Shown here one piece after another: positions 1-64,000 of a stretch of 64,000 nt of DNA (within the stretch, counting starts at the first letter, position 1; the number at the start of each line of letters is the position of its first letter). The DNA is taken from sequence record NC_104190.1; one strand, given 5' to 3'. Source of the stretch: Escherichia phage IME178. The position numbers were made by a program, and so were the translations under genes. Below the pieces are notes generated by a model. The model made no database searches and was not told where the DNA came from. It was given only the letters and a program-made list of their open reading frames with translations.

Positions 1-5
1 GCAAA

Positions 6-707
6 TCAAATTTTCATTTTTTCGATCATAGCTGCAACACAATAGCTTTCAACTAAGGCATCAAATGCAGGGTCATGCTTAGCTGGATAGATCCCATAAC
101 GAATAGTGTCCATCTTCTCCATTTTAGCTATTGCCCAGCTAATACCTTCGGTCTCTAGAGCTTTATAACTGTACCCAGCTTGCATCCAGAGATTACGAAG
201 AGATCGAACATTACCCAAATTCCAGAATTTCCACGGAACTACCTCTTCATTAGTTCCAGCATGGAACGTGTTTGCAGAGTAGATAGTCATATCAAACTCT
301 GGACCATTGCCATAATACAAAGCATTTTCGCCTAGAGCCAACTCCATAATATTTTGAGCCATAGAGAAGGCAGCATAGTTTGAGCCAAATTTATTAGTGC
401 AATTATGTTTACCATTTTGGAAGGCAATCAGTTTTGGATTACGTTCTTTCATGGCTTCCATAATGTGGATAGCAGACGGGCTATTTTTAGCTTGATCCAT
501 CCAGAATGCTAGAGTAGATGCTGTAACTTTGGCACCAGAATTAAGCTGATCCTGCACATCCAAAGTAGCAAATACTAAGTCAGGGTCTTTATCAATCCCA
601 TGCATAGCCACAAAAGCGAAAGAAGGCATTACGATATGAGTAGTACCACAATCTCCTGGAGTTCCTAGAGATTCAATATCTAGCATACCAAATGGTTTTA
701 CTTTCAT
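6..707 (-). CDS. putative DEDDh-family 3'-5' exonuclease (DnaQ/RNase T-like)
   Basis: 233-aa ORF; Exo I-like D-I-E in MLDIESLG near N-terminus, C-terminal H-x4-D (HDPAFD); RBS aaaggataag before ATG. Confidence 0.4.
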   Translation of the reverse strand: MKVKPFGMLDIESLGTPGDCGTTHIVMPSFAFVAMHGIDKDPDLVFATLDVQDQLNSGAKVTASTLAFWMDQAKNSPSAIHIMEAMKERNPKLIAFQNGKHNCTNKFGSNYAAFSMAQNIMELALGENALYYGNGPEFDMTIYSANTFHAGTNEEVVPWKFWNLGNVRSLRNLWMQAGYSYKALETEGISWAIAKMEKMDTIRYGIYPAKHDPAFDALVESYCVAAMIEKMKI

Positions 708-735
708 AACTTATCCTTTATTGTGTAGAAAACTA

Positions 736-972
736 TTAAAGAGCTGTCTCTTTAATAGACTCCCACTTCTTGGGGTCTTTAAAACCAGGAAGCATATCCT
801 CACTGACATCCCAGTTCTCTTCCATAGAGAAGTCGGGCCAGTCATTCCAGCTACCTTCCAGCTCTTCATAACAGGTATCCATTACTTCATGACTAGAAAG
901 TCGTGTATAATCCCTAGCGGACTTATGGGTGCTAGCACGGTTAAAATCATTCTTTGCTACAAAATTACGCAT
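736..972 (-). CDS. hypothetical small acidic Trp-rich protein
   Basis: 78-aa ORF co-oriented with neighbours; RBS ggagaaa 5 nt before ATG; overlapping plus-strand ORF 721..987 judged spurious. Confidence 0.4.
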   Translation of the reverse strand: MRNFVAKNDFNRASTHKSARDYTRLSSHEVMDTCYEELEGSWNDWPDFSMEENWDVSEDMLPGFKDPKKWESIKETAL

Positions 973-980
973 AGTTTCTC

Positions 981-1004
981 CAAATAAGAGGGGCTTTCGC
1001 CCCT
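981..1004 (-). terminator. rho-independent terminator-like hairpin
   Basis: aggggc-tttc-gcccct stem-loop followed on minus strand by cttatttg; lies just downstream of the minus-strand gene ending at 1014. Confidence 0.45.
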
Positions 1005-1013
1005 ATTTATCTA

Positions 1014-1529
1014 TTACTTCGCTTTACGCTTGCGAGCTGGTTTAGCAGATTTACGAGCGGAATCACCCGTGAACTTAATGCCTACACCATAACACAGAGC
1101 ACGAACATTATCTTTACTATACTCTACACCAAAGATATTTGGCTTAACAGAACCAAACTGTCCACGAGTATCACGCAATACATCTGCTGTTGGTTTACGC
1201 TTCTGGTTAACTGCCTTCTCATAGTCTTTCATAGACATACCATTACGAGAGAACAATTCAGCCCCAGCATTGAAGCTCAGGGAAACTGGGACAGATTTAT
1301 GGCCGTAATTTTCTACATACATAACCATTTTGTAGGATTTACGGGTGGCATTTTTAGCTTTAGGCTTCTTACGAATCGGAGCCGGATTATTCAGTGCTTG
1401 CGCAGCCTGAGCATCGGTAGGATGCTTACGCAGGTGACGTTCCAGACGAGCTTTGCGATTAGCCTCGGTCTGCGGGAAAGTTTTAACTGCCGGAGCTGCT
1501 TGAGTTTTTGCGTTTTTCTGCTTAGCCAT
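1014..1529 (-). CDS. hypothetical lysine/arginine-rich basic protein
   Basis: 171-aa ORF, K/R-rich N- and C-termini (possible nucleic-acid binding); no recognisable catalytic motif. Confidence 0.5.
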   Translation of the reverse strand: MAKQKNAKTQAAPAVKTFPQTEANRKARLERHLRKHPTDAQAAQALNNPAPIRKKPKAKNATRKSYKMVMYVENYGHKSVPVSLSFNAGAELFSRNGMSMKDYEKAVNQKRKPTADVLRDTRGQFGSVKPNIFGVEYSKDNVRALCYGVGIKFTGDSARKSAKPARKRKAK

Positions 1530-1612
1530 TATTTATTTTCCTTTTTGTTTATCAATTTATGAAATATATTATACGAGAATTTGAAACGTTTAGCAAATGA
1601 ATTTTTTAAAAA

Positions 1613-1891
1613 TTATCTACCAACCATCTTAGCTTGTTCAGCATCTGAGACATATTGATACGCTCCTTTATTATACGCCGGAGCAGTACACATTTTCTTA
1701 CGCTCAATCTCTTCTTGAGCTTTTCTTTCGCGTTCAGCTAATTCTTCGTCCAGATAAACTAAACGTTGTTCTGGAGGGGGTGGAAGACGTGTTTCTGGCT
1801 CACCAATATTAGCCTTTCTTATTTGACGAGGTGATTGTGCACGTTTTCTCAATGGTTTAAATCCTAGTGAATTTGAGTTATAAATTCGCAT
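1613..1891 (-). CDS. hypothetical protein
   Basis: 92-aa ORF; RBS gaggaggg before ATG. Confidence 0.45.
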   Translation of the reverse strand: MRIYNSNSLGFKPLRKRAQSPRQIRKANIGEPETRLPPPPEQRLVYLDEELAERERKAQEEIERKKMCTAPAYNKGAYQYVSDAEQAKMVGR

Positions 1892-1967
1892 AAAGCCCTC
1901 CTCACTTTCAATACGAATATTATACTAAATTAGAGGGCTTTAAGCAAGAAAATTTTTAATTTATTTA

Positions 1968-2444
1968 TCACATCTCAGCCATTTCAGCTTCAGTAATAAC
2001 TGTATTACATAAGGCATCTACAGCTTCATTACCACTGATACCAGAATGTCCTTTAACCTTAATAAAGGTAGGGTTAGTATTATGAAAGTTGATATACTGC
2101 TGTGTTAATTTAAATGCTTCCTGCCAAAGTTCTAGATTAAGAGGGACTTCACCATCTGCTTTCTTCCAACCTTTCCTTTGCCAAGAAAACATCCAACTTT
2201 CCATACCATTTTTGCAATAAGCAGAGTCAGTATATATAGCAATTGGTCTATTATCTTTTTTAACAGACCAACGTAGGGCTTCTACGATAGCTGTGAGTTC
2301 CATCTCATTATTTGTAGTTTTAGGATTATAACCAGATTTAGAACCTAAACGATCGTCGTTATCATCATAGACAATAAAACCCCAAGCACCTGGACCTGGA
2401 TTAGACTTACAAGCACCATCTGTGTAAATGTGGAAAACCGACAT
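1968..2444 (-). CDS. rnh: ribonuclease H (type 1)
   Basis: N-terminal YTDGACKSNPGPGAWG matches the RNase HI DGxxxxNPGxGGWG signature; 158 aa. Confidence 0.85.
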   Translation of the reverse strand: MSVFHIYTDGACKSNPGPGAWGFIVYDDNDDRLGSKSGYNPKTTNNEMELTAIVEALRWSVKKDNRPIAIYTDSAYCKNGMESWMFSWQRKGWKKADGEVPLNLELWQEAFKLTQQYINFHNTNPTFIKVKGHSGISGNEAVDALCNTVITEAEMAEM

Positions 2445-2707
2445 TATTTTTCACCTTCTGTTACAACTCTAGTTTTTGGCGGAATTGGAGGCATTGGTGG
2501 AACTCTTGGGTACTTTCTTTGTGGACCATTTGATGCTAAAGACGGCTCAGGAGGCTTAGGTTTTATAGCCTCTAATTCCCTATCCAAGAATTCCTCTATT
2601 GCTCTATCTACAAAGTAGTCATAAGGTAAATGATAGTATTCTGATAGAGTAAGAAGTTTGTGTTCTTGCCTTTCTGTTAAATAAATTTTCTTTCTAAAGA
2701 GTCCCAT
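2444..2707 (-). CDS. putative ribbon-helix-helix DNA-binding protein with Pro-rich tail
   Basis: 87 aa; N-terminal beta-strand/two-helix pattern (KKIYLTERQEHKLLTLSEYYHLPYDYFVDRAIEEFL); stop overlaps rnh start (TAATG). Confidence 0.4.
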   Translation of the reverse strand: MGLFRKKIYLTERQEHKLLTLSEYYHLPYDYFVDRAIEEFLDRELEAIKPKPPEPSLASNGPQRKYPRVPPMPPIPPKTRVVTEGEK

Positions 2708-2769
2708 ATGTGTACCTCCAATTTATAAAATATATTATATTTAAATTTCACTAAATAAGCAAATGAAAT

Positions 2770-2795
2770 TTAAATATAATAGCCCCGAAGGGGCT
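2770..2795 (-). terminator. rho-independent terminator
   Basis: agcccc-gaa-ggggct hairpin followed by T-rich tract on minus strand, immediately downstream of gene ending at 2803. Confidence 0.5.
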
Positions 2796-2802
2796 ATTTG
2801 AG

Positions 2803-3156
2803 CTAAATTATAATTAAGATTATGAGAGCATAGGTTAAGTAATGGAGTAACTGATCAAATCCTAAAGCTATCCAAAACCTGGAATCACTTATATCGTATT
2901 TACAACATTGTGCTTTCCAGTAATCTATGATAAAGTGTAGGATTAATTCCATTATAACTAAAGTTATAGCCATTCCTAGTGATGTGAACATAGTAAGGAT
3001 TATAAAGGTTAATCCAGCATGTACTAGAGAATGAGTTAGTAATGGAAGTTTCCATCCTATTTTGTGAGTCTTCCTTAACATGTATGGGGTTTGGAGGGGA
3101 TAATCAGCCATAAAATGTTTTAGGAAGAATATAACAAATAATAATATTGTAAACAT
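2803..3156 (-). CDS. hypothetical integral membrane protein
   Basis: 117 aa, several hydrophobic helix-length segments. Confidence 0.5.
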   Translation of the reverse strand: MFTILLFVIFFLKHFMADYPLQTPYMLRKTHKIGWKLPLLTHSLVHAGLTFIILTMFTSLGMAITLVIMELILHFIIDYWKAQCCKYDISDSRFWIALGFDQLLHYLTYALIILIII

Positions 3157-3159
3157 ATA

Positions 3160-4014
3160 TTATACCGTAAAGGGGTATGCAATAGCGGGGTGATGTTCGT
3201 AACCACGAACAGTAAAATCATCCTTACTTACCCAGATCAATACATCCTCTAGAGTTCGGATATTTGGGTTGATTTCTAGAGTAGGAGGTGCAAAAGGTTC
3301 ACGATCGAATTGCTTATGCTCCATCAAAACATTATACTGATCCTCATAGATATGAAGATTGATAATCTTCTGGCGTGCAATTCCTGGTTTAAGGCCTGTA
3401 ATCTGTGCCATTAATGCTAGAAGCGTATAGCACTGAACCATGTTAAATACTTGGCCTAGCAGGAAGTCATTAGATCTCTGGAAAGAGTTCAGGTATAATG
3501 TATCTCCCAAAATAGAGAACTGATGAGTGTGCATACATGGACGTAAGCAACCCTTTGAGAACTCCCCCGGATTCCAGAACGTTAGAATTTCCCCACGATC
3601 ATCAATGCCCTTCTTCAGGTTATGGTAAATCTTGGCTAGCTGGTCAAACATAAGACCATCGGAATTAGTCCACTGACGTCCTTGAACACCATAGACTCGT
3701 CCCATATCATCCTCACCTTTACGGTATGGATTGTCTAGCCAAGCTAAGTTTTCATTTGCATTAGCATTCCATGTGTTAACACCAATAGCGCGGAATTGTG
3801 CTGCTGAATCATACCCACGTAGATACCCAATCATTTCCATTATTGCTTGTTTTGCAAACGCCTTACGGGTAGTAATAAGTGGAAATTCACCTGCACCTAC
3901 GTTAAAAGTAAAATCTGCGTCAATAATGGTGAGGCAACGAACCCCTGTTCTAGGATTCGTTACCCACTGACCTTCTGATAGAATACGTTTTCCAACTTCG
4001 ATATACTGATTCAT
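3160..4014 (-). CDS. thyA: thymidylate synthase
   Basis: 284 aa; ThyA-like N-terminus ([12 protein letters not shown]...) and conserved core segments. Confidence 0.9.
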
Positions 4015-4547
4015 TAATAAGTAACCAATTCCTGTACAAATCGCAGGCTGTTATCACTGTTTGCGCCAGTTGCGTAAACTAAACGAGTAGATTCATAATT
4101 GTAATCTAGAATCGTATTATCCAGATGTACATCTGCCTCTAGTTTTTGATTACTAAAGATTGTGGATACGAAAGCACTTTCAATATGTCCATGAATATAC
4201 ATTTCATACAGTAATGTTGCGCCACCTAAAACCACTGTCTGTTGATCTTTTAAGAATGTAGGCAATGTATCCCCAATCTTAGAAATTGGGGTGTAAATAT
4301 CATGCGTAATATCGTCTGGCAGTGGACGATCAGCACGAATAAATAGGTCAGAAGCTCCAATCATACGTTCCCTAACGGCGTATGGAAGAGCTAAATAAGT
4401 ACCAGCACCAATGATGATGTTATCCGGATTCAACATGTCCAGTTGAGAATAGAAAGCATCTAGTTCTTCTTTGAAGGAACCCCATGGAAGTTTACCGTGG
4501 AGGCCGAACTCCCCATTCGGCCCAACTGCATACATTGCTGTAATCAT
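4014..4547 (-). CDS. frd: dihydrofolate reductase
   Basis: 177 aa; [19 protein letters not shown] resembles DHFR lPW...D..F motif; located between thyA and nrdB as in T5-family phages. Confidence 0.75.
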
Positions 4548-5689
4548 AAGAAATCTCCAAATTCATTACCCAGATCTTTCAGAGTATCAGTAGAGGTTTC
4601 GGTGACTTGACCTACACGATATGCTGCACCAATCTGGATTTCTTGTGGAGCAGGCTGTAAAGAAGTGGTATCCAACCAGTTCATGATCCACGGAATAGGG
4701 TTTTTGGTGATTACTGGTAAATGACTAGGCCATTCTACACCAATGTGCATAAATGCATTACGCCCCACAAAGTACAGATATTCTTCTAGAAGTTCTGCAT
4801 TCAAGCCAATCAGACTACGACCTTTGAAAATGAAATGACCCCATTCAATTTCAGTTTTCAAAGTTTTCAGGAGCTGTGCTGGTGCTTTAGCCACTGCTTC
4901 ATCTACCAGATCTTTGTCAAATTGCTGAAACATAATCTGGATGATTGCTTTGGACATCTGAGTGTGCAGAGCTTCATCTTTAGCGATTAATTGCAGATTT
5001 TTAGCAATACCTTGCAGAATATCGTTCTCTGCTAATGCAAAGGTACATGCAAAGGATGCGTAAAACTGCATTGCTTCCAGACCATAGATCGCAAAGTAAG
5101 CGTCTAATAGTTTAGCCTGAGTTTCACGTTTAACTTCAGGGAACTCAGTTTCTGGGTATGTATTGTCGCCACGATGATCGCGTACTGCGATGAAATACTG
5201 ACCTAACTGGTACAGTTCATCGAATAGTTCAACAGAATCAGCGATACGTGCGAATGCTTCTTGGTTTTTGGTTACAGAATCAATAAATTCTGCTGGATCA
5301 GTCAGCACATTACGAATAATATTGCTATAAGCACGACTATGTAGGTCTTCAAAATAGCTCCACTGTTTGAGCATACCTTCCAATTCTGGACGACTTACAA
5401 GCGGCATAATAGCCGCTTCAGGGGCACGACTGATAAAGGAATCAGTTTGAGTTTGCCATGCTAAGTTCAGGAGTGTAATTTCCTGAATTTCTCGTGGGAG
5501 ATTAGGCCATTGTTTCTTATCTGCTTCCAGACTGATTTCAGTTTCAGTCCAAAATTGAGAGCGTTGCAGAAGTGCCAGACGTTCTAGTTCTGGGTGTGCT
5601 ACACGTACGTAATCTGCGATACCGAGAGAATCTCCCAGGAAAAGGTCAGCGTTAGTATGATCCCAATTCAGGTTTAGTAAAGTAGTCAT
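4544..5689 (-). CDS. nrdB: ribonucleotide reductase class I small (beta) subunit
   Basis: 381 aa ferritin-like di-iron protein pattern; adjacent to nrdA. Confidence 0.9.
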   Translation of the reverse strand: MTTLLNLNWDHTNADLFLGDSLGIADYVRVAHPELERLALLQRSQFWTETEISLEADKKQWPNLPREIQEITLLNLAWQTQTDSFISRAPEAAIMPLVSRPELEGMLKQWSYFEDLHSRAYSNIIRNVLTDPAEFIDSVTKNQEAFARIADSVELFDELYQLGQYFIAVRDHRGDNTYPETEFPEVKRETQAKLLDAYFAIYGLEAMQFYASFACTFALAENDILQGIAKNLQLIAKDEALHTQMSKAIIQIMFQQFDKDLVDEAVAKAPAQLLKTLKTEIEWGHFIFKGRSLIGLNAELLEEYLYFVGRNAFMHIGVEWPSHLPVITKNPIPWIMNWLDTTSLQPAPQEIQIGAAYRVGQVTETSTDTLKDLGNEFGDFL

Positions 5690-5710
5690 TGATTTTCCTC
5701 TTTCTCACTA

Positions 5711-5739
5711 TTTCAGGAATATTATAGCAAATCTGGTAG
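5711..5739 (-). promoter_or_regulatory. sigma70-type promoter for nrdB (minus strand)
   Basis: minus-strand TTGCTA-17 nt-TATAAT upstream of nrdB start. Confidence 0.45.
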
Positions 5740-5758
5740 CGATTAGCAAGTAAAATTT

Positions 5759-5788
5759 CAAAGAAAAAGGAGACCCGAAGATCTCCTT
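5759..5788 (-). terminator. hairpin with flanking T-tracts (terminator/attenuator) between nrdA and nrdB
   Basis: aaggaga-cccgaaga-tctcctt stem-loop, T-rich on both sides. Confidence 0.4.
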
Positions 5789-5795
5789 GTTTTTA

Positions 5796-8126
5796 TTAAA
5801 TAGTACAACCGCCTGATGCACAACCGGCTGCTTCCTCTCCTGCACCTCCACCATTTGCGGTATTGAAGTTAGCATAATAGAAAGTTTTCCACCCGTATTT
5901 AACAGCAGTCATGAAATCACGAACTACTACTGGGCCAGGAATAACTTCATTCTCAAACTTGGTGTAGTCGTAGTACATATTCGTACTGATAGACTGACTG
6001 AAGAATTTCTGCATAGTTGCTACCCATTTGATCAACTCGATACGATCTACATCATAAGCCAGTTTATAGCTCATTAACGTTTCCCAATCGGTTGCACCCG
6101 GGGCAATTGCAATTACTTTATTTACTGCACTACCCTTGATAGATACAATCTTACGAGGCGGTTCAATAGAGTTAGTAACACCTAACAGAACAGAAGAACT
6201 TTCTCCCGGCATCTGAGCAGTCAGAACAGAGTTACGCATACCGTATTTCAGAATATCTGCACGCAGAGACTCCCAATCCATTTCTAGACCTACGGATACC
6301 AGTTCATCAACAGTTTTCTTATACGTGTCGATTACTAGAATTCCTTTAGATGGTTTAGTACGATCAAACCACTCACATGCGCCCTGTTCTTTAGCCAGGC
6401 GTACAGAGGCTTTATGCAGGAAGTAAGACAGTTTTTCAGCCTCACGGTGAATCCAGTTACGGGCTTCAATACCTTCGTAAGCCAGACCTTCTGCTGCCAT
6501 TGCACCCGCTGCGTTCATCAGGCCAATACCAACATTACGACGTTTCTTAGCCGTATATTCCATAGTTGGGAACGGATAATCCTGAATTTCAATAATTGTG
6601 TCAACAAATTTCAGAAGGATGTAGCAAGTTTTTTCCCACTCAGCCAGAGATTCCATGCGTCCAAGTACAACACCACCTAAGTTACATAGAGATACTTCAC
6701 CAATATCCTCCGGCTTCATTTGATCAAGCTGCTCTTTTGTCTTATACAGCTCTGTAATGTGGTGGAATGGACGTGTAGGCTGAGTAATTTCAACACAAAG
6801 GTTTGTCATACGGATCGGATCAAGGAAGTTACCGTGACGGTTAGATTCCCCAATGTGGTGAGCATACATACGTCCTGTTTCCATCCTGATACGTAGCCAA
6901 GTATCTAGGATTTCTTTTGCAGAGACCCTAGGAGCTGCTGGAACTGTTTTTCCTTCGTGGTCGATCTTTGTAAGAGATGCCACACGTTTCTCCGCTGCCA
7001 CGTAGATTTCTTCAAATTTAGCCTCGTCATCACTATAAAACGCTTCATGAACTTCTGGAGCATAGAAGTATGACATTAGCGTAATATCTTCGTTTTTAAG
7101 ATAACGTTTTAACAAAAGATTGTTAAAGCTCAGAGAATAATCCATCTTATCGATTTTATTCTCATCTGTAGCACGTTGTTGCTTAACCTGCATTAATTGA
7201 ATGATTTCAGGGTCGAAGTATGGATAAGACACTGTAGCAGAACCACCACGAGTTTGCTGGGTATTGGCCTTTACTGAGCGATCAATGTGTCGATAATATG
7301 GCAGTTTTCCGGAATGCGGGAATGCCCCATTTCGCACCGGATCAGCAATTGATCGGCTTTCAAGATGATACCCGATTCCCGCTCTGGCTGCAACCATTTT
7401 GAAGACGATGTGCTCGGCGGTGTCGATTGAATCCAACGTGTCAGTGGAATCCACGAGGCAGCAACTAGCAAATCCACGATCACTAGAGCGCAGACCAACC
7501 AGTGGCGGCGTAGGAACGTTGATTTTGTGGAGTGACATTGCGTTGTAGAGGTCGATTGCATCTAGAATTGTCCAGTTAGGTTGAGATAGCATCGCCATTG
7601 CCATACCCATGTAGGCGAATTGCGGGGTTTCATAAATTTCACCAGTAGCTATATTACGACGGGAATACTTATCAAAGAACTGCTTCAGCCCACCACTAGT
7701 AAAAAGACGGTCACGATCATGGTCGATAACCTGATTCAGAGCTTCAAATTGCTCATCTGTAATCCATGCACTCATATCTTCCCATGCACCTACGCTAACC
7801 ATGTGATCATGGAAGAAGCGTAAAGAAGGTGGTTCGAAAGAATCATAAAGGCGTTTACGCATTTGCGCAAGACGTAATTCCTTTGCTGGCACATCGTATG
7901 CTGGATTATCTTTGATAAGACTTTCAGCAGCTTTAATTAATGCATCCATCAGAGTGTCGGAATCTACAACCCCTTTAGGTAGGGTTTTTTGAGCAGCCAT
8001 AGTAATGGCTGACCAGCTTACATCAACTGTTTTGCAACCATACTCTGCCCAACCATTGAGTTTTTCAGGAGCAAAGTCTTCTACAGTACCGTCACGTTTA
8101 ATTACTTTTTCAATGCGATGGCTCAT
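5796..8126 (-). CDS. nrdA: ribonucleotide reductase class I large (alpha) subunit
   Basis: ATP-cone start (MSHRIEKVIKRDG), C-terminal redox cysteines (CASGGC); start set at ATG 8126 with RBS aaggaaag because the longer ORF to 8231 would read through a terminator hairpin. Confidence 0.9.
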   Translation of the reverse strand: MSHRIEKVIKRDGTVEDFAPEKLNGWAEYGCKTVDVSWSAITMAAQKTLPKGVVDSDTLMDALIKAAESLIKDNPAYDVPAKELRLAQMRKRLYDSFEPPSLRFFHDHMVSVGAWEDMSAWITDEQFEALNQVIDHDRDRLFTSGGLKQFFDKYSRRNIATGEIYETPQFAYMGMAMAMLSQPNWTILDAIDLYNAMSLHKINVPTPPLVGLRSSDRGFASCCLVDSTDTLDSIDTAEHIVFKMVAARAGIGYHLESRSIADPVRNGAFPHSGKLPYYRHIDRSVKANTQQTRGGSATVSYPYFDPEIIQLMQVKQQRATDENKIDKMDYSLSFNNLLLKRYLKNEDITLMSYFYAPEVHEAFYSDDEAKFEEIYVAAEKRVASLTKIDHEGKTVPAAPRVSAKEILDTWLRIRMETGRMYAHHIGESNRHGNFLDPIRMTNLCVEITQPTRPFHHITELYKTKEQLDQMKPEDIGEVSLCNLGGVVLGRMESLAEWEKTCYILLKFVDTIIEIQDYPFPTMEYTAKKRRNVGIGLMNAAGAMAAEGLAYEGIEARNWIHREAEKLSYFLHKASVRLAKEQGACEWFDRTKPSKGILVIDTYKKTVDELVSVGLEMDWESLRADILKYGMRNSVLTAQMPGESSSVLLGVTNSIEPPRKIVSIKGSAVNKVIAIAPGATDWETLMSYKLAYDVDRIELIKWVATMQKFFSQSISTNMYYDYTKFENEVIPGPVVVRDFMTAVKYGWKTFYYANFNTANGGGAGEEAAGCASGGCTI

Positions 8127-8225
8127 TTGGCTTTCCTTTTTATAGTTATCAGGATTTAAGGAATATTCTACTTTATTATCGGTCATTAGGCAAATAAAAT
8201 TTTCTGATAGAAAAGGCCCGAGTAT

Positions 8226-8262
8226 TTTCATACCCAGGCCCTGTATATTACCAGTCTAGCTT
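8226..8262 (-). terminator. rho-independent terminator
   Basis: 11-bp stem (ggcctgggtat / atactcgggcc, two G-U) with GAAA loop followed by TTTTCTATC on minus strand. Confidence 0.5.
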
Positions 8263-8268
8263 TTTAGC

Positions 8269-8490
8269 TTATTCAATTACTTTAGCTCTAGCTACTTCTT
8301 TTAATAGAATATCTATGGAGGTGCTCAGCTCGTTATAATTGAATGGTTTATTTGGATTTGAGGTTACAATTTTCCACGCTAGGGTTGTCTTAGGACTTTC
8401 TTCCCCTTCCTTACGTGTAATCATATTAGCAGCACTCAGTGAAGTACGATGTATTTTAGTTTTACGGCTCAGATGAACGACGTTTCCCAT
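8269..8490 (-). CDS. hypothetical protein
   Basis: 73-aa version starting at ATG 8490 (RBS gaaggtg) immediately after phoH stop; longer 96-aa ORF overlaps phoH. Confidence 0.35.
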   Translation of the reverse strand: MGNVVHLSRKTKIHRTSLSAANMITRKEGEESPKTTLAWKIVTSNPNKPFNYNELSTSIDILLKEVARAKVIE

Positions 8491-8491
8491 A

Positions 8492-9244
8492 TTACACCTT
8501 CCCCATGTCTTTAAAGATGTCATAGAATGCTTTAGACTCAACAGAACGAACGTTATCAATCAATTCGATCATTGAGAATGGGGCATTTTCGTATTTCTCA
8601 TAGACTTCCATAAGGAGTGCTAGACCTGAGTCACCTTTAATGTCTTTCTGAGCTATATCTCCGCAGATAATTAAACGGCAGTCTTGCCCTACACGAGTTA
8701 GAAGACAAATCATTGCCTCAACGGAAATATTCTGAGCTTCATCGACAATTACATAGGAGTTGTTGAAAGTTCTGCCACGAGCATGTTCGACAGCCAAAAA
8801 TTTAATTTTCTGACGTTCGACGTATCCCTTATAGGCATGATCGCCGATGGCCCATTTCATACCATCAGCTATTGGCTCCAACCAAGGCTCTAGCTTTTCT
8901 GCTAGATCACCAGGAAGCATACCAAGAGACTTACCTAGAGGTTCATTAGGACGTACGAGGATCACTTGCTCAATATCTGAGTGAATGTCTACGAGTTCCT
9001 GAGCTGCAAGAACGGACGGGATAAAGGTTTTACCAGTACCTGGCTCACCAATACCCACAGTCACTGTGTTGTTCTTGATCATATTGATATATGATTTTTG
9101 CTCGCGGTTTTTACCTACTAGGGATTTAGCAACTGGGTTAGCGTAATCATTAGAAAAATCAGCCTGAATTACGTTATTCTCATACTTGTTGCCACGCTTT
9201 CTTGAACCATTGCGGTTCTCTCTTTTTTGACGTGCTTTTCCCAT
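8492..9244 (-). CDS. phoH: PhoH-like ATPase
   Basis: Walker A GEPGTGKT, Walker B VIVDEAQN; start set at MGKARQ (RBS aggag). Confidence 0.85.
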   Translation of the reverse strand: MGKARQKRENRNGSRKRGNKYENNVIQADFSNDYANPVAKSLVGKNREQKSYINMIKNNTVTVGIGEPGTGKTFIPSVLAAQELVDIHSDIEQVILVRPNEPLGKSLGMLPGDLAEKLEPWLEPIADGMKWAIGDHAYKGYVERQKIKFLAVEHARGRTFNNSYVIVDEAQNISVEAMICLLTRVGQDCRLIICGDIAQKDIKGDSGLALLMEVYEKYENAPFSMIELIDNVRSVESKAFYDIFKDMGKV

Positions 9245-9538
9245 AAATAACACTCCTATAGTGTACTTCGCTAACAGAGGATCAACAAAAAGATCTTGTT
9301 TATCAACTTACAAATATATTATACCAATATATACAGTAAAAAGCAACTACAATTTTAAATAAGCCTATGATATTGCATTTAAATAAAAAATTTGCTTGCT
9401 TTTAACGTGAGATGTGTGATACTAGATAATCATTTTATATCGCGTGCACGAGTGCGTGATTATACAATTTTTAATAGAAATTGGCAAATAAAATTTTTTG
9501 ACTCAGATCATGTTACAGAACTTTATAGTAAAATATTG

Positions 9539-9567
9539 TTGACATCCGCCCTCGAATGAGTTATAAT
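9539..9567 (+). promoter_or_regulatory. consensus sigma70 promoter for nrdD
   Basis: TTGACA-17 nt-TATAAT, then RBS agaaggagag before ATG 9597. Confidence 0.6.
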
Positions 9568-9596
9568 AGTAGTCTTAGTTAGAGAAGGAGAGTATA

Positions 9597-11471
9597 ATGA
9601 ATCGCAATGAAGAACTAAAGTATAAAGAAATGCAGGCGTTAATTAGAAACTGCAAAGAGATTATCGAAGGGTCAGCAGATGAAGAGCTGCTGTTTAATAA
9701 TGCCAATAAACCCTCAGAACGTTTCCCTACACAAAGGGATATGCTTGCAGGTGAATTGAGTAAATATCTGATTCTAGAAGAAATGCCAATTCAGATTCGA
9801 AATGCTCATATGATTGGGGATATTCATTTCCATGATGCTGATTATGCTGCATTAGGCATGACTAACTGTTGTCTGGTAGCTCTGGAAGATATGTTGAAGA
9901 ATGGTATGAAGGTTGGTAATGCTGAAATTAGCACTCCAAACTCTATCACTACTGCGGCGGCTATTACTGCTCAGATTATCACTCAAGTTAGCTCCCATCA
10001 GTATGGTGGTACTTCTGTAGACCGCCTTGATGAAGTATTAGCCCCTTATGTTCGTAAATCCTATGACAAAAATCATGCGTTTGCAAAACGTTGGACTAAG
10101 GATGAAGCCAAAGCATCCGTAATGGCTACGGAAATGACTGAGAAAGAAGTCTATGACGCTTGTCAGGGTTTAGAATATGAAATCAATACCATGTTCAACT
10201 CTAATGGTCAGAGTCCATTTATTACCTTTGGTTTTGGTCTAGGAACTTCTTGGGAGGCACGTCTAGTACAGAAAGCAATACTAAAAGTACGTATGGATGG
10301 TTTAGGTATCAATAAACGTACAGCTATCTTCCCGAAACTAGTATTTGTGCTTCGTGATGGCGTTAACATGAAACCAGGAGATGTTAATTATGACATCAAG
10401 AAGTTAGCTATGAAATGTACGTCTGAACGTATGTATCCAGATTATATCAGCTATGATAAGGTTGTGGAAGTTACTGGAGACTATAAAGTTTCTATGGGCT
10501 GCCGTTCATTCCTAGCTGCTACAGAAGATGGTGAAACTGCTGGTCGTAATAACTTAGGTGTTGTTTCTGTAAACTTGCCTAGAATTGCTATCGAAGCTGA
10601 AGGAAATATTGACCTATTCTTTGATTTGCTTGAGCTACGTGTGGATACAGCGTTAAAAGCATTGGAGTGGAGAGTTGATCGCTTAAAATACATCCAAGCT
10701 AAAGCTGCACCCATCCTCTATATGTCAGGAGCCTTTGGGTTACGCTTGGGGCCTGATGAGTATGTATTCGATCATTTCTATAACCGTGCTTCTGTATCTC
10801 TAGGGTATATTGGTTGCCATGAAATGCTACAGTTCATGTTTGGCAAAGATGTAGACACAATGTCCGAGACCTGCATCAAGTTTGTTCAGCGTGTATTGCA
10901 GTACATGCGGGATAGAGTCGATCAGAAGAAGGAAGAAACTAAGTTAGGTTATAGCCTGTATGCTACACCATCAGAATCCCTATGTGATCGTTTTTGTCGT
11001 CTAGACCGTGAATATTTCCCGGAGCATGAAGATATTCTATCCAAAGGATACTATACTAATTCTCATCACCTTGATGTGGAACGTAAAGTTGCTCCCAATG
11101 TGAAATTTGATTATGAGTCTAACTTTACGCCGATCGCTTCTGGTGGATGTATTTCCTATGTAGAGCTACCAGATATGAAACGATTCCCAGATGCACTGGA
11201 ATGGGTTATTAATTATGCTGCTAGTAAAGTTCATTACTTCGGTATTAATACTCCAGTGGATTCTTGTGGTAAATGTGGATTCTTAGGTGAAACAATAGCA
11301 TCCGAAGATGGATTTAAGTGCCCTATCTGTGGTAATCATGACCCCGAAACTCTTGAAGTAACTCGTCGAGTTTGTGGGTATCTTGGAAATCCTGGTGCTC
11401 GTCCATTTAACCCAGGCAAACAGCATGAGGTTATGGGCAGGGTGAAACATCAGGATATTCGAGCTAAATAA
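9597..11471 (+). CDS. nrdD: anaerobic ribonucleotide reductase (class III)
   Basis: 624 aa; C-terminal glycyl-radical motif RVCGYLG preceded by Cys-rich zinc ribbon (CGKCGF...CPICG). Confidence 0.9.
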   Translation: MNRNEELKYKEMQALIRNCKEIIEGSADEELLFNNANKPSERFPTQRDMLAGELSKYLILEEMPIQIRNAHMIGDIHFHDADYAALGMTNCCLVALEDMLKNGMKVGNAEISTPNSITTAAAITAQIITQVSSHQYGGTSVDRLDEVLAPYVRKSYDKNHAFAKRWTKDEAKASVMATEMTEKEVYDACQGLEYEINTMFNSNGQSPFITFGFGLGTSWEARLVQKAILKVRMDGLGINKRTAIFPKLVFVLRDGVNMKPGDVNYDIKKLAMKCTSERMYPDYISYDKVVEVTGDYKVSMGCRSFLAATEDGETAGRNNLGVVSVNLPRIAIEAEGNIDLFFDLLELRVDTALKALEWRVDRLKYIQAKAAPILYMSGAFGLRLGPDEYVFDHFYNRASVSLGYIGCHEMLQFMFGKDVDTMSETCIKFVQRVLQYMRDRVDQKKEETKLGYSLYATPSESLCDRFCRLDREYFPEHEDILSKGYYTNSHHLDVERKVAPNVKFDYESNFTPIASGGCISYVELPDMKRFPDALEWVINYAASKVHYFGINTPVDSCGKCGFLGETIASEDGFKCPICGNHDPETLEVTRRVCGYLGNPGARPFNPGKQHEVMGRVKHQDIRAK

Positions 11472-11478
11472 GCTAATC

Positions 11479-11510
11479 AGCCGGGTTGCTAGTCGACCTG
11501 GCTTTTATTT
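11479..11510 (+). terminator. rho-independent terminator after nrdD
   Basis: agccgggt ... acctggct stem then TTTTATTTTATTT. Confidence 0.5.
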
Positions 11511-11513
11511 TAT

Positions 11514-11542
11514 TTGCTTTCAGCCAAAAATTTATATATAAT
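11514..11542 (+). promoter_or_regulatory. T5-type early promoter with conserved leader
   Basis: TTGCTT-17-TATAAT followed by AGATTTATAAATTTGATAGGAG leader and ATG 11571. Confidence 0.55.
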
Positions 11543-11570
11543 AGATTTATAAATTTGATAGGAGAAAGCT

Positions 11571-11783
11571 ATGAGAGTTCACAAGGTAGATAAAGAACGT
11601 ATCTATTTTATTATGGATTCTGGGGCATATGGTTCCATTCTCCGTGAGGATATAACTAAATTATGTTTAGTAAATACTTGGATGGACGAAGGGAAGATTG
11701 ATCCTAGGGTGGGATTGTGCTTATCTGAGCCCTCCCTTTCTATTGCTAGTGCAGAAATTGAAATGTTTGAGGAACAAGAATGA
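11571..11783 (+). CDS. hypothetical protein
   Basis: 70-aa ORF behind promoter/RBS. Confidence 0.5.
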   Translation: MRVHKVDKERIYFIMDSGAYGSILREDITKLCLVNTWMDEGKIDPRVGLCLSEPSLSIASAEIEMFEEQE

Positions 11784-11983
11784 AAAACGTAAAACATCTT
11801 AAATATCGCTTAATTTACAATGGGCGTATGGAGACAGAAGATCTGGCCCAGTTAGCTATTAACTCTAATGAGGTTACAGTGCGTGCGCTGGCAATTGAAA
11901 AGTTGCGTGCCTCTTATGAAAATCGTGTTATGGAACTAGAGGAGAAACTTTATGGACTTCTTGAATCAGAATCTACCAGATAA
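11780..11983 (+). CDS. hypothetical protein
   Basis: 67-aa ORF, ATGA start/stop overlap with upstream gene. Confidence 0.45.
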   Translation: MKNVKHLKYRLIYNGRMETEDLAQLAINSNEVTVRALAIEKLRASYENRVMELEEKLYGLLESESTR

Positions 11984-12173
11984 GGGTTTAAACTCCGCTT
12001 TGGAAAACGCATTAATACAGTACTGGGAAACTGGTTATAAGGATGGTGTTGAATCCTGCGCTACTATGCTAGAAGTTATTGCTAATACCTTAATGGAGAA
12101 AGGCAATAAAGAATTAGCTGAGCTATTAGACAGTATTGGGCAAAACTTCAGAGAACAGGTGAAAAATGCGTAG
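11952..12173 (+). CDS. hypothetical protein
   Basis: 73-aa ORF; RBS gaggag 8 nt before ATG. Confidence 0.45.
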   Translation: MDFLNQNLPDKGLNSALENALIQYWETGYKDGVESCATMLEVIANTLMEKGNKELAELLDSIGQNFREQVKNA

Positions 12174-12981
12174 ATTAATTATTATTAGCGGTGCAGGTTT
12201 GAGTGTTGAAAGTGGTGTACGAGCTTTTCGTACTGATACTGCTAGTGGTAAAGCATTGTGGGATGATTATGATCTAGAGGAAGTATGTAATATTCATGCC
12301 TTTCGTGGTAATTTTTATCATAAAACCCATATGTTTTACAACAACCGTCGTGAAGAGCTAAAAACTGTTGAACCCAATCTTGCGCATTTGCGTATTGGTG
12401 AATGGTATAAACAATATCCAGGTCAAGTAGTAAACTTGACCACTAACGTTGATGACCTTATTGAGCGTGCTGGCGTTCCACATAGTGACATTCTACACAT
12501 TCACGGATATTTGAAAGAGGTTGTTGTAGCTGATAGCTACAATAGTAGCAATAAACGGATTATTGATGTAGGATACAGTTCTATTGATCCAGATGATTAT
12601 AAATGGGTTAAGCCTAATGTAATCTTCTTTGGAGAGCATGCCCCTGCATACGCAGAAATGTATAATGTTTTTGATGGTATTACCAGTCAAGATATGATCA
12701 TTGTGGTTGGTTGCTCTAACCAAGTAATTAACTTCTACTGGGAATTATTTCCTGTTCTTAATAGGACTGCTGCGAAATTTATGGTAGTTAACTACTATGA
12801 TAGTGCCCTAGCAGCAGAGCCAGGCTATCAAGGTATGACTCGTAGTGAGATGTACCAGTTGGAAGAACGCGGTGTCCCTTACTGGAGTAAAGGTGCGGTA
12901 GATGCTTTCAGTGACCCTGATTTTATTGCTCGTGTAGAAGCTCATTTAGAGGGTAGACCTTATGTGTCAGGAAATAAGTAA
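12166..12981 (+). CDS. Sir2-family (sirtuin-like) NAD-binding protein
   Basis: IIISGAGLSVESGVRAFR (GAGIS-ESGIP-FR signature), TTNVDDL, HG, KPNVIFFGE; no CxxC zinc-ribbon pairs; start overlaps upstream stop. Confidence 0.7.
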   Translation: MRRLIIISGAGLSVESGVRAFRTDTASGKALWDDYDLEEVCNIHAFRGNFYHKTHMFYNNRREELKTVEPNLAHLRIGEWYKQYPGQVVNLTTNVDDLIERAGVPHSDILHIHGYLKEVVVADSYNSSNKRIIDVGYSSIDPDDYKWVKPNVIFFGEHAPAYAEMYNVFDGITSQDMIIVVGCSNQVINFYWELFPVLNRTAAKFMVVNYYDSALAAEPGYQGMTRSEMYQLEERGVPYWSKGAVDAFSDPDFIARVEAHLEGRPYVSGNK

Positions 12982-13474
12982 TACTCCAATTATTTTTCTA
13001 GATATTGATGGGGTGCTCAATTCGAGCATCTCCCACCATCATGCACCTGATAATGAAAAGATTTTCTTTGGGAGTGACTGGGTTTTCAAACCGCTTCTCA
13101 AGGCTTTTCAAGATTTTATTCGTCCTTCCTCGATAATGATTGTTGGGGTATCCTCATGGTTCTCTGTCAGGAATGAGATGGAGAACGTTCAGATTATGAC
13201 CGGATTAGGTCTTATCGATCGTTTTCTTGGTACAACGGATTTTACTGGGGGTGGGCTATCTAGAGGTAATTCTGTTCTCCGTTTCGTTGAAAAGCATAAG
13301 CTCAAACATTGGTGTGTACTTGATGATGCGGGTGCTATGATGTATCAGTACCCAACGGTTATAGTCAACGGTAGGACTGGGATAAATCTTCAGGATTTAA
13401 GAGCTGTTAGCTATATGCTAGAATTTAGCCCAGATCTTGAAATGTGTAAATCCTTACAACAATTTAAGGTGTAA
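12962..13474 (+). CDS. HAD-like hydrolase (putative phosphatase)
   Basis: N-terminal IFLDIDGVLN resembles HAD motif I (DxDGV); 170 aa; overlaps Sir2-like gene by 20 nt. Confidence 0.4.
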   Translation: MCQEISNTPIIFLDIDGVLNSSISHHHAPDNEKIFFGSDWVFKPLLKAFQDFIRPSSIMIVGVSSWFSVRNEMENVQIMTGLGLIDRFLGTTDFTGGGLSRGNSVLRFVEKHKLKHWCVLDDAGAMMYQYPTVIVNGRTGINLQDLRAVSYMLEFSPDLEMCKSLQQFKV

Positions 13475-13486
13475 ATATGTTCAATA

Positions 13487-13903
13487 ATGTATTCTCTAAA
13501 GAAGCTAACCCAGTTTTGGTTAACTTTTGGCGTACTCTCCCAGCTAGTGTATAATGAGGCTATTAACTCTTTGAAAATATGGTGTGAGAATAACGAAATC
13601 TCCTTTGCTTTTAAAGATGATATTGATGAGGCCCCCTGTATTGGTTTAATTGTGCAGGTAGAGGATGGCCTTGAAGAGATTGTGGGCTGGAAAGAGTTAG
13701 ACGAAATGGGCTTAGTTTTTGCGTTAAACTATAAGCTGTTTATGCCTGCTAAGCATCGCCTCGTTGTTAACTATAAAAATAGTGAATCTCCTGGTTTTCA
13801 GGTTAATGAACGTTATGGTTGGTCTTACTTACCGGAAGAAGTAAATGAGGGGATTCAGAAACTTCGACGTTTCGGGTATATGATCCCAGGTTTAACTGCT
13901 TAA
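13487..13903 (+). CDS. hypothetical protein, paralog 1 of tandem pair
   Basis: shares PCIG, EL..MGL..ALN and PGL segments with next ORF; ATG 13477 with RBS aaggtg is in another frame, so N-terminus uncertain. Confidence 0.45.
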   Translation: MYSLKKLTQFWLTFGVLSQLVYNEAINSLKIWCENNEISFAFKDDIDEAPCIGLIVQVEDGLEEIVGWKELDEMGLVFALNYKLFMPAKHRLVVNYKNSESPGFQVNERYGWSYLPEEVNEGIQKLRRFGYMIPGLTA

Positions 13904-13912
13904 GGAGGCAGA

Positions 13913-14302
13913 ATGGAACAAGTATACTGGCGTCAGATTGACCCTAGTTTGGTGAAGCGTGCGGAGAAGCTGCTACAACGTTGGTTGGGGGTAAGACAAG
14001 CCTCCTTCACTTTTCCTGAGCAGCAAACAGATGATCCCTGTATTGGTGTTTTCCTATCCGGCTACGCCGGGGAATGGGAGATGGACTGGAATGAATTGTC
14101 CGCTATGGGTTTAATTGTTGCCCTAAACTTCTCTATATTCCATCCACGTGGTTTGGCCATATGTCGTGTGCCTGATGACGGTTGTTCGCCCCATCTTTTA
14201 CAGGTGGAAGATGATACTTGGGAGTATACTCCGGATATTCTTAAAGAAGCTAAAGAACAATTAAACCGTGTTGGGATCTATGTTCCGGGATTAAATGACT
14301 AA
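13913..14302 (+). CDS. hypothetical protein, paralog 2 of tandem pair
   Basis: 129 aa; RBS aaggagg before ATG; similar to preceding ORF. Confidence 0.5.
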   Translation: MEQVYWRQIDPSLVKRAEKLLQRWLGVRQASFTFPEQQTDDPCIGVFLSGYAGEWEMDWNELSAMGLIVALNFSIFHPRGLAICRVPDDGCSPHLLQVEDDTWEYTPDILKEAKEQLNRVGIYVPGLND

Positions 14303-14328
14303 TGATTTTTATTAGCTGAACTATGATT

Positions 14329-14354
14329 ACCGAGTCATTTTGGCTCGGTTTTAT
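14329..14354 (+). terminator. weak rho-independent terminator
   Basis: accgag-tcattttgg-ctcggt followed by TTTTA. Confidence 0.4.
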
Positions 14355-14396
14355 CCGTACTCAAGACCAATGATAGCACCATCCGGAAAATTTTAC

Positions 14397-14425
14397 TTGC
14401 AGGATGCCCAAAATCTTGATATAAT
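14397..14425 (+). promoter_or_regulatory. T5-type early promoter
   Basis: TTGCAG-17-TATAAT with AT-rich leader TTGAATTGAGAGA. Confidence 0.5.
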
Positions 14426-14925
14426 ATTTATATTGAATTGAGAGACATTAGTAAAAATTGATTTTGCTAATTTTTCTTGTTTACAATCCGCGATACGGAA
14501 CAGTTAGGCTGCCCCATTAAGGGTTGTTTTAACTGTTACATGTTAGTTTTTAAACAAATAGTTAATAGAATACTTAGCGATCTGCGCCCCATAGGAACCC
14601 TGGTAAGGCCTCGAAGCAACCTAGTATGAGGTGGTTGTGAAGTGAGATGGGAGGAGTGAAAAACTACCGAGACGTGATTCTGTAAGTTATATTGCATCTA
14701 GTATGAGCTAGTATATGAAGCATTAGGTGAGCAAATCTGGCTTAGCGGCCATCCTCAAGGATTTGTGCGATATAGCAAAGCAGCAGCGCAGCGTGAAAGT
14801 GGAAGTTGCCACCCCACTTCAGTATTTGCGATTAATTTGTTGAGAAATTGACAGTAACAGTTGTTCTATTCTTTCTGAATAGTCCTAAAGAAAATTTATT
14901 TCATTTCCAACACAGGAGTATTGTT

Positions 14926-17715
14926 GTGTTCTCAATCCTACAAGGTCATGCAGGATTTCATCGCGATTTAGCCACAGGCAATTGGCGAGAAGTTAAAGCA
15001 GAAGATTATCTTTTTGCTAAAAGATTTTCCTCAAAGCATCCTGAAGGTAAACCAGCTTCAATGCCCTTCAAGTTTGATGTAATTGATGAAGTTGATCCTC
15101 AAACCCTAGTAGAAATGCTTCCTCTTATGAGACGTTTAACGTCTGACCCTCATATCGTTGCGGTACGAGGTAGATGTCTTGCACCTAAAAATAATGTGCG
15201 ACGTAAGAAGGGCAACTTTAATGTATCTAACCCAAGTCATATAATTGCAATGGACGTGGATGGTATTGTGGATACAGGTGGTTGTAACAAGTTTGATCTT
15301 GTTGGCATGGCTCGACATATTATTAGAATGTTAAATAGTATTAGTGAGGATATGTTTCCTCTTGATGCAGGGTTTATCGCTCATGCATCGTCTTCGGCTG
15401 GGCTAAAACCAGGTATCCGAATGCACTTAATACTAGAATCTAATGTTAAAGTAACTCAGGGTCAAATCAAATTCTTATTTACATCTATCAATGAAAGTAG
15501 TAGACAAAAGTATGGCTTTGATATTGCCGACTTAGCTTATTACTCTTCCGTACAGCTCCATTATTTTGCAGATCCGTTATTTACCGATGGTATAGTAGAT
15601 CCGTTTAAAGCGGAGGGTGCTTCACGTCTGGTATTTGTTAAAGGTTCTAAAGTAAATTTACCAAATAATCTGGTTGACTATGAAACAACTAGAGGTGAGT
15701 TTAAGGAGGAGTTTTACTCTTTACTCGATCAAATTAAAGGTAAAAAAGCTGCCTCTGATAAAGTAGAGGAAACTATCAGCGAACTAGAAGAAGCTGAGGA
15801 TGGGGTGTACTTGCGTATTATCCCCAAACTATACCATAGAGCATTAGAGGATGGTGTTGATTTTGCATGGCTAGAAAAAGAAATCCGTCCAGCCTTATCA
15901 GAATATATCGCAACTAAAGATAACAGTCGTAATATTCAAGATTACTTTAATAACGGTCGTAAACAGGCTCTGAAAGCATTTGTTAATAATTCTAAACGCG
16001 ATATACCTGATGTTTTAAAAGGTATTCCACTTAAAAAGCTAGAAACTAACTCCCTAGAAACTGATAACTTCTTGAAATTAAATACTGTGCCACCAGAAGG
16101 TTATATGACTTTTGTAAAAGCAAGTCTAGGTACAGGTAAAACCACGGCGGTTGTGCGTTGGTTAGATTCAGGAGTTATTAAAGGTAATTTCTTAGCAATT
16201 ACCAATACTAGAGCGCTGGTGTCTTCAAATGCTAAGAAATTCAGTGCAGGACAATATGATAAGTCTGTAGATATGCTTAATTTTAAGCGTGGTGCTATTG
16301 ACCGTATGTCCACAACTATTCACTCTTTGCATAAGTTCAAGAGTTTTATTGGTCAAATTGATGCAATCTTTATCGATGAATGTGATGCTGTAATGAATGA
16401 CCTGTTATTCGCCCCGGTTGTTAAACAACGTCGTGAGTGTATTCAGGTTCTTCGGGATATTCTTGCAACTGCAAAAATCATTATATTATCAGATGGTGAT
16501 ATTAGTGCAGAAACAATTGAAGCATATGGTTCCTTGATTGAGTTTGATAAACCGGTTGCATTTTATAATCACCACCGTAAGATGTTGTCAAAAGCTCATG
16601 CTTATGAGTTCCCTGATGAATCCAGTATTTGGGTTGCACTTCAGACTTCTCTAGAGATGGGTGAGAAATCTATTCTGGTATCTGACTGTGGCCCTGATGA
16701 GCTGAATGAGAAGGGCATGGCATTACGTCGTAATACGGGTGCGTTAGTTAAGGAAATCCACTCAAACTCTACGTCTGATGTAGATATTCGACGTATTCTG
16801 GATTACACAACTAATGAGCTAATTGACCAACAAATTGATTGCTTATTATGTAGTCCATCCGTAACTAGTGGTGTTGACTTCAACTATTTTGATAACGTAT
16901 TCGTTATTACTAGAACCAGCAACCAAGCGCCAAACATGCGTTTCCAAGCAATCAGGCGCGACCGTGGTGCTCAGAACATCTATTATTTTATTGATAAATC
17001 TACGAGTGGATTCTCCGCAGGTTCTGAACAATATAACATTGATGAAGGTTGGCTGGAGTTAGCACAGCAATTATACGCACGTCGCAGGGAGCTGGAATCT
17101 AGGAACTATACTAGTACTTTACGTTATTACTTGCTTGATCAGGGTGCAACTATTGATATTTTCAGTGAAAGCTGGGGAACTATCGAAGGTGCAGGCAAAG
17201 AGTATACAGAAGAGCGAATCAAAGCCATTTTGTATTCAACTCCTGATTATTGCGCTCCACGTCATGCGGATGCGTATGAAGCTAAACTACTTCTTGTTCG
17301 CTACTATCATCTTGAGTCTATTAAAGATGTAACAGTTGAGCATGTTGAACAATATATCAAGGATAAACCGAATGATCGAGCTGCATTCTTCCATAAAATG
17401 CACGAGATGTTCTGGGAAGATATTAAGAAGTGTTCAAACGTCACTATCAAACCATTCATAGAAGCTCTGAAAGGTAAGAAGAAAGATTTCTTCCTTAAAA
17501 CAGGTCAGAGTGCTAACCCAAAATATGCGAGAATGTATCTTGGTATGATGGGTATTGGTAAGGATATGAACACTGAAAATATTGTAGACTGGTACAGAAC
17601 CTATTGTAAAATCGAGTGTATGCCAATCCCATATAAGTTTATGACTGATGAGGAGAAACATATGCATGATGAAGCAATGGCAGAGCTAGGTGCTAGAAAT
17701 GACAGTGAAGAATAA
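14926..17715 (+). CDS. putative primase-polymerase (AEP-like)/P-loop helicase fusion; replication initiation protein
   Basis: N-terminal IAMDVDG (DxD) and AHASSSAGLKPGIRMH (S-G...H) resemble AEP prim-pol motifs; Walker A SLGTGKTT, Walker B IFIDECD; start set at GTG 14926 after AGGAG. Confidence 0.55.
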   Translation: MFSILQGHAGFHRDLATGNWREVKAEDYLFAKRFSSKHPEGKPASMPFKFDVIDEVDPQTLVEMLPLMRRLTSDPHIVAVRGRCLAPKNNVRRKKGNFNVSNPSHIIAMDVDGIVDTGGCNKFDLVGMARHIIRMLNSISEDMFPLDAGFIAHASSSAGLKPGIRMHLILESNVKVTQGQIKFLFTSINESSRQKYGFDIADLAYYSSVQLHYFADPLFTDGIVDPFKAEGASRLVFVKGSKVNLPNNLVDYETTRGEFKEEFYSLLDQIKGKKAASDKVEETISELEEAEDGVYLRIIPKLYHRALEDGVDFAWLEKEIRPALSEYIATKDNSRNIQDYFNNGRKQALKAFVNNSKRDIPDVLKGIPLKKLETNSLETDNFLKLNTVPPEGYMTFVKASLGTGKTTAVVRWLDSGVIKGNFLAITNTRALVSSNAKKFSAGQYDKSVDMLNFKRGAIDRMSTTIHSLHKFKSFIGQIDAIFIDECDAVMNDLLFAPVVKQRRECIQVLRDILATAKIIILSDGDISAETIEAYGSLIEFDKPVAFYNHHRKMLSKAHAYEFPDESSIWVALQTSLEMGEKSILVSDCGPDELNEKGMALRRNTGALVKEIHSNSTSDVDIRRILDYTTNELIDQQIDCLLCSPSVTSGVDFNYFDNVFVITRTSNQAPNMRFQAIRRDRGAQNIYYFIDKSTSGFSAGSEQYNIDEGWLELAQQLYARRRELESRNYTSTLRYYLLDQGATIDIFSESWGTIEGAGKEYTEERIKAILYSTPDYCAPRHADAYEAKLLLVRYYHLESIKDVTVEHVEQYIKDKPNDRAAFFHKMHEMFWEDIKKCSNVTIKPFIEALKGKKKDFFLKTGQSANPKYARMYLGMMGIGKDMNTENIVDWYRTYCKIECMPIPYKFMTDEEKHMHDEAMAELGARNDSEE

Positions 17716-17940
17716 AAAATGGGAAACAAGGAAGTTTCCAGTAAAAGAACGTAAAGTTCCTGTTTACGACACTTCGGAAAAGCTATGTAGGGTGGTACCG
17801 CATAGACTAGCTGGCATCCCTAACATATCCGAGTGGTTACTTAAACAACGGAAAACTAACGTGTCTCTTCGCGTAGGCTTTGAGTTAGATAAAGTCTATG
17901 CTGAACTTGCTTCTTTGCTCAAGGAATCGTAAAAATTTAT

Positions 17941-17969
17941 TTGCATAGTGCAAAAAATTTCTGTATAAT
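17941..17969 (+). promoter_or_regulatory. P_N25-like strong early promoter
   Basis: TTGCAT-17-TATAAT followed by AGATTCATAAATTTGAGAGAGGAGTTTAAAT-ATG, near-identical to the T5 P_N25 promoter/leader as I recall it. Confidence 0.7.
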
Positions 17970-18000
17970 AGATTCATAAATTTGAGAGAGGAGTTTAAAT

Positions 18001-18705
18001 ATGGCTGGTTCTCGTAGAAAGAAACATATCCATGAAATCCCGGATGAAGTCTTTAAAAAGGTTATAGAGCATCTGGAGAACGGTGGTACTAAGAAAGCAG
18101 CATGTGAAATGCTCGGCGTATCGTCCAATCCAACTATGGAAAGGATGATTGAAGAATGGCAAGACCGCCAGATTCAGGTTGCCGAAATGAAGAAAAAGAA
18201 ACGTGGCACTCTCATTGAAGGCATTGAGTTAGCCAACGTTATTGAGCAGTATTTATCTGGTGATTCTTTTGAAGAAATTGCCGATCGTAATTATCGCTCT
18301 GTAGCAATGGTTAAATCTGTTCTGGAACGATATGGTGCTCTACTTCGTTTGAACGATATTGTAGATCCATTGAATCCTCCAATTATTCCTGATGATGCTG
18401 TAGCAGAAGAATTTGCAGTTGGTGAGCTTGTTTGGGTTCCTGGATACCAGTGTATCGGTGAAATCAAAAAAGCAATGGATAATCCTGTTGGTTGTTACCG
18501 TGTATGGCTTCTATCAGAAGGCAAACAACAGAACGTTCATTATATGAATTACGAGTTGGCCTCTGTTAAACATCTGGAAAAGTTAGGGGTTGACGTAAAA
18601 TCTCTAGGATATAAATGGACTAGTGAAGAAATTATTACGTTGATTAACGAAGCTGTTAAGGCTGCCCTGAAACTTGATAAAGAAAAAGGAAAACGCCGTG
18701 AGTAA
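18001..18705 (+). CDS. hypothetical early protein (P_N25-driven)
   Basis: 234-aa ORF directly behind the P_N25-like leader. Confidence 0.55.
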   Translation: MAGSRRKKHIHEIPDEVFKKVIEHLENGGTKKAACEMLGVSSNPTMERMIEEWQDRQIQVAEMKKKKRGTLIEGIELANVIEQYLSGDSFEEIADRNYRSVAMVKSVLERYGALLRLNDIVDPLNPPIIPDDAVAEEFAVGELVWVPGYQCIGEIKKAMDNPVGCYRVWLLSEGKQQNVHYMNYELASVKHLEKLGVDVKSLGYKWTSEEIITLINEAVKAALKLDKEKGKRRE

Positions 18706-18961
18706 GCTAACAGATTTGCTTAAAGATGGAGATGTAAAATATCTCCAGCGGGATAGCTGGGGTAATTGGGATGCTCGTACTTATTACTCTACTATTATAA
18801 AAGTAGATGTTGATAATAATGATATTATCGAGTTTACCTGGTGGCCCAATGAAGATGGGTATACCAAGTTCGATATAAAAGACGCAACATGGAAGACCAC
18901 CTCCCTAACCCTAGAAGAAGCTCTGGCGGATGATTGGGAGATCGTTGAGCTAGATGTATAG
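18674..18961 (+). CDS. hypothetical protein
   Basis: 95-aa ORF starting TTG 18674; alternative GTG 18698 with RBS aaaagga. Confidence 0.4.
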   Translation: MIKKKENAVSKLTDLLKDGDVKYLQRDSWGNWDARTYYSTIIKVDVDNNDIIEFTWWPNEDGYTKFDIKDATWKTTSLTLEEALADDWEIVELDV

Positions 18962-18981
18962 CAGTTATCGAAAAATTTCAG

Positions 18982-19010
18982 TTGCTTAATCCTATAATTC
19001 TTGATATAAT
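18982..19010 (+). promoter_or_regulatory. T5-type early promoter
   Basis: TTGCTT-17-TATAAT. Confidence 0.5.
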
Positions 19011-19067
19011 ATTCTCATAGTTTGAAAGAACTATTCTGTTTAATTCTTAATTAAGGAAATATAAAAT

Positions 19068-19478
19068 ATGACTACTCCAACTCAGTGGACTGATGAACTG
19101 TTCGAAAAAATGTCTTCCGAATACGTTGCTCGTATGGAACAATTCCCAGAGGATGAACGTCCTGGTGTTAGCATGGAAATTGTTAGCGAAATTGCCCAGG
19201 AAAATGGTGTAACTCCGAACGGTTTTCGTATGAAGCTAACTAAAGCAGGTTTGTATATCAAGAAAGCTGCTGGCTCTGCTTCTAAATCTAGTGCATCTAC
19301 TGGAGAAAAAGCTTCTGGTGGTTCTCGCACTTCTAAAGCTCAAGCTCATGCCGACCTTCGTTCAGCATTCTCTGATGCTGGCCTAGCACCAGATTTTCTG
19401 GATGATGCAATTATCGACAAACTGACCGGTAAAGCGGCTGCTCATCTGGCAGAAGCAATCCGAGCTATCACTAAGTAA
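19068..19478 (+). CDS. hypothetical protein
   Basis: 136 aa; Ser/Ala-rich linker in the middle. Confidence 0.5.
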   Translation: MTTPTQWTDELFEKMSSEYVARMEQFPEDERPGVSMEIVSEIAQENGVTPNGFRMKLTKAGLYIKKAAGSASKSSASTGEKASGGSRTSKAQAHADLRSAFSDAGLAPDFLDDAIIDKLTGKAAAHLAEAIRAITK

Positions 19479-19514
19479 TTTTTAGATAAATCCACCAACA
19501 AAAGGAACACAGTT

Positions 19515-19811
19515 ATGACCAAAGCTGAAATTATCGCACAATGTGAAAAATTTGGTGAGTTTTATCTTCATTACGAGAAACTTCGTCAGAAAGGAACCAC
19601 ATACCTTCAGGGTACGATGGAATTTGATCCAGCCCAAGATAAATATCTAGCTGAGCGTATTAAACGTGAACGTATTCGTAAAGCGAAAGATGATGAGATC
19701 CTTGTCTTCTCTCGTACTAATGATAGTTTCCGTTTTATTCCTGTCGAGAAAGTCCGTCGTGTGACTAGCCTCCAATCAGAGTTAGATCGTGCTTCTCCAG
19801 TAGGCCGATAA
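19515..19811 (+). CDS. hypothetical protein
   Basis: 98 aa; RBS aaaggaacac before ATG. Confidence 0.5.
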   Translation: MTKAEIIAQCEKFGEFYLHYEKLRQKGTTYLQGTMEFDPAQDKYLAERIKRERIRKAKDDEILVFSRTNDSFRFIPVEKVRRVTSLQSELDRASPVGR

Positions 19812-19821
19812 GAAACCAATT

Positions 19822-19845
19822 AGCCCCTATATGGGGCTTTTTGTG
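19822..19845 (+). terminator. rho-independent terminator
   Basis: agcccc-tatat-ggggct then TTTTTG. Confidence 0.55.
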
Positions 19846-19861
19846 TATTTGGAATATGTAA

Positions 19862-20170
19862 ATGAGCGAACAGGTAAATCAAAACTATGAAGGACACGTT
19901 GATGACCAGTCCATCATACTTTGGGAGAAGGAGGGAGAACAAGTAAGATTAACAGTATCTGAATTTCGTGGGAATCTATACATGGGTATTCGTTACTGGC
20001 TTCTTGATATTAATGATGAATGGTTTCCAACGAAATCTGGCTTCTCTTTTCCTTACACCCTAGAAACAACATCACAGCTTTTCTATGCGTTTACACAGAT
20101 TCTTAGCGAATCTGAGGTTTTACATGAAGTACAGAAACGAGCTGAAGAACTCAAAGCCAAGAATGCCTAG
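19862..20170 (+). CDS. PC4/YdbC-like ssDNA-binding protein (putative)
   Basis: VRLTVSEFRGNLYMGIRYWLLD...PTKSGFSF follows the PC4 C-terminal domain pattern. Confidence 0.5.
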   Translation: MSEQVNQNYEGHVDDQSIILWEKEGEQVRLTVSEFRGNLYMGIRYWLLDINDEWFPTKSGFSFPYTLETTSQLFYAFTQILSESEVLHEVQKRAEELKAKNA

Positions 20171-20184
20171 TTCTTGGCTTTTTC
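20156..20184 (+). terminator. rho-independent terminator
   Basis: gccaagaa-tgcctag-ttcttggc then TTTTTC. Confidence 0.55.
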
Positions 20185-20197
20185 TTTATAAATGTAT

Positions 20198-20226
20198 TTG
20201 CTTTCAACTCAGTTTTATTATATAAT
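20198..20226 (+). promoter_or_regulatory. T5-type early promoter
   Basis: TTGCTT-17-TATAAT plus conserved TATAAATTGA leader. Confidence 0.55.
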
Positions 20227-20257
20227 ATTTATATAAATTGATGAGAGATATAAATAA

Positions 20258-21228
20258 ATGACTAATGTAAAAGACTTTATTAAACGCTGTCAAGAAGCAT
20301 ATTATCAAGGTATGTCTTTAATCTCTGACGAAGAATATGATCGTCTGATTAAAAGATTTCCATTAGAAGAAGAGATCGGGCCTAAGGGTGATATTCCACA
20401 TCTGTATCGTATGTATTCTTTACAGAAAGTTTATTATAATCGTGGAGATAAACCTCCGTTCAACCCGTTAGGTCAGGTAGAAACTGATAAGTTAGATGGT
20501 TGTGCGATTTCTCTGTTATATATTAATGGAGAATTTGTTCAAGCACTAACTCGTGGTAATGGTATTCTAGGGAATGATGTCACAAGCAACGTAAGATTGC
20601 TGAATATCCCTAAAAAGATTTCCCAAAAAGTACCTACTCAAATCACTGGTGAAGTTCTAATTACAAAAGAAGTAGAAAATAAACGTAACTTTGCCTCTGG
20701 TGCTATTAACCTCAAAGATAGCGATGATTTCGTACAACGTATTGGGGAAGGTGGTTTAATCTTCGTTGCATATGGTATCCAGTGTTCTGCTGAATCTGTA
20801 GGTATTACAGAAGCGTACTTAAAAGATATGCTCTGGCTGGAGAATGAGACTTCTTAACAGTTGTTAATGTGCGTTCCTTCTTTAAGTGGATTCCGACGGA
20901 TGGTAAAGTTGTTCGTATTAATGACAACAACAAATTCTTCCGTGAAGGCTGGACTAATAAATTTCCTCGTGGAGCATTCGCTATTAAAGAAGATGAAGAA
21001 GGCGAGATTACAACTCTTACTAAAGTTGAATGGCAGGTAGGGGCTTCTGGTAAAGTAACTCCAGTTGGTTATTTCGAATCGGTAATTATTGATGATGCTA
21101 CAATTGTTAAGGCGACTCTTAATAACGTTGATTATATTAACTCTCTTGATCTAGAGATCGGTTGCCAGATTCGAGTAATTCGTGCTGGTGGTGTAATCCC
21201 GTGCATAGTAGAGCGAGTATACGATTAA
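20258..21228 (+). CDS. lig: NAD-dependent DNA ligase, adenylation + OB-fold part (subunit A), frame-interrupted
   Basis: KxDG (DKLDG), [14 protein letters not shown]; OB-fold/motif IV segment [11 protein letters not shown]...[11 protein letters not shown] is in a different frame from 20869 (GTG); frame change lies in 20848..20854. Confidence 0.65.
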
Positions 21229-21280
21229 TATATGTAACCCTTTGCTACCCATCTACCATATAGGAATTATAAAGTGGTTA

Positions 21281-21309
21281 TTGACATTTTCGCCGCTTAG
21301 GTATATACT
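21281..21309 (+). promoter_or_regulatory. sigma70-type promoter
   Basis: TTGACA-17-TATACT. Confidence 0.5.
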
Positions 21310-21373
21310 ATTATCATTCAGTTGAGGGATAGAAAGTTATGGCGAGGGTAAGCAAAGTTAGTTAAAATTGTAG

Positions 21374-21402
21374 TTGCTAAATGCTTAAATACTTGCTATA
21401 AT
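21374..21402 (+). promoter_or_regulatory. T5-type early promoter
   Basis: TTGCTA-17-TATAAT plus conserved leader TTTATATAAATTGATAAGGAAG. Confidence 0.55.
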
Positions 21403-21429
21403 ATTTATATAAATTGATAAGGAAGAAAT

Positions 21430-22203
21430 TTGATGAAAATCGAAATTCCAACACAATGTCCCTCTTGTGGTTCTAAGCTAGATCTTGTCAATGGACAATT
21501 ATTCTGTCGTAATAAGTCCAACTGTCCAGCGCAATCAAGTAAGTTAATTGAGAACTTCTGTACAAAAATGAAGTTAAAGGGCTTTGGTCCAAAAACTATT
21601 GAGAAGCTGGAGCTGACGAAGATTTCAGAACTATTTTACCTAACCGAACAAGATTTGGTTAGAGCCGTGGGTAGCAAGGTTGCCGCTAAGTTAATTAGCG
21701 AATTAAATACTAAAGTTCGCGGAGACATTGACTTTGGTTCAGTTCTCGGTTCTTTAGGAATCCCTCTAATAGGAGAGGTTGCAGCAAAGAAATTATCCCA
21801 AAATTGCAACAGCTTCCATGATGTGAAGGCTGACGGCAAGGCTGGAGAAAACTATAAAGCCTGGCTAAATTCCCCACAAGGCAAGGATGTTATCGAACTA
21901 CCGTGGAAATTCTCAACTGGTGCTAAAGCTAAAACCGTCGTTACTGATGATTTAGTTGCCCAGCCAAATGGAATCGCGGTATGTATTACCGGGTCTTTGC
22001 AAGACTTTGCAAATAGAACGGATGCAACAAACTATTTAGAAGGTCTAGGATATACGGTTAAGAAATCCGTTACCAAAGACGTCAAATACCTGATCTGTGA
22101 GGATGAATCAAAACGTTCTTCCTCATCTTATAAGAAAGCCGAAACGAATGGGATAGAAATCCTGTCGATTAAAGAACTATTGGAGAAAAATAATAATGTC
22201 TAA
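21430..22203 (+). CDS. lig: NAD-dependent DNA ligase, Zn-finger/HhH/BRCT part (subunit B)
   Basis: Cys4 zinc finger (CPSCGSKLDL...CRNKSNCPAQ), HhH-like segments, C-terminal BRCT-like region. Confidence 0.7.
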   Translation: MMKIEIPTQCPSCGSKLDLVNGQLFCRNKSNCPAQSSKLIENFCTKMKLKGFGPKTIEKLELTKISELFYLTEQDLVRAVGSKVAAKLISELNTKVRGDIDFGSVLGSLGIPLIGEVAAKKLSQNCNSFHDVKADGKAGENYKAWLNSPQGKDVIELPWKFSTGAKAKTVVTDDLVAQPNGIAVCITGSLQDFANRTDATNYLEGLGYTVKKSVTKDVKYLICEDESKRSSSSYKKAETNGIEILSIKELLEKNNNV

Positions 22204-22963
22204 ACTGAACTGGAACGTAGAAGGTGTAACCGAGTCTCTGAAAGCAAAAGCCACTGCTCTGGGTGTTTCTGTAATCTCTCAAGAACAAGTAGCTGCTATC
22301 GCTGCTGAACTGGCTGCTGAAACTGGCAAAGATGTTACTGCTCGCTCTGTTGGCTCTAAACTGCGTAAAGAAGGTTTTGAAGTACAGAAAGCTAACGAAG
22401 TACAGAAATCCCCGTGGACTCCTGAGCAGGAAGCTGAACTGGTTGATTTCCTGAACGCTCATGCTGGTCAGTATACCTATGCTGAAATCGCTGCTGCTGT
22501 AGCTGGTGGTCAGTTCGGTGCTAAGCAGGTACAGGGTAAGATTCTGAGCCTGGAAATGACCGCTTCTGTTAAGCCAACCGAAAAAGCTGCTGCTGTTCGT
22601 TCCTTCACTCCGGATGAAGAAACTGATTTTGTTAATCAGGTTGTTGCTGGTGCTACTATTGAAGCTATCGCTGCTCACTTCGGTCGTAATATCAAGCAGA
22701 TCCGTGGTAAAGCTCTGAGCCTGCTTCGTGAAGGTCGTATCGCTGCTATGCCGGTACAGGAAACTTCAAGTGCTAAAACTCGTGAAGATTTGTTAGAAGG
22801 TCTGGATCTGGTTAACATGACTGTTGCTGAGATCGCTGAGAAAACTGGTAAGTCTGAGCGCGGTGTTAAATCTATGCTGTCTCGTCGTGGTCTGGTTGCT
22901 AAGGACTATGATGGTGCCGCTAAGCGTGCTAAACTGGATGCAAAAGCTGCGGCTGCTGAATAA
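22196..22963 (+). CDS. hypothetical protein with four tandem HTH-like modules
   Basis: 255 aa, ~60-aa repeats of T..EIA...G...........L pattern; strongly E. coli-optimal codons (ctg, ggt, cgt, gct). Confidence 0.5.
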   Translation: MSKLNWNVEGVTESLKAKATALGVSVISQEQVAAIAAELAAETGKDVTARSVGSKLRKEGFEVQKANEVQKSPWTPEQEAELVDFLNAHAGQYTYAEIAAAVAGGQFGAKQVQGKILSLEMTASVKPTEKAAAVRSFTPDEETDFVNQVVAGATIEAIAAHFGRNIKQIRGKALSLLREGRIAAMPVQETSSAKTREDLLEGLDLVNMTVAEIAEKTGKSERGVKSMLSRRGLVAKDYDGAAKRAKLDAKAAAAE

Positions 22964-22979
22964 TCTGGTAAATTAAACC

Positions 22980-23012
22980 TAAGGGGAGGGGGCTATGCTC
23001 CTTCCCCTTTTT
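22980..23012 (+). terminator. terminator-like hairpin
   Basis: aaggggagg...ccttcccctt stem followed by TTTTT. Confidence 0.4.
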
Positions 23013-23045
23013 GCATTTAGAAGGCACGAAAGCGTGCAAAGGAGA

Positions 23046-24518
23046 ATGACCTTGTTTAACGTGCAAGCTGTAGTGTTGAAGATGCTTCTAGCTTCTGAAC
23101 AGAAGCAAATAGCATTGGAAACATTCTCAAAACTGCATAAAGATCATTTTAATGACGCTTTCTCCTCAATTTACCAAGCCGTCCAGAATTATTATAAAAA
23201 ATATAACACAATGCCGTCCATTGACGCACTGATGCTTGAAGCTAATAGGAACGCCCGCCTTTCTCAAGCTCTAGTCGTCTTAGCTAACACTCAAATTCCA
23301 GAAGTGAGCATGGAACAGGCACTTGAAGTCCTAGAGGCTGAATATACACAGGATTTATTCCTGAAGCTTCTAGAAACAGACGTGCTTCAAGATTTAACAA
23401 TGCTGGATCAGGGAGAAATTCTCAACCGAGTTGCCTCCCTTCACTTAAAATTAGAAGAGAAAGTAACGAATACTGGAAAAGTATTCAACGCAGATAACAT
23501 GCGTATTTTCCAGAGAGAAGAAGATACCAAACTGAACCTAATCGCTCTTGGTATTTGTAATGAGTTTGACGCTCAAATTGGTTTAGCTCGCACAGAAACG
23601 TTACTGCTTGGTGGTTGGCGTGGTACTGGTAAATCCATTATCTGTTCAAACATACAGGTTCAGCAATATTTGAATGGAGATATTGCTCCATACTTCTCAA
23701 TTGAGATGAAAGAACATGAAGTATTTAGACGTAATCTAGCCATGTTAGCTGGTGTATCCGCACTAGCAATGCGTAATAATACTCTAGAAGGTGCAGCTCT
23801 GCTGAGATTAGCCAGAACTAGAGCTAGAATGTTTAATGGCGGTGAAGAGCTTTTCGATAACTTCGTTAAACAGTACACAATGGCTAAGATGAGTGATTTC
23901 TACGATATGGAGAGTAAACTAATAGAAGGGTATGAACTACATACTCCTATGATTATCGTTTATGACCCTGAACTGTCCATTACAACAGTTGATGTAGAAT
24001 TAAATAAATTAGTTGCTAGATATGGTGATAAAGTTACAGTAGCTTTATTGGACTATATTAACCAAACCCGACTTCCAGACTCTAAAACCATTGATATGTA
24101 TGACTGGAAAGAACAGATGGTTGTTAGCTCGTCTTTCAAATCTATCTGCCAGAAACATAACGTGGCTGGCGTAGCTCCTTACCAGATCGATCAAGATGGT
24201 AGAACACGTATGTCAAAGGGTATTCTTGATTCCGCAGACATGGCTGCTAATCTTAATGCTGCAAAAGCTGATAATGGTCAAGGTGCTATTATGTTTGACT
24301 TCGTTAAGACTCGTTCTTCTGATAGCGTGAAGTTTATGCCTAAAATGAACTGGGAAACCTTGCGGATGGATAACACTACCAACCTAGCGATGGAAGATAT
24401 ATCTCAAATGGAAGCTGAGTTCGTTATCCCTATTGAGAAGGATAAGCCGGCTCAACCTAAACGTGCTAAGAAAGACAAAACCGAAAATTCAACAGGTGAA
24501 CAGGCCAGCGATATATGA
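23046..24518 (+). CDS. DnaB-like replicative helicase
   Basis: Walker A GGWRGTGKS, FSIEM (DnaB FSLEM-like), LDYINQTR; start set at ATG 23046 (RBS aaaggaga) instead of 22995. Confidence 0.7.
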   Translation: MTLFNVQAVVLKMLLASEQKQIALETFSKLHKDHFNDAFSSIYQAVQNYYKKYNTMPSIDALMLEANRNARLSQALVVLANTQIPEVSMEQALEVLEAEYTQDLFLKLLETDVLQDLTMLDQGEILNRVASLHLKLEEKVTNTGKVFNADNMRIFQREEDTKLNLIALGICNEFDAQIGLARTETLLLGGWRGTGKSIICSNIQVQQYLNGDIAPYFSIEMKEHEVFRRNLAMLAGVSALAMRNNTLEGAALLRLARTRARMFNGGEELFDNFVKQYTMAKMSDFYDMESKLIEGYELHTPMIIVYDPELSITTVDVELNKLVARYGDKVTVALLDYINQTRLPDSKTIDMYDWKEQMVVSSSFKSICQKHNVAGVAPYQIDQDGRTRMSKGILDSADMAANLNAAKADNGQGAIMFDFVKTRSSDSVKFMPKMNWETLRMDNTTNLAMEDISQMEAEFVIPIEKDKPAQPKRAKKDKTENSTGEQASDI

Positions 24519-25406
24519 GTAGAATAACAGAACTACTTGATCTGAAAGGCATTGAATATAAAGACACAGGTGGGGACATCCTCATCTGTTGTCTCAATCC
24601 AGATCATGACGATAAACACCCAAGTTTGCGTATTGATCCTGAAACAGGTATTATGCACTGCTTGAGTTGTGGCTTCGGTAAAGGTATACCGAGCATTTAC
24701 CATTATTTTAATGAGACTCAGTACCGACAGTCCCCAAGGCTATCGCAAGTACGTAAAAAGATTTCAGAGATTAGGAATGGGTCAACGAATCTTGCAATTC
24801 CTGAATCTGCTTACCTTTTCGAAGGTGATTTCCGAGGTATAAGTTCTAAGACCTTGAAGAAATATTTTGCTTTCCAACACCAAGCAGACTGGGAAGGCAG
24901 AATTGTATTCCCAATCACAGATGCTGTTGGACGCAATATCCTATTTTTGGGTCGTTCTATAAACAGTTCTGCCCCTCCTAAATACTTAGTAAAACCAAAA
25001 CAAGTTTCACCACCAATTTTTCCTGTACGATATAATACCCCAATTCTTATTCTAGTTGAAGGTATCTTTGATATGCTGAATCTAGAGGATAATGGTATAG
25101 ACTATGCTTCTTGTTGCTTCGGTACACATCAGTTTACTTCAGATAACATTGCAGATAAGTTTAGTCCGTATATTATTGCTGGTGTTAAAGTTGTTGTTAT
25201 CTTACTAGATAATGATGCTTCTGGTAATAAAGCTGCACAAGCACTGGCTAAGCTAATTCGTACAAAAAACGCGTTTAACACCTGTAGTTGCTAACTTTCT
25301 TCTGCCTGAAGGTAAAGACCCAGGTGACTTAAGTAAAGAAGAAATTGATATGTTAGCAAAACGTATTGAAATTTTAGTTGCTGAATCGCTTAAAGATTTG
25401 GTATAA
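24515..25406 (+). CDS. DnaG-type DNA primase (zinc finger + TOPRIM), frame-interrupted
   Basis: CHC2 zinc finger CCLNPDHDDKHPSLRID...HCLSCGFGKG; TOPRIM LLDNDASGNKAA; C-terminal VVANFLLPEGKDPGDL lies in +1 frame after A6 run 25263-25268. Confidence 0.7.
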
Positions 25407-25455
25407 TAGTCCTAAATAACTGAGGAGCTACTATGGAATATGTATATATATTTAT

Positions 25456-25764
25456 GTGGATGTTCCAGTGTATGATAGTATAACACACAAAGAGGTTAAA
25501 CTAGAGCGGTTTACAACACTGGAGTCCCTTAATAAACGAAAGAATTTCCATTTATTTGGTGATCCTAAATTACCTGCATCTTATATTTACTTTAAAGTAA
25601 AAGATACAGGTCAAGAGGTATACCTAACATATGATTGGGCTGTTGTAGAAAATACTGAGCAATCTATGAAAGCGCTAGATGCTTTTCTGCGTATAGATGA
25701 AGAATTTCGGGTACTAGAAAAGCAGCGCAATGAAATGCGTAAATTACTTCACACCTATAAATAG
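25456..25764 (+). CDS. hypothetical protein
   Basis: 102-aa ORF from GTG without RBS; a well-placed ATG 25433 (RBS tgaggag) is in another frame, so the start is uncertain. Confidence 0.4.
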   Translation: MDVPVYDSITHKEVKLERFTTLESLNKRKNFHLFGDPKLPASYIYFKVKDTGQEVYLTYDWAVVENTEQSMKALDAFLRIDEEFRVLEKQRNEMRKLLHTYK

Positions 25765-25767
25765 TAT

Positions 25768-25796
25768 TTGCTATTATCCCAATATTTTGATATAAT
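25768..25796 (+). promoter_or_regulatory. T5-type early promoter for DNA polymerase
   Basis: TTGCTA-17-TATAAT. Confidence 0.5.
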
Positions 25797-25857
25797 ATAT
25801 TGGTAAGTTAGAGAAGAAACACTGAAGTTATACTTACTTACCAAGAGGAGATTAAAT

Positions 25858-28425
25858 TTGAAAATCGCAGTAGTTGATAAAGCTCTAAATAACACTCGTT
25901 ATGATAAACATTTCCAGCTATACGGCGAGGAAGTTGATGTATTCCATATGTGTAACGAGAAGTTATCTGGTCGTTTGCTTAAAAAGCACATTACTATTGG
26001 AACACCAGAAAACCCATTTGATCCGAATGATTATGATTTTGTTATACTAGTAGGTGCTGAACCTTTCCTGTATTTCGCAGGTAAGAAAGGCATTGGTGAC
26101 TATACTGGTAAACGTGTAGAGTATAATGGATATGCTAACTGGATTGCGAGTATCAGCCCAGCCCAGTTACACTTTAAACCTGAAATGAAACCAGTTTTCG
26201 ATGCAACAGTAGAAAATATCCACGATATTATCAATGGTCGTGAGAAGGTTGCAAAAGCTGGTGATTATCGTCCTATTACTGACCCTGAGGAGGCAGAAGA
26301 ATATATCAAGATGGTGTATAATATGGTTATCGGACCTGTCGCATTCGACTCCGAAACCTCAGCACTATACTGTCGAGATGGTTATCTGCTTGGTGTTTCT
26401 ATGTCTCACCAAGAGTATCAGGGTGTGTATATCGATTCTGATTGTCTCACAGAGGTTGCAGTATATTATCTCCAGAAAATTCTGGACAGTGAAAACCACA
26501 CTATTGTTTTTCACAACTTGAAGTTCGATATGCACTTTTATAAGTACCATCTGGGGCTTACTTTTGATAAAGCGCATAAAGAACGCAGGCTCCATGATAC
26601 CATGTTGCAGCACTATGTTCTAGATGAGCGTCGTGGTACTCATGGCTTAAAATCTCTAGCTATGAAGTACACCGATATGGGTGACTATGACTTCGAACTA
26701 GATAAGTTTAAAGATGATTACTGCAAAGCACATAAAATTAAGAAAGAAGATTTCAGCTATGATCTGATTCCTTTTGATATTATGTGGCCATATGCTGCAA
26801 AAGATACAGATGCTACTCTACGTCTTCATAACTTCTTCTTACCAAAAATTGAGAAGAATGAAAAACTTTGCAGTCTGTATTATGATGTTCTAATGCCTGG
26901 TTGTGTATTTCTCCAGCGTGTTGAGGATCGTGGTGTACCTATTTCTATTGATCGTTTAAAAGAAGCTCAGTACCAGTTAACCCATAATCTGAATAAAGCT
27001 CGTGAAAAGCTGTATACTTATCCAGAAGTCGTTCAGCTAGAGAAAGATCAGAACGAAGCATTTAATCCTAACTCTGTTAAGCAGCTACGTGTTCTTCTGT
27101 TTGACTATGTTGGCTTAACTCCAACAGGTAAACTGACGGATACTGGAGCAGACTCTACAGATGCAGAAGCTCTGAACGAATTGTCTACGCAGCATCCAAT
27201 TGCTAAGACTCTACTAGAGATTCGTAAGCTGACTAAGCTGATCTCTACTTATGTTGAGAAAATTCTTCTGAGCATTGATGCAGATGGTTGCATTCGTACT
27301 GGCTTCCACGAACACATGACTACTTCTGGTCGTCTGAGTTCTTCTGGTAAACTGAACCTGCAACAGTTACCTCGTGATGAATCTATTATCAAGGGTTGTG
27401 TAGTAGCTCCTCCGGGGTACCGTGTAATCGCGTGGGACTTAACAACTGCGGAAGTTTATTATGCTGCTGTTCTATCTGGTGATAGAAATATGCAACAGGT
27501 ATTTATCAACATGAGAAATGAACCTGATAAATACCCGGACTTCCACTCTAACATCGCACACATGGTATTTAAGCTCCAATGCGAACCCCGTGATGTTAAA
27601 AAGCTGTTCCCAGCTTTGCGTCAAGCAGCTAAAGCAATCACCTTTGGTATTCTGTATGGTTCTGGCCCAGCTAAAGTAGCTCATTCTGTTAACGAAGCTC
27701 TTCTGGAACAGGCTGCTAAGACAGGCGAACCGTTTGTAGAATGTACGGTTGCAGATGCTAAAGAGTATATCGAAACTTACTTCGGTCAGTTCCCACAGCT
27801 TAAGCGTTGGATTGATAAGTGCCACGATCAGATCAAGAATCATGGATTTATCTATAGTCACTTTGGTCGTAAGCGTCGTCTGCACAATATCCACTCCGAA
27901 GACCGTGGTGTTCAGGGTGAGGAAATCCGTTCTGGATTTAACGCAATCATTCAGTCTGCTTCTTCTGATAGTCTCCTTTTAGGTGCTGTAGATGCAGATA
28001 ATGAGATCATTTCTCTTGGCCTAGAACAAGAGATGAAGATTGTTATGCTAGTTCACGACTCCGTAGTTGCTATTGTTCGTGAGGATTTGATCGACCAATA
28101 CAATGAAATCTTGATTCGTAATATTCAGAAAGACCGCGGTATTAGTATTCCTGGCTGTCCGATTGGTATTGATTCAGATTCTGAAGCTGGAGGTTCTCGC
28201 GACTACTCTTGTGGTAAGATGAAGAAACAGCACCCATCAATCGCTTGTATTGATGATGATGAATATACTCGTTATGTCAAGGGTGTATTACTTGACGCAG
28301 AATTCGAGTATAAGAAACTAGCTGCAATGGATAAAGAGCATCCAGATCATAGCAAATACAAGGATGATAAGTTTATTGCTGTATGTAAAGATTTGGATAA
28401 CGTGAGAAGGATTCTCGGTGCTTGA
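25858..28425 (+). CDS. DNA polymerase, family A (T5-type)
   Basis: 855 aa (the size I recall for T5 polymerase); conserved 3'-5' exo and Pol A segments (FDSETS, RQAAKAITFGILYG, HDS); TTG start after RBS agaggag. Confidence 0.9.
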   Translation: MKIAVVDKALNNTRYDKHFQLYGEEVDVFHMCNEKLSGRLLKKHITIGTPENPFDPNDYDFVILVGAEPFLYFAGKKGIGDYTGKRVEYNGYANWIASISPAQLHFKPEMKPVFDATVENIHDIINGREKVAKAGDYRPITDPEEAEEYIKMVYNMVIGPVAFDSETSALYCRDGYLLGVSMSHQEYQGVYIDSDCLTEVAVYYLQKILDSENHTIVFHNLKFDMHFYKYHLGLTFDKAHKERRLHDTMLQHYVLDERRGTHGLKSLAMKYTDMGDYDFELDKFKDDYCKAHKIKKEDFSYDLIPFDIMWPYAAKDTDATLRLHNFFLPKIEKNEKLCSLYYDVLMPGCVFLQRVEDRGVPISIDRLKEAQYQLTHNLNKAREKLYTYPEVVQLEKDQNEAFNPNSVKQLRVLLFDYVGLTPTGKLTDTGADSTDAEALNELSTQHPIAKTLLEIRKLTKLISTYVEKILLSIDADGCIRTGFHEHMTTSGRLSSSGKLNLQQLPRDESIIKGCVVAPPGYRVIAWDLTTAEVYYAAVLSGDRNMQQVFINMRNEPDKYPDFHSNIAHMVFKLQCEPRDVKKLFPALRQAAKAITFGILYGSGPAKVAHSVNEALLEQAAKTGEPFVECTVADAKEYIETYFGQFPQLKRWIDKCHDQIKNHGFIYSHFGRKRRLHNIHSEDRGVQGEEIRSGFNAIIQSASSDSLLLGAVDADNEIISLGLEQEMKIVMLVHDSVVAIVREDLIDQYNEILIRNIQKDRGISIPGCPIGIDSDSEAGGSRDYSCGKMKKQHPSIACIDDDEYTRYVKGVLLDAEFEYKKLAAMDKEHPDHSKYKDDKFIAVCKDLDNVRRILGA

Positions 28426-28915
28426 TTTCAAATTGCCCGTATATGCTTTACGGGCTTTTGTATCAATTGAGCAAGAAGGTGATTATTCCGTAATTACAAC
28501 AAGATATAATAAATATGTGCTAGATAACAGGAAGTTGCCTGGCACTTTTTCTCAACGTAGGCTTATTCTATTTGAGAAACGGAAAGAATTACCATATAAG
28601 CTCTATCCTATTAGAGGTAGAATATCAATGTTGTCTCAATTAGTTGGGTCAAAGCGTAGCCAATTTATAGATTCTGATGGAAATCTTATTAACTGGAAGA
28701 AAACTACGTTCTATGATGTTGTCACCTCTAAAGTTTTGCATTCAGCTAGAATTTATAACGGAAAATACCAATGCTATGTAGCTAAAGTTCCGTATCCATT
28801 TGTATTATCCTATGTTCCAGCTTATATAAGCTATATTCTGGTAAATAATAGCCCTGTTATTTATCAAGTCCATCAAGAGGAGCCTGAAATTCCTAGACTT
28901 AGAATAAAATTATGA
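28418..28915 (+). CDS. hypothetical protein
   Basis: 165-aa ORF overlapping polymerase stop. Confidence 0.45.
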   Translation: MLDFKLPVYALRAFVSIEQEGDYSVITTRYNKYVLDNRKLPGTFSQRRLILFEKRKELPYKLYPIRGRISMLSQLVGSKRSQFIDSDGNLINWKKTTFYDVVTSKVLHSARIYNGKYQCYVAKVPYPFVLSYVPAYISYILVNNSPVIYQVHQEEPEIPRLRIKL

Positions 28916-30264
28916 AGGTTGTTATATCTAATAAAGCCTATTTCAAGCCCGATGATGAACTTTGGGATTATTGTAGTAAGCAAACCACTTATCACATAGA
29001 GACAATGACTAGTAAATACCCTATTATGTATAAGAATAGTGGTGTTGTTGCCAAAGAGATTAAGTGGATTCCTATTACACGTCTGGACTTACTAGATGCT
29101 AAAGGAGTAAAATACGAATTAGTAGATAAACGTACATTAGCTCCGGTAGATATACCAAAACCTAAGTTCAAGCTGCGTGAAGAAGACCAGCTCCCAATAT
29201 ATGAAGAGTGCGATGATACCTGTATTATTAATGGTAAGCCTGGGTTTGGTAAAACTATCCTAGCCCTTGCACTTGCGTATAAATTTGGCCAGAAAACTTT
29301 GGTAATCTGTACGAATACATCCATTCGTGAAATGTGGGCGGCAGAAGTTCGTAAATGGTTTGGGTTTGAACCGGGCATTATAGGTTCTGGGAAATACAAT
29401 ATTGATCCACCAATTGTGGTCAGTAATATTCAAACAGTGAATAAACATGCGAATAATCTTTCTAAAGTATTCGGTACTGTTATAGTTGATGAAGTTCACC
29501 ATTGTGTGGCTACAACTTTCACTAACTTCCTAGAAATATCATGTGCTCGCTATAAAATTGGACTATCCGGCACATTAAAACGGAAAGATGGTCTACAAGT
29601 TATGTTCAAAGATTTCTTTGGATATAAGATCTTTAGCCCCCCGGTTAATAATACTGTTGCACCTACAATCCATAGGTACTCCGTACCTGTTGAGTTATCA
29701 GGAAACCAAAACGTACCATGGGCATTACGTGCTAACGATGTGTATAATCATCCTAAATATCGAGAGACTATTATAAACCTGGCACATTTATACGTGAATA
29801 TGGGGCATAAAGTACTCATTGTAAGTGATAGAACAGAGTTAATCCAAACAGTATTAGAAGCTCTTGCACAGCGTGGTGTTACAACATATGAAATTATAGG
29901 GGCAACCCACTTAGATGACCGATTAAAAATTCAGGAAGATATAGCAAAAGGTGGACCTTGTGTACTTGCAGCAGCTCAAAGCATCTTCTCTGAAGGTATT
30001 TCTCTTAATGAGTTGTCTTGTTTAATAATGGGAAGTCTCATTAATAATGAGTCTCTCATTGAACAGCTTGCAGGTCGTGTTCAACGTATTGTCGATGGTA
30101 AACTCGACCCTATTGTTGTAGATCTAATTATGAAAGGTGGCACTGGACTAAGACAGGCTTCTGGACGTATGGCAGTATATCGTAACAACGGGTGGAAAAC
30201 TATTACCATGACTCCTGAGAAAGCAGTTCAATTAGCTAAAATTGCATTTGGCAACAGCTCATAA
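28912..30264 (+). CDS. SF2 DEAH-box helicase
   Basis: Walker A GKPGFGKT, DEAH box VIVDEVHH, C-terminal helicase motifs. Confidence 0.8.
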   Translation: MKVVISNKAYFKPDDELWDYCSKQTTYHIETMTSKYPIMYKNSGVVAKEIKWIPITRLDLLDAKGVKYELVDKRTLAPVDIPKPKFKLREEDQLPIYEECDDTCIINGKPGFGKTILALALAYKFGQKTLVICTNTSIREMWAAEVRKWFGFEPGIIGSGKYNIDPPIVVSNIQTVNKHANNLSKVFGTVIVDEVHHCVATTFTNFLEISCARYKIGLSGTLKRKDGLQVMFKDFFGYKIFSPPVNNTVAPTIHRYSVPVELSGNQNVPWALRANDVYNHPKYRETIINLAHLYVNMGHKVLIVSDRTELIQTVLEALAQRGVTTYEIIGATHLDDRLKIQEDIAKGGPCVLAAAQSIFSEGISLNELSCLIMGSLINNESLIEQLAGRVQRIVDGKLDPIVVDLIMKGGTGLRQASGRMAVYRNNGWKTITMTPEKAVQLAKIAFGNSS

Positions 30265-30276
30265 ATGATGTATAAT
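30248..30276 (+). promoter_or_regulatory. T5-type promoter with leader but no downstream ORF
   Basis: TTGGCA-17-TATAAT then ACACATAAATTTGAGAGAGAAAG leader, then hairpin. Confidence 0.45.
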
Positions 30277-30348
30277 ATACACATAAATTTGAGAGAGAAA
30301 GTTTCGGATTGATAAGAAAGTCCGAAGCAGAAAAATAAAAAATTTTAG

Positions 30349-30378
30349 TTGCTAAATTCTCTCGAAATCTAGTATAAT
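30349..30378 (+). promoter_or_regulatory. T5-type early promoter
   Basis: TTGCTA-18-TATAAT then conserved leader ATACATAAATTCGAGGAG. Confidence 0.5.
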
Positions 30379-30485
30379 ATATACATAAATTCGAGGAGAA
30401 AATAAAAATTAAATTCTTCGATTATGAAAAGCTATACTTACTAGCTAGAGGAAATTCCGACCTAATTATTAAGCTATTCAAAAGA

Positions 30486-30770
30486 ATGCTTACAGAGCCT
30501 GATGCTCACCAATTATTGGTCGGTTCCTCATTCATTTTGAATGAATCAACAATAGTTGATAATCCAAATAAATTGTCTAATAGACAACTGGCAGAATATC
30601 TAGGAATTTTAAGTCTACGAAATTATGCCGAATACAAGTTTACAAACGATCCTAGTTTGGACATACAATATGTTCCAGTATGGATACCACGTTTAGTAAT
30701 CGACACTAACCCACTAATCGCAATTAACAAATCGAAATTAATCTTTAAAGAGGAAATAAAATATGGCTAA
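30486..30770 (+). CDS. hypothetical protein
   Basis: 94-aa ORF from ATG 30486 with weak RBS; frame is open upstream to 30378 and a conserved-leader RBS sits before in-frame ATT 30408. Confidence 0.4.
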   Translation: MLTEPDAHQLLVGSSFILNESTIVDNPNKLSNRQLAEYLGILSLRNYAEYKFTNDPSLDIQYVPVWIPRLVIDTNPLIAINKSKLIFKEEIKYG

Positions 30771-31536
30771 GTCTTGGGGCGAAACTACTGGCGGTTCTAA
30801 CGATAAAATCGAATTCCTGAAGTTCAACAACGGTATCACTCGTGTTCGTATCGTTTCTGGTGTTCTTCCACGTTATGTCTATTGGCTGACTAATAAAGAG
30901 GGTAATGTAGCTCCTTTCGAATGTCTCCGTTTTAACCGTGACAAAGAGAGCTTTGTTCGTGGTAAAGCTGATCCGGTTCATGAGATGGGCTTTTTCGAGA
31001 AAGAGCTGGATAAAGACGGTAATCGTGTTCCGCTGAAACCGAAGAAAAACTATATCGCTTTTGTTATCGACCGTTCTGATAACAAACTGAAAGTAATGGA
31101 AGTCAAGGCTACTATTCTGAAAGGCATCCAGTCTATCATGAAGCAGTTGAATCTGGCAACTCCGTTTGATATTGATATTTCTATCGAGAAAAAAGGTAAA
31201 GGTTTCGATACTGAGTATGATGTACAGCAGATTGCTGCTATGCAGTTCCAGATTAAGCTGCAAGATCCCAACAGTGCAGAATCTAAGCAATACGCTGCAG
31301 ATGTAGATCTGATCGGTGAAGCTATGTGTGATGGAGATGGCGACATCATTAAGTTCGAAAAAGTTCCTTCTCTGGAACAAACTTATCCGGTTCCTACCTA
31401 TGAAGAGCAGAAAGAAGCAATTCAAGCCTTCATGGAGGGTCGTGAGAATAAAGATGATGATGCCAAATCTGGTAATAGCAATGCAGGCTCCCAGAAAGGT
31501 ATTGACACAGAAGCTGCAAGCGATCTGGACGACTAA
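30763..31536 (+). CDS. gp32-like single-stranded DNA-binding protein (putative)
   Basis: N-terminal KIEFLKFNNGITRVRIVSGVLP resembles the T4 gp32 KLKLDNAGNGQAVIRFLP region; acidic C-terminal tail (EAASDLDD); optimal codon usage. Confidence 0.5.
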   Translation: MAKSWGETTGGSNDKIEFLKFNNGITRVRIVSGVLPRYVYWLTNKEGNVAPFECLRFNRDKESFVRGKADPVHEMGFFEKELDKDGNRVPLKPKKNYIAFVIDRSDNKLKVMEVKATILKGIQSIMKQLNLATPFDIDISIEKKGKGFDTEYDVQQIAAMQFQIKLQDPNSAESKQYAADVDLIGEAMCDGDGDIIKFEKVPSLEQTYPVPTYEEQKEAIQAFMEGRENKDDDAKSGNSNAGSQKGIDTEAASDLDD

Positions 31537-31572
31537 TAAATAGAGGGGCTTCGGCCCCTTTCTTTTTAACCA

Positions 31573-32550
31573 ATGAGAATATTATTTAGTGCTGATCATC
31601 ATATCAAACTAGGACAAGATAAAGTTCCAAAGGAATGGCAGAAGCGTCGCTTCCTGATGCTGGGAGAACGGTTAAATGATATATTCCATAATCATAACTG
31701 TGATCTTCATATTGCTGGTGGTGATATACTTGATGTTGCCGATCCGTCGTCAGAAGAAATAGAACTGCTTGAACAGTTCATGTCAAGACTTGACCATCCA
31801 GGCAAAATCTTTACTGGAAATCATGAAATGTTAACGAAAACTATTTCATGCCTATATCATTATGCGGGGGTTATTAATAAAGTAACGAGTGGGAAGTGGG
31901 AAGTAGTTACCAAACCATATCGTTCCCCTGAATTTGATATTGTTCCGTATGATGAAATCCATAAGTCTAAGTGGAAACCATCTGAATCAAAACTATGTTT
32001 CACGCATGTTCGTGGTGAAATCCCTCCACATGTAAAACCAGAAATTGATCTAACTAAGTACAACTGTTATGATACTGTAATTGCTGGCGATTTACATTCT
32101 TATACTAATAGCCAGACTATCGGGTCTACTAGACTCCTCTACCCAGGGTCCCCATTAACTACATCGTTCCATAGAGAACGCACAAAAGGTACAAATGGTT
32201 GCTTTATCGTTGATACCGACACATTAAAAGTAGAATGGATTGAACTCGGTGATTTACCACAACTGATTCGTAAAACAATCGGAGCTGGTGAAGAGATGGA
32301 ACCTAGTGATTATGATCGTGTAGTCTATGAAGTTACTGGTGACGTTGTTCAACTAAAGTCTATCAAAGACTCTGATTTATTAGATAAGAAGATTAACCAT
32401 CGAGTTACTAAAGATGCTAAGTTAAATCTTGTTGATCTTGATATGTTGGGCGAACTTGAACTTTACTTCCGTGAAGTCGAGAAGCTATCTCAAGGCGACA
32501 TTGATAGAATCTTGGCTAGAGCTGCGAAATATGTCAAAGATTACAATTAA
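31573..32550 (+). CDS. SbcD/Mre11-like recombination nuclease subunit
   Basis: phosphoesterase motifs D-H (SADHH), GDILD, GNHE. Confidence 0.85.
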   Translation: MRILFSADHHIKLGQDKVPKEWQKRRFLMLGERLNDIFHNHNCDLHIAGGDILDVADPSSEEIELLEQFMSRLDHPGKIFTGNHEMLTKTISCLYHYAGVINKVTSGKWEVVTKPYRSPEFDIVPYDEIHKSKWKPSESKLCFTHVRGEIPPHVKPEIDLTKYNCYDTVIAGDLHSYTNSQTIGSTRLLYPGSPLTTSFHRERTKGTNGCFIVDTDTLKVEWIELGDLPQLIRKTIGAGEEMEPSDYDRVVYEVTGDVVQLKSIKDSDLLDKKINHRVTKDAKLNLVDLDMLGELELYFREVEKLSQGDIDRILARAAKYVKDYN

Positions 32551-34369
32551 GACACTAAAATTTAGTAACGTTATGTCTTACGGTAAGGACATCGTAATTC
32601 ATTTCGATAAGAATCCAGTTACCCAACTAATTGGTGGCAATGGGTTAGGGAAATCCACTATTGCTACTGTTATTGAAGAACTATTTTATAATAAGAACTC
32701 TCGAGGTATCAAGAAGGATGCTCTGTTCTCTTGGTCTTCTCAGAAAAAAGAGTATGATATGCACGCTTACTTCTCGAAAGATGAAGATGAGTATGAACTA
32801 CACAAAGTAGTTAAATCAACTGCTAAAGTAACTCTTATTAAGAATGGAGAAGATATTAGTGGACACACGGCAACCCAAACATACAAGATGATTGAAGAGA
32901 TTATGGGTGGTGACTTCCAAACATTCACCAAACTAATTTATCAATCAGTGGGTTCCAATCTAGACTTTCTAAAAGCAACAGATGCAACACGTAAGGCTTT
33001 CCTTGTTAACTTGTTTAATCAAGAACAGTACAAAGAAATGTCAGAAACTATTAAGGCTGACCGTAAAGAAATAGCAAATACCTTAAATAATTTGCAGGGC
33101 CAAATGGCTGTAATTACGAAAATCCTTAATGGAAAGAATAACTTGGGAACCTTACAAGAACCAGTCGAAGTGCCTGAGTTTGATGAAGAGCCATTAGCAC
33201 AAGAACTTACTGAATCGAAAATTAAGGCGGCATTAGCCAAGTCTCAAGAGGCTAATATTACTAAATTGCGTAATTTGGACAAAGCTGTACAAGTTGCCGA
33301 ACAATCTTTCGAGCCTTTCAAAAATTTACCCGCGCCCACTGACCAAAATGAAGAGATCTCGAGTGTTACGCGTGACCTAACGATTGTGACCTCACGTGCG
33401 GGCGAAGTCAAGAAACGTTATCAGAAGTTCAAGCAAGAAGCTTCAAATACTGAATGTCCTACTTGTGGTACTCATCTGGATACAACTGCTGCTCAAAAAG
33501 CAATGGATATGGCCAGAATAGAATATGACCCCCTGTTCAAAGAGAAGCAATCTCTTGAAGCTAAGCTAGAACAGTTGAAGAAAGAACAACTTGAGTACGT
33601 TGCGTATACTAGAGCAAAGGATGCTTTGGATAAAGCAGTAGCAGCTAGAGACGAATTCAAAAATTCAATGAGTGATACTTCTTTTGAAGAACTCAATGTG
33701 CAAAACCTACAGGTGCAAATCCGACAATTAGAACAGGAAATAGCTGATGGCCGTTCTAAGGTTGCAATTGCCAAAGAGCATAATGCAAATATTGAACTAG
33801 CCAATGCAAAATATAAAGCGAAACTAGAACAGATTGAGAAAGCTGAGGCAGAAATGTCTGAGATTACTTCCAAACTGGATGGAGTATCAGAAGCTGTTGC
33901 TGATCTCGATATTCTGATCGCCGCATTGAAAAATCTGGTAGGGTATAAACTAGAACATAGTGTGAAAGTATTTGAAGAACTAATTAATAAATATCTTTCT
34001 ATTATGACTGGTGGTAAGTTCGCACTTGGATTTGAACTTGATGAAACGAAATTACAAGTAGTAATCTTCAATGATGGAAACCGTACTAGTATGGAGAACT
34101 GCTCTACTGGTCAGCAAAGTCGAATCAACCTAGCAACTCTGTTAGCTATTCGAATGCTACTAACATCTATTAGTAAAGTTAATATTAATCTTCTATTCCT
34201 TGATGAAGTAATTAGCTTTATTGATACGAAAGGACTTGACACTCTTGTTGAATTATTAAATGAGGAAGAAAGTCTAAATTCTATCATTGTTTCTCATGGG
34301 CATACGCATCCATTAGCCCATAAGATTACTGTCAAAAAAGATGCAGAAGGATTTTCCTACTTAGAATAA
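32531..34369 (+). CDS. SbcC/Rad50-like ATPase subunit
   Basis: Walker A GGNGLGKST, long central coiled-coil, C-terminal LLFLDE; start set at MSKITIKTLKF. Confidence 0.85.
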   Translation: MSKITIKTLKFSNVMSYGKDIVIHFDKNPVTQLIGGNGLGKSTIATVIEELFYNKNSRGIKKDALFSWSSQKKEYDMHAYFSKDEDEYELHKVVKSTAKVTLIKNGEDISGHTATQTYKMIEEIMGGDFQTFTKLIYQSVGSNLDFLKATDATRKAFLVNLFNQEQYKEMSETIKADRKEIANTLNNLQGQMAVITKILNGKNNLGTLQEPVEVPEFDEEPLAQELTESKIKAALAKSQEANITKLRNLDKAVQVAEQSFEPFKNLPAPTDQNEEISSVTRDLTIVTSRAGEVKKRYQKFKQEASNTECPTCGTHLDTTAAQKAMDMARIEYDPLFKEKQSLEAKLEQLKKEQLEYVAYTRAKDALDKAVAARDEFKNSMSDTSFEELNVQNLQVQIRQLEQEIADGRSKVAIAKEHNANIELANAKYKAKLEQIEKAEAEMSEITSKLDGVSEAVADLDILIAALKNLVGYKLEHSVKVFEELINKYLSIMTGGKFALGFELDETKLQVVIFNDGNRTSMENCSTGQQSRINLATLLAIRMLLTSISKVNINLLFLDEVISFIDTKGLDTLVELLNEEESLNSIIVSHGHTHPLAHKITVKKDAEGFSYLE

Positions 34370-34372
34370 AAC

Positions 34373-34855
34373 ATGGCTGTAGATAGTAGAGAGAAAGGCA
34401 AACGTGGTGAATATCAAGTAAGAGATATTTTACGTGAACGTACAGGTCTTGAGTGGGAACGTGTTCCTGGCTCTGGTGCTTTTGGCCAGAGCCATGGACT
34501 GAAGGGTGACATCTACCTTCCACCACAAAGCGGACACATTAGTAAATACTGCTTCGAAGTTAAGTGGTATAAAGATGATGCATTATCAAGTAATTTATTT
34601 AATGTTGGTGAATCTACTCTAGAGAAGTGGTGGCAGCAGTGCTCACGTGAAGGTGAGCAGATGAACTCCAAACCTGCATTAATATTCAAAAAAGACAGAG
34701 GACAGTGGTTAATAGCTTTGGATAGTTCAGACCCGATGGTTGACAACTTAATGAGTCGTACCCATATGGTGTTAAATAAGAAAGACATGGAGATCGTAAT
34801 TGGTTTATTTGAGCCGTGGCTACATCATGCATCTGTTGAGGACTTAATTAAATAA
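34373..34855 (+). CDS. Hjc-like PD-(D/E)xK nuclease (putative Holliday junction resolvase)
   Basis: KGKRGEYQVRDIL...GSGA...GDIY...FEVKW follows the Hjc E / D / E-x-K arrangement. Confidence 0.5.
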   Translation: MAVDSREKGKRGEYQVRDILRERTGLEWERVPGSGAFGQSHGLKGDIYLPPQSGHISKYCFEVKWYKDDALSSNLFNVGESTLEKWWQQCSREGEQMNSKPALIFKKDRGQWLIALDSSDPMVDNLMSRTHMVLNKKDMEIVIGLFEPWLHHASVEDLIK

Positions 34856-35730
34856 TGAGTAAATCCTGGGGAAAATTTATTGAAGAAGAGGAAGCTGAAA
34901 TGGCTTCCCGTCGTAATCTAATGATTGTTGATGGAACTAACTTAGGCTTTCGCTTCAAGCATAACAATAGTAAAAAACCATTTGCCTCAAGTTATGTTTC
35001 TACGATTCAATCTCTAGCAAAATCTTATTCTGCTAGAACTACAATAGTTTTAGGAGATAAAGGGAAGTCTGCATTCCGCTTAGAGCATCTTCCAGAGTAT
35101 AAAGGGAATCGAGATGAGAAATACTCTCAGCGTACGGAAGAGGAGAAAGCGTTAGATGAGCAGTTCTTCGAGTATTTGAAAGATGCTTTCGAACTATGTG
35201 AAACTACATTTCCAACCTTCACTATTCGTGGCGTAGAAGCAGATGATATGGCAGCTTATATTGTTAAGCTGATTGGGCATCTTTATGATCATATTTGGCT
35301 AATTTCTACCGATGGTGACTGGGATACTTTATTAACTGATAAAGTATCTCGCTTCTCTTTCACAACACGTCGTGAATACCATCTTCGTGATATGTATGAG
35401 CATCATAATGTTGACGATGTAGAGCAGTTTATCTCTCTGAAAGCAATTATGGGTGATTTAGGAGATAATATCCGTGGTGTTGAGGGTATTGGGGCAAAAC
35501 GCGGGTATAACATTATTCGTGAATTTGGTAACGTTCTGGATATTATTGATCAGCTTCCACTGCCTGGAAAACAGAAATATATACAGAATTTAAATGCTTC
35601 GGAAGAGTTGCTTTACCGAAACCTAATTCTGGTTGATTTACCTACCTACTGTGTGGATGCTATTGCTGCTGTAGGTCAAGATGTACTAGATAAGTTTACA
35701 AAAGATATTTTGGAGATTGCAAGACAATGA
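34855..35730 (+). CDS. flap endonuclease / 5'-3' exonuclease (T5 D15-like)
   Basis: 291 aa (the size I recall for T5 5'-exonuclease); FEN N- and I-domain acidic clusters and HhH-like region. Confidence 0.9.
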   Translation: MSKSWGKFIEEEEAEMASRRNLMIVDGTNLGFRFKHNNSKKPFASSYVSTIQSLAKSYSARTTIVLGDKGKSAFRLEHLPEYKGNRDEKYSQRTEEEKALDEQFFEYLKDAFELCETTFPTFTIRGVEADDMAAYIVKLIGHLYDHIWLISTDGDWDTLLTDKVSRFSFTTRREYHLRDMYEHHNVDDVEQFISLKAIMGDLGDNIRGVEGIGAKRGYNIIREFGNVLDIIDQLPLPGKQKYIQNLNASEELLYRNLILVDLPTYCVDAIAAVGQDVLDKFTKDILEIARQ

Positions 35731-36173
35731 TTAAAATTAAGTTAACCCATCCAGATTGTATGCCTAAGATTGGTTCCGAAGATGCCGCAGGTATGGATCT
35801 ACGAGCATTCTTTGGTACTAACCCTGCTGCAGATTTACGTGCTATTGCACCAGGCAAATCCTTAATGATTGACACCGGTGTCGCGGTAGAAATTCCGCGA
35901 GGTTGGTTCGGTTTGGTAGTTCCTCGCAGCTCTTTAGGTAAACGCCATCTGATGATTGCAAATACCGCAGGAGTGATCGACTCAGACTATCGTGGAACTA
36001 TTAAGATGAACCTTTATAACTATGGTTCTGAAATGCAAACTCTGGAGAATTTTGAAAGACTTTGTCAACTAGTAGTAGTACCACACTACTCAACGCATAA
36101 TTTTGAAATAGTTGATAAACTAGGGGAGACTGATCGTGGAGAAGGCGGATTTGGAAGCTCAGGAAGTAAATAA
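35727..36173 (+). CDS. dut: dUTP diphosphatase
   Basis: 148 aa; dUTPase motifs (AAGMDL, PRSSLG, GVIDSDYRG, C-terminal RGEGGFGSSG). Confidence 0.85.
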   Translation: MIKIKLTHPDCMPKIGSEDAAGMDLRAFFGTNPAADLRAIAPGKSLMIDTGVAVEIPRGWFGLVVPRSSLGKRHLMIANTAGVIDSDYRGTIKMNLYNYGSEMQTLENFERLCQLVVVPHYSTHNFEIVDKLGETDRGEGGFGSSGSK

Positions 36174-36197
36174 TTTACATATCAAATAAATAATAAA

Positions 36198-36228
36198 CCC
36201 CAATGGACAAAATCCATTGGGGTTTTTA
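36198..36228. terminator. bidirectional rho-independent terminator between convergent dut and tail-fiber gene
   Basis: 10-bp stem ccccaatgga / tccattgggg, loop caaaa, T/A tracts on both sides. Confidence 0.6.
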
Positions 36229-36229
36229 T

Positions 36230-38377
36230 TTACTTACTTGCCTTTAATTCCGCAATCTCAGCTTCCATCGCTTCGATCCTCTGCATTAATACCTGCACAA
36301 CGTGCATGGTATCCAGAAGCATCGGCGTGGTGTCCAGCTCCTTCTGCTCCACAACCTCTCCTGGATTATTGCCAACATATTTGCGCGTCTTAACATATAA
36401 AGGCTCAACAACCTCTGCTTGCTGTGCAATCACGCCATGCCGAACTCGATTTTGTTCGTCATTGTCATAAATGAACTCTACAAATTCCAGCCCTTTAATA
36501 TTAGAGTATGATTTGTCAACTCCAACAGGGGCGATGCCGTGTTTTACACGTGAGTCAGAAGTACCATTTTTTGTATAACTAAAGTTCCCGTAATCAGTCG
36601 AACCATATATTTGACCATCAATATCAAAAAAGTAACGACAGAATTTTCCATTATCTCCACCGACCACCATGCAAGCTGTACCGAAGGCATTATTACCTGG
36701 TATGTACATATGGAGCCCTATCTTGGTGGGATATCCGTTGGGGCGATATCCACCAATAGAATAACCACGAACTAGTGTGTCTGAACCGCTAGCAATGGCT
36801 ACCCGATCCATGCCGTTGGTAGTCAGGTTGTCTATTCCAGCATCCGTAATGCCATTCCATGTGCCCATAGGCGTATTCATACGGAAGGTATTAATCTTAC
36901 CCGATTGGCGGAAGTCTGCCGTACCATCTTCGTAAAACTTATAAGAGTGCTTAGCGGAGCCCTCAGCCTCAATAATCGCAGCCCCCGAGGAGCCCCAGAT
37001 AGTATCAGAGTATAGACGAGCAAACCGCTTACCTGCTGGGTTGGAATATTCAGATACTACTTCACCACCACGAACGGAGGTATTCTGCGGAGGTGCGCTA
37101 CTATCTGCATTCTTAACACTCCATGATGTATTTGCTGCAACGAAACCACCCGACGCACGGATTACCCACACACCGACAAAGTTTCGTGTAAGAATTTCAT
37201 CATTTGATGTTCCGTAAATTGGACTTGAACGTGAGGCGTCAAAATTTAGTGTATTATAGCGCCCAGATAATGCAATATTTCCTGTACTTGGAATCGCATC
37301 CCCATCACCATTAGGAAAAATCGCATTATCAACAAAGAATGCACCACTAGCAGTAGAGCCAAATACCTGGGCGTAGCTAGTACTTGAGTAGCTAGGAACA
37401 GCAGCAGTAATATTAGGTGCAGCAGATTCAAATAGCTGGCCATTTGCACCACTATTTCCACCATCTCCACGACCATAAAGAGCGCGTATTGATCCCTCCT
37501 GCACCCCATTCTTATCTGGAACACGAAAAGTTGTTGTCCCATTTCCTGATGAGTACTTACCGCGCTGAAATTTATCAGCCAGCCATTTAGAATCATCTAT
37601 AGCACCCACCATTTGAGCGTAAGCCCAAAGCTCCGGCCAGTCAGCCCTGTTAAGAAGCTGCCCATCAGAAACTACCTCATAAGGTTGAATATACGCACGA
37701 CTATCGCGAAGGTGAAAATCACCTACACCATAGTTCATGACACCATTCATTGTGGGTCCTACTGTGCCAGTATTAATTTTGTTCTCCACCCAACGCTTAG
37801 TTACAGCATCATAATCATTAACGGGGTCTCCCGCAAGGGGAGTAGATCCAATAGGTCGCACATTTAGCCACGCAGCTGCGCGATCTGCTAAATCTGATAA
37901 ATTATTTTCAGTCAATAGGCTTTCGTCTTTTGTTGGCACATTATAACTTTGTCTAAAAGCTTCTTTTGATACTACTCCAGTACCTCCTTGTTCTATAGAA
38001 AGTGCAGTGGTTAAACCTGTTAAAGATTTAATAGTTGAGTTGGCACCATCCATGTCTATACTAGCAAATCTTGACCATGCAGTCCATGAATTGTAAAAAG
38101 ATCTACTATATATCTCATTACGATTATAAGGTAAGTAAATTTGAGTACAAGAAGTCGCTAAATTGCTTGCATTATTTTTTAAAACTAGTAATGTACCTGC
38201 AGCCGCAACAGGATAGTTAAGAGAAGTAGGAGAGTTAGCATTTTCAGATTGCCAATACTTTCCATACACACTCCCATCAAGTGTATTTAAATTTGTTCCT
38301 GTAGTAATTAAACCATATACAGGTAAAGCGGCTACATCAGTAGCCTTTAAGTTAATTTTATCAATTCTAAGAGCCAT
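36230..38377 (-). CDS. L-shaped tail fiber protein with C-terminal intramolecular chaperone domain
   Basis: 715 aa; Gly/Ser-rich fibrous body; C-terminus ...VQVLMQRIEAMEAEIAELKASK resembles the self-cleaving chaperone domain of T5 pb1-type fibers. Confidence 0.7.
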   Translation of the reverse strand: MALRIDKINLKATDVAALPVYGLITTGTNLNTLDGSVYGKYWQSENANSPTSLNYPVAAAGTLLVLKNNASNLATSCTQIYLPYNRNEIYSRSFYNSWTAWSRFASIDMDGANSTIKSLTGLTTALSIEQGGTGVVSKEAFRQSYNVPTKDESLLTENNLSDLADRAAAWLNVRPIGSTPLAGDPVNDYDAVTKRWVENKINTGTVGPTMNGVMNYGVGDFHLRDSRAYIQPYEVVSDGQLLNRADWPELWAYAQMVGAIDDSKWLADKFQRGKYSSGNGTTTFRVPDKNGVQEGSIRALYGRGDGGNSGANGQLFESAAPNITAAVPSYSSTSYAQVFGSTASGAFFVDNAIFPNGDGDAIPSTGNIALSGRYNTLNFDASRSSPIYGTSNDEILTRNFVGVWVIRASGGFVAANTSWSVKNADSSAPPQNTSVRGGEVVSEYSNPAGKRFARLYSDTIWGSSGAAIIEAEGSAKHSYKFYEDGTADFRQSGKINTFRMNTPMGTWNGITDAGIDNLTTNGMDRVAIASGSDTLVRGYSIGGYRPNGYPTKIGLHMYIPGNNAFGTACMVVGGDNGKFCRYFFDIDGQIYGSTDYGNFSYTKNGTSDSRVKHGIAPVGVDKSYSNIKGLEFVEFIYDNDEQNRVRHGVIAQQAEVVEPLYVKTRKYVGNNPGEVVEQKELDTTPMLLDTMHVVQVLMQRIEAMEAEIAELKASK

Positions 38378-38386
38378 TTTAATTCC

Positions 38387-38692
38387 TCATGCCCACATGC
38401 GAACAGGTGTTTCTGGGTTTACTATAAATTTATCTAGTATAGAGAGATCAAAATCATCAATATTCATAATACGCAGATTAACGTGATATCCTTCTTGCAC
38501 TACATACTCAATATCCTCTATATTTTGGTACTCTGTTAAGGGTTTTACAGGCTGACTAATAGTACCTATAAAATCAATACTGACATTTTCACAGTATAAA
38601 CTACCTGTTTCTTCATCTAAACTAAAGCCAAATTTTATCAAATTAATTTTCATTTCATCAGCATTAGTAAATTTTAGATATAAATCTTTCAT
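38387..38692 (-). CDS. hypothetical protein between the two tail-fiber genes
   Basis: 101-aa ORF, co-oriented. Confidence 0.4.
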   Translation of the reverse strand: MKDLYLKFTNADEMKINLIKFGFSLDEETGSLYCENVSIDFIGTISQPVKPLTEYQNIEDIEYVVQEGYHVNLRIMNIDDFDLSILDKFIVNPETPVRMWA

Positions 38693-38738
38693 TATAGAAT
38701 CCTTAATTTTATGGGAGCATTATATAATGCTCCTGTAC

Positions 38739-40928
38739 TTACCGTAAGCCATTAATCTGATCATTATTTAAGGCCCTATACCATACTCGGAAATTCTTAA
38801 TATGATATACAAATTTAGAAGGGGTAGGAGATGGTGATGCACCTAACCTAGACGGAATACCTGTCAAACTCACGGGAGTACTAGTAGATTTAGCAGTTTT
38901 ACCATTAAAATAGTTGCTTATTTCATTTCCAACTATTTTTTGAGCATAGGTCATAGGAGGTAGACTTTCTATATCTGGAATAGCTAAGGTTGGCCCTGTA
39001 CTAGATCTATATGTTCTTATAGTGGCATTATCATCGCTATCACAGCGGCAGATAATGTCATACCTAGAACCTCTTACTTGCATAACTTCTACATAACTAG
39101 TATAAGGTCGTACTTTACAATTAAATTCAAAAGATACTGTGCGCTCAAAGTAGTCTGCTAGGGTTCTATAGCCGGCATTATCTGGTATACACCACCATTC
39201 ATCTGCTGTTCTAGTAGTAGTGGTATTAGTACTATTACGGATGTAAGAAGTTGGAGCTATGCCTTCCTCAACCTGTATACCCCAAATGTAGAAACCAGAA
39301 ACACCATCCCCCTCATAGACAGCAGTAGTAGTAGTTTTAGCCATCTGGAGTCTAAATATAGTGCTTTGACTTGCAGTGGCTGCAAAAGAAATCCAAATTC
39401 TATATATACCTCCAGTTAATCTCTCATACCCCCCTCTAATATTACTAGCAGAACCAGTTGTTACAACAGTTTCATTTTTAATATCAAAAAACATACCAGC
39501 AGTTGTACCAGAAGCTACACGTAGATATACTAAACGATTTGCAGTATCATCTTTAACGTAGGCAGAGTAACAATAAAAAGTATCAGCAGTCAAAGATATT
39601 CCTTTATCGTTGCAGTAGTGCTCGCTGTTACTGGTACTCTCGGTAAATTTAGTCATCAACATTTCGCCGGTAGGACAAGCCGAAGCATTAGGGGTTGTAA
39701 TAACTAGATTACCACCAGTAATTGCTTCTGAATTAGTATATAAATTAGTACACTGAGACTCCATTAATAAACCTTGCTTTTCAAATCTAGGTTCATTAAT
39801 ATCTGCAAAACACATTTTACCACTTTTATCTATATAACTGGCGGTAGTTGAGCGAGTAAAATTTGCAGATTTTGTTGGCAATTCCAGAGTTACATCATTA
39901 ATTGTTGCTAAATCGTAAGGGGCCATACCAGATAATAATCTCATATCATCAGTTAAAGGTACCCAAACATCCGGATAGGGGACAGGTTCATATATAATAA
40001 TACTAGCAGCAGAAGCAGCGGCGGCAGCTTCAGAAGCTTTAGCATTAATTTCAGAAGCTTTAGCATTAGTTTCAGATGTTTTAGCATTAGTTTCTGATGT
40101 TTTAGCATTAGTTTCTGATGTTTTAGCAGCATTTTTACTTGCTAAAGCATCTGCGGCACTTCCAGCAGCTGCATTTTTACTTGCTAATGCGTTAGTTTCG
40201 CTAGTAGCAGCATTCGTCTCAGATGTTTTAGCATTAGTTTCAGAAGTTTTTGCTGCTGTTTGTGATTTAGCAGCAGCATTTTTACTTGCTAATGCATTAG
40301 TTTCGCTAGCAGCAGCATTCGTAGCCGAATTAGCTGCAGCTAATTCGGAAGCTTTAGCATTAGTTTCAGAAGTCTTAGCGTTAGTTTCAGAAATTTTTGC
40401 TGCTGTTTGTGAAGCTGCTGCTGCAGTTTTACTTGCTAATGCATTAGCTTCACTAGTAGCAGCATTCGTCTCGGAGGCTTTAGCTTTGGTTTCACTAGTC
40501 TTTGCATTAGTCTCAGAGGTTTTTGCATTAGTCTCAGAGGTTTTAGCCTTGGTTTCACTAGTCTTTGCATTAGTCTCAGAGGTTTTAGCTGCAGCTGCTG
40601 ATTCTGCAGATTTAGTAGCTGATGCAGCAGACTTAGTAGCGGACGTAGCAGATTGAGTAGCAGAAGCTTCAGAAGCTTCAGCAGAAATAGCAGCTTCCTG
40701 TTCAGAGTTCTTAGCATTAAGCTCTGAAGTCTTAGCAGCTATTTCGGAGTCTTTTGCAGCTGCAGCAGACTTAGCTGCAGCCTCAATAGATGATACTAAC
40801 TCACTTGCAGTAATAGAGCTAATAGAGTTACCAAGAGTTACTGTATATCTAGGAAATTTACTAGCAGTAGCTTTAGTATCATCAATATTTAATATCTGTT
40901 GTACAATAATCTTAGTAATTACTGCCAT
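38739..40928 (-). CDS. tail fiber protein with Ala-rich heptad-repeat shaft
   Basis: 729 aa; long array of SETNAKT-type heptads then a globular C-terminal region. Confidence 0.6.
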   Translation of the reverse strand: MAVITKIIVQQILNIDDTKATASKFPRYTVTLGNSISSITASELVSSIEAAAKSAAAAKDSEIAAKTSELNAKNSEQEAAISAEASEASATQSATSATKSAASATKSAESAAAAKTSETNAKTSETKAKTSETNAKTSETNAKTSETKAKASETNAATSEANALASKTAAAASQTAAKISETNAKTSETNAKASELAAANSATNAAASETNALASKNAAAKSQTAAKTSETNAKTSETNAATSETNALASKNAAAGSAADALASKNAAKTSETNAKTSETNAKTSETNAKASEINAKASEAAAAASAASIIIYEPVPYPDVWVPLTDDMRLLSGMAPYDLATINDVTLELPTKSANFTRSTTASYIDKSGKMCFADINEPRFEKQGLLMESQCTNLYTNSEAITGGNLVITTPNASACPTGEMLMTKFTESTSNSEHYCNDKGISLTADTFYCYSAYVKDDTANRLVYLRVASGTTAGMFFDIKNETVVTTGSASNIRGGYERLTGGIYRIWISFAATASQSTIFRLQMAKTTTTAVYEGDGVSGFYIWGIQVEEGIAPTSYIRNSTNTTTTRTADEWWCIPDNAGYRTLADYFERTVSFEFNCKVRPYTSYVEVMQVRGSRYDIICRCDSDDNATIRTYRSSTGPTLAIPDIESLPPMTYAQKIVGNEISNYFNGKTAKSTSTPVSLTGIPSRLGASPSPTPSKFVYHIKNFRVWYRALNNDQINGLR
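40037..40796. repeat. degenerate 21-bp tandem repeat array inside tail fiber gene
   Basis: unit gttttagcattagtttcagat and variants repeated >20 times; encodes (S/A)ETNAKT heptads on minus strand. Confidence 0.8.
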
Positions 40929-41350
40929 TATTTAGTTACCCCATCACTGATAAATACTTTACCCTCCATTATACGAAAGGAGCTAATTGCGGATCCTATA
41001 ACATCTCTAGTCATAATTATATCATAGTATCCTGCGAATCGCTGACGGGGGTTATATTTATCTCTATCTTTAGATGCTTTAGCTCCTATATTTTCTACAG
41101 ATTCTACCGGTAAACTTATAGCTACAGCCCCTTGAGCAGCATCAATAATACTAGTAGTAAAGGATGCTAATATCTCCGCATTCTCATCTAGGCTATTTTT
41201 TATTGTACCCCTTAGAGAATATCCGGTTAAATTAACAGGAGTATTTGTAGGCGGATAAGTAGTATCATCAACATCTAAGAATTGCATCATTAGACCATAG
41301 GGTACTTTCTCATCTATCACTAAGTCTATAACTCTATTTTCAGTACTCAT
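40928..41350 (-). CDS. tail protein (T5 p132 collar-like by size and position)
   Basis: 140 aa, position between fiber and baseplate genes; synteny only. Confidence 0.4.
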
Positions 41351-41354
41351 TATT

Positions 41355-43428
41355 TTACCTTATGTGAATATATCCATTTACTAGATCTATCTTCATTTTG
41401 TACGCAGCTTCTGGATTTCCTGATAATGCTGCATTTCTATCATAAATAGTGTTAACCCCTATCTGGGATAAGAAAGCATTACCTGCCACTATTTTATCCG
41501 CAGTAATAGTGCCATTAACTACCATATTACCATGCAGTACCATGGCCGGGTTGATCCAACCATAGCCATTCCATTGTCTAGTAAATGCTGTCTGCGGAGC
41601 ACCACTATTAAATTGAGTTAGCACATCATATTTAACAGGAGGGGAGCCAAAGTTACTTTGGAAGAATGCATTAGCTTGGTTATCATCCCACCCGCCTAGC
41701 CCAGCTATTCCAACGGAATACATGCCAGGACCCCTTTGACCATCTGCACCAATCGTACCTTCAGTACCGCTCCATTGAACTACATCAGACCAGCTAGTAC
41801 CTTCTAATAGCTTATTAGTAACAGGATCTAGAGTACCAGTAGTAGCGTAGATATTCTGAGTCATATCAGTACGATTAGGAGGTGTTTTAGACCAACCAGG
41901 GGGTGGATAATCCTGTTCTAAGGGCTTAGCAGGTAGATTCTTACCTAGTTTGTAAACAAATACTGTTTGCTTACCCTGCATCCCAGTACCAATATCTACG
42001 TCTCCATTAGGAGTACCAATAACAACTCCACTAGAAATACGAAGAGTATCGCCATCATAGCGTATCCACTGAGTAGCATTACCTATATCTAACTTTGGCT
42101 TAGCAGAAGTGTTATCCATTCCCATCCAGATACCAGATTTTGTATCCCCCCAAGTTTTACCCTGAGTATATATTGCAGGGTTATCTTGGCCAGTTAGATT
42201 GGTCATTACAAAGTTAGCAGCATTGATAGTTTTAGTTATAACACTACCATCAACGTTAACTATCTTTTTAACCGGATCAAAAGATATTGGTGCTTTTCCT
42301 TCAGCATCTAGAAGACCTATATTAATAGCACCGGTAGCGGCATCAATTAAAAAATGTTTGTTTCCAAGTAGATCCATCTTTGATCTTACCCTTAATATAC
42401 GCATAGTTTACTTCAATACCCGTTTCATTAACAAAACTATTGTCAAGAGGAGTATCCTCATTTAGTGTAAAAGTCTGTACTGCAGAATCTGTAACATCTT
42501 GAGCATCTGGTCCCCATGCTATAGAAGAGACTTTAAATTTATGCTCAATTTTCCACGGAAACGATATAATAGTTGCCGCTTGTGCAGCACCTACGTTAAT
42601 TTTTTGAGCTTTAGTCCATCCAGTTTTTTTGAATTCTACTGAATCTATATAAGAAACAACAAATTCGCGAACGTTAGCGCCAGCTCCTCTATACCATTCC
42701 CATTGTACACGGAGATCATATCTTTCTTTACCATCAGCAATCCTTGCAGCTTTGAAAGTAATGTTGTTAGGAGCAGTAGGAGGTACAAAGTTATACTCTA
42801 CAGTAAGAACTTTGGAAAATTCAAAGTATCCAGAAGAGTCTACAGTTACACCATCTGGCATGGTAACTTGCCCAGATATGCGTACTTTGTAATCCCCAAC
42901 AGGAACACCCCCAAATCTAATAGTGGGAGATAGTGGACCTATATAATACTTTACCCACGGGCTATTTGAAGGTTGAGTACTTTTTAACTCAATAGTACAA
43001 TAACTAGCTTCTCCTGTAGTCTCTATAACTACTATAGGGGCACCTACACCCACATCTACTGGATCAGCCTCTGATCTAGCGGCAGTAATAGTAGGTTTTC
43101 TCTTAGTACTAAAGGTAGTTTTATTGGATAAGTTTATGCCAATTTTAGCCTCTAATAGCTCAGAGTCTATAATAGAGTCATAGAAAGCCCCTTGAACCTC
43201 ATAAGAAGTTGAAGGGGTTAGATTATTAATCATTACAAAGAAAGTATCTATACCGGTATAGTCACGTCTATCAATACTTTCTCCTAACTTTAACCAAAAG
43301 GATCTACCAATAACGTCATAATCAGTATATATAGAGTGCTGGACATACGCCATTGTATATCCAGTCATTATACTATTTAAGACCATTTTGGCTGGTGCAT
43401 TATTCGAAATCATTAAATGGATGCCCAC
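41355..43428 (-). CDS. baseplate/tail tip protein (T5 pb4-like), frame-interrupted
   Basis: two ORFs (361 + 349 aa) overlapping at 42343-42404 with an A6 run 42346-42351; combined size ~pb4; Ig/FnIII-like beta-rich sequence. Confidence 0.5.
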
Positions 43429-46262
43429 TCCACAGACTGTTCCCCCTCATCTCCTTCTGCTCTAATACGAAAATATAGTTTTCTATTGATCCCTAGAGCA
43501 TCACTGTTATGGAGAGCAAAATCTGCCTTATTATACATTAATAAATAGTCATAAGTATACTGATTTTCAATACGTACACTTCTTAGCATTCTATTCTGGG
43601 AGTCATAGATTTCCAGAGTATAGAATATACTTTCTATTATATCTTCTTCTGGTATCCTATCCCAAGCTAGTTTTACATCTGGGCCTACAAATTCAGTTAC
43701 ATCCCTGGAAGCCGTATTAGTTACCCTAAAATTAGATACTACACTTAGGTTTTTAGCAGAGTTAAGTTCTATAGATAATGTTACTGGAGAACTTCTTCTA
43801 CCATTTATATCCACAGCCCTTATTTCAAATATCGCTAAGCCTGCAGGCTCTCCAATTATCTCTTGGATCATGCGTTCATTGGGATTTGTTTCTAGTTGCT
43901 GCACAATATAAGGTTCAGCATGACCGGAATGCACGATAGAGTAATAAACTACGTTATTAGTTAAGCTTGGAAGCCAAGATAACTCACCATTTTTTCCTAT
44001 AGAACCAACTAAACCACCAGGTGTAGGGGTATATTTAAAATCCCTAGGAGGAAGAACGTTGTTACTAATATCTGGTATATCATTACCACTATTATCTACT
44101 TGATCAGAGTTGATAAATACATCTTCCCCATACTCCTGTAGGGTAACATTTATCTTTCCTTCCCTAGAGTTTTCGACTTCATCTACTAAAAAGTACTTCT
44201 TATCCCATCCGTAACGGTCGTAGGTAAATGCAATAGCATCGTTAGGCTCAATACCAATGAATTGATATGGTAAAGAAAATGAGAGGGTTCTAGAATACCT
44301 AGATTTCTTAAGTTCTCTGTCTGCAAAACTTCTAGCAGTATAGTAGTTAGTTATATTTGCAAAAGATAACTGTAATTTTTGTCTAAATTTTTATCTTGCT
44401 CTTTATATTTAGAGTTGTAAAAGGTAATAGAGTTAGTTTTCCAGCTAAGAGCTGGGTCTACGATGGATGCTTGAACTGAGTTGAATTTATTTCTACCAGT
44501 AGTATCTGATAGCTCTAAATCACCATAAGTATCCAGAAAATTAATCTCTAATGGAGTATTAGAATATTTTTCTACAGTAATCCTATATTGACCAGATAAG
44601 TTGTTAATAGCCCCACCGTAGGACTCTAGCAAACCTTGCACGTTTTTTAAATACTGATTCAGATGTGTCTAGAATAGTATTCATTTGTACTATTTGTCTA
44701 TTTTCTGCTAATGGATCAGTCCACCCAACATATCTCCAGTATGGCTGCCAGGATACTTGGTAAGATTCATCTATAATATCTAAGATAGCAGCTTCTTGTA
44801 CCAATTGTTGGAGAGGGAACTGATCAATAGCAATGTTTGCACCATACCTATCTGAAGTTAAGTAGTCAAGTGTTTGCCAAATACCATTTAAACTAGTACT
44901 ATTAGCAGTTACTCTACCATCAGAATGATAGATTTTTATCTTCTTACCCTGAATCTCAGCACTAACTTCTGGAATCTCAGTTCTATTTTCATTAATAGTA
45001 AAGCGTACTACCGCGTATGCAGTATCTAATAGTTTATATCTAGCATCCCAGTACTCAGGTCCATTGCCGTTCATATTTTGGAGATAGAACCCACGTTCCT
45101 TCGCTATATTTACTAATACTTCAGAAGCCGTTTGATCAGCTTTTCCATGATAAGTCCAAATCCTTATATCACCATTACCATCGTTATACTTATATTCCTG
45201 GCCATGCACAGAAGGACTACTAGAAGATATTCCTGATGCTATTCTTTGCATGGTGTCTCCGGCTACTTTTTTAACACCGAAACAGGTTCTAGCAGAACTA
45301 TCATTAGAGTCCATACAAATCATGGGGTTATCCCCAAAGGAAAAGTCAAGAAAACCGTCTATCTCTCCTTCAGCAAAAGCATATACTACATAAACTATAT
45401 TAGGATTGTGTAATTCCGTATCCGCAAAAATAGGTATTCCCGGTATTTTCTGTACACCATAAACTACTGGTATATACTTAGCAGCAAGGTTAAAATCTAT
45501 ATCTACTTCTTTAGTAACAGTCTCATAATACTTTTTAAGACTATAACTTCTAGATAGTCCAAATAGCTTTTTCTTAGACTTTAGCTTGTATCTTTCTTCC
45601 TGTACCTGATACTTTGCTAGAATAGAGATACTTTTATTGGCGTGAAAGAAACCGTAGTCTTCTTGGTACTCAAGTCTTTTAGCCCCGTTAGATGGAACTA
45701 ATTGTCCTGCTACAACCTCAAGCCCTCTATGAGAAGCATCATCAGTAAATCTACCGTTAACCCTATCAAAATCATAGAATTGGTTAGAACAATTCCAAGT
45801 AATTGTAGAGGTTCCAACCCCAGAAATACTAATGTTGTCCTTAATACCTCCACCAGTAATTCTCCCTCTAAAGTATAATAAAGGGCCATTTGTGTCTGGG
45901 TCTACAGGTAAAATAGAACCATCCTCTGTAATAATTGCTTGGTGGATTGATACTAGTCTATCTAAAAAGGACACCCCATTCTGCACTAGTTTCAGTACTT
46001 CATCCTGCGCTGTACCTGTAATAGTAAAAGATAGACTGCCAATAGATAAATCTCTGTTTTGTTTATGTGTGCTAATAGACTTAACTTTACCGGCCTGGTA
46101 CAAAATACCATTATATAGTACATCTCTAAAATAGTCAGTTAAGTAAATAAAAGCAGTACTAGTACCAGTAGAGCCGGGTAATTCTAGAGAAATTAGACTA
46201 GCAGTTTTTATTCTGCTATTATTTTTTAAGTAGTTTCTAGCACTATCTAATATTTTTTTCAT
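43413..46262 (-). CDS. baseplate hub protein (T5 pb3-like), frame-interrupted at two sites
   Basis: three co-linear reading-frame segments (552 aa, ~85 aa, ~327 aa) summing to ~960 aa, close to T5 pb3 size; C-terminal FnIII-like repeats. Confidence 0.5.
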
Positions 46263-46872
46263 AGACTTTCCCGTAAATTTAATGAGATGTTGGAGTATGT
46301 TCCGTTATTATTTAGTGTAGATCCAAAAGCATCACCATTCATGAGTTTTGTTCTAAATAGTATTCCATTAAATACTGGCTTCTCCGCTCCAGTAGTAGTT
46401 ATAAATAAATCAGGGTATAAGTTTATGGACCATGTATTACCTGATTTGTTAAATGATGTTATTTTATATACTTTTGGGTGGTTAGATAGCTTAAATAGAT
46501 CCCCTGGTTTTGGAGTACCTGTAAGAAGCCCTTTTGTATCCATAGTTATATTAGAACCCTTCTGTCCAGCAGGTATACTTACTAGACTAGTATTACCTCT
46601 AACTCTAAAAGCTTCGTATTGGGGTAATATAACGTCTATATAACCACCAGTCCTTTTGTATTCTAGAATAAAAGCATCTAGAACACTATATTCATCTGGA
46701 AATAATTCTGGATAAGAAATATTTATACCCCAGTATTGAGCAGATACCTTACTTCGTTAACTTTACCATTTGGTAACTCATCACGAATTACTGGGTCATT
46801 GTCAATCAGGTTAACACTTTCGAATCCTAAGCCTGAAAGTTCTGGATTCGTGTATGGGTCTGGTAATCTCAT
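46259..46872 (-). CDS. distal tail protein (T5 pb9-like), frame-interrupted
   Basis: ATG 46872 with RBS aaagaggagaaa; frame changes near the C4 run 46727-46730; the two segments sum to ~204 aa. Confidence 0.45.
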
Positions 46873-46944
46873 AGTTAATTTCTCCTCTTTAATAACAATA
46901 TTATAATAGTATTAGAAAATTTTATCAAGAAATTTTTATTTTTC

Positions 46945-46975
46945 CATAAAGAAAAGGAGGACTCAAAGTCCTCCT
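46945..46975 (-). terminator. rho-independent terminator after tape measure gene
   Basis: aggaggact-caa-agtcctcct then TTTCTTTATGG on minus strand. Confidence 0.55.
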
Positions 46976-46981
46976 CCAGTT

Positions 46982-49900
46982 TTAAGAATTTCCTAATGTT
47001 TTCAGACTAGCACCGTTCTCATTCAGAGCTAATTCTACTGCGTCTCTTAGAGCACTACTATTACTAGAAGCAAATTCTCTGAAACTTGCAGCATCCATAG
47101 CACTAATATTCAGGATGATAGGTCTTCCTGAAGTTGAGTTAGATGAAGTTTTTAGCTCATCATTAGGTGTAGCTTTCATAGGAACCATAGGGGTAACTAC
47201 TTCTGTACCATGCTCACCCATTTGATAGCTAACCCCAGGGTACATATTACCACCCTCAGCACGAGGAACGAAGGAGTTAGCACCGCCTATACCTTTATCG
47301 CCTCGAATATAAGATAATTCACCTGCGTTAGCAGACATAGACACATCTATATTCTTTTGACGCTCTCCTAAGGTTAAGTAACTAGTTGTATCCGCTCCAG
47401 AATCTGCAATACTTGACATACCAGATGCAGAAGATGCTTGAGCAAGAGCTAAGGCACCTGCCAAACCTGCCGCCACCATCAAAGGAATAGAGAACGGGTA
47501 CGGTACAGCTGTCGCCGCTTGCATTACAGCTACTGCAGTTTGGATGATGATCTGCTTCTTAGCTGCGTCTTGTTGAATCTTCAACTTTTCAGCTTCTAGT
47601 TTCTTCAACTTAGCTTTAGATGCTTCTGATTTACCATCACGTTTCTGCTCTGCTGCAATAGCCTGATCAATTGCACTAACCTGTTGACTAGTACTATATT
47701 GAATCATAGAGGCCACAGTCTGCATACCTGCTGCGATCGTGGAAGTAGTGTCTAAAGACCCCATAGAGAACTGAATCATAGCATTGGTTAAATTACCCAT
47801 GCTTTGAGCTACAGCAGTTGCTTCGGAATTTAACTCAGATAGTTTAGAAATTGCCTGATCATAAGAAGCCATTCTATTTCCCATATCAGCAAAATCTTTA
47901 TCTTCTCCAGATAGTCCAGTTGTAGGAGTGTACACAGCACCTAAAGAAGATCCAACAGAAGCTTGCATCTCCGCATTTCTCTGTGCCCTTAAACCTGCTA
48001 GTTGTGCCCTAGTTTCAGCTATCTTTTTATTATATTCCGCTTGTGCCGCAGCATTACCTAATGTTTTCTGCTTTAAGTCTTCATATAATTTTAGCTGTTC
48101 CTGTAAGCGCTCCGCATTTCCCATTAATGGTTTAGCAGTAAATTGTCTTTGCTGTTCTTCCTCTCTACCAGCAGCCATTGAAGCAATCTGATCTTGGCGG
48201 AATTTCCAGATTTCACGTTCAATTTGGGCTTGAGCACGTCTAGACTGTTCCGCCTCTTTCTGTTTATCAGCTTGTTTTGTGTACCATTCGTACTTCTCTT
48301 TTTCAACGGTCAATTCAAGATTTAACTGTGCTAGACGATACTGAGTATCTGTCATAGTACGGTTATTTAAGAGGGCTATCTCACGATCTACACCCAGAAT
48401 TTTATCTGTGTAATCCTTAACCTTCTTCTGAGCCTCCATACCCTGATTGGTAAGTTTAAGTTTCTCCAGCTGAATTTTTTCAATTTCTTTCTCAACAGCT
48501 TTATTTCCCTGATTAGTTTGAAGTACACGGCGTAAAGCAGCTTCTTGCTCTTCTAACTGTTGGAGTTCTAAACGCCTACCGGCTTCCTGTGCCTTTTCTT
48601 TATCTTTAGTTTGATTGTATACGTCAGCTATCTTCTGTTGAACTGCTAACTGGTTCTTAGTCTCATTACCAGTTAGTTTAACGTACTCAGATAAGGCCTG
48701 AGACGCAGTTTTCATTTCAGACAGAGTATTGTAGCCTAGGTTAAGATTTTTAACATATTCATCAGCACTCTTACCAGTACCTAGAGATAGAGATTCTATG
48801 TTTTTTATAGCATCTGCTAAAGTAGCACTAGTTTTAGCAGCAGTATCTGTATTCTGAGCAACGTTCTGTATATCATTAGCTAAGTCACTAGCAGTTTTCT
48901 TAGTCTGATTGTACGCTTTCTGCTGCTCAGTTAGTCCTTTTAATACAGTAGAGTTAAAATCGTATACAGCGCCAGGATCTGTAGAATCTCTCTGTAGATT
49001 AATCTGTTTCTGAAACTGTGGATTAGCTTTTGCAGCAGCAGCTCCAGCAGCTTGATACGCTGATTTCCAAGCATTGAGGTTCTCTGTAGAATCCTCTACT
49101 TCCTTACCAAGTCTAGTTACTTGTAGACCCATAGCTGCAGTTTCTGCTACAAATTGCTTATTGGCCTCCGAAGCACCTGCTGCTGCAAGACCAATAGGAA
49201 TACCTTCGCCAACTTGACGTATAGCTAGTTTTGTATAGAAATCTGCTTGTTCCATTCGTTTATCGAACTCAGATTTTAGCTTATTACGCTTATCAAGAGA
49301 TTCCTTATACATATCTAGAGCTTTATTATAGCCTTCTTCAGAAGCAGCTAAACTTAAAGCAACAGCACCAACGTTGGTAGGGTCTATCTGTCTATTAGTT
49401 TTTTCTTGAGCTCTAGCTGCCTCCGCAGATATAGAAGCCTGAGATGTATAAAATACTGTATTGATAGCATCAATTACCGGCCCTAAATACTTAGCAGCAG
49501 CTTGTTGTATTTTTCTTAGTGCAGCATCTGCATTAGCAGCAAATTGCTCCCATGGAGTTGCACGTAGTACTTCATCTAGGTAGCCAAACCGCTTAGTAGA
49601 TTCAGCAATTACCGCGTTAGCGTATGCTTGTTGTTTCTGGAAAGTGGTAAGACTATTAACATTATATGTTATACCTGTGTTTGCAGCATTTAACTGTTTA
49701 ACATAATCAGCATATGCGTCATTAAGACGGATGGTGACACCAAGTTCATCCAGAAGTTCGATTTCTTGTTTAGATACGCCCTTAATTACACGGTTAAGTG
49801 CATCAGTCATATCAACACCAAGAACAGCAGCAGCACGACGAGCTACTAAACCAAATTTATTAAGTTGTTCGGCATCAAATCCATAAGCAGATGCTGAAGA

Positions 49901-50662
49901 TGCCTGTCTCATTGCTTCCTCAAAAGAAATAGCATATCCAGCAGCTTCTTGTAGTGATCTAGCAAGGGTCTGAACAGGAGTACCTGTCTGAGTACCTACT
50001 ATAACACCAAATTTTTCTAGACGATTTAGCTGATCACCTAGTTTAAGTTGTTCAAATGCTGATTGCAAAACGAAGATGTTGGAAGCAAGAGCTGCGTACA
50101 TAATAGGTAAACTACCACCGATCTTAGCCATTGCCGCAAAATCACGAGTTGCACCACGTGCTGAACCAGAAGTATTACCAATAGCTCTAGAAGCTCTACC
50201 AGCGGCACCAGCAGTATCATTAAAACCCCTAGCTGTGCCACCTAATGCTCTATTAGTATCATATAATCTATCCTGGACTTTTTCTGTTGCAGCTGCAACA
50301 TCATTACCCATTGTTTTAACAGATCTAGAAACTCCATCGAATCCAATTTCTAGTTTATCTGTTACTTCAATAAGCTGGATAGCCAGGTAGTCTAGCTTAT
50401 CACCAATACCATCAATGGATTTAGTGATACCAGCCATACCCCTACTAGCTTGCATTTTAGTAAGACTTTTCGCTGCTCTGTCTGCTGCCCTCTCAATGGA
50501 ATAAAGAGTTCTGGGCATTTTACCTAACTGCTCATTTGTCAGTTCGGAAGCAGCAGCAGCATTTTCCAACGCATCAGATACGTTTTCAATAGACTTTGCA
50601 GTACGAGTTGCCCCCTTCTGTTTAACGTCTATTAGTAATTCTCGTATTAGCTTATCAGTCAT
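46982..50662 (-). CDS. tail tape measure protein (T5 pb2-like)
   Basis: 1226 aa, long coiled-coil-rich sequence with hydrophobic segment near C-terminus; size and position. Confidence 0.85.
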   Translation of the reverse strand: MTDKLIRELLIDVKQKGATRTAKSIENVSDALENAAAASELTNEQLGKMPRTLYSIERAADRAAKSLTKMQASRGMAGITKSIDGIGDKLDYLAIQLIEVTDKLEIGFDGVSRSVKTMGNDVAAATEKVQDRLYDTNRALGGTARGFNDTAGAAGRASRAIGNTSGSARGATRDFAAMAKIGGSLPIMYAALASNIFVLQSAFEQLKLGDQLNRLEKFGVIVGTQTGTPVQTLARSLQEAAGYAISFEEAMRQASSASAYGFDAEQLNKFGLVARRAAAVLGVDMTDALNRVIKGVSKQEIELLDELGVTIRLNDAYADYVKQLNAANTGITYNVNSLTTFQKQQAYANAVIAESTKRFGYLDEVLRATPWEQFAANADAALRKIQQAAAKYLGPVIDAINTVFYTSQASISAEAARAQEKTNRQIDPTNVGAVALSLAASEEGYNKALDMYKESLDKRNKLKSEFDKRMEQADFYTKLAIRQVGEGIPIGLAAAGASEANKQFVAETAAMGLQVTRLGKEVEDSTENLNAWKSAYQAAGAAAAKANPQFQKQINLQRDSTDPGAVYDFNSTVLKGLTEQQKAYNQTKKTASDLANDIQNVAQNTDTAAKTSATLADAIKNIESLSLGTGKSADEYVKNLNLGYNTLSEMKTASQALSEYVKLTGNETKNQLAVQQKIADVYNQTKDKEKAQEAGRRLELQQLEEQEAALRRVLQTNQGNKAVEKEIEKIQLEKLKLTNQGMEAQKKVKDYTDKILGVDREIALLNNRTMTDTQYRLAQLNLELTVEKEKYEWYTKQADKQKEAEQSRRAQAQIEREIWKFRQDQIASMAAGREEEQQRQFTAKPLMGNAERLQEQLKLYEDLKQKTLGNAAAQAEYNKKIAETRAQLAGLRAQRNAEMQASVGSSLGAVYTPTTGLSGEDKDFADMGNRMASYDQAISKLSELNSEATAVAQSMGNLTNAMIQFSMGSLDTTSTIAAGMQTVASMIQYSTSQQVSAIDQAIAAEQKRDGKSEASKAKLKKLEAEKLKIQQDAAKKQIIIQTAVAVMQAATAVPYPFSIPLMVAAGLAGALALAQASSASGMSSIADSGADTTSYLTLGERQKNIDVSMSANAGELSYIRGDKGIGGANSFVPRAEGGNMYPGVSYQMGEHGTEVVTPMVPMKATPNDELKTSSNSTSGRPIILNISAMDAASFREFASSNSSALRDAVELALNENGASLKTLGNS

Positions 50663-50675
50663 GTTTTATTTTTCC

Positions 50676-50709
50676 CAATAAAAAGGCTCTGGGCAAATCA
50701 CCCAGAGCC
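50676..50709 (-). terminator. terminator-like hairpin immediately upstream of tape measure start
   Basis: ggctctggg-caaatca-cccagagcc then TTTTTATTGGGAAAAATAAAAC-ATG on minus strand. Confidence 0.5.
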
Positions 50710-50744
50710 AAGCCTCATCGTGGAACGCCCATTGGAGGAAAATT

Positions 50745-51113
50745 TTACCGTGCACGAGATCTAGCATGTGGCTTAACGTTAGGAATCCTCCCGTTTTGCG
50801 GTTTATGCTTCTCAGCACGTTTACGTGCAGCATCTACAGCTTTAGCATCAAATATATTGATAATGTGTAGAACAAATTCTTTTTCTATGGGATCAGTAAT
50901 CCCATAAATATCAAATAAAACACCTAGAGCAGCTTTGTCTTTACCTATAAAGATAGGAAAGTCACCCGGTATGAAACAGTCAATCAGACTGTTATAAATA
51001 TTCATACTAATAGATACAATAGGTGGAAAATCCTCAAGTTCAACGGGCATAGCCTTTGGATCAGGTTCTATACCCATTGACTCGCAAAGTATTAAATATT
51101 GTTGTTTAGTCAT
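50745..51113 (-). CDS. hypothetical protein (possible tail assembly chaperone by position)
   Basis: 122 aa directly upstream of tape measure gene. Confidence 0.35.
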   Translation of the reverse strand: MTKQQYLILCESMGIEPDPKAMPVELEDFPPIVSISMNIYNSLIDCFIPGDFPIFIGKDKAALGVLFDIYGITDPIEKEFVLHIINIFDAKAVDAARKRAEKHKPQNGRIPNVKPHARSRAR

Positions 51114-51174
51114 TTTAGATGCTGAGCTTTTAATACATTTGTCTGCAAAATCAGCAACAGCATCTAGAAGTTCT

Positions 51175-51579
51175 TTACGCTTTTGAGCTACGAAAAGTGT
51201 CTAAGTGGAACACTGTCTGGTTGATCCAAGAATCAAACGCAGCAGAGTTCTGCATGAGCATTACAGCATTGTCGCGGCTAAAAGGAACTTCAGTAGCAGG
51301 ATCAGCATCTGTTTCAATCAGCATCAGTTTTTCAACGTCACCTACAGTCAAACCAGTCCAACCTTTAATAGCTGCGTCAACAAATGCTTCAATGAACTTA
51401 TCATCATCCTGGACTTGCATCAGCGTACCATTAACCCATTCATCACGTTTAGCAGAAGAAATAACACGTTTAGAGGTAGCACGAGACATATAGTTAAGTT
51501 CTAGTTTAAAGTTCGGCATACCTGGGTAGGAAAGAGTAATAGTACGAGTATCAAGAGTAATATCTTTTAAATTAATCAT
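51175..51579 (-). CDS. hypothetical tail-associated protein
   Basis: 134-aa ORF, co-oriented; ATGA overlap with upstream gene. Confidence 0.4.
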   Translation of the reverse strand: MINLKDITLDTRTITLSYPGMPNFKLELNYMSRATSKRVISSAKRDEWVNGTLMQVQDDDKFIEAFVDAAIKGWTGLTVGDVEKLMLIETDADPATEVPFSRDNAVMLMQNSAAFDSWINQTVFHLDTFRSSKA

Positions 51580-52476
51580 TTTTTAATTTCTCCAAAGAAA
51601 TCTATTCTCACTGGGTCTGAAGAAGCAGTAGGTATAATATCCCACTCAACTCTATACACATCTGAGAGATCTAGGCGTTTTGTAATACGTGCTGAAGGAA
51701 AATCTATAGAAATATTATTATTTCTTATATTTAAAGGTACATCTGTCTCCGGTTCGATATTGTAAACCATATCTCCTGCAAAACGTTTTTAAGTAATATA
51801 GAGAAATGGTTGCCGAAGCATTCATTTCATTTACATAAGCTCTTTTATTATTATAAATTTTATTTATATCAAAAACACTCTTATCTTCTCTCCAAGAGCA
51901 CTGCTGCTGGAAAGATAAGGAGGCAGAGATAAGACCGGGTAAGATGCTACCATTAGTAGAAGCTATTACTGGGCTATAAGACATTACTTCACCCTGTATA
52001 ATAGAAGCTGCTTCTCTATAGGTAGATACTTCTGAGAATTTCCCAGACTCAATACCAACATTAAGAATTGGTATGTTCTTATCTAAAGAAAAATCTACCG
52101 TAGATACATAACAGTTTTCAAAATATACACAGTTACTATCTTTGTTTACTATATAGATATTGAATATAATAGGTTCAATATTACTACTATATAGTGGGAG
52201 TAAGAAAGTATTACCTTTTCTATCAAAACCTAACCATTCAAAGAAGTTAGCCTCTGTAAGAGTATTACTGAAATTTACGGCTAGAGAGATAGAAGAGGGG
52301 GTTTGAGCATTTATAATAGAGTCTGCATAGTTAGTTCTACGATGAACAGTCCTACGAAGAGTCTTGAATTCCTCGTAGGAAGTCTGTATATCATAGTTTG
52401 ATAGGGCATCAAAATGAAATGCCCTACCATCATACTCAACTATAACTTTTGACTCTCTCATTAGAGAGTAGTACAT
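51576..52476 (-). CDS. tail protein, frame-interrupted
   Basis: 252-aa ORF has an implausible C-terminal tail; downstream frame (64-aa ORF 51576..51770) gives a sensible continuation; switch at A5/T4 run near 51780-51795. Confidence 0.4.
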
Positions 52477-52480
52477 TTAA

Positions 52481-53875
52481 TTAACCACCTGTTGTTACAG
52501 TAATCTGTTTAGTACCTTTAACTCCAGAACCATCCTTAGCTGTAGCTTCAACAGTTACCGCACCTGTTTTACTAGCATGGGCTGTTAATAGTCCTGCTGC
52601 ATTGATAGTAGCTGCATCACCAGCAGTGATAGCCCAAGTAACTTCTTTATTCTTTGCGGAAGAAGGAGTAATTTCAACACTCATCTGAAGAGTAGCCGAG
52701 TTGTTTACTGTAGTAGCATCACCAGCAGATTTAACAGTAATTGCGGTTACAGCATTAGTAGCACCATCACCATTAACAATCAAGTTATTAATAGTTGTTT
52801 TGGTATATTTACTAGAGAAGCCTAAGTAACCTTCATCACCAGCATCCAGATCAGATGGAATAGCTTTAAACTCTACTGAAGTACCAAGTACATCATCAGT
52901 TTCAATAGTAGGAATATTAACGTGTGCTTGTTTAGCTACCAAAATAGCCGCAGGACGTTCTTCATCGTATTCACCACCAAGTACTAGAGCAATTTCGAAG
53001 CGGTTAACTACCTTCAGAGTTTTGATAAGATCTTTATACAGCTCCATAGAACCAAGAGATTTATCATTCAGATAGGCAGTTAATGAACCAGTTAGTTCAA
53101 ATGCGCCAGTAAATGAACCGATCGGAATATTTACACGGGACATAATATTCGGGGTTAGATACGTGATGTTATTATTAATGGTGAAAGTACCACCAGTAAT
53201 AGGTATGTCATAAGACTTATTGGTATCCATATCCTTGATCTTCAAGATCGTTAGTTTGTTCTTAATATAAGAACCCTGGATAGTCATATAAGTTTCATCA
53301 TCAATACCTAACTCATCTGGGTCAAATGGTTGCTCATCCAGAGGAATAAGCTGATTACCATTACCGGACCAAGTTACACGGCCAATATCTTCGATATCAA
53401 CGTTAACTTCTGCCTGATTAATCTGACAGGAATCGATATAACTCCATGCTTTATCAGTCAGAATATAAATATGTAACATTGCTAACTCATGATAGGAGTT
53501 ATCTTTGAAGTTAACCATGAAGTTAGCCTCGTTATTGTGTGCCCCTGTATTACCTTCTAAGTTAATAGCTTTACCACTAGAAAGTGCATGCCATAACATA
53601 TAGTCAGGAACGATTTGCTTCTGATCATCTTTATTGATATAGGGCAGGATGTAAGTAGAGAAACTCCACTCAGCCGCGTTTAAAGAGTCGTTAAAACGTT
53701 TAGAACCACGAGTTGGACGCGGACCAGCTTCATTAACAGTAATATCTGTTGAGTTACTGTCCTGACCCCAAGAAATATCATCCTGAACTAGAATCTCTTG
53801 CGTGTTGGTCTTATTATGACCAGTCTTAACCGTAGACACGAAGATTCGAGTATTACGTAATAGTTGTAAAGACAT
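52481..53875 (-). CDS. major tail tube protein (T5 pb6-like) with C-terminal Ig-like domain
   Basis: 464 aa (the size I recall for pb6); C-terminal BIG2-like segment. Confidence 0.8.
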   Translation of the reverse strand: MSLQLLRNTRIFVSTVKTGHNKTNTQEILVQDDISWGQDSNSTDITVNEAGPRPTRGSKRFNDSLNAAEWSFSTYILPYINKDDQKQIVPDYMLWHALSSGKAINLEGNTGAHNNEANFMVNFKDNSYHELAMLHIYILTDKAWSYIDSCQINQAEVNVDIEDIGRVTWSGNGNQLIPLDEQPFDPDELGIDDETYMTIQGSYIKNKLTILKIKDMDTNKSYDIPITGGTFTINNNITYLTPNIMSRVNIPIGSFTGAFELTGSLTAYLNDKSLGSMELYKDLIKTLKVVNRFEIALVLGGEYDEERPAAILVAKQAHVNIPTIETDDVLGTSVEFKAIPSDLDAGDEGYLGFSSKYTKTTINNLIVNGDGATNAVTAITVKSAGDATTVNNSATLQMSVEITPSSAKNKEVTWAITAGDAATINAAGLLTAHASKTGAVTVEATAKDGSGVKGTKQITVTTGG

Positions 53876-53901
53876 TTAATTATTTTCTCCTAATCTGTAA
53901 C

Positions 53902-54387
53902 TTATCTGCGAAGTGACCTACGTGGAGGCTGATACCTCACTGTTACATTTATTTCTGCTAAACCATATGGGGCCAGTAGACCCTCATCTGTACTAACTGA
54001 TGTAATGATCATATCAGTTGCCTCACATGGGAAGGTCGATCCATTAGGTTTACTAACAGTATATTCTAAATTTCCACCTGTGTCAATAACGGTTTTTATA
54101 TCCGCTACGAGTTTTTCAAGTTGCTCTTGAATGTCTGTTTTCTCTTTATCGTACACCAGGATTGGAAGTTCTAAAAACATCCACTGTTGGCCCGAAGGAA
54201 GATACTGCCCAGTTTCAGTTCCGATATGAACTGCCACATAAGGAAACTCTCGTATTTCCTCAAATTTATAAGTTTGACGAGAAACGTTTCCATATAGGTT
54301 ATTAAAATATTCGTCAGGTTGAGAACCATCCAACTGTTTAGATATACGGTCAACCAGAGCTTGTGCAATACTTGTTCTATGATCCAT
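53902..54387 (-). CDS. head-tail connector/completion protein (hypothetical)
   Basis: 161 aa; position between capsid and tail tube genes. Confidence 0.45.
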   Translation of the reverse strand: MDHRTSIAQALVDRISKQLDGSQPDEYFNNLYGNVSRQTYKFEEIREFPYVAVHIGTETGQYLPSGQQWMFLELPILVYDKEKTDIQEQLEKLVADIKTVIDTGGNLEYTVSKPNGSTFPCEATDMIITSVSTDEGLLAPYGLAEINVTVRYQPPRRSLRR

Positions 54388-54390
54388 TTA

Positions 54391-55159
54391 TTAGGTTCCT
54401 TGATTAACCTTGATTTTATATCTAGAGTGAATCAGGTCTCTTGCAGCTTTTGCTATAGCCTCACCAATAAGTTTTTGGGGGTTTCTAGCGCCTGGGTAAG
54501 GTCGTAGAGATAATCTTTGATATGTAGATACTGCTGGATTAAATACAGAATATGGACGTACCATATAATTATACGTCACGTTTAATTCAGGAGCACCTTT
54601 ACTAGTCTCTGCATCTCTAAGCATAACATCCTTAATTTTCAGAGAATTTGCAAACCTGCCAGTTCTAAATTTTAATGGCGCTCCTGTCTTTTTCATATCC
54701 TTTATTAAGTACTCTTTAGCAACTATCTCTAATATAACCTTCATATTGCTATTTGATACAAAACGTCCGGAAGCACCTGTTACTGCACCTGAGTATCCAT
54801 CCTCTACGTCTCTAGGATCCCCAAAGTTTACCTGTACTCTGCCTGTAGAACGTTTTTTTACCTACAGAGGATTTTTTACCCGCGGTTGCTTGTATTAAGT
54901 TCTCTAGAGCACCTAAATCCCCCGAAAGATCTAAACTAGAGGATACTGCTTTTAGTATAGAGGCTGTTCTAACATCAAGAAGATCTTGTGATACGGGTTT
55001 TGAAAACTTAAAAGATACTTGAGCAACAGTACCATCTCTGGTAGGATCTTTTAACCCTGTCTCAACAGAATACACAACAGTATTCTTATTATTTTCAGAT
55101 CGTCCTGCAGTATCTAGCTGCTCTTTAATAATTTGTTTAGCTAGATCGGAAAGAGACAT
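54391..55159 (-). CDS. head-tail joining protein, frame-interrupted
   Basis: 115-aa and 117-aa ORFs are co-linear; frame change at T7 run 54823-54829. Confidence 0.4.
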
Positions 55160-55671
55160 TATACTCTCCTATACACTTCAATAATAGTACGAATATGCTC
55201 TGGGATACCAGACTTAGTGCTATTGAAGGTTACTGTTTCACCACCAATTGTTTTAGCTTGGCGGTAATCTTGTTTGTGCCAATGATCTACTAACATACAT
55301 GCTGCAAGTTTGAGATCTTCAGGTATTGGATTGAATCCACCTTGTGTATATGCTACATCCATATAACCTTCTGGAGGATTAAATTTGAGAAGGATAATAC
55401 CATCAGAGTATAGCTTATACTGCTCTGGGTCAATCTCATTATCGTTAATCGTCACTTTAGTTACGGAGGTAGCAGATGGTGAGCTCAGAAAATATTTCCT
55501 ACGTGTAGGTTTTGTATTGATTAACTGGTCTACCGCATCAGCATCATCCATGCCTAGAAGGCTCGTAATCAGCGCATTGGCAGCAGTAATCATCATTTCT
55601 ACACCAGATTCTAATTCAGGTCGTTTTAAACCACCATATAATCTATAATCTTCGGCTGTGATGATTTGCAT
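55159..55671 (-). CDS. head completion protein (hypothetical)
   Basis: 170 aa; starts 20 nt after hairpin + AT-box element. Confidence 0.45.
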   Translation of the reverse strand: MQIITAEDYRLYGGLKRPELESGVEMMITAANALITSLLGMDDADAVDQLINTKPTRRKYFLSSPSATSVTKVTINDNEIDPEQYKLYSDGIILLKFNPPEGYMDVAYTQGGFNPIPEDLKLAACMLVDHWHKQDYRQAKTIGGETVTFNSTKSGIPEHIRTIIEVYRRV

Positions 55672-55680
55672 TTATTTTTC

Positions 55681-55711
55681 CCAATAAAAAAGGAGAGCCG
55701 AAGCTCTCCTT
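55681..55711 (-). terminator. strong rho-independent terminator after major capsid gene
   Basis: 9-bp stem aaggagagc / gctctcctt, loop cgaa, then TTTTTATTGG on minus strand. Confidence 0.6.
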
Positions 55712-55730
55712 ATCGGCTGAAAAGCCTGTA

Positions 55731-57107
55731 TTAAGATGCAGCGTAAGTACCGGATACAACGCCGTTATTAAAGTAACGTTGCAGGTTAACACGCTGGGTA
55801 ACGTAGTACGCGTCACGCTGTTTACCAGCTTGGCGCTCACGTTCAACAGTAACAGCACGCTGACGCGGCATTACAAAGTTATCTTTATAAACGATAACTG
55901 CGAATTCTGCGGAAGCAGCTTTAGCAGGGAAGTATTCAGAAACTACAACTGGCAGACCATAAATACGACCAACCTGACCTTGCAGTTTAACAGCATCGTT
56001 ACCAACCTGTGCAACATCCTGCCATTCTTCATCTTCCAGCAGATCGTAATAAGCATCCATAGATACGATCAGTACTAGTTTGCTAAGTTTCAGACCATGA
56101 CGGCCCAGTTTACGACGCAGTTTAGAAATAGTTTTAGCAGTTACTAATACAGAACCATCAGCTTTAGCCTCGGTAACAACCTTAGCACTATCTTCGCTAG
56201 CAAGGGTCAGCAGACCTTTCGGCTTACCAGAACCATCACCAGTCATGAAAGCTTCTTCGATAGAAACAGCGTGTGCTTCAATCAGGCGTTTACGCAGCAG
56301 AGGCAGCAGAGAGAAGATTGCATCTTCTTCAGTTTCATCAGTAATGAAGGACTTAGCAGCTAATTTGTAAGTACTGAAATGAATTTCAGTCAGAGCACCT
56401 TTAACTTCTTCACCAGTAGTTGCATCAGTACCATAAGTAGAAGCAGCAACCCAAGTAGCTTTACCAGCATCTGGTTCAACTAGCATAGTAAGAATCTTAC
56501 TAGACATCGGCAATTCTTCGAACAGTGCACCAACTACCAGCTCTTTCTGCAGATCACGAATGATACGCTGGGAGAAAATAGTTTCATAGTTTTCACTAGA
56601 AACCTGAACTGAAGAAGAGGTGTTTACAGCTTTAAGGTGATTCTGACCATGTTCAGTTTCGAATACGCCTTTTTCCATTACATAAGATAGCAGAACTAGT
56701 TTTTCAACTTCATCTTCGAAAGCTTCCTGAGTACCATACAGTGCTTTAGCTACGCTATCACCGACGAAGGAACGTCCTTCACGAGCTGCCAGTAGAGATT
56801 TGATTTCGTCCTGAAGACCAACAATAGTTTCCTGTTGTTTTTCTACAGTCTGTGCAAACAGTTCTGCGCTCTTTTTAGATTTTTCATCCAGGGATTTAAC
56901 CAGTTCCAGAGCTTCTTCTAGCTTCTGACGATCTTCGCCAACTGCTTTAGAAACCAGATCATTCATACGAGCCAGTTCTTTTTCTTCCTGCTCTTTACGC
57001 ATACGTTCAGCTTCAGCAGCTTTCTGAGCAGCGGTCAGACCTTCCAGAGATTTAGCCAGATCACCCAGACCAAGTTCTTCTTTCAGCTTATTAATATCAA
57101 TAGTCAT
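55731..57107 (-). CDS. major capsid protein precursor (T5 pb8-like, HK97 fold with N-terminal delta domain)
   Basis: 458 aa (the size I recall for pb8); coiled-coil N-terminal ~150 aa then capsid body; optimal codon usage. Confidence 0.85.
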   Translation of the reverse strand: MTIDINKLKEELGLGDLAKSLEGLTAAQKAAEAERMRKEQEEKELARMNDLVSKAVGEDRQKLEEALELVKSLDEKSKKSAELFAQTVEKQQETIVGLQDEIKSLLAAREGRSFVGDSVAKALYGTQEAFEDEVEKLVLLSYVMEKGVFETEHGQNHLKAVNTSSSVQVSSENYETIFSQRIIRDLQKELVVGALFEELPMSSKILTMLVEPDAGKATWVAASTYGTDATTGEEVKGALTEIHFSTYKLAAKSFITDETEEDAIFSLLPLLRKRLIEAHAVSIEEAFMTGDGSGKPKGLLTLASEDSAKVVTEAKADGSVLVTAKTISKLRRKLGRHGLKLSKLVLIVSMDAYYDLLEDEEWQDVAQVGNDAVKLQGQVGRIYGLPVVVSEYFPAKAASAEFAVIVYKDNFVMPRQRAVTVERERQAGKQRDAYYVTQRVNLQRYFNNGVVSGTYAAS

Positions 57108-57124
57108 TTTTAAATAATTCTCCG

Positions 57125-57756
57125 TTATTCTTTAACGTAGCCTAAAGCTATCGCAAGTTTTTCTAGTTCAGAAAGATTACGTTCTTGAGCTGGGACAGCT
57201 TTAGAACTTATTGCAGTAAAAGATTTACGCCATTCAGTGTAATCATGACCATTCATGCTCTTAGCGAGATTGAATGTTGAGTCCTGATTACAAGGTACAG
57301 AAACTACCGAACTTCGTATAGTTCTAAATCTTTAATAATAAATATATCAGTAGCTTCATCCCACTCTGCATCTAGGCAGCGGAATCCGATACTAAAAGTT
57401 TTCAGTACACCGTTTCTAATTAGTGAAAAGATAGCCGGATCAGAACTTTCATAGATCTCGCATTCGATTTCGAGACCCATTTCAGTAGGGTTAAGATCAA
57501 TACACTTGCCGATTGGACGACGATGGTCGTGTCCGAAAAGAATAATCGGGTTTTTCATATAGTTAGCAAGTGCATTAGATGTTTTCCATGCCGAAGCAGG
57601 AATTACATCACCAGCACGATCTTTACTAATTGTATTAGCGAATCCACGGATCTTTACAACACCTTCTTTGGATTCGCTATCAATAGATTTAATATAAGCA
57701 TCTAAATGAACCGGTGCTGATTTTAACTTGTTATAGTCAATAGCAGCTTGTGTCAT
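57125..57756 (-). CDS. prohead protease (HK97/U35 family), frame-interrupted
   Basis: PIILFGHDHRRPIGK and LKTFSIGF (catalytic His/Ser context); 150-aa ORF stops at 57304 but a -1 frame continues ~57 codons to a stop 17 nt before capsid ATG; total ~208 aa. Confidence 0.6.
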
Positions 57757-57759
57757 TTA

Positions 57760-58245
57760 TTAGCCTCCAGGAACAGTAGGATTAACTGTTACAGCACATG
57801 CAGTAGAATCCTTACTTACTTGCTTACTATCTGTTACAGTTACTTTATAAGAGCCGGCATCCTCAGCTGCTGCTGTAGGCTTAGTATAGGTAGCTCCTGA
57901 AGCATCCGGAATCGGAGAACCATCTTTAGTCCATGCGTAAGTATATGGACCAGTACCACCAGCTGCAGTAACAGAAAGTGTTAATGCTGCTCCCTCTTCA
58001 ACGGACGTGCTAGCAGTTAAATCTTTAGAAAGAGTTAATGGGGGAGCAGGAGGAACTGCTTTACCATATGCCTCTACAAATTTCTTCCATACTTTGCGGT
58101 TAGTATGCGCAGATGAAAGTCCTAGTTCTCTACGCAGAAAAGCATAGCTAGGAACATATTTATGCGCAGCAACCGTAGCAAAGAAGATATGAGATTCTGG
58201 TAGTTTTTCACCAAAAATGGTCTTTAGACCACTATAATCAATCAT
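57760..58245 (-). CDS. capsid decoration protein (T5 pb10-like) with C-terminal Ig-like domain
   Basis: 161 aa; Ig-like C-terminus (GTGPYTYAWTKDGSPI...GSYKVTVTD). Confidence 0.6.
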   Translation of the reverse strand: MIDYSGLKTIFGEKLPESHIFFATVAAHKYVPSYAFLRRELGLSSAHTNRKVWKKFVEAYGKAVPPAPPLTLSKDLTASTSVEEGAALTLSVTAAGGTGPYTYAWTKDGSPIPDASGATYTKPTAAAEDAGSYKVTVTDSKQVSKDSTACAVTVNPTVPGG

Positions 58246-59459
58246 TCTTTATCTCCCTCGGTGGAACCTTGAGGTCTACCACCTTCTTGACCGGATACGC
58301 CTGTTGCAGAACCAGCGACGTTAGCAGGAATACGAATCTTATTCATCTGCTCATCATCTAAAGGCTCAAGGTTCAGCTCTAAACGAGCTTCGTTACCAGT
58401 TATAATACCATTATTAACCAATGAGGTTAAATGTTTAGCCTCAGATTCTTTATCTGGTGTTAATGCAGCTACTTCCTTAGTATTAGGAGTAATCTTATAA
58501 CCAAAAAAGAAAGTAAGAGAACTAGTCAGCTTGTTCAGCATAGGGATGATAGTCATGTAATAGAACAGTTCGATGTTTGGTCGAATGTTCGCGTTATTAC
58601 CACCATCAAGTAGCACTTGCGGAACACCAAAGGCTAGACAGATAGATTTATTAAATCCTTCGATGTCTTCCTTAAAGTCTAGATCTTTAAAAGAGGATAT
58701 TTGGGAGTACGGTTTAGCTTTCATACCACCATCTAGAATCAGGACAGAAGACTGACCCGTACTAGGATTATAATCGAGTTGTAATTCTTCTTGTTTACGC
58801 TCACGCAATTTCTTGTTCAGAATTTCATCCGTCTCAAGAATAAGACCAATCACGGTTCCGTTATCGAGAAACTTCTCTTTAAAGTTAAGCATCTTGGAAC
58901 GCTTCTCAAGAGAATCAATAACAGTAGCAACACGAGATTGTCCAGAAATTTGAGAATTTGTGCCACACACGTAACTGTTATCCTTTATAAAGATAATCTC
59001 ATCTACGCGATAGTCTATCTGGTTATTAAATATAAATTTTTTGATAAACTTATTGGCATCTGCCTCTACTTGCATTAGTGCAGCAGGGACATGATAAAGT
59101 GCTGTGCCATCCCAATAGATGTATGCACAACCTTCAAAAAGTAGGTCAGTGACTACAAGTCTACGGAATGTGCTTATATCCATGAATGGATTAGGTCGTA
59201 CATTTAAGAGAGTGTCTAGAGTCTTTGCCTTGATGCCATTGGCATACGTGACAATATTATATTTATCTCCGACAGTATAAGAACACTCCGCCGCACTATC
59301 TATAACCATATTAGCAGTTCTATTGAGAATCTCAATTTTACTGTAGGCTTGTCCAGTGGTAAAAGGCTTACGGTTAGTGCGATGACTAACTGGTTCCATG
59401 TCTCTTATAATACGTTGACCCGGATTTAGCTTTTCAGTAATCCAGCTTTTAAAACCCAT
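58242..59459 (-). CDS. portal protein (T5 pb7-like)
   Basis: 405 aa; size and position between terminase and capsid genes. Confidence 0.6.
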   Translation of the reverse strand: MGFKSWITEKLNPGQRIIRDMEPVSHRTNRKPFTTGQAYSKIEILNRTANMVIDSAAECSYTVGDKYNIVTYANGIKAKTLDTLLNVRPNPFMDISTFRRLVVTDLLFEGCAYIYWDGTALYHVPAALMQVEADANKFIKKFIFNNQIDYRVDEIIFIKDNSYVCGTNSQISGQSRVATVIDSLEKRSKMLNFKEKFLDNGTVIGLILETDEILNKKLRERKQEELQLDYNPSTGQSSVLILDGGMKAKPYSQISSFKDLDFKEDIEGFNKSICLAFGVPQVLLDGGNNANIRPNIELFYYMTIIPMLNKLTSSLTFFFGYKITPNTKEVAALTPDKESEAKHLTSLVNNGIITGNEARLELNLEPLDDEQMNKIRIPANVAGSATGVSGQEGGRPQGSTEGDKE

Positions 59460-59896
59460 TATAAGAACCTTGCGAATCCTGATTTTGTTTCAGTCTTGAC
59501 TTGTGTCTTTTCTTGAGGATTCTGTAATTTGTCTTTCTGCTTTTGAACCCACACTTTTTGCTTATTAGCAGAAAATAAAGGAGGTTCTTTTGTGTAAACC
59601 TTATGTAATAATTGGTGATGGTGTACACAAAGGGTAACAGTGTCTTCTACTAGCTCATGCCTATATCGATCATAGAATGCCGTCCTATTTGAAAGGACTA
59701 TTTCTTCGTCAGTGAAATCCAATTGGAGTTCTTTAGCAAATTTTTTAACTAGTAGAGACACCGTATGGTAATGATGAAGCTCTAATTCTTCAGCACAACC
59801 GCAGATAGCACATTGAGAGTCTTTTTTATATTGACTTTTTATTCCGTCTCTCATAAGGGATATAGCATCGCGTTTATATTTTATATTGCTTGCCAT
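59459..59896 (-). CDS. HNH endonuclease
   Basis: CAICGC...LELHHYH...CVHHHQLLH; start set at MASNIKY (RBS gaggagaa); stop shares TAATG with portal start. Confidence 0.65.
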   Translation of the reverse strand: MASNIKYKRDAISLMRDGIKSQYKKDSQCAICGCAEELELHHYHTVSLLVKKFAKELQLDFTDEEIVLSNRTAFYDRYRHELVEDTVTLCVHHHQLLHKVYTKEPPLFSANKQKVWVQKQKDKLQNPQEKTQVKTETKSGFARFL

Positions 59897-59960
59897 AGTG
59901 TTCTCCTCAACTGTATGAATATAGTATACATAATCGTATCGAATTTGTAAAGGGGATTTT

Positions 59961-59997
59961 AAAATGCAGGAATGGGATACCAACTGAGTAGTATCCC
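59961..59997 (-). terminator. terminator-like hairpin after terminase gene
   Basis: gggatac-caactgagta-gtatccc with T-rich tract on minus strand. Confidence 0.4.
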
Positions 59998-60010
59998 TTC
60001 CTATACTTAT

Positions 60011-61327
60011 TTATTTACCACGGGAAATAGAGTAAATTCCATAGCGCAGAGCATCACAGAGGTGAGAGTTAGCATCATGACGTGGTTTTTCACGTGATAA
60101 TTTTTCTTCACCTTCTTGGAAATCCCACTTGTAATTCTGCAATGCGTGAATTAATGAGGAACATGAAGCATCCACAATAATCTTGCCTTGTTGGAATAGT
60201 GCTTGCAAGCATGCTAGACCATCTAGGACAGATTTTTTAGCTGGAGCTGATGCAATTTCATGTTCATAAGCTAAGTCCTGACGGAACTGAGCTGCTGCAG
60301 AGTCAACAAAAATACGATCAACTTTATAACGATCTATACAGTGCTGAATATACGCAGCATGTTGCGCTGTAGTTTTCTCCGCCTGCTGGTACTCTTCTAA
60401 TACATAGTAAGTATCTGTATCATAGTGGTACTTAATAGTAAGAACTGCTGTAGGATCACGATAACCAACGTCAATACCAAGCAACGTTTCGAATGCTTCA
60501 TCATCTTTAAAGAAGTGACGCATACCTTTGAGATCTTTAACATGGTCGATGGCATTAAAGGTATCGAAGATCTGACCTTCGAATACAGAAAAGTCAGCCT
60601 CATATTCCTGGCGGAAGTAGTTTTTACTAACTGTGCGACGTGCTTCTTCGATATCATTCAGATCAGCACGTGGGTTATCACGATATGTACCATGAATAGA
60701 TACCCAGTTAGGTAATGTATCATCAAATCCATAGGCGTAAAACTCTTTAAACCAGTTACCCCCACGAGGAGTGGAAATAAATAGAGCCTTAGAATTAGGC
60801 TTATCTAGAGTAGGACGCAACTGAACTCTAAAGGCATCACCACCCACATCTGAAATTGCCGCCTCATCGAATATGATAAAGTCATATGAACGTCCAACTG
60901 CGGAGTCAGCCTGCGCCGCAGAAGCTAGTTTAAACAGAGAACCATTAGCCAACTCTATTTCTTTATCTTTAGCGTTTTCACGTTCAGTTTGTAGGCCATA
61001 CTTCTTAATAAGACCACGAATCTGAGACCATCCAATGTTGGCCAGTGAGTAGTTAGGAGCAACTACTAGCACCTTTACGTTAGGCTCCAGCAATTTTAGG
61101 AATCCAAGTGTATATGCTATAAAGGATTTGCCTACACGGCGTGACACACACGCCGTTACAAAACGATGTCTAGGGTCCTCTAAAGCATTGATGATTGCTA
61201 TTTGAGGACCATTAGGTGTAATACCTTCTTGTGCTAGTATTCCTGAAACAGGTAGACGAAAGAAACGTTTATCTATCCCGAAATCAATAACATCTACTGT
61301 GTTAACGTAGGGTCTTGATACTTCCAT
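60011..61327 (-). CDS. terminase large subunit
   Basis: 438 aa; Walker A RRVGKS, Walker B FIIFDEAA, C-terminal nuclease acidic residues. Confidence 0.85.
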   Translation of the reverse strand: MEVSRPYVNTVDVIDFGIDKRFFRLPVSGILAQEGITPNGPQIAIINALEDPRHRFVTACVSRRVGKSFIAYTLGFLKLLEPNVKVLVVAPNYSLANIGWSQIRGLIKKYGLQTERENAKDKEIELANGSLFKLASAAQADSAVGRSYDFIIFDEAAISDVGGDAFRVQLRPTLDKPNSKALFISTPRGGNWFKEFYAYGFDDTLPNWVSIHGTYRDNPRADLNDIEEARRTVSKNYFRQEYEADFSVFEGQIFDTFNAIDHVKDLKGMRHFFKDDEAFETLLGIDVGYRDPTAVLTIKYHYDTDTYYVLEEYQQAEKTTAQHAAYIQHCIDRYKVDRIFVDSAAAQFRQDLAYEHEIASAPAKKSVLDGLACLQALFQQGKIIVDASCSSLIHALQNYKWDFQEGEEKLSREKPRHDANSHLCDALRYGIYSISRGK

Positions 61328-61809
61328 TACTTCTTACCTCCAGTAGCTAGGGAAGTAATTAAGTCCATGTAGTTTTGATCCCCAGCTCCAGCAATAATAT
61401 TATTCTGGATATTGGTCTGGTTAGCTGGAGTACGGGCTGCTGCCTTCACTTTCTCCAATTCTACCATCATTTTCATTTCTTCCATCTTCATCTTGTGTGC
61501 CTTCCAGAGAATGTCCATAATATCCTGGTCAGAACCCATGCCGGTTTCTTCTAGTTCCTCTAGTTTACGCTTAATAACTTCATCTAGAACACCAAACAAA
61601 CGATCTCTGTTACGGAATCCACTTTCCATAAAAATATCGTTTAAGTAGTTCTTAACTTCGCTACGATTCATAATATCTCGGAAAGCAATTTCGGACATTC
61701 CAAGACTACGTGCGGCAGAAGGCACATCACTCCCGCACTGTAAATAAGCTTCAATCACATCCATCCCTTCAGGGGACATAAGATCTGGTACTAATACATC
61801 ATTTGCCAT
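61327..61809 (-). CDS. putative terminase small subunit
   Basis: 160 aa directly upstream of large terminase, N-terminal HTH-like segment; RBS aaaggagga. Confidence 0.45.
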
Positions 61810-61819
61810 ATTTCCTCCT

Positions 61820-63577
61820 TTAGGTAAGGCGTTGAACTGTTACTCTTAATCTAGGTAGGAAAACTGCACTACCTAAACTTACGTGCATAACTACCCCTAA
61901 CTCTACATTTCCGTTCCCCAGATTTTTAGCAGTGTATATAAAACTATTTCTACTTAGGGCATTGTTAGGTGTGTATCTAAAAGCAGATGTAGTATGAAAA
62001 GGTACTAAATACCCTACTGGTAGTGTTAAAATCTGGTGGAATATCGCGTCTCCATTGCTATAACTATATGCTCTTCTTCCTTGCACTTGAAACACACCGT
62101 TATTCCATGTATTAGCAGGAACACCTGCACAGTTAAGATTACCTGATATAACTTCAGTGGTAAGAATTACTGTAGCATTGCCACCCGGTATACCTAGCCC
62201 AATAGTTGATAAACCAACGTATCTATCTCCTGTTCCCGGGTAGCTAGGAGTAATATCATCTCCCATATAAGAACTACCTACATTTCCACCAAAAAGTCGT
62301 AATGGAACTGCTGAAGGCCCCCAAACAACCCCGTGTTCATTACCGATAGTATTATCATTAGAGTTTACGTACCATTGCTTACCAGCTCCGAATTTGTAAA
62401 TACTAATTTGAGACTTAGCCCCTCCATAGTCTACAGGAGACCATAAACTCCCGTTACTAGAACCTACAAGTTCACACCTTGCAGTGGTATCCCCAAAGGC
62501 CCCAGTGTACGCTGCATTATTTCCAATATATTCCATATCTGGTCTATAACCTAAGTTACCGAAAGCGTTCTGGTTAATAAACTTGTATCCAGTATTGGGA
62601 AGACTAACCCCTTTAATTATGAAATTAGAAGGAGATATAAGAATATCTGAACCAGTAAAAGGATTACCAGAGATACTCATACCACCATTTGAGTATCTTA
62701 AATTCAAAACGTACCAAATAACTTTAGTAGGGGTTATGTTATACCAATCCTGTAATATTGTAGCGTTACCAGATTGGTTAGCTAAATTAGTTGTAGAACC
62801 CCTACAAACAAATCTGTTACCTCCATCATGATACATAGTATTTACATTACCAGGAAGACCTTGTCTTACCCCACCATACCCACGTATGTTAGAGTTACAA
62901 ACATAAAACCAATCGTGCCCTCTGTGTGCTGATCCTAAAGGAGACATCCATCCTGGGTCCCAGTAATATTGGTTATTACCATCTATAGGTACTGTACTAC
63001 TATTAGTAGGGAATCCTAACTGTGCAAAAGCTTCTGCAACAGTAATACCTACTGGAGCTCCTGCACCTGGCCTAACTATACCATGATACGTACTATGTAA
63101 GGTAGTACCCCCTGTACCATTCCTAGAAATAGATTCTTCATGTCCTATAGATGGATTATAGTTATATGTACCAGATGCCAGGCTATTACCAAATGCAAAT
63201 CCACTAGTCTGGGAAACACTAGCAAAAGATCTAAAAGGATCTGCTTGAGTGGCAACTATAGTTTGACCCACCTTACTCTGAGTACCATTAAGAAAAGCCC
63301 TATGAGTACCATTTATCTCAATAGCAGTTAGTATAACTCTACCAGGATCGTTAGATTTAATATTTATTATGTCAGCGGGCATTTGACATACAAAAAACCC
63401 ATTACCGGCATCACCTAACCCAGACTCATAAGTACCATCAACTAGGACAAATGGCATGTCACTATGAAAAATACTATTGGCATTTGGACTATAGTGACGA
63501 TTAATGTCACCACCAGATTCAGTATTTAAAGATAGTACGGTCTTACCATCGCTATATTTTCCAGCGAAAAAACCCAT
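61820..63577 (-). CDS. receptor-binding tail protein (T5 pb5/Oad-like by position)
   Basis: 585-aa Gly/Asn/Ser-rich ORF adjacent and divergent to an Llp-like lipoprotein gene; RBS taggagat. Confidence 0.55.
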
Positions 63578-63602
63578 ATAATCTCCTATTATAAAAATGT
63601 AT

Positions 63603-63631
63603 TTGCTTTCATCCCTCTATTTTGCTATAAT
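63603..63631 (+). promoter_or_regulatory. T5-type early promoter for llp-like gene
   Basis: TTGCTT-17-TATAAT then AGATTCATAAATTAGAAATGGAGAG leader. Confidence 0.55.
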
Positions 63632-63662
63632 AGATTCATAAATTAGAAATGGAGAGATAAAT

Positions 63663-63929
63663 ATGAAAAAGTTTGTGATTGCACTAGTTGCCGCAGTTAT
63701 GTTATCTGGTTGTGCACCTGCTCCCAAACCATTTTGTACTGGATTTGTAAAATCTTTTGGGGGTGCGGGAGAAGAACATTATGGCCTCAAGGTTCAAAAA
63801 GTTCGTATTAAGGGAGATCGCTTCCCAGTAGTACAACTCCGTACTAAATTTGGGTGGTGGGATCTCAGTCAGTTTGACCTTAAATATGGTGATTGTAAAT
63901 TTAAACTAGAGCAATCTAACTACCTGTAA
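63663..63929 (+). CDS. llp: Llp-like lipoprotein (receptor-blocking superinfection exclusion)
   Basis: 88 aa; signal peptide with lipobox LSGC; divergent from the receptor-binding protein gene as llp/oad in T5. Confidence 0.65.
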   Translation: MKKFVIALVAAVMLSGCAPAPKPFCTGFVKSFGGAGEEHYGLKVQKVRIKGDRFPVVQLRTKFGWWDLSQFDLKYGDCKFKLEQSNYL

Positions 63930-64000
63930 TTAGTATAAAGCAAAAAGACATCTAAGTAAACTAAATTTTTTATTTTTTGGACGGTATATTGGCAGAAACC

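Follow-up and report, generated by a model that had tools for sequence, protein, structure and literature searches.

We find that nrdA of Escherichia phage IME178, a Tequintavirus (T5-like) with ~98% identity to many isolates, most likely starts at ATG 8126 and encodes a 776-aa protein, while rejection of the 811-aa model obtained by longest-ORF calling is strongly supported, as that model opens within the hairpin of a putative terminator. All positions refer to the window, i.e. the whole stretch of 64,000 nucleotides analysed from sequence record NC_104190.1. ATG 8126-8124 encodes MSHRIEK and lies 35 codons downstream of the longest-ORF start. Upstream of nrdA sits a gene for a small DUF7430 protein, whose TAA stop (8271-8269) is separated from ATG 8126 by a gap of 144 nt on the minus strand. 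We consider it highly probable that this gap forms a standard T5 regulatory cassette. The phoH/DUF7430 transcript would be ended by an intrinsic terminator (hairpin 8242-8213 plus T-run), a T5 early-type sigma-70 promoter would follow and give rise to a new transcript from about 8157, and ribosomes bound at AGGA (8137-8134) would start translation from ATG 8126. The resulting 776-aa class Ia NrdA would enter its ATP-cone six residues from the start.

The Pfam match of the DUF7430 gene (PF24207) covers residues 24-95 of its 96-aa longest ORF, and the CDS of phage Lindwurm projects onto it at 8490-8269. The gene for the NrdB partner adjoins nrdA (ORF 4544-5689, PF00268 at 3.8e-36). An Rfam scan of the whole window returned zero known RNA families; thus, a known riboswitch or leader does not explain the conservation 5' of nrdA. 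The features are compiled in Table 1.

Table 1 Features of the nrdA upstream region and of two further genes with over-extended longest ORFs.
Feature	Position	Strand	Details
nrdA longest ORF	5796..8231	-	811 aa, MKILGPFLSENF...
nrdA CDS, most likely translated form	5796..8126	-	776 aa, MSHRIEKVIKRDG...; class Ia RNR alpha subunit
ATP-cone domain	7854..8108	-	PF03477, residues 7-91 of the 776-aa form
Shine-Dalgarno AGGA	8134..8137	-	within AAAAGGAAAG; RBS in the Lindwurm annotation
Predicted transcription start	8156..8158	-	7-9 nt past the -10, ahead of conserved AAATCCTGA
Putative -10 hexamer TAGAAT	8165..8170	-	17-nt spacer; T5 itself has TAAACT
Alternative in-frame ATG	8184..8186	-	796-aa form, MTDNKVEY...; 2 nt past the -35 hexamer
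Putative -35 hexamer TTGCCT	8188..8193	-	promoter scan and family alignment
A/T-rich element	8194..8203	-	AAAATTTTAT; upstream of the -35; typical of T5 early promoters
Putative terminator T-run	8211..8214	-	UUUU then CUAUC; read in the sequence; short
Putative terminator hairpin	8213..8242	-	13-bp stem AGGGCCUGGGUAU / AUACUCGGGCCUU, GAAA loop 8229-8226
Spurious ATG opening the 811-aa ORF	8229..8231	-	within hairpin stem and loop
DUF7430 small-protein gene	8269..8490	-	73 aa, MGNVVHL...; upstream of nrdA
Helicase-gene hairpin and T-run	22981..23009	+	loop holds ATG 22995; 13-bp stem
Nicking endonuclease-gene hairpin (putative terminase terminator)	59967..60003	-	loop holds TTG 59983; z = -3.6

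The hairpin begins 27 nt past the DUF7430 stop and is built from a 5' arm at 8242-8230 and a 3' arm at 8225-8213; together with the T-run at 8214-8211 (CCUUUUCUAUC) it spans 8211-8242. Its predicted folding energy is -20.4 kcal/mol compared to -7.8 ± 2.0 for shuffled sequences (z = -6.2), none of 200 shuffles being as good, and z is -5.0 in an 81-nt context. ATG 8231-8229 consists of the final two bases of the 5' arm and the first base of the loop, and codons 2-7 of the 811-aa ORF (KILGPF) run through the rest of the loop and the 3' arm into the T-tract. This confirms the claim of an earlier note that the 811-aa ORF opens with codons of a terminator stem and T-tract. The note had placed this terminator at 8226-8262; the hairpin exists, but these coordinates are displaced by ~15-20 nt, position 8262 being close to the DUF7430 stop. 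The 811-aa ORF is the longest one because chance has left no in-frame stop across the putative terminator and promoter.

Five other lineages, namely Epseptimavirus, Sugarlandvirus, Novosibvirus, Priunavirus and the unassigned Enterobacter phage KKP_3711, have a hairpin with a T-run at this position, and the sequences compared include Proteus phage Stubb and Providencia phage PSTCR5. In Epseptimavirus, a compensated double change converts a G-C pair into A-U. The hairpin sequence is unrelated in Sugarlandvirus, KKP_3711 and the Proteus and Providencia phages, its position being the same, and in every lineage a run of 4-6 T directly follows the hairpin. A simple consensus terminator scan did not list hairpin 8242-8213, presumably because the stem, when extended into the U's, leaves a tail with 4 T in 8. 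The case for a terminator is built on folding and on the comparison with relatives, in place of the consensus scan.

Downstream of the hairpin, we found the pattern of the T5 early promoter family, namely an A/T-rich block (AAAATTTNA) upstream of TTGCxx, 17 nt and TAnAnT. The 16-mer AAAATTTTATTTGCCT occurs in 9 copies in the window at ≤3 mismatches, compared to 2.4 expected and a count of 9 reached in 0 of 100 shuffles; in the family alignment, a TATAAT-like hexamer comes 17 nt after each copy. Eight of the copies lie elsewhere in the window, including one at 17931 that we take to resemble PN25, and by analogy with this copy (tataatAGATTCATAAATTTGAG) transcription of nrdA would start at 8156-8158. 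A sigma-70 scan gave 9 of 12 consensus matches at a spacer of 17 for the nrdA hexamers. The generic scan alone is not above chance (1 match versus 2.8 in shuffles), and what argues for the promoter is conservation together with the family-specific 16-mer. With 7 matches versus 4.0 expected, the downstream block TTAAATCCTGATAAC shows no significant repetition in the window. Among 31 unique sequences, positions 1, 2, 4 and 6 of the -10 hexamer are invariant, whereas positions 3 and 5 vary.

The putative promoter shares with the T5 PN25/P25/P26 class the AAAATTTNATTTGC upstream block, the TTGCxx -35, the 17-nt spacer, the TAnAnT -10 and a TAAAT..TGA block past the start site. Early promoters of this class were reportedly characterised by Gentz and Bujard in 1985 as strong sigma-70 promoters. 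Unlike them, the nrdA promoter candidate has TAGAAT instead of TATAAT as its -10, and its discriminator (ATTCCTT) is rich in pyrimidines and differs from relative to relative. According to the available part of a study by Klimuk et al. 2020 (PMC7472727), T5 early promoters carry the discriminator motif ATATT; the window reads tagAATATTcc, the ATATT overlapping the end of the -10, and T5 reads aaCTATTtc. A subset of T5 promoters was validated there by primer extension, among which that part of the publication does not name an nrdA promoter.

The three in-frame starts differ in their predicted ribosome binding. Anti-Shine-Dalgarno pairing at ATG 8126 amounts to -5.6 kcal/mol with a 6-nt spacer, in support of the good RBS that had been proposed for this start. 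Such pairing is absent at ATG 8186 (+0.2 kcal/mol), and at ATG 8231 the sole Shine-Dalgarno-like pairing falls within the stem, at a spacing of zero. Moreover, AAGGA is conserved 6-7 nt 5' of ATG 8126 in all T5-like lineages, including Sugarlandvirus and KKP_3711.

Homology points to the same start. The nrdA product matches Ribonuc_red_lgC (PF02867, 1.2e-119, residues 255-786, full profile) and lgN (PF00317, 8.9e-12). Its translation contains an NxCxE motif (...MTNLCVEITQP...) and a C-terminal cysteine pair (...GCASGGCTI), which we take to be equivalent to N437/C439/E441 and C754/C759 of E. coli NrdA. In the N-terminal alignment, E. coli residue 7 falls on ORF residue 43, i.e. residue 8 of the 776-aa form. 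E. coli Met1 thus corresponds to about residue 37, while ATG 8126 is residue 36, so that both N-termini agree within one residue. With E. coli class Ia NrdA (e.g. PDB 1RLR, 2R1R), the ATP-cone, all-alpha and barrel domains align from E. coli residue 7, although overall similarity is modest and the phage ATP-cone has diverged. The ATP-cone, on which the earlier note had relied to place the start, is present but weak: its Pfam match (profile positions 2-87 of 88) reaches E = 1.3e-4 and 22.8 bits, below the 25.8-bit gathering score. With the 796-aa query, alignments to NrdAs of phages that are not T5-like begin no earlier than residues 19-28, and no homolog outside the T5-like group aligns to residues 1-35 of the 811-aa form, i.e. 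to an MKILGPFL-like extension.

Public nrdA records disagree with one another. Forms of 811, 796 and 776 aa are all present, and one protein cluster at 90% identity mixes the three N-termini. Of three GenBank T5 records, two (AY692264 among them) carry the 811-aa form, as do the RefSeq copy of one of these (T5.096 / YP_006924.1) and many isolates, and the exact 811-aa protein of the window is deposited as QYC97221.1 from phage IME178. The T5.096 ORF corresponds to the longest ORF of the window, and its model includes 35 codons that appear here as terminator, promoter and 5' UTR. The layout and the 776-aa start proposed here are those of T5 record AY587007 (gene rir1), in which a 'putative rho-independent terminator' maps to 8240-8215 and a 'putative early promoter T5P29' to 8209-8140. 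Likewise, the annotation of phage Lindwurm (OK143207) has a terminator at 8240-8209, an RBS at 8137-8134 and the CDS start at 8126; in both records these are predicted features. The start correction is an ordinary one and already known in some annotations. A literature search on T5 nrdA found no transcription start site map, transcriptome, 3'-end, ribosome profiling or N-terminal peptide data.

ATG 8186 is a third candidate, which the earlier note did not include and which is less cleanly rejected than the 811-aa form. As the true or an additional start, it would give, on transcripts reading through the terminator, a 796-aa NrdA whose ATP-cone is preceded by a tail of 20 residues (MTDNKVEYSLNPDNYKKESQ); ATG 8126 would then encode a methionine inside the protein or act as another initiation site. 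We regard this as unlikely, and ATG 8186 is probably not the nrdA start. In its favour, the 796-aa form is used in DaisyDussoix and in the 796-aa members of the protein cluster, and the ATG and its open frame are kept in all of the ~45 T5-like, Sugarlandvirus and KKP_3711 sequences examined. Roughly 520 T5-like records match this region. The sole indel seen between 8186 and 8126 is a frame-preserving one of 6 nt in KKP_3711, and a metagenome scan yielded 9 usable loci, all from already sampled lineages, with the frame broken in none. Against this, 11 of 16 other positions in the spacer and nearby are likewise invariant, so that ATG 8186 is not specially conserved. The KKP_3711 deletion shifts the codon phase of AAGGA but keeps its distance to ATG 8126. 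Furthermore, ATG 8186 lies 2 nt past the -35 hexamer and would hence be missing from transcripts that start at the conserved promoter.

The mode of substitution upstream of ATG 8126 also argues against translation from 8186. Over these 60 nt, parsimony steps are distributed over the codon positions as 22:13:27, while the 199 codons that follow show 88:59:406 (p = 3e-6 by Fisher's test). Relative to T5-type Tequintavirus (L010, L014-L016, L019, L020 and L025), the stretch is 87-88% identical with changes at all three codon positions and a translated peptide that is ~25% diverged, whereas identity is 95-96% in the adjacent 120 codons, where third positions take nearly all of the changes; ungapped identities are not meaningful for L039 or for the -82 to -61 block in lineages with 1-nt indels. 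T5 itself differs from IME178 at several positions of the intergenic sequence (87-88% over 60 nt), including the -10 hexamer. Compared with Sugarlandvirus, third-position identity is 65-70% in the stretch and 38-41% in the gene. Third positions are thus more conserved than in the gene, indicating constraint on DNA and not on protein.

The Proteus and Providencia relatives bear on the same question. Their NrdA is genuinely extended at the N-terminus by ~21 aa, and a strong RBS of its own precedes this extension. It contains FLKP or FLKKP, similar to the Y(S/F)LNP that the T5-like stretch gives on translation, and tblastn alignments of these proteins extend into the T5-like upstream sequence (Pectobacterium T5-like phages were absent among the matches listed). 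The NrdA of Aeromonas phage AhSzw-1 is without an extension. By a rough Karlin-Altschul estimate for this length, the FLNP/FLKP similarity has p ~0.1 and is thus treated neither as significant nor as an argument for a coding 8186 stretch.

It is similarly improbable that the chief role of the hairpin, in place of termination, is to stabilise or process the upstream mRNA at its 3' end, most nrdA expression then coming from read-through; in that case the start call stays the same. Such a role would suit the T-run of only four U's, which is interrupted, the consensus scan that did not call the hairpin, and the layout in the Proteus and Providencia phages, where hairpin, RBS and ATG follow each other without an evident promoter between. 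A terminator is favoured by the pairing of the hairpin with a T-run of 4-6 in every lineage, by the recognisable T5-family promoter that follows it in the T5-like lineages and by the two independent annotation teams (Lindwurm and AY587007) that called one. Given the short T-run, read-through transcripts that contain the upstream ATGs are plausible. It is very unlikely, though, that ATG 8186 acts on such transcripts as a second initiation site, its tail being a remnant or working counterpart of the Proteus/Providencia extension, with promoter use choosing between two isoforms. If this were true, the NrdA isoforms might differ in their allosteric behaviour.

Finally, the view that the 811-aa ORF is a real protein is already close to refuted: despite being the longest ATG-initiated ORF, being widely deposited and having an MKILGPFL peptide conserved within Tequintavirus, it has its start codon and Shine-Dalgarno-like pairing within a hairpin of -20 kcal/mol, and its N-terminus is without outside homologs. 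Indels of 1 nt in the A-run between hairpin and promoter disrupt the frame in two Tequintavirus relatives (L014 and L025), the NrdA proper of which is still 92-99% identical, and an in-frame stop at -75 closes it in Epseptimavirus, Sugarlandvirus and KKP_3711. All of these breaks fall between 8231 and 8186. In the leading peptide, the only change seen is I to M in L043; it replaces U-A by U-G in the hairpin, and the stem is kept.

The over-extension of nrdA recurs in the window. The helicase longest ORF, for which the same artefact had been suggested, starts at ATG 22995 in the loop of a hairpin (centroid -22.9 kcal/mol; MFE z = -2.6 for the 66-nt stretch), so this suggestion holds. The true start may be ATG 23046 or TTG 23052; the latter corresponds to the 488-aa helicase CDS of Lindwurm, and distant relatives align from residues 17-21. 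Over-extension also applies to the gene at 59983, which starts at a TTG in a hairpin loop, but the label 'HNH' given to it does not stand: the ORF has no Pfam match, and public annotation names it a nicking endonuclease. Its true start is ATG 59896, which follows GAGGAG with a predicted Shine-Dalgarno pairing of -9.3 kcal/mol at a spacer of 5, and the DaisyDussoix nicking endonuclease CDS maps to 59896-59459. Taken together, five cases checked in the window show a recurrent tendency of longest-ORF calls in T5-like genomes to extend across terminator hairpins.

The correction of the nrdA start matters mainly for curation and implies no new biology. The 35 extra N-terminal residues in RefSeq T5, AY692264, IME178 and many isolates would be translated from terminator, promoter and 5' UTR sequence. 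Because they sit directly on the regulatory ATP-cone, cloning and modelling of T5 NrdA require the correct N-terminus; this applies at present to studies of the DRT9 defence, from which mutations in nrdA and nrdB allow T5 and Bas37 to escape (PMC12483538).

Region 5700-8600 shares 97-98% identity with many genomes of Tequintavirus, the T5-like phages of E. coli and Salmonella in the family Demerecviridae, and 445 phage records match it. Here phoH (PF02562), a small DUF7430 gene, nrdA and nrdB (PF00268) all lie on the minus strand, and the nrdA ORF matches PF02867 (1.2e-119) and PF00317. Three in-frame ATG codons could open nrdA, of which ATG 8126 is very probably the start. Our data support the view that the 811-aa ORF arises artefactually, from a frame without stop codons across a terminator, promoter and RBS cassette.

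ATG 8231-8229 sits within AGGGCCUGGGUAU-GAAA-AUACUCGGGCCUU, a hairpin with a predicted fold of -20.4 kcal/mol compared to -7.8 +/- 2.0 for shuffled sequences (z = -6.2; equalled by 0 of 200 shuffles), and z = -5.0 for its 81-nt context. The earlier note had read the first codons of the 811-aa ORF as a terminator, and MKILGPF (residues 1-7) indeed translates the last part of the 5' arm, then loop and 3' arm, and finally the T-tract; its coordinates (8226-8262), however, were displaced 15-20 nt upstream of the true span, 8211-8242. A simple terminator scan did not call the hairpin, presumably because its tail holds just four T's after stem extension.

Our comparison took in 31 loci from IMG/VR, 9 from metagenomes and several GenBank records. 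Tequintavirus, Epseptimavirus, Sugarlandvirus, Enterobacter phage KKP_3711, Proteus phage Stubb and Providencia phage PSTCR5 all have a stable hairpin at the same position, with 4-6 T's after it. The Epseptimavirus stem carries a compensatory change from G-C to A-U, and the stem sequences of Sugarlandvirus, KKP_3711 and the Proteus and Providencia phages are unrelated. Position and structure are thus kept but the 'peptide' is not, which is the behaviour of a terminator and not of coding sequence. In two Tequintavirus loci from IMG/VR (L014 and L025), the A-run separating hairpin from promoter contains 1-nt indels; these disrupt the frame from the 8231-equivalent ATG, yet NrdA is still 92-99% identical. 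In Epseptimavirus, Sugarlandvirus and KKP_3711 the frame is closed by a stop 75 nt 5' of the 8126-equivalent ATG. These frame-breaking indels and stops, together with the conserved hairpin, make a start at ATG 8231 very improbable.

Features at the nrdA start and related sites
Feature	Position	Strand	Remark
Longest nrdA ORF	5796..8231	-	811 aa
Terminator hairpin	8242-8213	-	13-bp stem; GAAA loop 8229-8226
T-run after hairpin	8214-8211	-	read in sequence
ATG 8231 (811 aa)	8231	-	predicted 16S rRNA 3'-end pairing -5.6 kcal/mol; spacer 0 nt, bases within stem
Predicted sigma-70-type promoter	-35 TTGCCT 8193-8188; -10 TAGAAT 8170-8165	-	17-nt spacer
ATG 8186 (796 aa)	8186	-	predicted pairing +0.2 kcal/mol (none); spacer not applicable
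ATG 8126 (776 aa)	8126	-	predicted pairing -5.6 kcal/mol; spacer 6 nt
Other AAAATTTNANTTGCNN copies	2757-2772; 9341-9356; 9482-9497	-	
Other AAAATTTNANTTGCNN copies	14387-14402; 17931-17946; 18972-18987; 30339-30354; 63593-63608	+	
Terminase terminator hairpin	60003-59967	-	loop includes TTG 59983

A generic sigma-70 scan was by itself not above chance (1 match vs 2.8 expected). Allowing up to 3 mismatches, the window has 9 copies of the 16-mer AAAATTTTATTTGCCT where 2.4 are expected, and 0 of 100 shuffles attain 9; behind every copy come 17 nt and a TATAAT-like hexamer, and behind most a ATAAATTTGA-like block. Judged from these repeats, the predicted promoter ahead of nrdA clearly belongs to a family repeated in the window. 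Each of the eight other AAAATTTNANTTGCNN blocks, the upstream element of T5 early promoters, precedes 17 nt and TATAAT, and most have a ATAAATTTGA-like block and an RBS further along. The copy at 17931 is nearly the classical T5 PN25/P25 promoter, and that at 18972 resembles T5 P26.

Past the promoter follows AAAAGGAAAG with AGGA at 8137-8134, then ATG 8126 encoding MSHRIEKVIKRDG. Both this RBS and this start had been proposed earlier, and the start agrees with E. coli NrdA: residue 7 of its chains in solved structures (VTKRDG) aligns with ORF residue 43 (VIKRDG), which places E. coli Met1 near ORF residue 37, and ATG 8126 is residue 36. The ATP-cone, also proposed to mark the N-terminus, appears real though diverged: in the 776-aa form, residues 7-91 match positions 2-87/88 of the Pfam profile (E = 1.3e-4) at 22.8 bits, below the 25.8-bit gathering score. 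With the N-terminus of the 796-aa form as tblastn query, alignments to NrdA from unrelated phage groups begin no earlier than query residues 19-28. For T5 nrdA, a literature search turned up neither mapped transcript ends nor N-terminal protein data; termination, promoter activity, transcription start site and initiation codon are therefore inferred.

Initiation at ATG 8186, an in-frame codon that the earlier note overlooked (MTDNKVEYSLNPDNYKKESQ-MSHR...), is improbable, and would mostly yield a minor product of read-through transcripts. This ATG and its open frame are kept in all T5-like, Sugarlandvirus and KKP_3711 sequences seen, the sole indel within 8186-8126 among relatives is of 6 nt, and phage DaisyDussoix and other records use this start. 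However, the codon lacks a Shine-Dalgarno sequence and sits 2 nt past the -35 hexamer, and would therefore be absent from transcripts of the conserved promoter. Counted by codon position on a neighbour-joining tree (31 unique sequences), parsimony steps number 22:13:27 in the 60-nt stretch versus 88:59:406 in the 199 codons that follow (Fisher p = 3e-6, indicative only because the sequences are related and the region is short). In comparison with T5-type Tequintavirus, identity across the stretch is 87-88%, all codon positions change and the peptide diverges by ~25%, whereas the following 120 codons are 95-96% identical and differ nearly always at third positions. Third-position identity to Sugarlandvirus is 65-70% here compared with 38-41% in the gene, which points to constraint acting on the DNA itself. 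The invariant sites match promoter elements (-10 hexamer positions 1, 2, 4 and 6 and much of the spacer), and the variable ones lie either in the discriminator or in the interval from the AAATCCTGA block to the Shine-Dalgarno sequence. In KKP_3711, AAGGA is still 6 nt from the downstream ATG despite a 6-nt deletion altering codon phase.

The longer form finds some further favour in the Proteus and Providencia relatives, where a genuine ~21-aa extension precedes the ATP-cone of NrdA in Stubb (IMG/VR locus L027, 1400-1540; MDLTRFLKPEQPQTQLYNIKN-VRKRDG) and PSTCR5 (L035, 640-780; MAGVDHFLKKPATTTRLGNVQF-VRKRDG). Its FLKP or FLKKP resembles the Y(S/F)LNP (YFLNP) translated from the T5-like 5' UTR, but we roughly estimate p ~0.1 for this likeness, and NrdA of Aeromonas phage AhSzw-1 lacks any N-terminal extension. 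In both loci hairpin, strong RBS (AAGGAG) and ATG follow in succession, with no evident promoter in the interval and no other possible start.

Several relatives carry extra DNA in or beside nrdA (IMG/VR loci L025, L031 and L032; SelmaRatti, MZ501103; S124, MH370375; phage 2-3, MN197465). The L031 translation runs through an intein-like insert (CYSADTEV...), SelmaRatti nrdA is annotated as intein-containing, and in S124 and phage 2-3 a homing endonuclease gene immediately upstream of nrdA takes the place of the terminator; the nrdA of the window has neither such an insert nor such a neighbour. In Lindwurm, a second terminator is annotated directly past the nrdA stop and ahead of nrdB (mapping to about 5786-5760(-) of the window), and given this annotation the two genes may not be simply co-transcribed.

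Over-extension had also been proposed for the helicase ORF at 22995 (DnaB_C match), and its ATG forms part of the loop of a hairpin with a 13-bp stem, 22981-23009(+), after which comes a T-run. Alignments with distant relatives begin at residues 17-21. Lindwurm's 488-aa model starts at TTG 23052, 6 nt from AAGGAG, whereas ATG 23046 has essentially no spacer (~1 nt; 23039-23054(+)); the start is therefore ambiguous between the two. The 'HNH' ORF is likewise over-extended from TTG 59983; 59459-59896(-) has no Pfam match, HNH included, at E <= 0.01. In DaisyDussoix the 'nicking endonuclease' CDS starts at the equivalent of ATG 59896, preceded by GAGGAG. Public records name this ORF nicking endonuclease; its neighbours are the genes for the terminase large subunit and the portal, and a promoter of its own is predicted (TTTACA, 17 nt, TATACT). 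Pfam coverage and the Lindwurm models indicate that two further longest-ORF calls are too long, favouring ATG 8490 (73 aa) over TTG 8559 (96 aa) for DUF7430 (8269-8559(-)) and ATG 9244 (250 aa) over GTG 9253 (253 aa) for phoH (8492-9253(-)). The DUF7430 protein (8269-8490(-)) is named 'tail length tape measure protein' in several RefSeq/GenBank records (NC_005859 T5.097, NC_041899 FDH16_gp124, NC_019919 g089), which looks like a propagated misannotation of a ~52-73-aa early-region protein.

Public nrdA models differ in length. T5 AY587007 has 776 aa with a 'putative rho-independent terminator' and 'putative early promoter T5P29' (mapping to 8240-8215 and 8209-8140), and Lindwurm OK143207 has 776 aa with the start mapping to 8126, a terminator at 8240-8209 and an RBS at 8137-8134. 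RefSeq T5 NC_005859 (T5.096, YP_006924.1) and T5 AY692264 (T5p094) give 811 aa and DaisyDussoix MZ501058 796 aa, each with no other features. The 811-aa protein of the window is deposited with identical sequence as QYC97221.1 (Escherichia phage IME178), whose 90%-identity cluster mixes 811/812-, 796- and 776/775-aa forms. The 776-aa models show that the correction was already made in some records and has not spread to others. The revised nrdA start is an ordinary correction, already present in some annotations, and its value lies chiefly in curation.

Follow-up and report, generated by a model that had tools for sequence, protein, structure and literature searches.

Why does a virulent phage carry a sirtuin gene that runs into the gene of a HAD-type phosphatase, and on what would the two enzymes act? 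The question is raised by a locus of Escherichia phage IME178, of which a stretch of 64,000 nucleotides (the window) was analysed. The original prediction had read the two genes as a translationally coupled, NAD-linked pair for host takeover or for interference with NAD-based immune signalling. The reading frames, motifs and overlaps that it listed are present (a 73-aa ORF, the Sir2 and HAD genes, and overlaps that measure 8 and 20 nt), and its description of the phage as virulent agrees with our comparison: IME178 is T5-like, and many Tequintavirus genomes show about 95% identity to it across the region of the locus.

The pair is already annotated and published as T5.102 and T5.105 of T5, so that the locus is not new. 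Orthologues of these two genes occupy the same slot in a phage of the same genus, with 94% identity for Sir2 and 98% for HAD. Iyer et al. 2022 (PMC9503650; Iyer, Burroughs, Anantharaman, Aravind) described a neighbourhood of a sirtuin and a "Swiss-army-knife" (SAK) HAD in Tequintavirus SP15 as 'type 3', and predicted an NAD-dependent RNA-repair module in which the sirtuin strips RNA 2'-phosphates using NAD+, like KptA/Tpt1; processing of an NAD-derived nucleotide is one of the two phosphatase roles proposed there. Our locus has the features of this type of viral RNA-repair-linked sirtuin, namely a sirtuin and a SAK-type HAD encoded by a T5-like phage without a Macro gene next to them. Skliros et al. 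2016 (PMC5107563) argued for a protein-deacylase role of zinc-less phage sirtuins. Our literature searches found no experimental study on a phage sirtuin, DUF7415 or HAD_SAK_2, and the HIDEN-SEQ preprint does not mention these genes.

Organization of the locus

The locus is an early accessory operon of the T5.100-T5.107 type, and lies, as in T5, between nrdD and the gene for the origin-binding protein. It consists of the following features:

11479..11503, + strand: intrinsic-terminator-like hairpin 3' of nrdD, a 10-bp stem followed by a T run
11571..11783, + strand: 70-aa ORF, phrog_20147, first gene of the operon
11780..11983, + strand: 67-aa ORF, phrog_5236, T5.101 orthologue
11952..12173, + strand: 73-aa ORF, phrog_5827, overlapping the start of Sir2 by 8 nt
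12166..12981, + strand: Sir2 sirtuin, 271 aa, T5.102 orthologue, Pfam SIR2, phrog_2162
12962..13474, + strand: HAD phosphatase, 170 aa, HAD_SAK_2 family, T5.105 orthologue
13487..13903, + strand: DUF7415 protein, T5.106 orthologue (Pfam PF24187, E 2.2e-29; phrog_2502)
13913..14302, + strand: DUF7415 protein, second paralogue, T5.107 orthologue (Pfam PF24187, E 7.7e-32)

The hairpin marks the upstream limit of the operon, and the T5 annotation places a terminator at the same position after nrdD, followed by a promoter; it also labels the region of the Sir2 gene as early. The 70-aa ORF, which shares its last 4 nt with the following ORF, varies in presence among T5-like loci, while the T5.101 orthologue is kept at 89-97% identity. 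The 73-aa ORF is a variable accessory gene, about 40% identical or missing in many relatives, and constitutes an addition before Sir2 that T5 does not have. Conversely, the small ORFs T5.103 and T5.104 are lacking in IME178, which brings Sir2 and HAD into direct overlap (20 nt). Both starts are preceded by Shine-Dalgarno-like motifs, AGGTG ending 4 nt upstream of the Sir2 ATG (12166) and GAGGG (12949-12953) located 8 nt upstream of the HAD ATG (12962). The two DUF7415 paralogues are the last genes of the operon; the T5.106-type gene is kept 3' of HAD in Tequintavirus and Epseptimavirus, and 3' of Sir2 in Klebsiella phage Sealy.

A zinc-less sirtuin with an apparently intact active site

The Sir2 protein matches Pfam SIR2 (PF02146) over profile positions 1-178 of 180 with 88.5 bits (cutoff 24; E 6.8e-25) and phrog_2162 at E 2.9e-121. 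The NAD-binding string GAGLSVESGVRAFR occupies residues 9-22, TNVDD residues 93-97 and HG residues 113-114, confirming the Sir2-like identity and the link to NAD that had been claimed. The catalytic set is complete (G9-A-G-x-S13, F21-R22, Y58-x-x-R61, N94, D96, H113-G114, F155-G-E157, G182-x-S184 and N209), with Thr in place of Gln in the canonical TQN. In an alignment of 27 Sir2 homologues, G9-A10-G11-L-S13, N94, D96 and H113-G114 are invariant and coincide with the CobB motifs, so that the His and Asn on which the prediction depended are both conserved. Its 'zinc-ribbon-less' label is also correct: the Cys4 zinc-binding module is not present, the only cysteines being C41 and C183, and residues 115-150, which align to the Cys cluster of E. 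coli CobB, contain none. A strand-rich segment is still predicted in the AF2 model of the zinc-less protein (pLDDT 88.7). As judged from its residues, the protein is thus a catalytically intact, zinc-less, CobB/SIRT5-like sirtuin.

Both sequence and fold place it closest, among solved structures, to E. coli CobB (the best match; by fold, E ~3e-17 and TM 0.71/0.84), Sir2Af1 and SIRT5, and the best 50 structural matches listed are all CobB, Sir2Af, Sir2Tm, SIRT5 or SIRT2. With E. coli CobB and human SIRT5 it shares the fold, the NAD+ pocket, the catalytic His/Asn/Asp, the FGE loop and Y-x-x-R; it differs in overall sequence (about 24% identity), in the missing zinc-binding Cys, in having TTNVD for TQNID, and in a phage context of RNA-end enzymes. 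Its only NCBIfam matches are the CobB-type deacylase models NF040867 and NF001753, and both fall far below the curated cutoffs (90.2 bits against 320, and 100.3 bits against 243). We therefore rejected membership in the CobB orthologue group and consider the protein to belong to a separate clade. It was likewise rejected as a defence SIR2 NADase, since it lies beside the CobB/SIRT5 deacylases and matches no PADLOC family at E <= 0.01, including ThsA, DSR1/2, SIR2-HerA and pAgo-SIR2.

These relationships bear on the main rival of an RNA-end function, namely protein lysine deacylation of the usual NAD+-dependent kind: the sirtuin would be a second CobB (desuccinylase/deacetylase) that resets host or phage protein acylation early, and an unrelated HAD would share the accessory slot of a nucleotide-metabolism region by chance. 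We regard this as possible, if somewhat doubtful. The nearest solved relatives, the restriction of NCBIfam matches to deacylase models, and the conservation of every deacylase catalytic residue and of the class III Y-x-x-R motif all favour it, as does the published argument of Skliros et al. (PMC5107563). The retention of the residues aligned with the VxF-G-E substrate-loop motif of sirtuins (V152, F154, F155-G-E157) weighs against activity on RNA. The low orthologue scores argue against it, and CobB is already supplied by the host. In SIRT5 and CobB the Y-x-x-R motif binds the anionic acyl group; with Y58-x-x-R61 conserved, a phosphate-bearing substrate would therefore also fit.

A HAD phosphatase predicted to be capless

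The downstream protein matches HAD_SAK_2 (PF18143) with 72.7 bits (cutoff 27.5; E 5.1e-20), and its Rossmannoid HAD fold is confirmed, so that the HAD-like label stands and an unrelated fold can be dismissed. The motif I string DIDGVLN corresponds to residues 14-20, and all four HAD motifs are present: I (D14-x-D16), II (S64/S65), III (R101) and IV (D121-D122). Across 27 HAD homologues, down to 28% identity, there is no variation at D14, D16, S64/S65, R101 and D121, and D122 reaches at least 90% conservation. The predicted fold is capless (C0-like) and resembles that of phosphatases with macromolecular substrates. A PDB sequence search with HAD and one DUF7415 protein as queries returned no match. 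In many GenBank records the HAD gene bears the name 'Sir2', which stems from the mislabelled phrog_18062.

T4 Pnkp strips 3'-phosphates, 2'-phosphates and 2',3'-cyclic phosphates from RNA ends. Its phosphatase domain and the phage HAD are both DxDxT-type acyl-phosphatases of the HAD superfamily, and in some phages relatives of the HAD lie near RNA ligase and PNK.

Conservation of the pair in T5-like phages

The Sir2/HAD neighbourhood is kept in all 23 Tequintavirus and Epseptimavirus loci examined. The genes overlap directly in only five of these, one or two small ORFs intervening in the other 18; the translational coupling of the original prediction corresponds in IME178 to a 20-nt overlap and is not conserved. 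In T5, Sw2, Sealy and divergent contigs, the small ORFs that separate or flank the two genes belong to no Pfam family, and they were rejected as hidden cREC genes. Sir2 precedes HAD in Tequintavirus and Epseptimavirus; divergent T5-like contigs have HAD first, followed by a small ORF and Sir2. The linkage outlasts gene-order rearrangement, which supports a shared role in RNA-end repair and counts against a chance association with a deacylase.

The two genes are nevertheless separable, each occurring without the other. The syntenic locus of the T5-like phage Sealy has Sir2 and no HAD, and one rV5-like lineage lacks Sir2 and has HAD within a NARP1 operon, which rebuilds NAD. Within T5-like loci a Sir2 allele of 52% identity can take the place of the usual one with HAD remaining about 90% identical, which argues against an intimate Sir2-HAD complex. 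Independent occurrence and lack of co-divergence are what an ordinary deacylase would lead one to expect, and they speak against a joint RNA-end function.

In a CRISPRi-ART screen of T5, knock-down of T5.102 or T5.105 did not significantly change phage fitness on laboratory E. coli, consistent with a conditional function; T5.107 was the sole gene of the operon scored 'Fit'. The screen also bears on the idea that the phage uses the sirtuin to take over its host, much as T4 does with Alt/ModA/ModB, the enzyme either ADP-ribosylating proteins or nucleic acids or acting as a free NADase. That some sirtuins ADP-ribosylate targets (PMC9503650) and that the gene lies in a T5 region annotated as early would suit such an activity. 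We nevertheless consider it very improbable: knock-down has no effect, the catalytic His and a deacylase-type pocket are kept, there is neither a Macro partner nor similarity to the defence NADase SIR2 models, and a free NADase would be harmful to T5-like phages, whose replication relies on an NAD+-dependent DNA ligase.

Gene context in other phages and bacteria

Sirtuins are frequent in phages: the Sir2 protein has matches in 1,006 of 50,697 phage records. The Sir2 and HAD genes are already catalogued, so that the locus is in itself no discovery. The wider comparison shows the company that the sirtuin keeps. Close relatives in unrelated phages are found in the order RNA ligase, cREC, Sir2 in Vequintavirus, with divergent PNK and phosphoesterase genes and adjoining a tRNA cluster, and in the order 2H, Sir2, Nudix-cREC fusion, PIN-PhoH in the jumbo Eneladusvirus. 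Altogether, the context in four phage lineages links Sir2 to RNA-end enzymes (RNA ligase, PNK, cREC, 2H, Nudix). T5 itself encodes a cREC protein, T5.084 (E 3.4e-15), away from the Sir2/HAD locus. About 490 phage records contain a homologue of it (Salmonella 269, Escherichia 128, Vibrio 50); the Salmonella and Escherichia counts match those of T5-like phages, the 50 Vibrio records equal the 50 Vibrio records with Sir2, and ChuuTotoro has neither gene. The cREC gene thus travels together with Sir2 across phages. The recurrent neighbours are RNA-end or ADPR enzymes and not protein-modification genes, which is difficult to reconcile with a plain deacylase.

Bacterial locus L146 has the order Sir2, SDR, HAD, cREC, and L111 the order HAD_SAK_2, Metallophos, Sir2, ADP-ribosylglycohydrolase (ARH), behind a MoxR-vWA conflict system, so that the Sir2-HAD linkage recurs in bacteria. 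HAD_SAK_2 genes are also found close to RNA ligase, PNK or cREC in further viral contigs (L062/63, L079/80, L083, L053, L092). A Pfam census of 147 HAD_SAK_2 neighbours in 58 non-T5 viral contigs and 149 in 59 bacterial loci revealed no dominant partner, the commonest families being DUF968 in viruses, and Metallophos followed by UvrC domains in bacteria. Taken together, the family is thus not tied to any particular partner, a point against the RNA-end reading.

A third context is the operon hyp-HAD-Adps-Namat of ChuuTotoro, ABPH49 and Kashira, where a HAD homologue (38-40% identity) overlaps the start of Adps. It thereby holds, in three phage records, a position equivalent to that of Adpp, the Macro-domain ADPR-1''-P phosphatase of NARP1-AP; the phage protein has a HAD and not a Macro fold. 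For NARP1 operons, recruitment of an ADPR-1''-P phosphatase has been described (Osterman et al. 2026 preprint, 10.64898/2026.01.28.702374). This could suggest that the pair is a counter-defence module for NAD/ADPR metabolites, in which HAD dephosphorylates an ADPR phosphate, e.g. ADPR-1''-P from RES-type NAD+ degraders, as a non-homologous analogue of Adpp, and the sirtuin acts on NAD+-derived small molecules or signals. The Adps-Namat operon of ChuuTotoro, which lacks Sir2, the recruitment known from NARP1 operons, the combination of HAD_SAK_2, sirtuin and ADP-ribosylglycohydrolase in L111, and a NAMPT gene about 1 kb 5' of the jumbo-phage Sir2 cluster all point in this direction. We consider it unlikely, for the link is limited to one small lineage, a widespread HAD-NARP1 linkage having been rejected with just three records showing it, and the predicted capless HAD fold is more typical for enzymes with macromolecular substrates. 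Searches with tblastn in the window and in T5 1-80 kb found no Adps or Namat homologue, and hence nothing comparable to the Adps-Namat location for the IME178 HAD; ADPR from the HAD step would therefore not be recycled by the NARP1 route in T5-like phages. To our knowledge, no sirtuin degrades immune signals.

The earlier suggestion of a phosphatase acting on an NAD-derived nucleotide accordingly keeps some support from the NARP1-coupled homologue, known from one lineage with three records, and from L111. Host takeover and interference with NAD-based immune signalling found no support: PADLOC returned no match for the five operon proteins searched (the 73-aa ORF, Sir2, HAD and both DUF7415 proteins), and the context elsewhere is RNA-end processing.

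A proposed role in RNA-end repair

We tentatively take NAD+-dependent clean-up of damaged RNA ends, together with clean-up of ADPR phosphates, as the most likely function of the pair. The analysis establishes the domain identities, the intact active sites, the fold neighbours, the gene contexts and that laboratory E. coli can be infected without either gene product being needed; from these we infer substrates, reaction and biological role as follows. The sirtuin would act like KptA/Tpt1, the oxygen of an RNA 2'-phosphate, rather than the carbonyl oxygen of an acyl-lysine, attacking C1'' of NAD+. Nicotinamide would depart and the ribose 2''-OH would resolve the adduct, giving RNA with a 2'-OH and ADP-ribose 1'',2''-cyclic phosphate. 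The T5.084 cREC may then open cyclic phosphates, and HAD may take off the leftover monophosphate, either at the RNA 2'/3' end or from ADPR-1''-phosphate. Such a module would be relevant only where the host turns metal-independent nucleases on tRNA or mRNA, its own or that of the phage.

The proposed chemistry resembles that of the KptA/Tpt1 pathway, in which Tpt1 is followed by the 2H cyclic phosphodiesterase Cpd1 and the Macro phosphatase Poa1; the phage counterparts would be Sir2, cREC and HAD. In both, an oxygen nucleophile would attack C1'' of NAD+, and the 1'',2''-cyclic product would be opened and dephosphorylated. The three phage proteins have folds unrelated to those of Tpt1, Cpd1 and Poa1, making this an analogy and not homology; for Sir2, no Tpt1/KptA homology was found, SIR2 being the sole Pfam family matched and the listed fold neighbours all sirtuins.

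In favour of RNA-end repair are the intact, invariant active sites of Sir2 and HAD, the placement of Sir2 relatives among RNA-end enzymes in Vequintavirus and Eneladusvirus, the co-travelling cREC, a linkage that survives rearrangement and recurs in L146 and L111, the HAD_SAK_2 genes near RNA ligase, PNK or cREC, a predicted capless fold like that of phosphatases acting on macromolecules, and the published prediction (PMC9503650). Several observations weigh against it. The sirtuin is nearest, in sequence and fold, to true lysine deacylases. The tblastn set for RNA ligase, PNK, phosphoesterase, Adps and Namat found none in the window and T5 1-80 kb, the lone exception being a weak cREC match to T5.084; T5-like phages thus differ from the Tpt1 pathway in being without their own RNA ligase and kinase, and sealing would need a host ligase. 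The host RtcB leaves no 2'-phosphate, and E. coli already possesses KptA, both of which count against a need for the activity. We know of no sirtuin shown to act on an RNA phosphate.

It is conceivable, though we would rather doubt it, that a sirtuin here takes a nucleic-acid phosphate as its target for the first time, as a Tpt1-like RNA 2'-phosphotransferase, that with cREC and HAD_SAK_2 it would form a complete non-homologous replacement of Tpt1-Cpd1-Poa1, and that the same HAD family would double elsewhere as a non-Macro ADPR-phosphate phosphatase extending NARP1 NAD+ reconstitution. Were the sirtuin a plain deacylase, it would mean that phages edit host protein acylation. An RNA 2'-phosphotransferase, if true, would constitute a new reaction class for a heavily studied enzyme family, and would explain how T5-like, rV5-like, schizoT4-like and jumbo phages withstand defences that cut RNA.

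Locus organization and gene identity

The locus is genuine, and it has already been annotated and published. Downstream of nrdD and a hairpin, the genes form a tightly packed series on the plus strand:

11479-11503: terminator-like hairpin, after nrdD and before the packed gene series
Head of the series, plus strand: three small ORFs of 70, 67 and 73 aa
12166-12981, plus strand: 271-aa protein, Pfam SIR2 (E 6.8e-25)
12962-13474, plus strand: 170-aa protein, Pfam HAD_SAK_2 (E 5.1e-20)
13487-13903 and 13913-14302, plus strand: pair of paralogues, Pfam DUF7415

There is an 8-nt overlap between the 73-aa and 271-aa ORFs and a 20-nt overlap between the 271-aa and 170-aa ORFs, and Shine-Dalgarno-like sequences can be read before both of these longer ORFs. 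The original prediction had described these ORFs and overlaps as they occur in the window; all the motif strings it quoted are found in the two proteins, and the Pfam matches bear out its reading of a Sir2-like and a HAD-like domain. In Pfam, HAD_SAK_2 carries the title 'HAD domain in Swiss Army Knife RNA repair proteins'.

The window is DNA of a T5-like phage: many Tequintavirus genomes are about 95% identical to it over 11500-14400, a stretch matched by 445 phage records. The corresponding slot in T5, annotated with a promoter upstream and a terminator downstream, holds T5.102 (Sir2), T5.103 and T5.104 (small ORFs), T5.105 (HAD) and T5.106/T5.107 (DUF7415), and the window proteins are 94% identical to T5.102 and 98% to T5.105. 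RefSeq names T5.105 (7589-8095 in comparison sequence L005) 'Sir2', although the protein is a HAD phosphatase. The 'Sir2 (x2)' annotations of RefSeq T5 and many GenBank records appear to stem from phrog_18062, which spans only the C-terminal half of HAD yet is labelled 'Sir2 (NAD-dependent deacetylase)'.

The DUF7415 paralogues at the end of the operon are about 31% identical to each other, and we found no PDB or literature matches for them. Tequintavirus, Epseptimavirus and Klebsiella phage Sealy retain the pair, which is missing from the divergent T5-like contigs. The name 'tail tube protein' given to these genes in some records looks spurious, because they sit in a region annotated as early in T5.

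In a CRISPRi-ART screen of T5, both T5.102 and T5.105 were scored 'Not Fit': neither knock-down made a significant difference on laboratory E. coli. The sole 'Fit' gene of the operon was T5.107 (PMC11879866, supplementary file 16). This null result is in keeping with a conditional accessory role and speaks against an essential function in host takeover, one of the roles first suggested for the pair; takeover by an ADP-ribosyltransferase or NADase activity is very improbable.

The sirtuin

Across 27 sirtuin homologues (54-85% identical to the window protein in the alignment), GAGxS, F21-R22, Y58 with R61-R62, N94, D96, H113-G114, F154-F155 with E157, G182-x-S184 and N209 are invariant; the catalytic His and Asn are thus conserved, as the original prediction needed them to be. 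The Gly between F155 and E157 is substituted in a few. The class III Y-x-x-R motif is kept in T5-like, rV5-like and schizoT4-like sirtuins and missing from one jumbo-phage relative. The four zinc cysteines are indeed missing, as the description 'zinc-ribbon-less' had it, and they are likewise missing in KVP40-type phage sirtuins (Skliros et al. 2016, PMC5107563).

The closest solved relative by sequence is E. coli CobB (E 2.6e-17), and a fold search with the AlphaFold model (pLDDT 88.7) places the protein nearest CobB as well (Foldseek E about 3e-17, TM 0.71/0.84), followed by Sir2Af1 and SIRT5. It is not a CobB orthologue, since its NCBIfam scores reach at most a third of the curated cutoffs, and PADLOC defence models gave zero matches to it. 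Judging from the alignment, nothing of the deacylase-type active site has been lost, which speaks for the main rival to the model favoured below, namely a plain CobB-like deacylase beside an unrelated phosphatase; we consider this somewhat unlikely.

The Epseptimavirus allele (Sw2, L002:3001-3843; also L043-L045) has a 26-aa insertion after residue 50. With identities of up to about 62-66%, Vequintavirinae-type sirtuins are nearer to the window allele, a likeness that suggests gene exchange between phage families.

The HAD phosphatase and NARP1 operons

Across 27 HAD homologues, with identities down to 28%, all four HAD motifs are kept: D14-x-D16, S64/S65, R101 and D121 never vary, and D122 shows at least 90% conservation. 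AlphaFold models the protein with confidence (pLDDT 95.5). The family counts more than 7,000 database proteins, mainly stand-alone and 150-190 aa long.

Only three phage records, those of ABPH49 and of Serratia phages ChuuTotoro and Kashira, show a HAD homologue of 38-40% identity that runs into the start of an Adps-like gene (an overlap of 4 nt in ChuuTotoro, L004:5980-9196, and ABPH49, L008:6001-9222), with a Namat-like gene next. This gene row is the NARP1 NAD+-reconstitution operon. Neither a sirtuin nor cREC (cyclic-phosphate processing receiver protein) was detected anywhere in the ChuuTotoro genome. Some NARP1 operons have recruited a Macro-domain ADPR-1''-P phosphatase that defeats RES-type NAD+ degraders (2026 preprint, 10.64898/2026.01.28.702374); the preprint makes no mention of a HAD gene, which by analogy could be a non-homologous, non-Macro counterpart of that phosphatase. 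The original idea of a phosphatase acting on an NAD-derived nucleotide thus gains support from the operon, but only from one small lineage, and no NARP1 genes were found in T5-like genomes. An NAD/ADPR counter-defence role for the pair is, in our view, decidedly unlikely.

Linkage of the two genes

Within T5-like phages the link between Sir2 and HAD is strong, though loose in form. Both genes occur in 23 of 23 Tequintavirus and Epseptimavirus loci examined, overlapping directly in 5, separated by one small ORF in 10 and by two in 8. One or two such 60-70-aa ORFs (phrog_5116; T5.103 and T5.104, L005:7244-7602) are present in most T5-like phages, and the direct overlap in the window (12962-12981), phiP4 and three IMG/VR genomes results from their absence. 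The Epseptimavirus sirtuin shares only 52% identity with the window protein, against about 90% for HAD, so the two do not co-diverge; the operons are otherwise near-identical, the flanking HAD and 67-aa genes staying 90-95% identical beside the two deeply diverged sirtuin alleles. Divergent T5-like contigs have both genes in reversed order (HAD, small ORF, Sir2), and T5-like Klebsiella phage Sealy lacks HAD at the syntenic locus, where it retains Sir2 and the DUF7415 genes.

In 60 viral contigs from outside the T5-like group, HAD_SAK_2 never lay within 8 kb of a sirtuin; some of these contigs had RNA ligase, PNK or cREC nearby, and censuses of immediate neighbours revealed no dominant partner. 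In 2 of 59 bacterial loci, HAD_SAK_2 and a sirtuin gene lie no more than about 2 kb apart. One (bacterial MAG, L146:4006-6826) reads ParE toxin, SIR2-family protein, short-chain dehydrogenase (SDR), HAD_SAK_2 and convergent cREC; in the alignment its SIR2 has the catalytic His replaced (RYG for HG) and the Cys cluster kept. The other (Prevotellaceae MAG, L111:2891-9611) reads bpMoxR ATPase, vWA-like protein, HAD_SAK_2, calcineurin-like phosphoesterase, zinc-ribbon protein, SIR2 and ADP-ribosylglycohydrolase, a row that resembles a MoxR-vWA conflict system followed by a set of NAD/ADPR effectors; over the aligned region its SIR2 shows no Cys cluster, and HLHG and FYNARR are present.

RNA-end context and proposed function

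A distinct clade of phage sirtuins has been described, with three neighbourhood types, the third 'typified by Escherichia phage SP15'; its members were predicted to strip RNA 2'-phosphates in a KptA-like manner using NAD+, the associated enzymes preparing RNA ends or processing the ADPR cyclic phosphate by-product (Iyer, Burroughs, Anantharaman, Aravind 2022, PMC9503650). Because of that publication, the finding is already known as a computational prediction; our literature searches found no experimental test of it.

Gene context confirms the other two types. In Vequintavirus HeinrichReichert, RNA ligase and cREC precede a sirtuin 56% identical to the window protein, with PNK and phosphoesterase transcribed divergently and tRNA genes adjoining. 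Jumbo phage pEa_SNUABM_44 has the order NAMPT, Acb1-like 2H protein, Sir2, Nudix-cREC fusion, PIN-PhoH.

In this Erwinia phage (L027:2500-8500) the best match of the 2H protein is the anti-CBASS Acb1 family and NAMPT lies about 1 kb upstream of the sirtuin cluster, which may have a signal-degrading or NAD-salvage role. PhoH-family genes lie near the sirtuin module in the window (8492-9253, minus strand), in comparison sequence L023 (5964-6737) and in the jumbo phage (L027:7046-8500); the gene is divergent, upstream of nrdD or of HAD, in T5-like phages and a PIN-PhoH fusion in the jumbo phage. This proximity may be more than synteny.

T5-like genomes also encode a stand-alone cREC, beyond the window and near the tRNA region:

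L022:42745-43062, minus strand: T5.084, cREC protein (E 3.4e-15), hypothetical in RefSeq T5 (NC_005859)

Homologues of T5.084 are present in 492 phage records. For Salmonella and Escherichia the counts agree with those of T5-like phages, and the 50 Vibrio records equal the number of Vibrio records with a sirtuin (schizoT4-like), indicating that cREC tracks Sir2.

We tentatively favour the published model, a possible reading in which the sirtuin removes RNA 2'-phosphates and cREC and HAD clean up. The sirtuin would move ADP-ribose from NAD+ onto the RNA 2'-phosphate, releasing ADPR cyclic phosphate; the opening of cyclic phosphates would fall to cREC, and HAD would take the last phosphate off RNA or ADPR-1''-P. 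We infer the chemistry by analogy with Tpt1, and the Y-x-x-R pocket would be the anion-binding site. The main weaknesses of this model are that no RNA ligase or kinase was found in T5-like genomes, that no sirtuin is known to catalyse the RNA 2'-phosphate reaction, and that the deacylase-type active site is preserved.

Follow-up and report, generated by a model that had tools for sequence, protein, structure and literature searches.

The closest described counterpart of the gene pair analyzed here is found in bacteriophage T5, in which two genes annotated as hypothetical, T5.106 (YP_006934.1; 429 nt, 142 aa) and T5.107 (YP_006935.1; 393 nt, 130 aa), occupy the order T5.105, T5.106, T5.107, rho-independent terminator, T5.108, the last encoding a replication-origin-binding protein. 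Lindwurm and TUMS_E3 have the same layout as T5, and our search of the literature on T5.106, T5.107, and the Pfam family DUF7415 found no papers. We examined a 64,000-nucleotide stretch of the Escherichia phage IME178 record NC_104190.1 (hereafter, the window), which is ~97% (95–98%) identical to the best Tequintavirus (Demerecviridae) records; by megablast, more than 400 records cover the region, and none is an exact match. The gene order of T5 is also that of the window, and two adjacent genes, which we call copy 1 and copy 2, correspond by orthology to T5.106 and T5.107, which belong to the early genes of T5; already annotated as hypothetical proteins, they are not new genes. Copy 2 is 93.8% identical to its counterpart in the T5 genome (tblastn), and copy 1, once a 2-bp deletion has been repaired, has the 142 aa and the N terminus of T5.106; among the sequences compared, the missing dinucleotide CC is absent from copy 1 of the window only.

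Paralogy and surroundings of the gene pair

A sequence-only reading of this DNA had proposed that the two ORFs are tandem paralogs of unknown function sharing the blocks PCIG, EL..MGL..ALN, and PGL. The pairwise alignment is significant: by BLASTP the ORFs as read (13487..13903 and 13913..14302) share 35/108 identities (32%; E=8e-18), and an intact ortholog of copy 1 shares 40/124 identities with copy 2 (E=3e-21), with all of the proposed blocks inside the alignment of the copies. The resemblance that had been seen between an out-of-frame N terminus of copy 1 and the N terminus of copy 2 is real homology in a slightly different register from the one proposed: residue 17 of the intact ortholog (FWRTLPASLYNEA) pairs with residue 5 of copy 2 (YWRQIDPSLVKRA). 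Both proteins belong to Pfam DUF7415 (PF24187), with whole-protein scores of 120.8 bits for the intact copy 1 ortholog and 109.7 bits for copy 2 that exceed the gathering threshold of 27 bits, and both match the whole profile of PHROG 2502 (“unknown function”; E=1e-62). The copies are thus strongly supported as the products of an old tandem duplication of a DUF7415 protein of ~130–140 aa with an alpha/beta fold. The labels “tail tube protein,” “exonuclease,” and “RNA repair protein” that DUF7415 genes carry in GenBank are unsupported, and for the first two we detected no similarity to any tail-tube or nuclease family or fold.

The surroundings of the pair are conserved in the order nrdD ... 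Sir2, HAD, copy 1, copy 2, terminator, origin-binding gene, with the pair present in 27/27 IMG/VR loci. In the window, the terminator of nrdD (11479–11503) is followed by three small ORFs, the Sir2-like and HAD_SAK_2-like genes, copy 1, copy 2, and a hairpin (Table 1). The ATG at 13477 stands 5 nt 3' of the AAGGTG motif and 2 nt beyond the stop of the HAD_SAK_2-like gene, and the Lindwurm record has a ribosome-binding site annotated within the equivalent stretch. The 65-nt segment that contains the hairpin (14296–14360) has a folding energy of -16.1 kcal/mol (z=-3.15), and a terminator is annotated at the equivalent place in T5 and Lindwurm; the output of a simple terminator pattern scan did not include this hairpin. 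Together, copy 1 and copy 2 are well supported as the last two cistrons of a tightly packed unit.

We also note variation and annotation issues nearby. The small ORFs T5.103 and T5.104, which lie between the Sir2-like and HAD-like genes, are absent from the window (junction 12962–12981), Lindwurm, and SA001 and are present in T5 (2244–2602 of our locus L006), TUMS_E3, and many other relatives; matches across this junction split in two, with 110–510 extra bases in the relative, so that small accessory ORFs are polymorphic here by insertion or deletion. The HAD_SAK_2-like gene frequently appears in public records as “Sir2 (NAD-dependent deacetylase),” which is also the label of PHROG 18062. Downstream of the hairpin, ~500 nt (14354–14847) hold no convincing ORF before the replication-origin-binding gene; T5 has a promoter annotated there, and an Rfam scan of 14250–14900 returned no match. 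The ORF listed from TTG 14848 has 955 aa, against 928 aa in T5.108, and probably has its true start at a later codon.

Table 1. Positions in the window of the features of the gene pair, its neighbors, and the frame breaks
Feature	Position	Strand	Description and source
Sir2-like protein gene (T5.102 ortholog)	12166..12981	+	Relatives' annotations; NCBIfam Sir2-family deacylase matches below curated cut-offs
HAD_SAK_2 phosphatase-like gene (T5.105 ortholog)	12962..13474	+	Pfam PF18143, 72.7 bits; T5 annotation
Shine-Dalgarno-like AAGGTG for true copy 1 start	13466..13471	+	Read from sequence
Copy 1 5' part, native frame	13477..13551	+	25 codons, MFNNVFSKEANPVLVNFWRTLPASV, then TAA TGA at 13552–13557; translation
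Copy 1 ORF as listed	13487..13903	+	138 aa; ORF list
2-bp deletion (CC missing)	between 13547 and 13548	+	Alignments with Lindwurm, TUMS_E3, SPLA5b, SA001
Copy 1 remainder	13550..13903	+	Residues 26–142 of intact protein plus stop; frame of ORF 13487..13903
Copy 1 core domain	13676..13864	+	Intact-protein residues 68–130; divergent
Copy 2 (T5.107 ortholog)	13913..14302	+	129 aa, intact; ≤95% identical to database proteins
Copy 2 core domain	14078..14266	+	Residues 56–118; canonical signature W..(L/I)S..GL..(L/I)N..(I/F)HP.GLA; family alignments
Intrinsic-terminator-like hairpin	14329..14353	+	ACCGAGUCA-UUU-UGGCUCGGU, then UUUU; ends transcription unit
DNA ligase A pieces	20258..20857 and 20869..21228		Split by frame break
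Uncompensated indel	20848		-A; absent from SPLA5b, SA001, TUMS_E3
Primase as read	24515..25294		Truncated by frame break
Uncompensated indel	25263		+A in A-run; absent from SPLA5b, SA001, TUMS_E3
Uncompensated indel	30336		+A in A-run (AAAAAT-AAAAAA); absent from SPLA5b, SA001, TUMS_E3; no long ORF hit, apparently intergenic
Uncompensated indel	42348		+A; absent from SPLA5b, SA001, TUMS_E3
Uncompensated indel	44375		-T; absent from SPLA5b, SA001, TUMS_E3
Uncompensated indel	44641		+T; absent from SPLA5b, SA001, TUMS_E3
Uncompensated indel	46750		-A; absent from SPLA5b, SA001, TUMS_E3
Further frame breaks	~51780, ~54840, ~57310		1-nt indels; comparison with SPLA5b only

Frame breaks in copy 1 and across the window

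Copy 1 is read in two frames. Residues 1–25 of the relatives' 142-aa proteins are matched by tblastn in frame 1 at 13477..13551, and the rest of the protein lies in the frame of the listed ORF. Relatives have GCTAGCCTGTAT (GCTAG[CC]TGTAT) at the break, and the window has GCTAG--TGTAT, that is, GCTAGTGTAT; restoring CC gives a 142-aa product (MFNNVFSKEANPVLVNFWRTLPASLYNEAINSL...PGLTA), the same length as in the relatives, and in Lindwurm and TUMS_E3 copy 1 is a single 142-codon frame. The sequence-only reading had pointed to the strongly initiated ATG at 13477, with its ribosome-binding site, as out of frame with the rest of copy 1, and this ATG is the real start; the relatives' frame begins at the equivalent base. 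The suggestion in that reading that a gene had been duplicated and that one of the copies carries an indel is likewise borne out, by the duplication at 32% identity together with the 2-bp deletion in copy 1.

We searched for the deletion among relatives at several depths. It is not found in the near-complete relatives SPLA5b, SA001, and TUMS_E3. The 160 phage records matched by a 101-nt query on the deletion site all fall short of 99% identity, and each of the 40 matches listed of these 160 spans 103 nt against the 101 nt of the query; i.e., CC is present. An intact 142-aa copy 1 lies directly upstream of copy 2 in 27/27 T5-like IMG/VR loci, and the clusters of copy 1 homologs comprise proteins of 139–142 aa (346 member sequences in the largest), with the CC deletion in none of the 142-aa clusters. 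Both copies are under purifying selection, with dN/dS of 0.07–0.21 for the repaired copy 1 and 0.03–0.23 for copy 2. Copy 1 has one lesion only, occurring in no comparison sequence, and shows no further decay once repaired. We rejected a pseudogene in the sense of a decaying duplicate, given an unshared lesion, no further lesions, and a dN/dS of 0.08–0.21 in the repaired ORF.

The window contains many other breaks of this kind. Comparing it with the three close genomes SPLA5b, SA001, and TUMS_E3 yields the uncompensated indels listed in Table 1 from 20848 to 46750, all seven of which are run-length changes, the one at 30336 being of the same class as those in coding regions; short queries at 20848 and 25263 found neither indel in the best-matching records listed. 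Searching the window with relatives' ORFs (tblastn) reveals ten frame switches, spread over nine genes that have intact orthologs in the relatives. Comparison with all three genomes places these switches in DUF7415 copy 1, DNA ligase A, the primase, a 685-aa pb4-like fibre, a 949-aa baseplate hub (two switches), and a 204-aa distal tail protein, and comparison with SPLA5b only adds a 300-aa tail protein, a 255-aa neck protein, and a 210-aa head maturation protease. Each tested repair of a coding-region indel gives a full-length ORF: in ligA, 199 and 126 aa become 323 aa; in the primase, 264 codons become 301, stop to stop; and in a tail gene, 367 and 350 become 696.

The density of indels in the window is ~1 per 6 kb. 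A phage could not be viable if its ligase, primase, protease, and baseplate hub were all truncated, and the sequence of the window must therefore contain errors; the nine other frame breaks create a high prior that any single indel in it is an error. More generally, genes that look split or decayed in the window deserve distrust, given its ~10 frame-breaking indels. Because the copy 1 deletion is unique to the window sequence and is accompanied by those nine breaks, its likeliest origin is an error in sequencing or assembly, and both copies would be intact in the real phage.

That the deletion is instead a genuine recent mutation, which would leave copy 1 as a fresh pseudogene or as a 25-aa peptide only, with copy 2 sufficing, we regard as distinctly unlikely. 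Such a reading gains from the loss of family-signature residues in copy 1 (see below), from the loss of a CC dinucleotide, which is atypical of long-homopolymer errors, and from the dispensability of copy 1 in at least one natural lineage, but it has to contend with a deletion seen in no comparison sequence, with a repaired ORF that is full length and free of other decay (dN/dS 0.08–0.21), and with nine other breaks, the ligase, primase, head protease, and baseplate hub among the affected genes, which cannot all be real.

The lineage in question (represented by our protein P0054) is T5-like and was recovered as 7 contigs from independent samples (L047, 2501–2725; L048, 19–243). Its copy 1 is a 74-aa variant in which an in-frame deletion of ~204 nt removes the whole core domain, and its copy 2 is intact. 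The existence of this lineage indicates that loss of copy 1 can occur naturally.

A real deletion would probably leave copy 1 with a nonfunctional product, as the residues replaced by the frame break (1–25) include the first strand, the beginning of helix 1, and a conserved tryptophan. A 138-aa protein translated from the ATG at 13487, with 21 foreign N-terminal residues, is very improbable. In its favor, the frame 13487..13903 is open, with an ATG 15 nt past AAGGTG; against it, initiation would occur first at the better-placed ATG at 13477, the new N terminus lacks the first strand, the beginning of helix 1, and the tryptophan of FWRTL that is present in 31/31 aligned full-length members, and the deletion itself would have to be real. 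Programmed ribosomal frameshifting or other recoding has next to no probability, as nothing speaks for it beyond the need to join two frames for a full protein, every relative encodes the protein in a single frame so that the two-frame arrangement is not conserved, and there is no slippery heptamer at GCTAGTGTA; the comparison with relatives effectively refutes it.

Predicted structure and family anatomy

AlphaFold2 models built with a 45-sequence alignment are confident for copy 2 (pLDDT 95.9, pTM 0.89) and for the intact copy 1 ortholog (pLDDT 89.5), and both show the same order of elements, beta-alpha-beta-beta-beta-alpha-alpha-beta-beta-alpha. The predicted DUF7415 fold has no match among solved structures, and a profile search of PDB sequences gave one match at E=0.17, which we dismissed as chance. 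Furthermore, neither copy has a match in PADLOC or NCBIfam. The 53-position Pfam model matches the N-terminal and C-terminal halves of each protein separately; as regards an internal repeat, a hidden Markov model (HMM) built from 54 stand-alone homologs matches the C-terminal half only, and hhalign gives a probability of 0.06% for the N-terminal half against the C-terminal half, so that neither test confirms a repeat.

Of 161 relatives retrieved by profile from among 1.84 billion representative proteins, most are short and match only profile positions 57–110; in these the core motif reads DWNELS..GL...IN..ILHP.GLA..RDP.TG.S....DG.W.Y. The HMM from stand-alone homologs scores 68.6 bits on copy 2 (residues 56–118) and 27.6 bits on copy 1 (residues 68–130). 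The nearly invariant core residues, defined from 144 representatives, are G, L, N, H-P, G, G, and S. Copy 2 retains all of them (G66, L67, N72, H77-P78, G80, G90, and S92), and copy 1 retains G, L, N, P, and S; where the family has H, G, RDP, and G, it has M, K/H, NYK, and S, respectively. Within the clade of Tequintavirus copy 1 proteins, FMPAKHRLVVNYKTSESP replaces FHPxGLAIxRDPxTGxSP, altering H-P, G-L-A, R-D-P, and G, all of which copy 2 keeps. With the signature residues replaced in one copy and kept in the other, copy 1 appears to be a degenerate partner and copy 2 the canonical one.

Possible roles of DUF7415 in phages

DUF7415 genes recur beside genes of nucleotide metabolism. In three Demerecviridae genera the gene lies 1–2 kb downstream of nrdD, and the arrangement nrdD ... 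DUF7415 ... origin-binding gene is kept in Sugarlandvirus, with two DUF7415 genes, and in Hongcheonvirus, with one that matches copy 2. Among T4-like phages, Jiaodavirus and a Logan contig (L042, 2980–3213; L007, 5001–5252) have a DUF7415 gene of 77–83 aa placed between nrdD and nrdG, and its overlap with both neighbors in Jiaodavirus suggests co-translation with the anaerobic ribonucleotide reductase. The RB43 member (ORF184c) is near nudE and frd.1, and that of Aeh1 (ORF299c) adjoins rnlA, with td and a homolog of T5.105 (HAD_SAK_2) 2 kb away. In addition, the domain is fused to dATP/dGTP pyrophosphohydrolase (PF04447) in 2 representatives, to a thymidylate-kinase-like protein in 1, and to ASCH/DUF3850 in 2; other partners are Cox, DUF551, and a ClpX-type zinc finger. 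The PF04447 and thymidylate-kinase-like fusions are the database proteins P0141, P0138, and P0112, uncommon domain combinations that link DUF7415 to dNTP metabolism.

Guilt by association from these neighborhoods and fusions points to a possible accessory role in nucleotide metabolism. We tentatively propose, as a possibility that falls well short of probable, that DUF7415 is a small noncatalytic binding or accessory module working with phage nucleotide-metabolism enzymes and that the T5 pair combines a canonical and a degenerate subunit. DUF7415 proteins would then act early in infection, together with NrdD/NrdG, dNTP pyrophosphohydrolase, and thymidylate kinase. T5.106 and T5.107 would probably work as a hetero-oligomer of one degenerate and one canonical subunit, a proposal drawn from the family-signature residues that copy 2 has kept and of which copy 1 has lost several. 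A narrower version, in which DUF7415 is a new fold that serves as an accessory or regulatory subunit for NrdD/NrdG especially, and the T5-like pair is heteromeric with T5.107 canonical and T5.106 degenerate, is doubtful.

The main functional rival to a role in nucleotide metabolism is a host-directed effector: DUF7415 proteins might be host-takeover or anti-defence factors that bind a host protein, their positions reflecting slots for accessory genes, which we judge unlikely, if less so than the narrower version above. In P2-like Pseudomonas prophages DUF7415 lies in the late structural operon, between gpL (head completion) and gpX (tail), and in an E. coli P2-like phage it adjoins gpA; these placements are unrelated to ribonucleotide reductase and count against a strict link to nucleotide metabolism.

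Returning to the reading that we favor, we hold with considerable confidence that the pair are the paralogous orthologs of T5.106 and T5.107 and that the frame break is an artefact, whereas a link of the pair to nucleotide metabolism is only tentatively proposed. The locus itself carries little biological weight: the two T5 early genes have been annotated before, though not characterised, and the frameshift is a problem of data quality. The family is of wider interest: widespread in phages, with a confidently predicted fold that lacks a solved relative, and found repeatedly beside nrdD/nrdG, DUF7415 is a reasonable target for work on phage nucleotide metabolism.

The stand-alone DUF7415 proteins of T4-like phages share the core motif with the T5 pair and, like it, are encoded in early regions rich in nucleotide-metabolism genes. 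Unlike the pair, they are single-copy proteins of 75–90 aa that lack the N-terminal half and are 34–39% identical to copy 2 over the core. Most family members retrieved by the profile search are likewise short, consisting of the ~55-aa core only, whereas the T5-type proteins add to it an N-terminal beta-alpha-beta3 half and a C-terminal helix.

Follow-up and report, generated by a model that had tools for sequence, protein, structure and literature searches.

A predicted large structured RNA precedes the initiator-like helicase gene of T5-like phages

What lies in the intergenic gap ahead of the initiator-like helicase gene of Escherichia phage IME178, which is a Tequintavirus? We analysed the window, that is, the whole stretch of 64,000 nt of NC_104190.1, and all coordinates below are positions in it. 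The original prediction described this place as the longest part of the window free of open reading frames (ORFs). Our count agreed: when ORFs of at least 60 aa with ATG, GTG or TTG starts were considered on both strands of the whole window, the longest ORF-free stretch was 14303–14847 (545 nt), and the runner-up was 43935–44350 (416 nt). The ORF that mechanically closes this stretch, 14848–17715, begins with TTG. Because the start homologous to that of T5.108 is the GTG at 14926, the intergenic gap was taken as 14303–14925. A Shine-Dalgarno sequence, AGGAG (14914–14918), lies ahead of this GTG on the + strand; the two elements together span 14914–14928, and the gene covers 14926–17715.

The counterpart of the gap in T5 (NC_005859) is 58928–59544, between T5.107 and T5.108, the latter annotated as "replication origin binding". 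The region of the window shows 98% identity to Salmonella phage vB_Sen_TUMS_E3. Matches to it occur in 533 phage records, almost all of them from T5-like phages of Salmonella, Escherichia and Klebsiella. In the records that we examined, the gap is left blank or annotated as a promoter or a doubtful small ORF. The T5 record has a putative terminator and promoter at the start of its gap.

The product of the downstream gene (929 aa) had been labelled a primase-helicase. Profile searches found the Pfam domain Herpes_ori_bp at residues 394–533 and NCBIfam CyRepA1, a plasmid Rep family, at residues 393–722 (121.6 bits, below the cut-off of 200). The protein also matches herpesvirus origin-binding proteins in the PDB and is UL9-like. 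The helicase or initiator half of the label thus held, but the primase half did not find a profile: residues 1–360 matched nothing in Pfam or NCBIfam. By eye, an hhhDVD motif like that of archaeo-eukaryotic primases can be seen in this protein. The profile and PDB matches support the name initiator-like helicase for the predicted product.

The gap was said to open with a terminator and a T5-type promoter. Both are present on the + strand, and the homologous sites in T5 are annotated in the same way. The intrinsic terminator of the upstream operon (14329–14353) consists of a 9-bp hairpin (14329–14349; ΔG −13.2, z −5.1) followed by UUUUAU. Its T5 homologue, 58952–58976, is annotated as a terminator; the stricter T-run rule of our terminator scan omitted the hairpin of the window. 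The early sigma-70 promoter (14385–14425) has an A/T-rich block, TTGCAG at 14397–14402, a 17-nt spacer and an extended −10 element, TGaTATAAT, at 14417–14425. The T5 counterpart (58999–59073) is annotated as a promoter, and over 55 nt the promoter segment and the T5 early promoter P-K28a are 78% identical. The consensus scan missed this promoter because its −35 hexamer matches at just three of six positions. Transcription would start at about 14430–14433, and RNA positions given below are counted from 14430.

The base composition behind the promoter is as first described, with a GC-richer centre (G+C 0.42–0.47 at 14550–14850 versus 0.29–0.38 on each side). Some stretches at 14400–14560 and 14800–14900 are as low in G+C (0.29–0.34) as an A/T-rich unwinding element of an origin might be; they correspond to the promoter and to the long-range helix, or clamp, presented below, and the whole genome is A/T-rich. 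Stop codons in all frames had also been noted, and we counted 9–18 of them per frame.

Comparison with T5-family genomes had been proposed as a check. In our comparison the flanks aligned, and the centre differed in sequence and was equal in length. T5 and the window are 92.5% identical up to 14567 and 87.5% identical from 14853 onward. The approximately 285 nt between these points gave no blastn alignment between the two phages, yet the length is the same in both. Either flank is 85–100% identical, and within the clamp the identity collapses. We then surveyed the sequence types in phage records and in 45 related loci taken from collections of viruses and metagenomes. The window represents type A, T5 type B, Klebsiella-like phages type C, locus L038 type E, Pectobacterium My1 type F and Yersinia phiR2-01 type H; the distant types are D (Providencia/Proteus-like), G (locus L040) and K (Serratia). 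Across at least six types, the flanks are about 90% identical and the cores about 55% identical, and the positions and lengths of the helices are common to all. In every type, 157–165 nt lie between the first core helix and an invariant motif, CUUAGCGG, and the core length varies by only about 8 nt between types. Short islands are conserved (GAUACGGAACAGUUNGGCUGCCCCAU, GAGAAGUG, GCUUAGCGGC and GUUGCCACCCC), and the sequence between them is replaced. Kept islands with replaced intervening sequence are the signature of a structured RNA. The 10-nt direct repeat pointed out earlier was real, with CTAGTATGAG at 14621 and 14698 (15 nt, 87% identical), but it was conserved only within the sequence type of the window. 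This repeat is probably incidental, since it is two-copy and limited to that type.

The transcript that we predict is about 495 nt long and contains a 5′ hairpin, a single-stranded segment, the long-range clamp and a multi-branched core of about 245 nt, all on the + strand. The original prediction spoke of several short hairpins; the predicted structure far exceeds these in size and elaboration. P1, the extended 5′ hairpin (14439–14479, RNA 10–50), is formed by UGAGAGA/UUUCUUG plus AUUAGUAAAA/UUUUGCUAAU (ΔG −12.3, z −4.1). It covaries, with GAGAG/CUCUC in type C and UUAGACAAGUU/GAUUUGUCUAA in type E. It is followed by a conserved and mostly single-stranded segment, GAUACGGAACAGUUAGGCUGCCCCAU (14492–14517, RNA 63–88), which we call the J segment. 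Types A, B, E, F and H share this segment with hardly any change, and in type C it can still be recognised. Within it lies a 4-bp mini-hairpin, CAGU-UAG-GCUG (14501–14511), whose pairs are invariable.

The clamp, P2, is formed by an A/U-rich 5′ arm (14530–14574, RNA 101–145) and a 3′ arm (14821–14863, RNA 392–434), and the detected inverted repeats I1 and I8 are parts of it. The long inverted repeats at this locus are the RNA clamp. In the window it has 39 bp (ΔG −33.2, z −9.0 against the shuffled arm). In six types whose sequences are unrelated, it has 28–39 bp, with ΔG from −24 to −36 kcal/mol and z from −4.8 to −10.3. The longest uninterrupted helix, with G-U allowed, did not go beyond that of shuffled sequences, and the whole-arm energy test was used for the clamp instead. 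The clamp closes a three-way junction with an arm, P11 (14797–14819, RNA 368–390), and a multi-branched domain of about 210 nt that runs from P3 to P10.

The core as a whole occupies 14577–14819. Within it, P3a/P3 (14577–14587 with 14786–14794; RNA 148–158 with 357–365) encloses the P4-P5-P6 domain (14588–14651), the P7 hairpin plus GAGACGUG (14652–14676), where P7 is followed by GAGAAGUG, and the three-way P8-P9-P10 domain (14680–14783). P10 (14732–14765) has an asymmetric 3′ internal loop and an invariant loop, UUAGCG (14742–14747), which may possibly be a U-G-closed UAGC tetraloop. The motif CUUAGCGG is invariant in all types, the distant types D and G included. The stems beside the loop covary, as CAAAUC/GAUUUG, AAUAGAAUC/GGUUCUAUU, GAUUGAGG/CCUCAAUU and GAUACG/CGUAUU. 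A possible loop-loop contact between L6 and L11 is out of register between types and may be due to chance. On the 3′ side of the clamp, a small hairpin, P12 (14866–14882, CUAUUC/GAAUAG; ΔG −5.2, z −5.6), is present and covarying in all six types (6/6). It is not a terminator, because no U-run follows it. About 30 unstructured nt separate P12 from the Shine-Dalgarno sequence and the start codon.

Equivalent helix positions could be drawn by hand in six types. Because hand-drawn helices are biased towards canonical pairs, we relied on four other checks. In the within-type test, the helices were fixed on one representative and the variants of types A and B were placed by plain sequence alignment. 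The variants showed 11 double compensatory changes, 22 single changes compatible with wobble pairing and 7 disruptive changes. Covariance models were also built, one (R1) from type A sequences only, with the hand-derived structure, and one (R2) from T5-type sequences only. R1 found types E (88.6 bits), F (57.6 bits) and C (25.8 bits), at full length and at the same relative position. It also found all 10 metagenome loci of a separate scan, which are nearly all of known types, one being a new variant (126.9 bits). R2 found type H (106.8 bits), type C and the window itself (14577–14819; 21.8 bits, E ~9e-6), where R1 matches 14577–14822. As each model finds other types, the six types are linked reciprocally.

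The pairing in the model alignments was then compared with that obtained when the partners were slid by 1–3 columns. For R1, 97.1% of cells were paired (33–43% when slid) and 47 of 67 pairs were changed on both sides (6–12 when slid). For R2, the values were 92.9% (34–46% when slid) and 48 of 64 pairs (6–17 when slid). The observed pair values were reached by none of 500 shuffles for either model. Alignments fitted to a model lean to the structure of that model, a weakness from which the within-type test and the reciprocal detection are free. RNAalifold independently predicted essentially the same fold, including that of the core. The folding energy of the single sequence was non-discriminating (z −2.3 for the + strand and −2.8 for the − strand). 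On these comparative grounds, the existence of a large RNA in this gap and its predicted fold are well supported.

Is the conserved element RNA or DNA, and on which strand is it read? On the + strand, 22 single substitutions keep the pairing through G-U, and on the − strand the equivalent number is only 2. This wobble asymmetry points to a + strand RNA, which is the strand read from the promoter. The alternative is that the gap holds a DNA-level element, such as an iteron or cruciform origin or an array of protein-binding sites, or that it encodes small proteins. The gap does adjoin an "origin binding" gene, and in some records a 33-aa CDS is annotated over the terminator and promoter. However, the paired segments are up to 330 nt apart and tolerate G-U and not A-C, which argues for a single-stranded + strand RNA rather than duplex DNA. 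No iterons or paired binding boxes were found in the gap, where the only repeats were two-copy ones of 11–15 nt, a chance-level result. Small proteins are opposed by the stop codons counted above, and no ORF recurs at the same position or in the same frame from type to type. We regard this alternative as hardly tenable. Of the candidates first offered for the gap, the origin-like DNA region gained nothing, since the conserved features are RNA helices tolerating G-U. The noncoding RNA and the structured 5′ UTR gained strong support from the conserved, covarying and strand-specific structure downstream of the promoter.

A search of RNA families had been suggested as well, and it returned no relative: none of the 4227 models of Rfam 15 matched 13800–15400 with E up to 10. 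At the gathering score, Rfam gave nothing in the whole window, and on 11 related loci it gave only three sub-threshold matches to sRNAs or leaders (22–29 bits against gathering scores of 50–114). A self-splicing intron of group I or II was considered and rejected, as no Rfam intron model matched and the upstream gene has its own stop codon, with a terminator and a promoter behind it. Two likenesses seen by eye, one to the CR-V segment of RNase P (ACAGAAC...CCGGCU) and one to the S element of group I introns (AAUAGUCC), had no support from Rfam and were dropped. In the limited collection of literature that we searched, no published account of this RNA was found. The comparative evidence indicates that T5-like phages (Markadamsvirinae) carry here a large structured RNA of a new family.

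Ornate RNAs of such size and covariation are rare, and time and again such RNAs have proved to act as guides, as ribozymes or as scaffolds of ribonucleoproteins. GOLLD and ROOL are known from phages. The RNA described here resembles GOLLD, ROOL, OLE, raiA and HEARO in its size class (250–500 nt), its many covarying helices and its invariant islands. It differs from them in that no Rfam model matches it (E up to 10) and in that it is a 5′ leader confined to one gene neighbourhood in one phage family. The IS110 bridge RNA and the omega RNA of IscB/TnpB are also structured RNAs just upstream of the gene of a nucleic-acid enzyme, with variable loops beside an invariant element. Here, however, the downstream gene encodes a UL9/Rep-type helicase and not a recombinase or nuclease, and the analogy is positional only.

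How would this RNA be made and what would it do? The terminator scan listed no terminator-like site after the core and ahead of the gene. Thus, the RNA would first be made as the 5′ leader, of about 495 nt, of the helicase mRNA. Our best explanation, with a chance slightly better than even, is a structured + strand leader that is made from the promoter, acts in cis and is processed at the clamp. The early sigma-70 promoter (14397–14425) would transcribe the RNA as the leader of the initiator-helicase message. The clamp, a near-continuous double-stranded RNA with the size and regularity of a substrate of host RNase III, would be cut, and the folded core and the coding part of the message would thereby come apart. 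How stable the helicase message is and how well it is translated would then depend on this cut. The cut would also free the core as a discrete RNA of about 250–330 nt, and a protein or another nucleic acid may bind to its invariant loop and conserved junctions.

In the known long-range helices that RNase III cuts, cleavage sets the enclosed RNA free or reshapes the message behind it. The clamp is similar to the helices of rRNA leader-trailer stems, the sites of T7 early mRNA and the lambda N leader, in that a helix of at least 30 bp, with arms about 290 nt apart, encloses a folded RNA. In contrast to these systems, the enclosed RNA here is not rRNA or tRNA. Unlike the clamp of T5-like phages, each T7 or lambda site is one irregular hairpin that encloses no domain. 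Against the processed leader, about 245 nt of ornate structure exceeds the apparent needs of mRNA processing or stabilisation. In addition, no conserved pairing hides the Shine-Dalgarno sequence, so that the sequence shows no regulatory output.

The position in a 5′ UTR would also suit a riboswitch-like sensor, whose core would recognise an ion or a small molecule, such as one connected with nucleotide pools, and tune expression of the helicase gene. Conserved unpaired junction nucleotides (GAGAAGUG, UUAGCG and the J segment) are in line with it, and riboswitch and T-box leaders are likewise conserved folded domains of 5′ UTRs. However, the region has no expression platform, that is, neither a terminator nor a conserved helix that sequesters the Shine-Dalgarno sequence. 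For the Shine-Dalgarno sequence, each type has its own predicted pairing partners. As no conserved helix hides the ribosome-binding site, there is no evident sign of a simple translational switch. Several conserved loops are missing from the T5 type, the RNA is far above the typical size of an aptamer and much larger than these leaders, and neither a known aptamer fold nor an Rfam match was found. A sensor of this kind is therefore very improbable.

We also explored how the RNA is distributed and exchanged. The searches with R1 and R2 gave a single copy in the window. In IMG/VR, a three-motif DNA pattern matched only T5-like contigs. Four matches of this pattern in bacterial MAGs were attributed to chance, as R1 does not confirm them. 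The 16-base pattern of the J segment gave no new types in IMG/VR, where it was swamped by an unrelated, probably coding, family. The break points of the exchange between the window and T5 sit in the outer clamp stack that is common to both phages, and type H looks chimeric, with a B-like 5′ half and a C-like 3′ half. From the identity of the flanks and the preserved length of the core, we propose that some phages swap the clamped core as one cassette, in which the internal pairings would stay together.

Replacement of this kind, by very divergent versions in phages that are closely related, points to diversifying pressure or to frequent exchange. It would fit a trans-acting RNA: the core would be a stand-alone RNA that is simply carried along on the early transcript, has no tie to the gene, and serves as a scaffold of a ribonucleoprotein or as a decoy for a host enzyme or defence. 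The clamp would permit excision, and the ornate fold, invariant loop and conserved junctions are like those of large bacterial and phage RNAs. In locus L040 (type G), a perfect consensus promoter, TTGACA-18-TATAAT, lies between the RNA-like region and the gene. The gene there need not rely on the leader, since its promoter is 3′ of the RNA, which favours an independent role of the RNA. Against this reading, the RNA was seen nowhere but upstream of this gene and, by the three-motif pattern, in T5-like contigs only; the window has a single copy, and no partner or target was identifiable. We consider a trans-acting role unlikely, though a serious rival.

The constant neighbour of the RNA is the initiator-like gene, and this brings up its relation to replication. 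An RNA working at a replication origin beside the initiator gene is an unlikely explanation, but a serious rival with several observations on its side. Transcription would open the A/T-rich DNA, and the folded RNA would form or place a persistent RNA-DNA hybrid that primes synthesis or loads the helicase. The RNA is always found directly upstream of the UL9-like, initiator-like helicase, and it combines a strong promoter, an untranslated structured RNA and A/T-rich clamp arms. The promoter of the gene in L040 makes the leader role dispensable there. In distant Demerecviridae, whose sequence is unrecognisable, 430 to more than 1000 noncoding bases are still kept at the same place. These distant leaders (types D, G and K, and those of Vibrio and Aeromonas phages) matched neither of the two single-type models. 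The Providencia-type leader has a 12-bp long-range helix around a P10-like hairpin, not above the longest helix in 30 shuffles (16 bp). In the Aeromonas leader, the corresponding helix has 18 bp and exceeds the longest of 30 shuffles (16 bp).

The literature bears on this origin transcript in both directions. One paper (PMC3632103, citing Bourguignon 1976) reports internal origins in T5 from older electron microscopy, in line with an origin at this place. On the other hand, a retron-editing study (PMC10055335) found a strand bias in T5 and suggested dominant unidirectional replication from one genome end, and such end-started replication speaks against the origin transcript.

The origins that depend on a transcript, namely those of ColE1 (RNA II), T4 (the oriF/oriG R-loops) and T7 (promoter-dependent), are similar to our locus. 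They too have a strong promoter and an untranslated RNA of several hundred nt with a conserved fold beside replication functions. However, the RNA here has no evident antisense partner and runs into a protein gene. It has a clamped multi-branch domain instead of a row of stem-loops, and no sequence or model similarity was seen (Rfam). Consensus scanning alone, a weak test, found no − strand promoter inside 14303–14925 that could serve an antisense regulator; the sole − strand site, 15034–15005, is inside the gene. The lack of iterons or other repeated protein-binding sites in the gap also stands against an origin transcript.

Variation in the protein was compared with that in the RNA. Among 30 loci, an A or B core type is accompanied by a hypervariable protein linker before Walker A (16000–16199 in the window). 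Type H, however, pairs a different core with an A-like linker, so that RNA type and linker are not strictly coupled, which weakens the origin reading. We do not claim co-adaptation of core and linker, because type H breaks the coupling and linkage could account for the A/B pattern anyway. A bolder idea, which we hold to be doubtful, is that the replication initiator of T5 works together with the RNA, which would serve either as a primer or R-loop that sets the place of replication firing or as a bound cofactor that directs the helicase, with the core as a specificity cassette swapped among related phages.

T5 is a classical model phage, and, to our knowledge, the initiation of its replication is still poorly understood. 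The predicted RNA heads the replication gene cluster, before the presumed initiator, and it may thus offer a concrete and easily mutated handle on T5 initiation. Several hundred sequenced relatives of T5 carry the region, and the genome annotations of Demerecviridae miss a feature of the size of a gene. It would also be a folded RNA domain that is exchanged between phages as a unit. If the RNA does prove to be a partner of the initiator, a component of T5 replication initiation would have been identified, and replication initiation in a lytic double-stranded DNA phage would be defined by an RNA.

The loops of two hairpins in the clamped core of the leader RNA, P6 and P11, were compared by eye, and a candidate complementarity was found between positions 14622-14632 and 14803-14813 of the window. 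The matching bases differ between core types: GGU(G)/(C)ACC in the window type (A) and in type E (locus L038), GUUAU/AUAAC in the T5 type (B), GUCAU/GUGAC in the Klebsiella-like type (C), GGU/AUC in Pectobacterium My1 (F) and UGGG/UCCA in Yersinia phiR2-01 (H). The two loops may be complementary in a type-dependent manner or may match by chance; the positions are out of register between types.

The initiator-helicase gene downstream of the leader contains a hypervariable linker (window 16000-16199; protein residues ~359-395) directly before the Walker A motif. DNA identity of the window to T5 is 61-71% in this linker, against ~90% in the remainder of the gene. In 30 loci, the linker variant goes together with the RNA type, A or B; type H is an exception to this rule.

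On the other side of the leader, both genes at window 13487-14302 (138 and 129 aa) carry the Pfam domain DUF7415, and we therefore regard them as tandem paralogues. An additional CDS separates the leader from the upstream gene in Salmonella phage S131 (63 aa; L003:1549-1740), and another does so in Escherichia phage SUT_E1620 (150 aa; L004:1696-2148). Because of these extra CDSs, the junction is considered an insertion hot spot.

An optional insertion of ~96 nt was also observed inside the leader, between the 5' hairpin P1 and the conserved, mostly single-stranded segment J. It is absent from the equivalent site of the window (~14479) and is found at L166:951-1058, L036:952-1059, L014:953-1060 and L027:955-1062. 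The insertion has TTTTTCTT direct repeats on both sides and is 96-100% identical across phages that carry three different core types; neither the window nor 20 kb of T5 contains another copy. It resembles a small module, mobile or duplicated, which the RNA tolerates at the P1/J site.

Elsewhere in the window, next in size among the stretches that lack an ORF of at least 60 aa are 43935-44350 (416 nt), 9254-9596 (343 nt) and 46644-46981 (338 nt), and none of the three had an Rfam match at the gathering score. The covariance model built from T5-type sequences only (R2) gave a weak match at 3398-3456 (11.5 bits, E 0.03), in which the larger part of the model is deleted; this hit is probably spurious.

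More distant Demerecviridae, represented by a 104-kb contig and by Providencia/Proteus-like, Serratia, Vibrio and Aeromonas phages, have a noncoding stretch of 430 to >1000 nt before the same helicase gene (L040:700-1470, L034:940-1500, L161:1068-1500, L162:1-1041 and L165:1-1458). The UUAGCG loop on a P10-like hairpin is retained in L034 (Providencia/Proteus-like) and L040; in the latter, a consensus promoter also separates the RNA-like region from the gene. In Aeromonas TS3, ~620 nt are enclosed by an 18-bp clamp. We regard these leaders only as possible homologues of the T5-type RNA.
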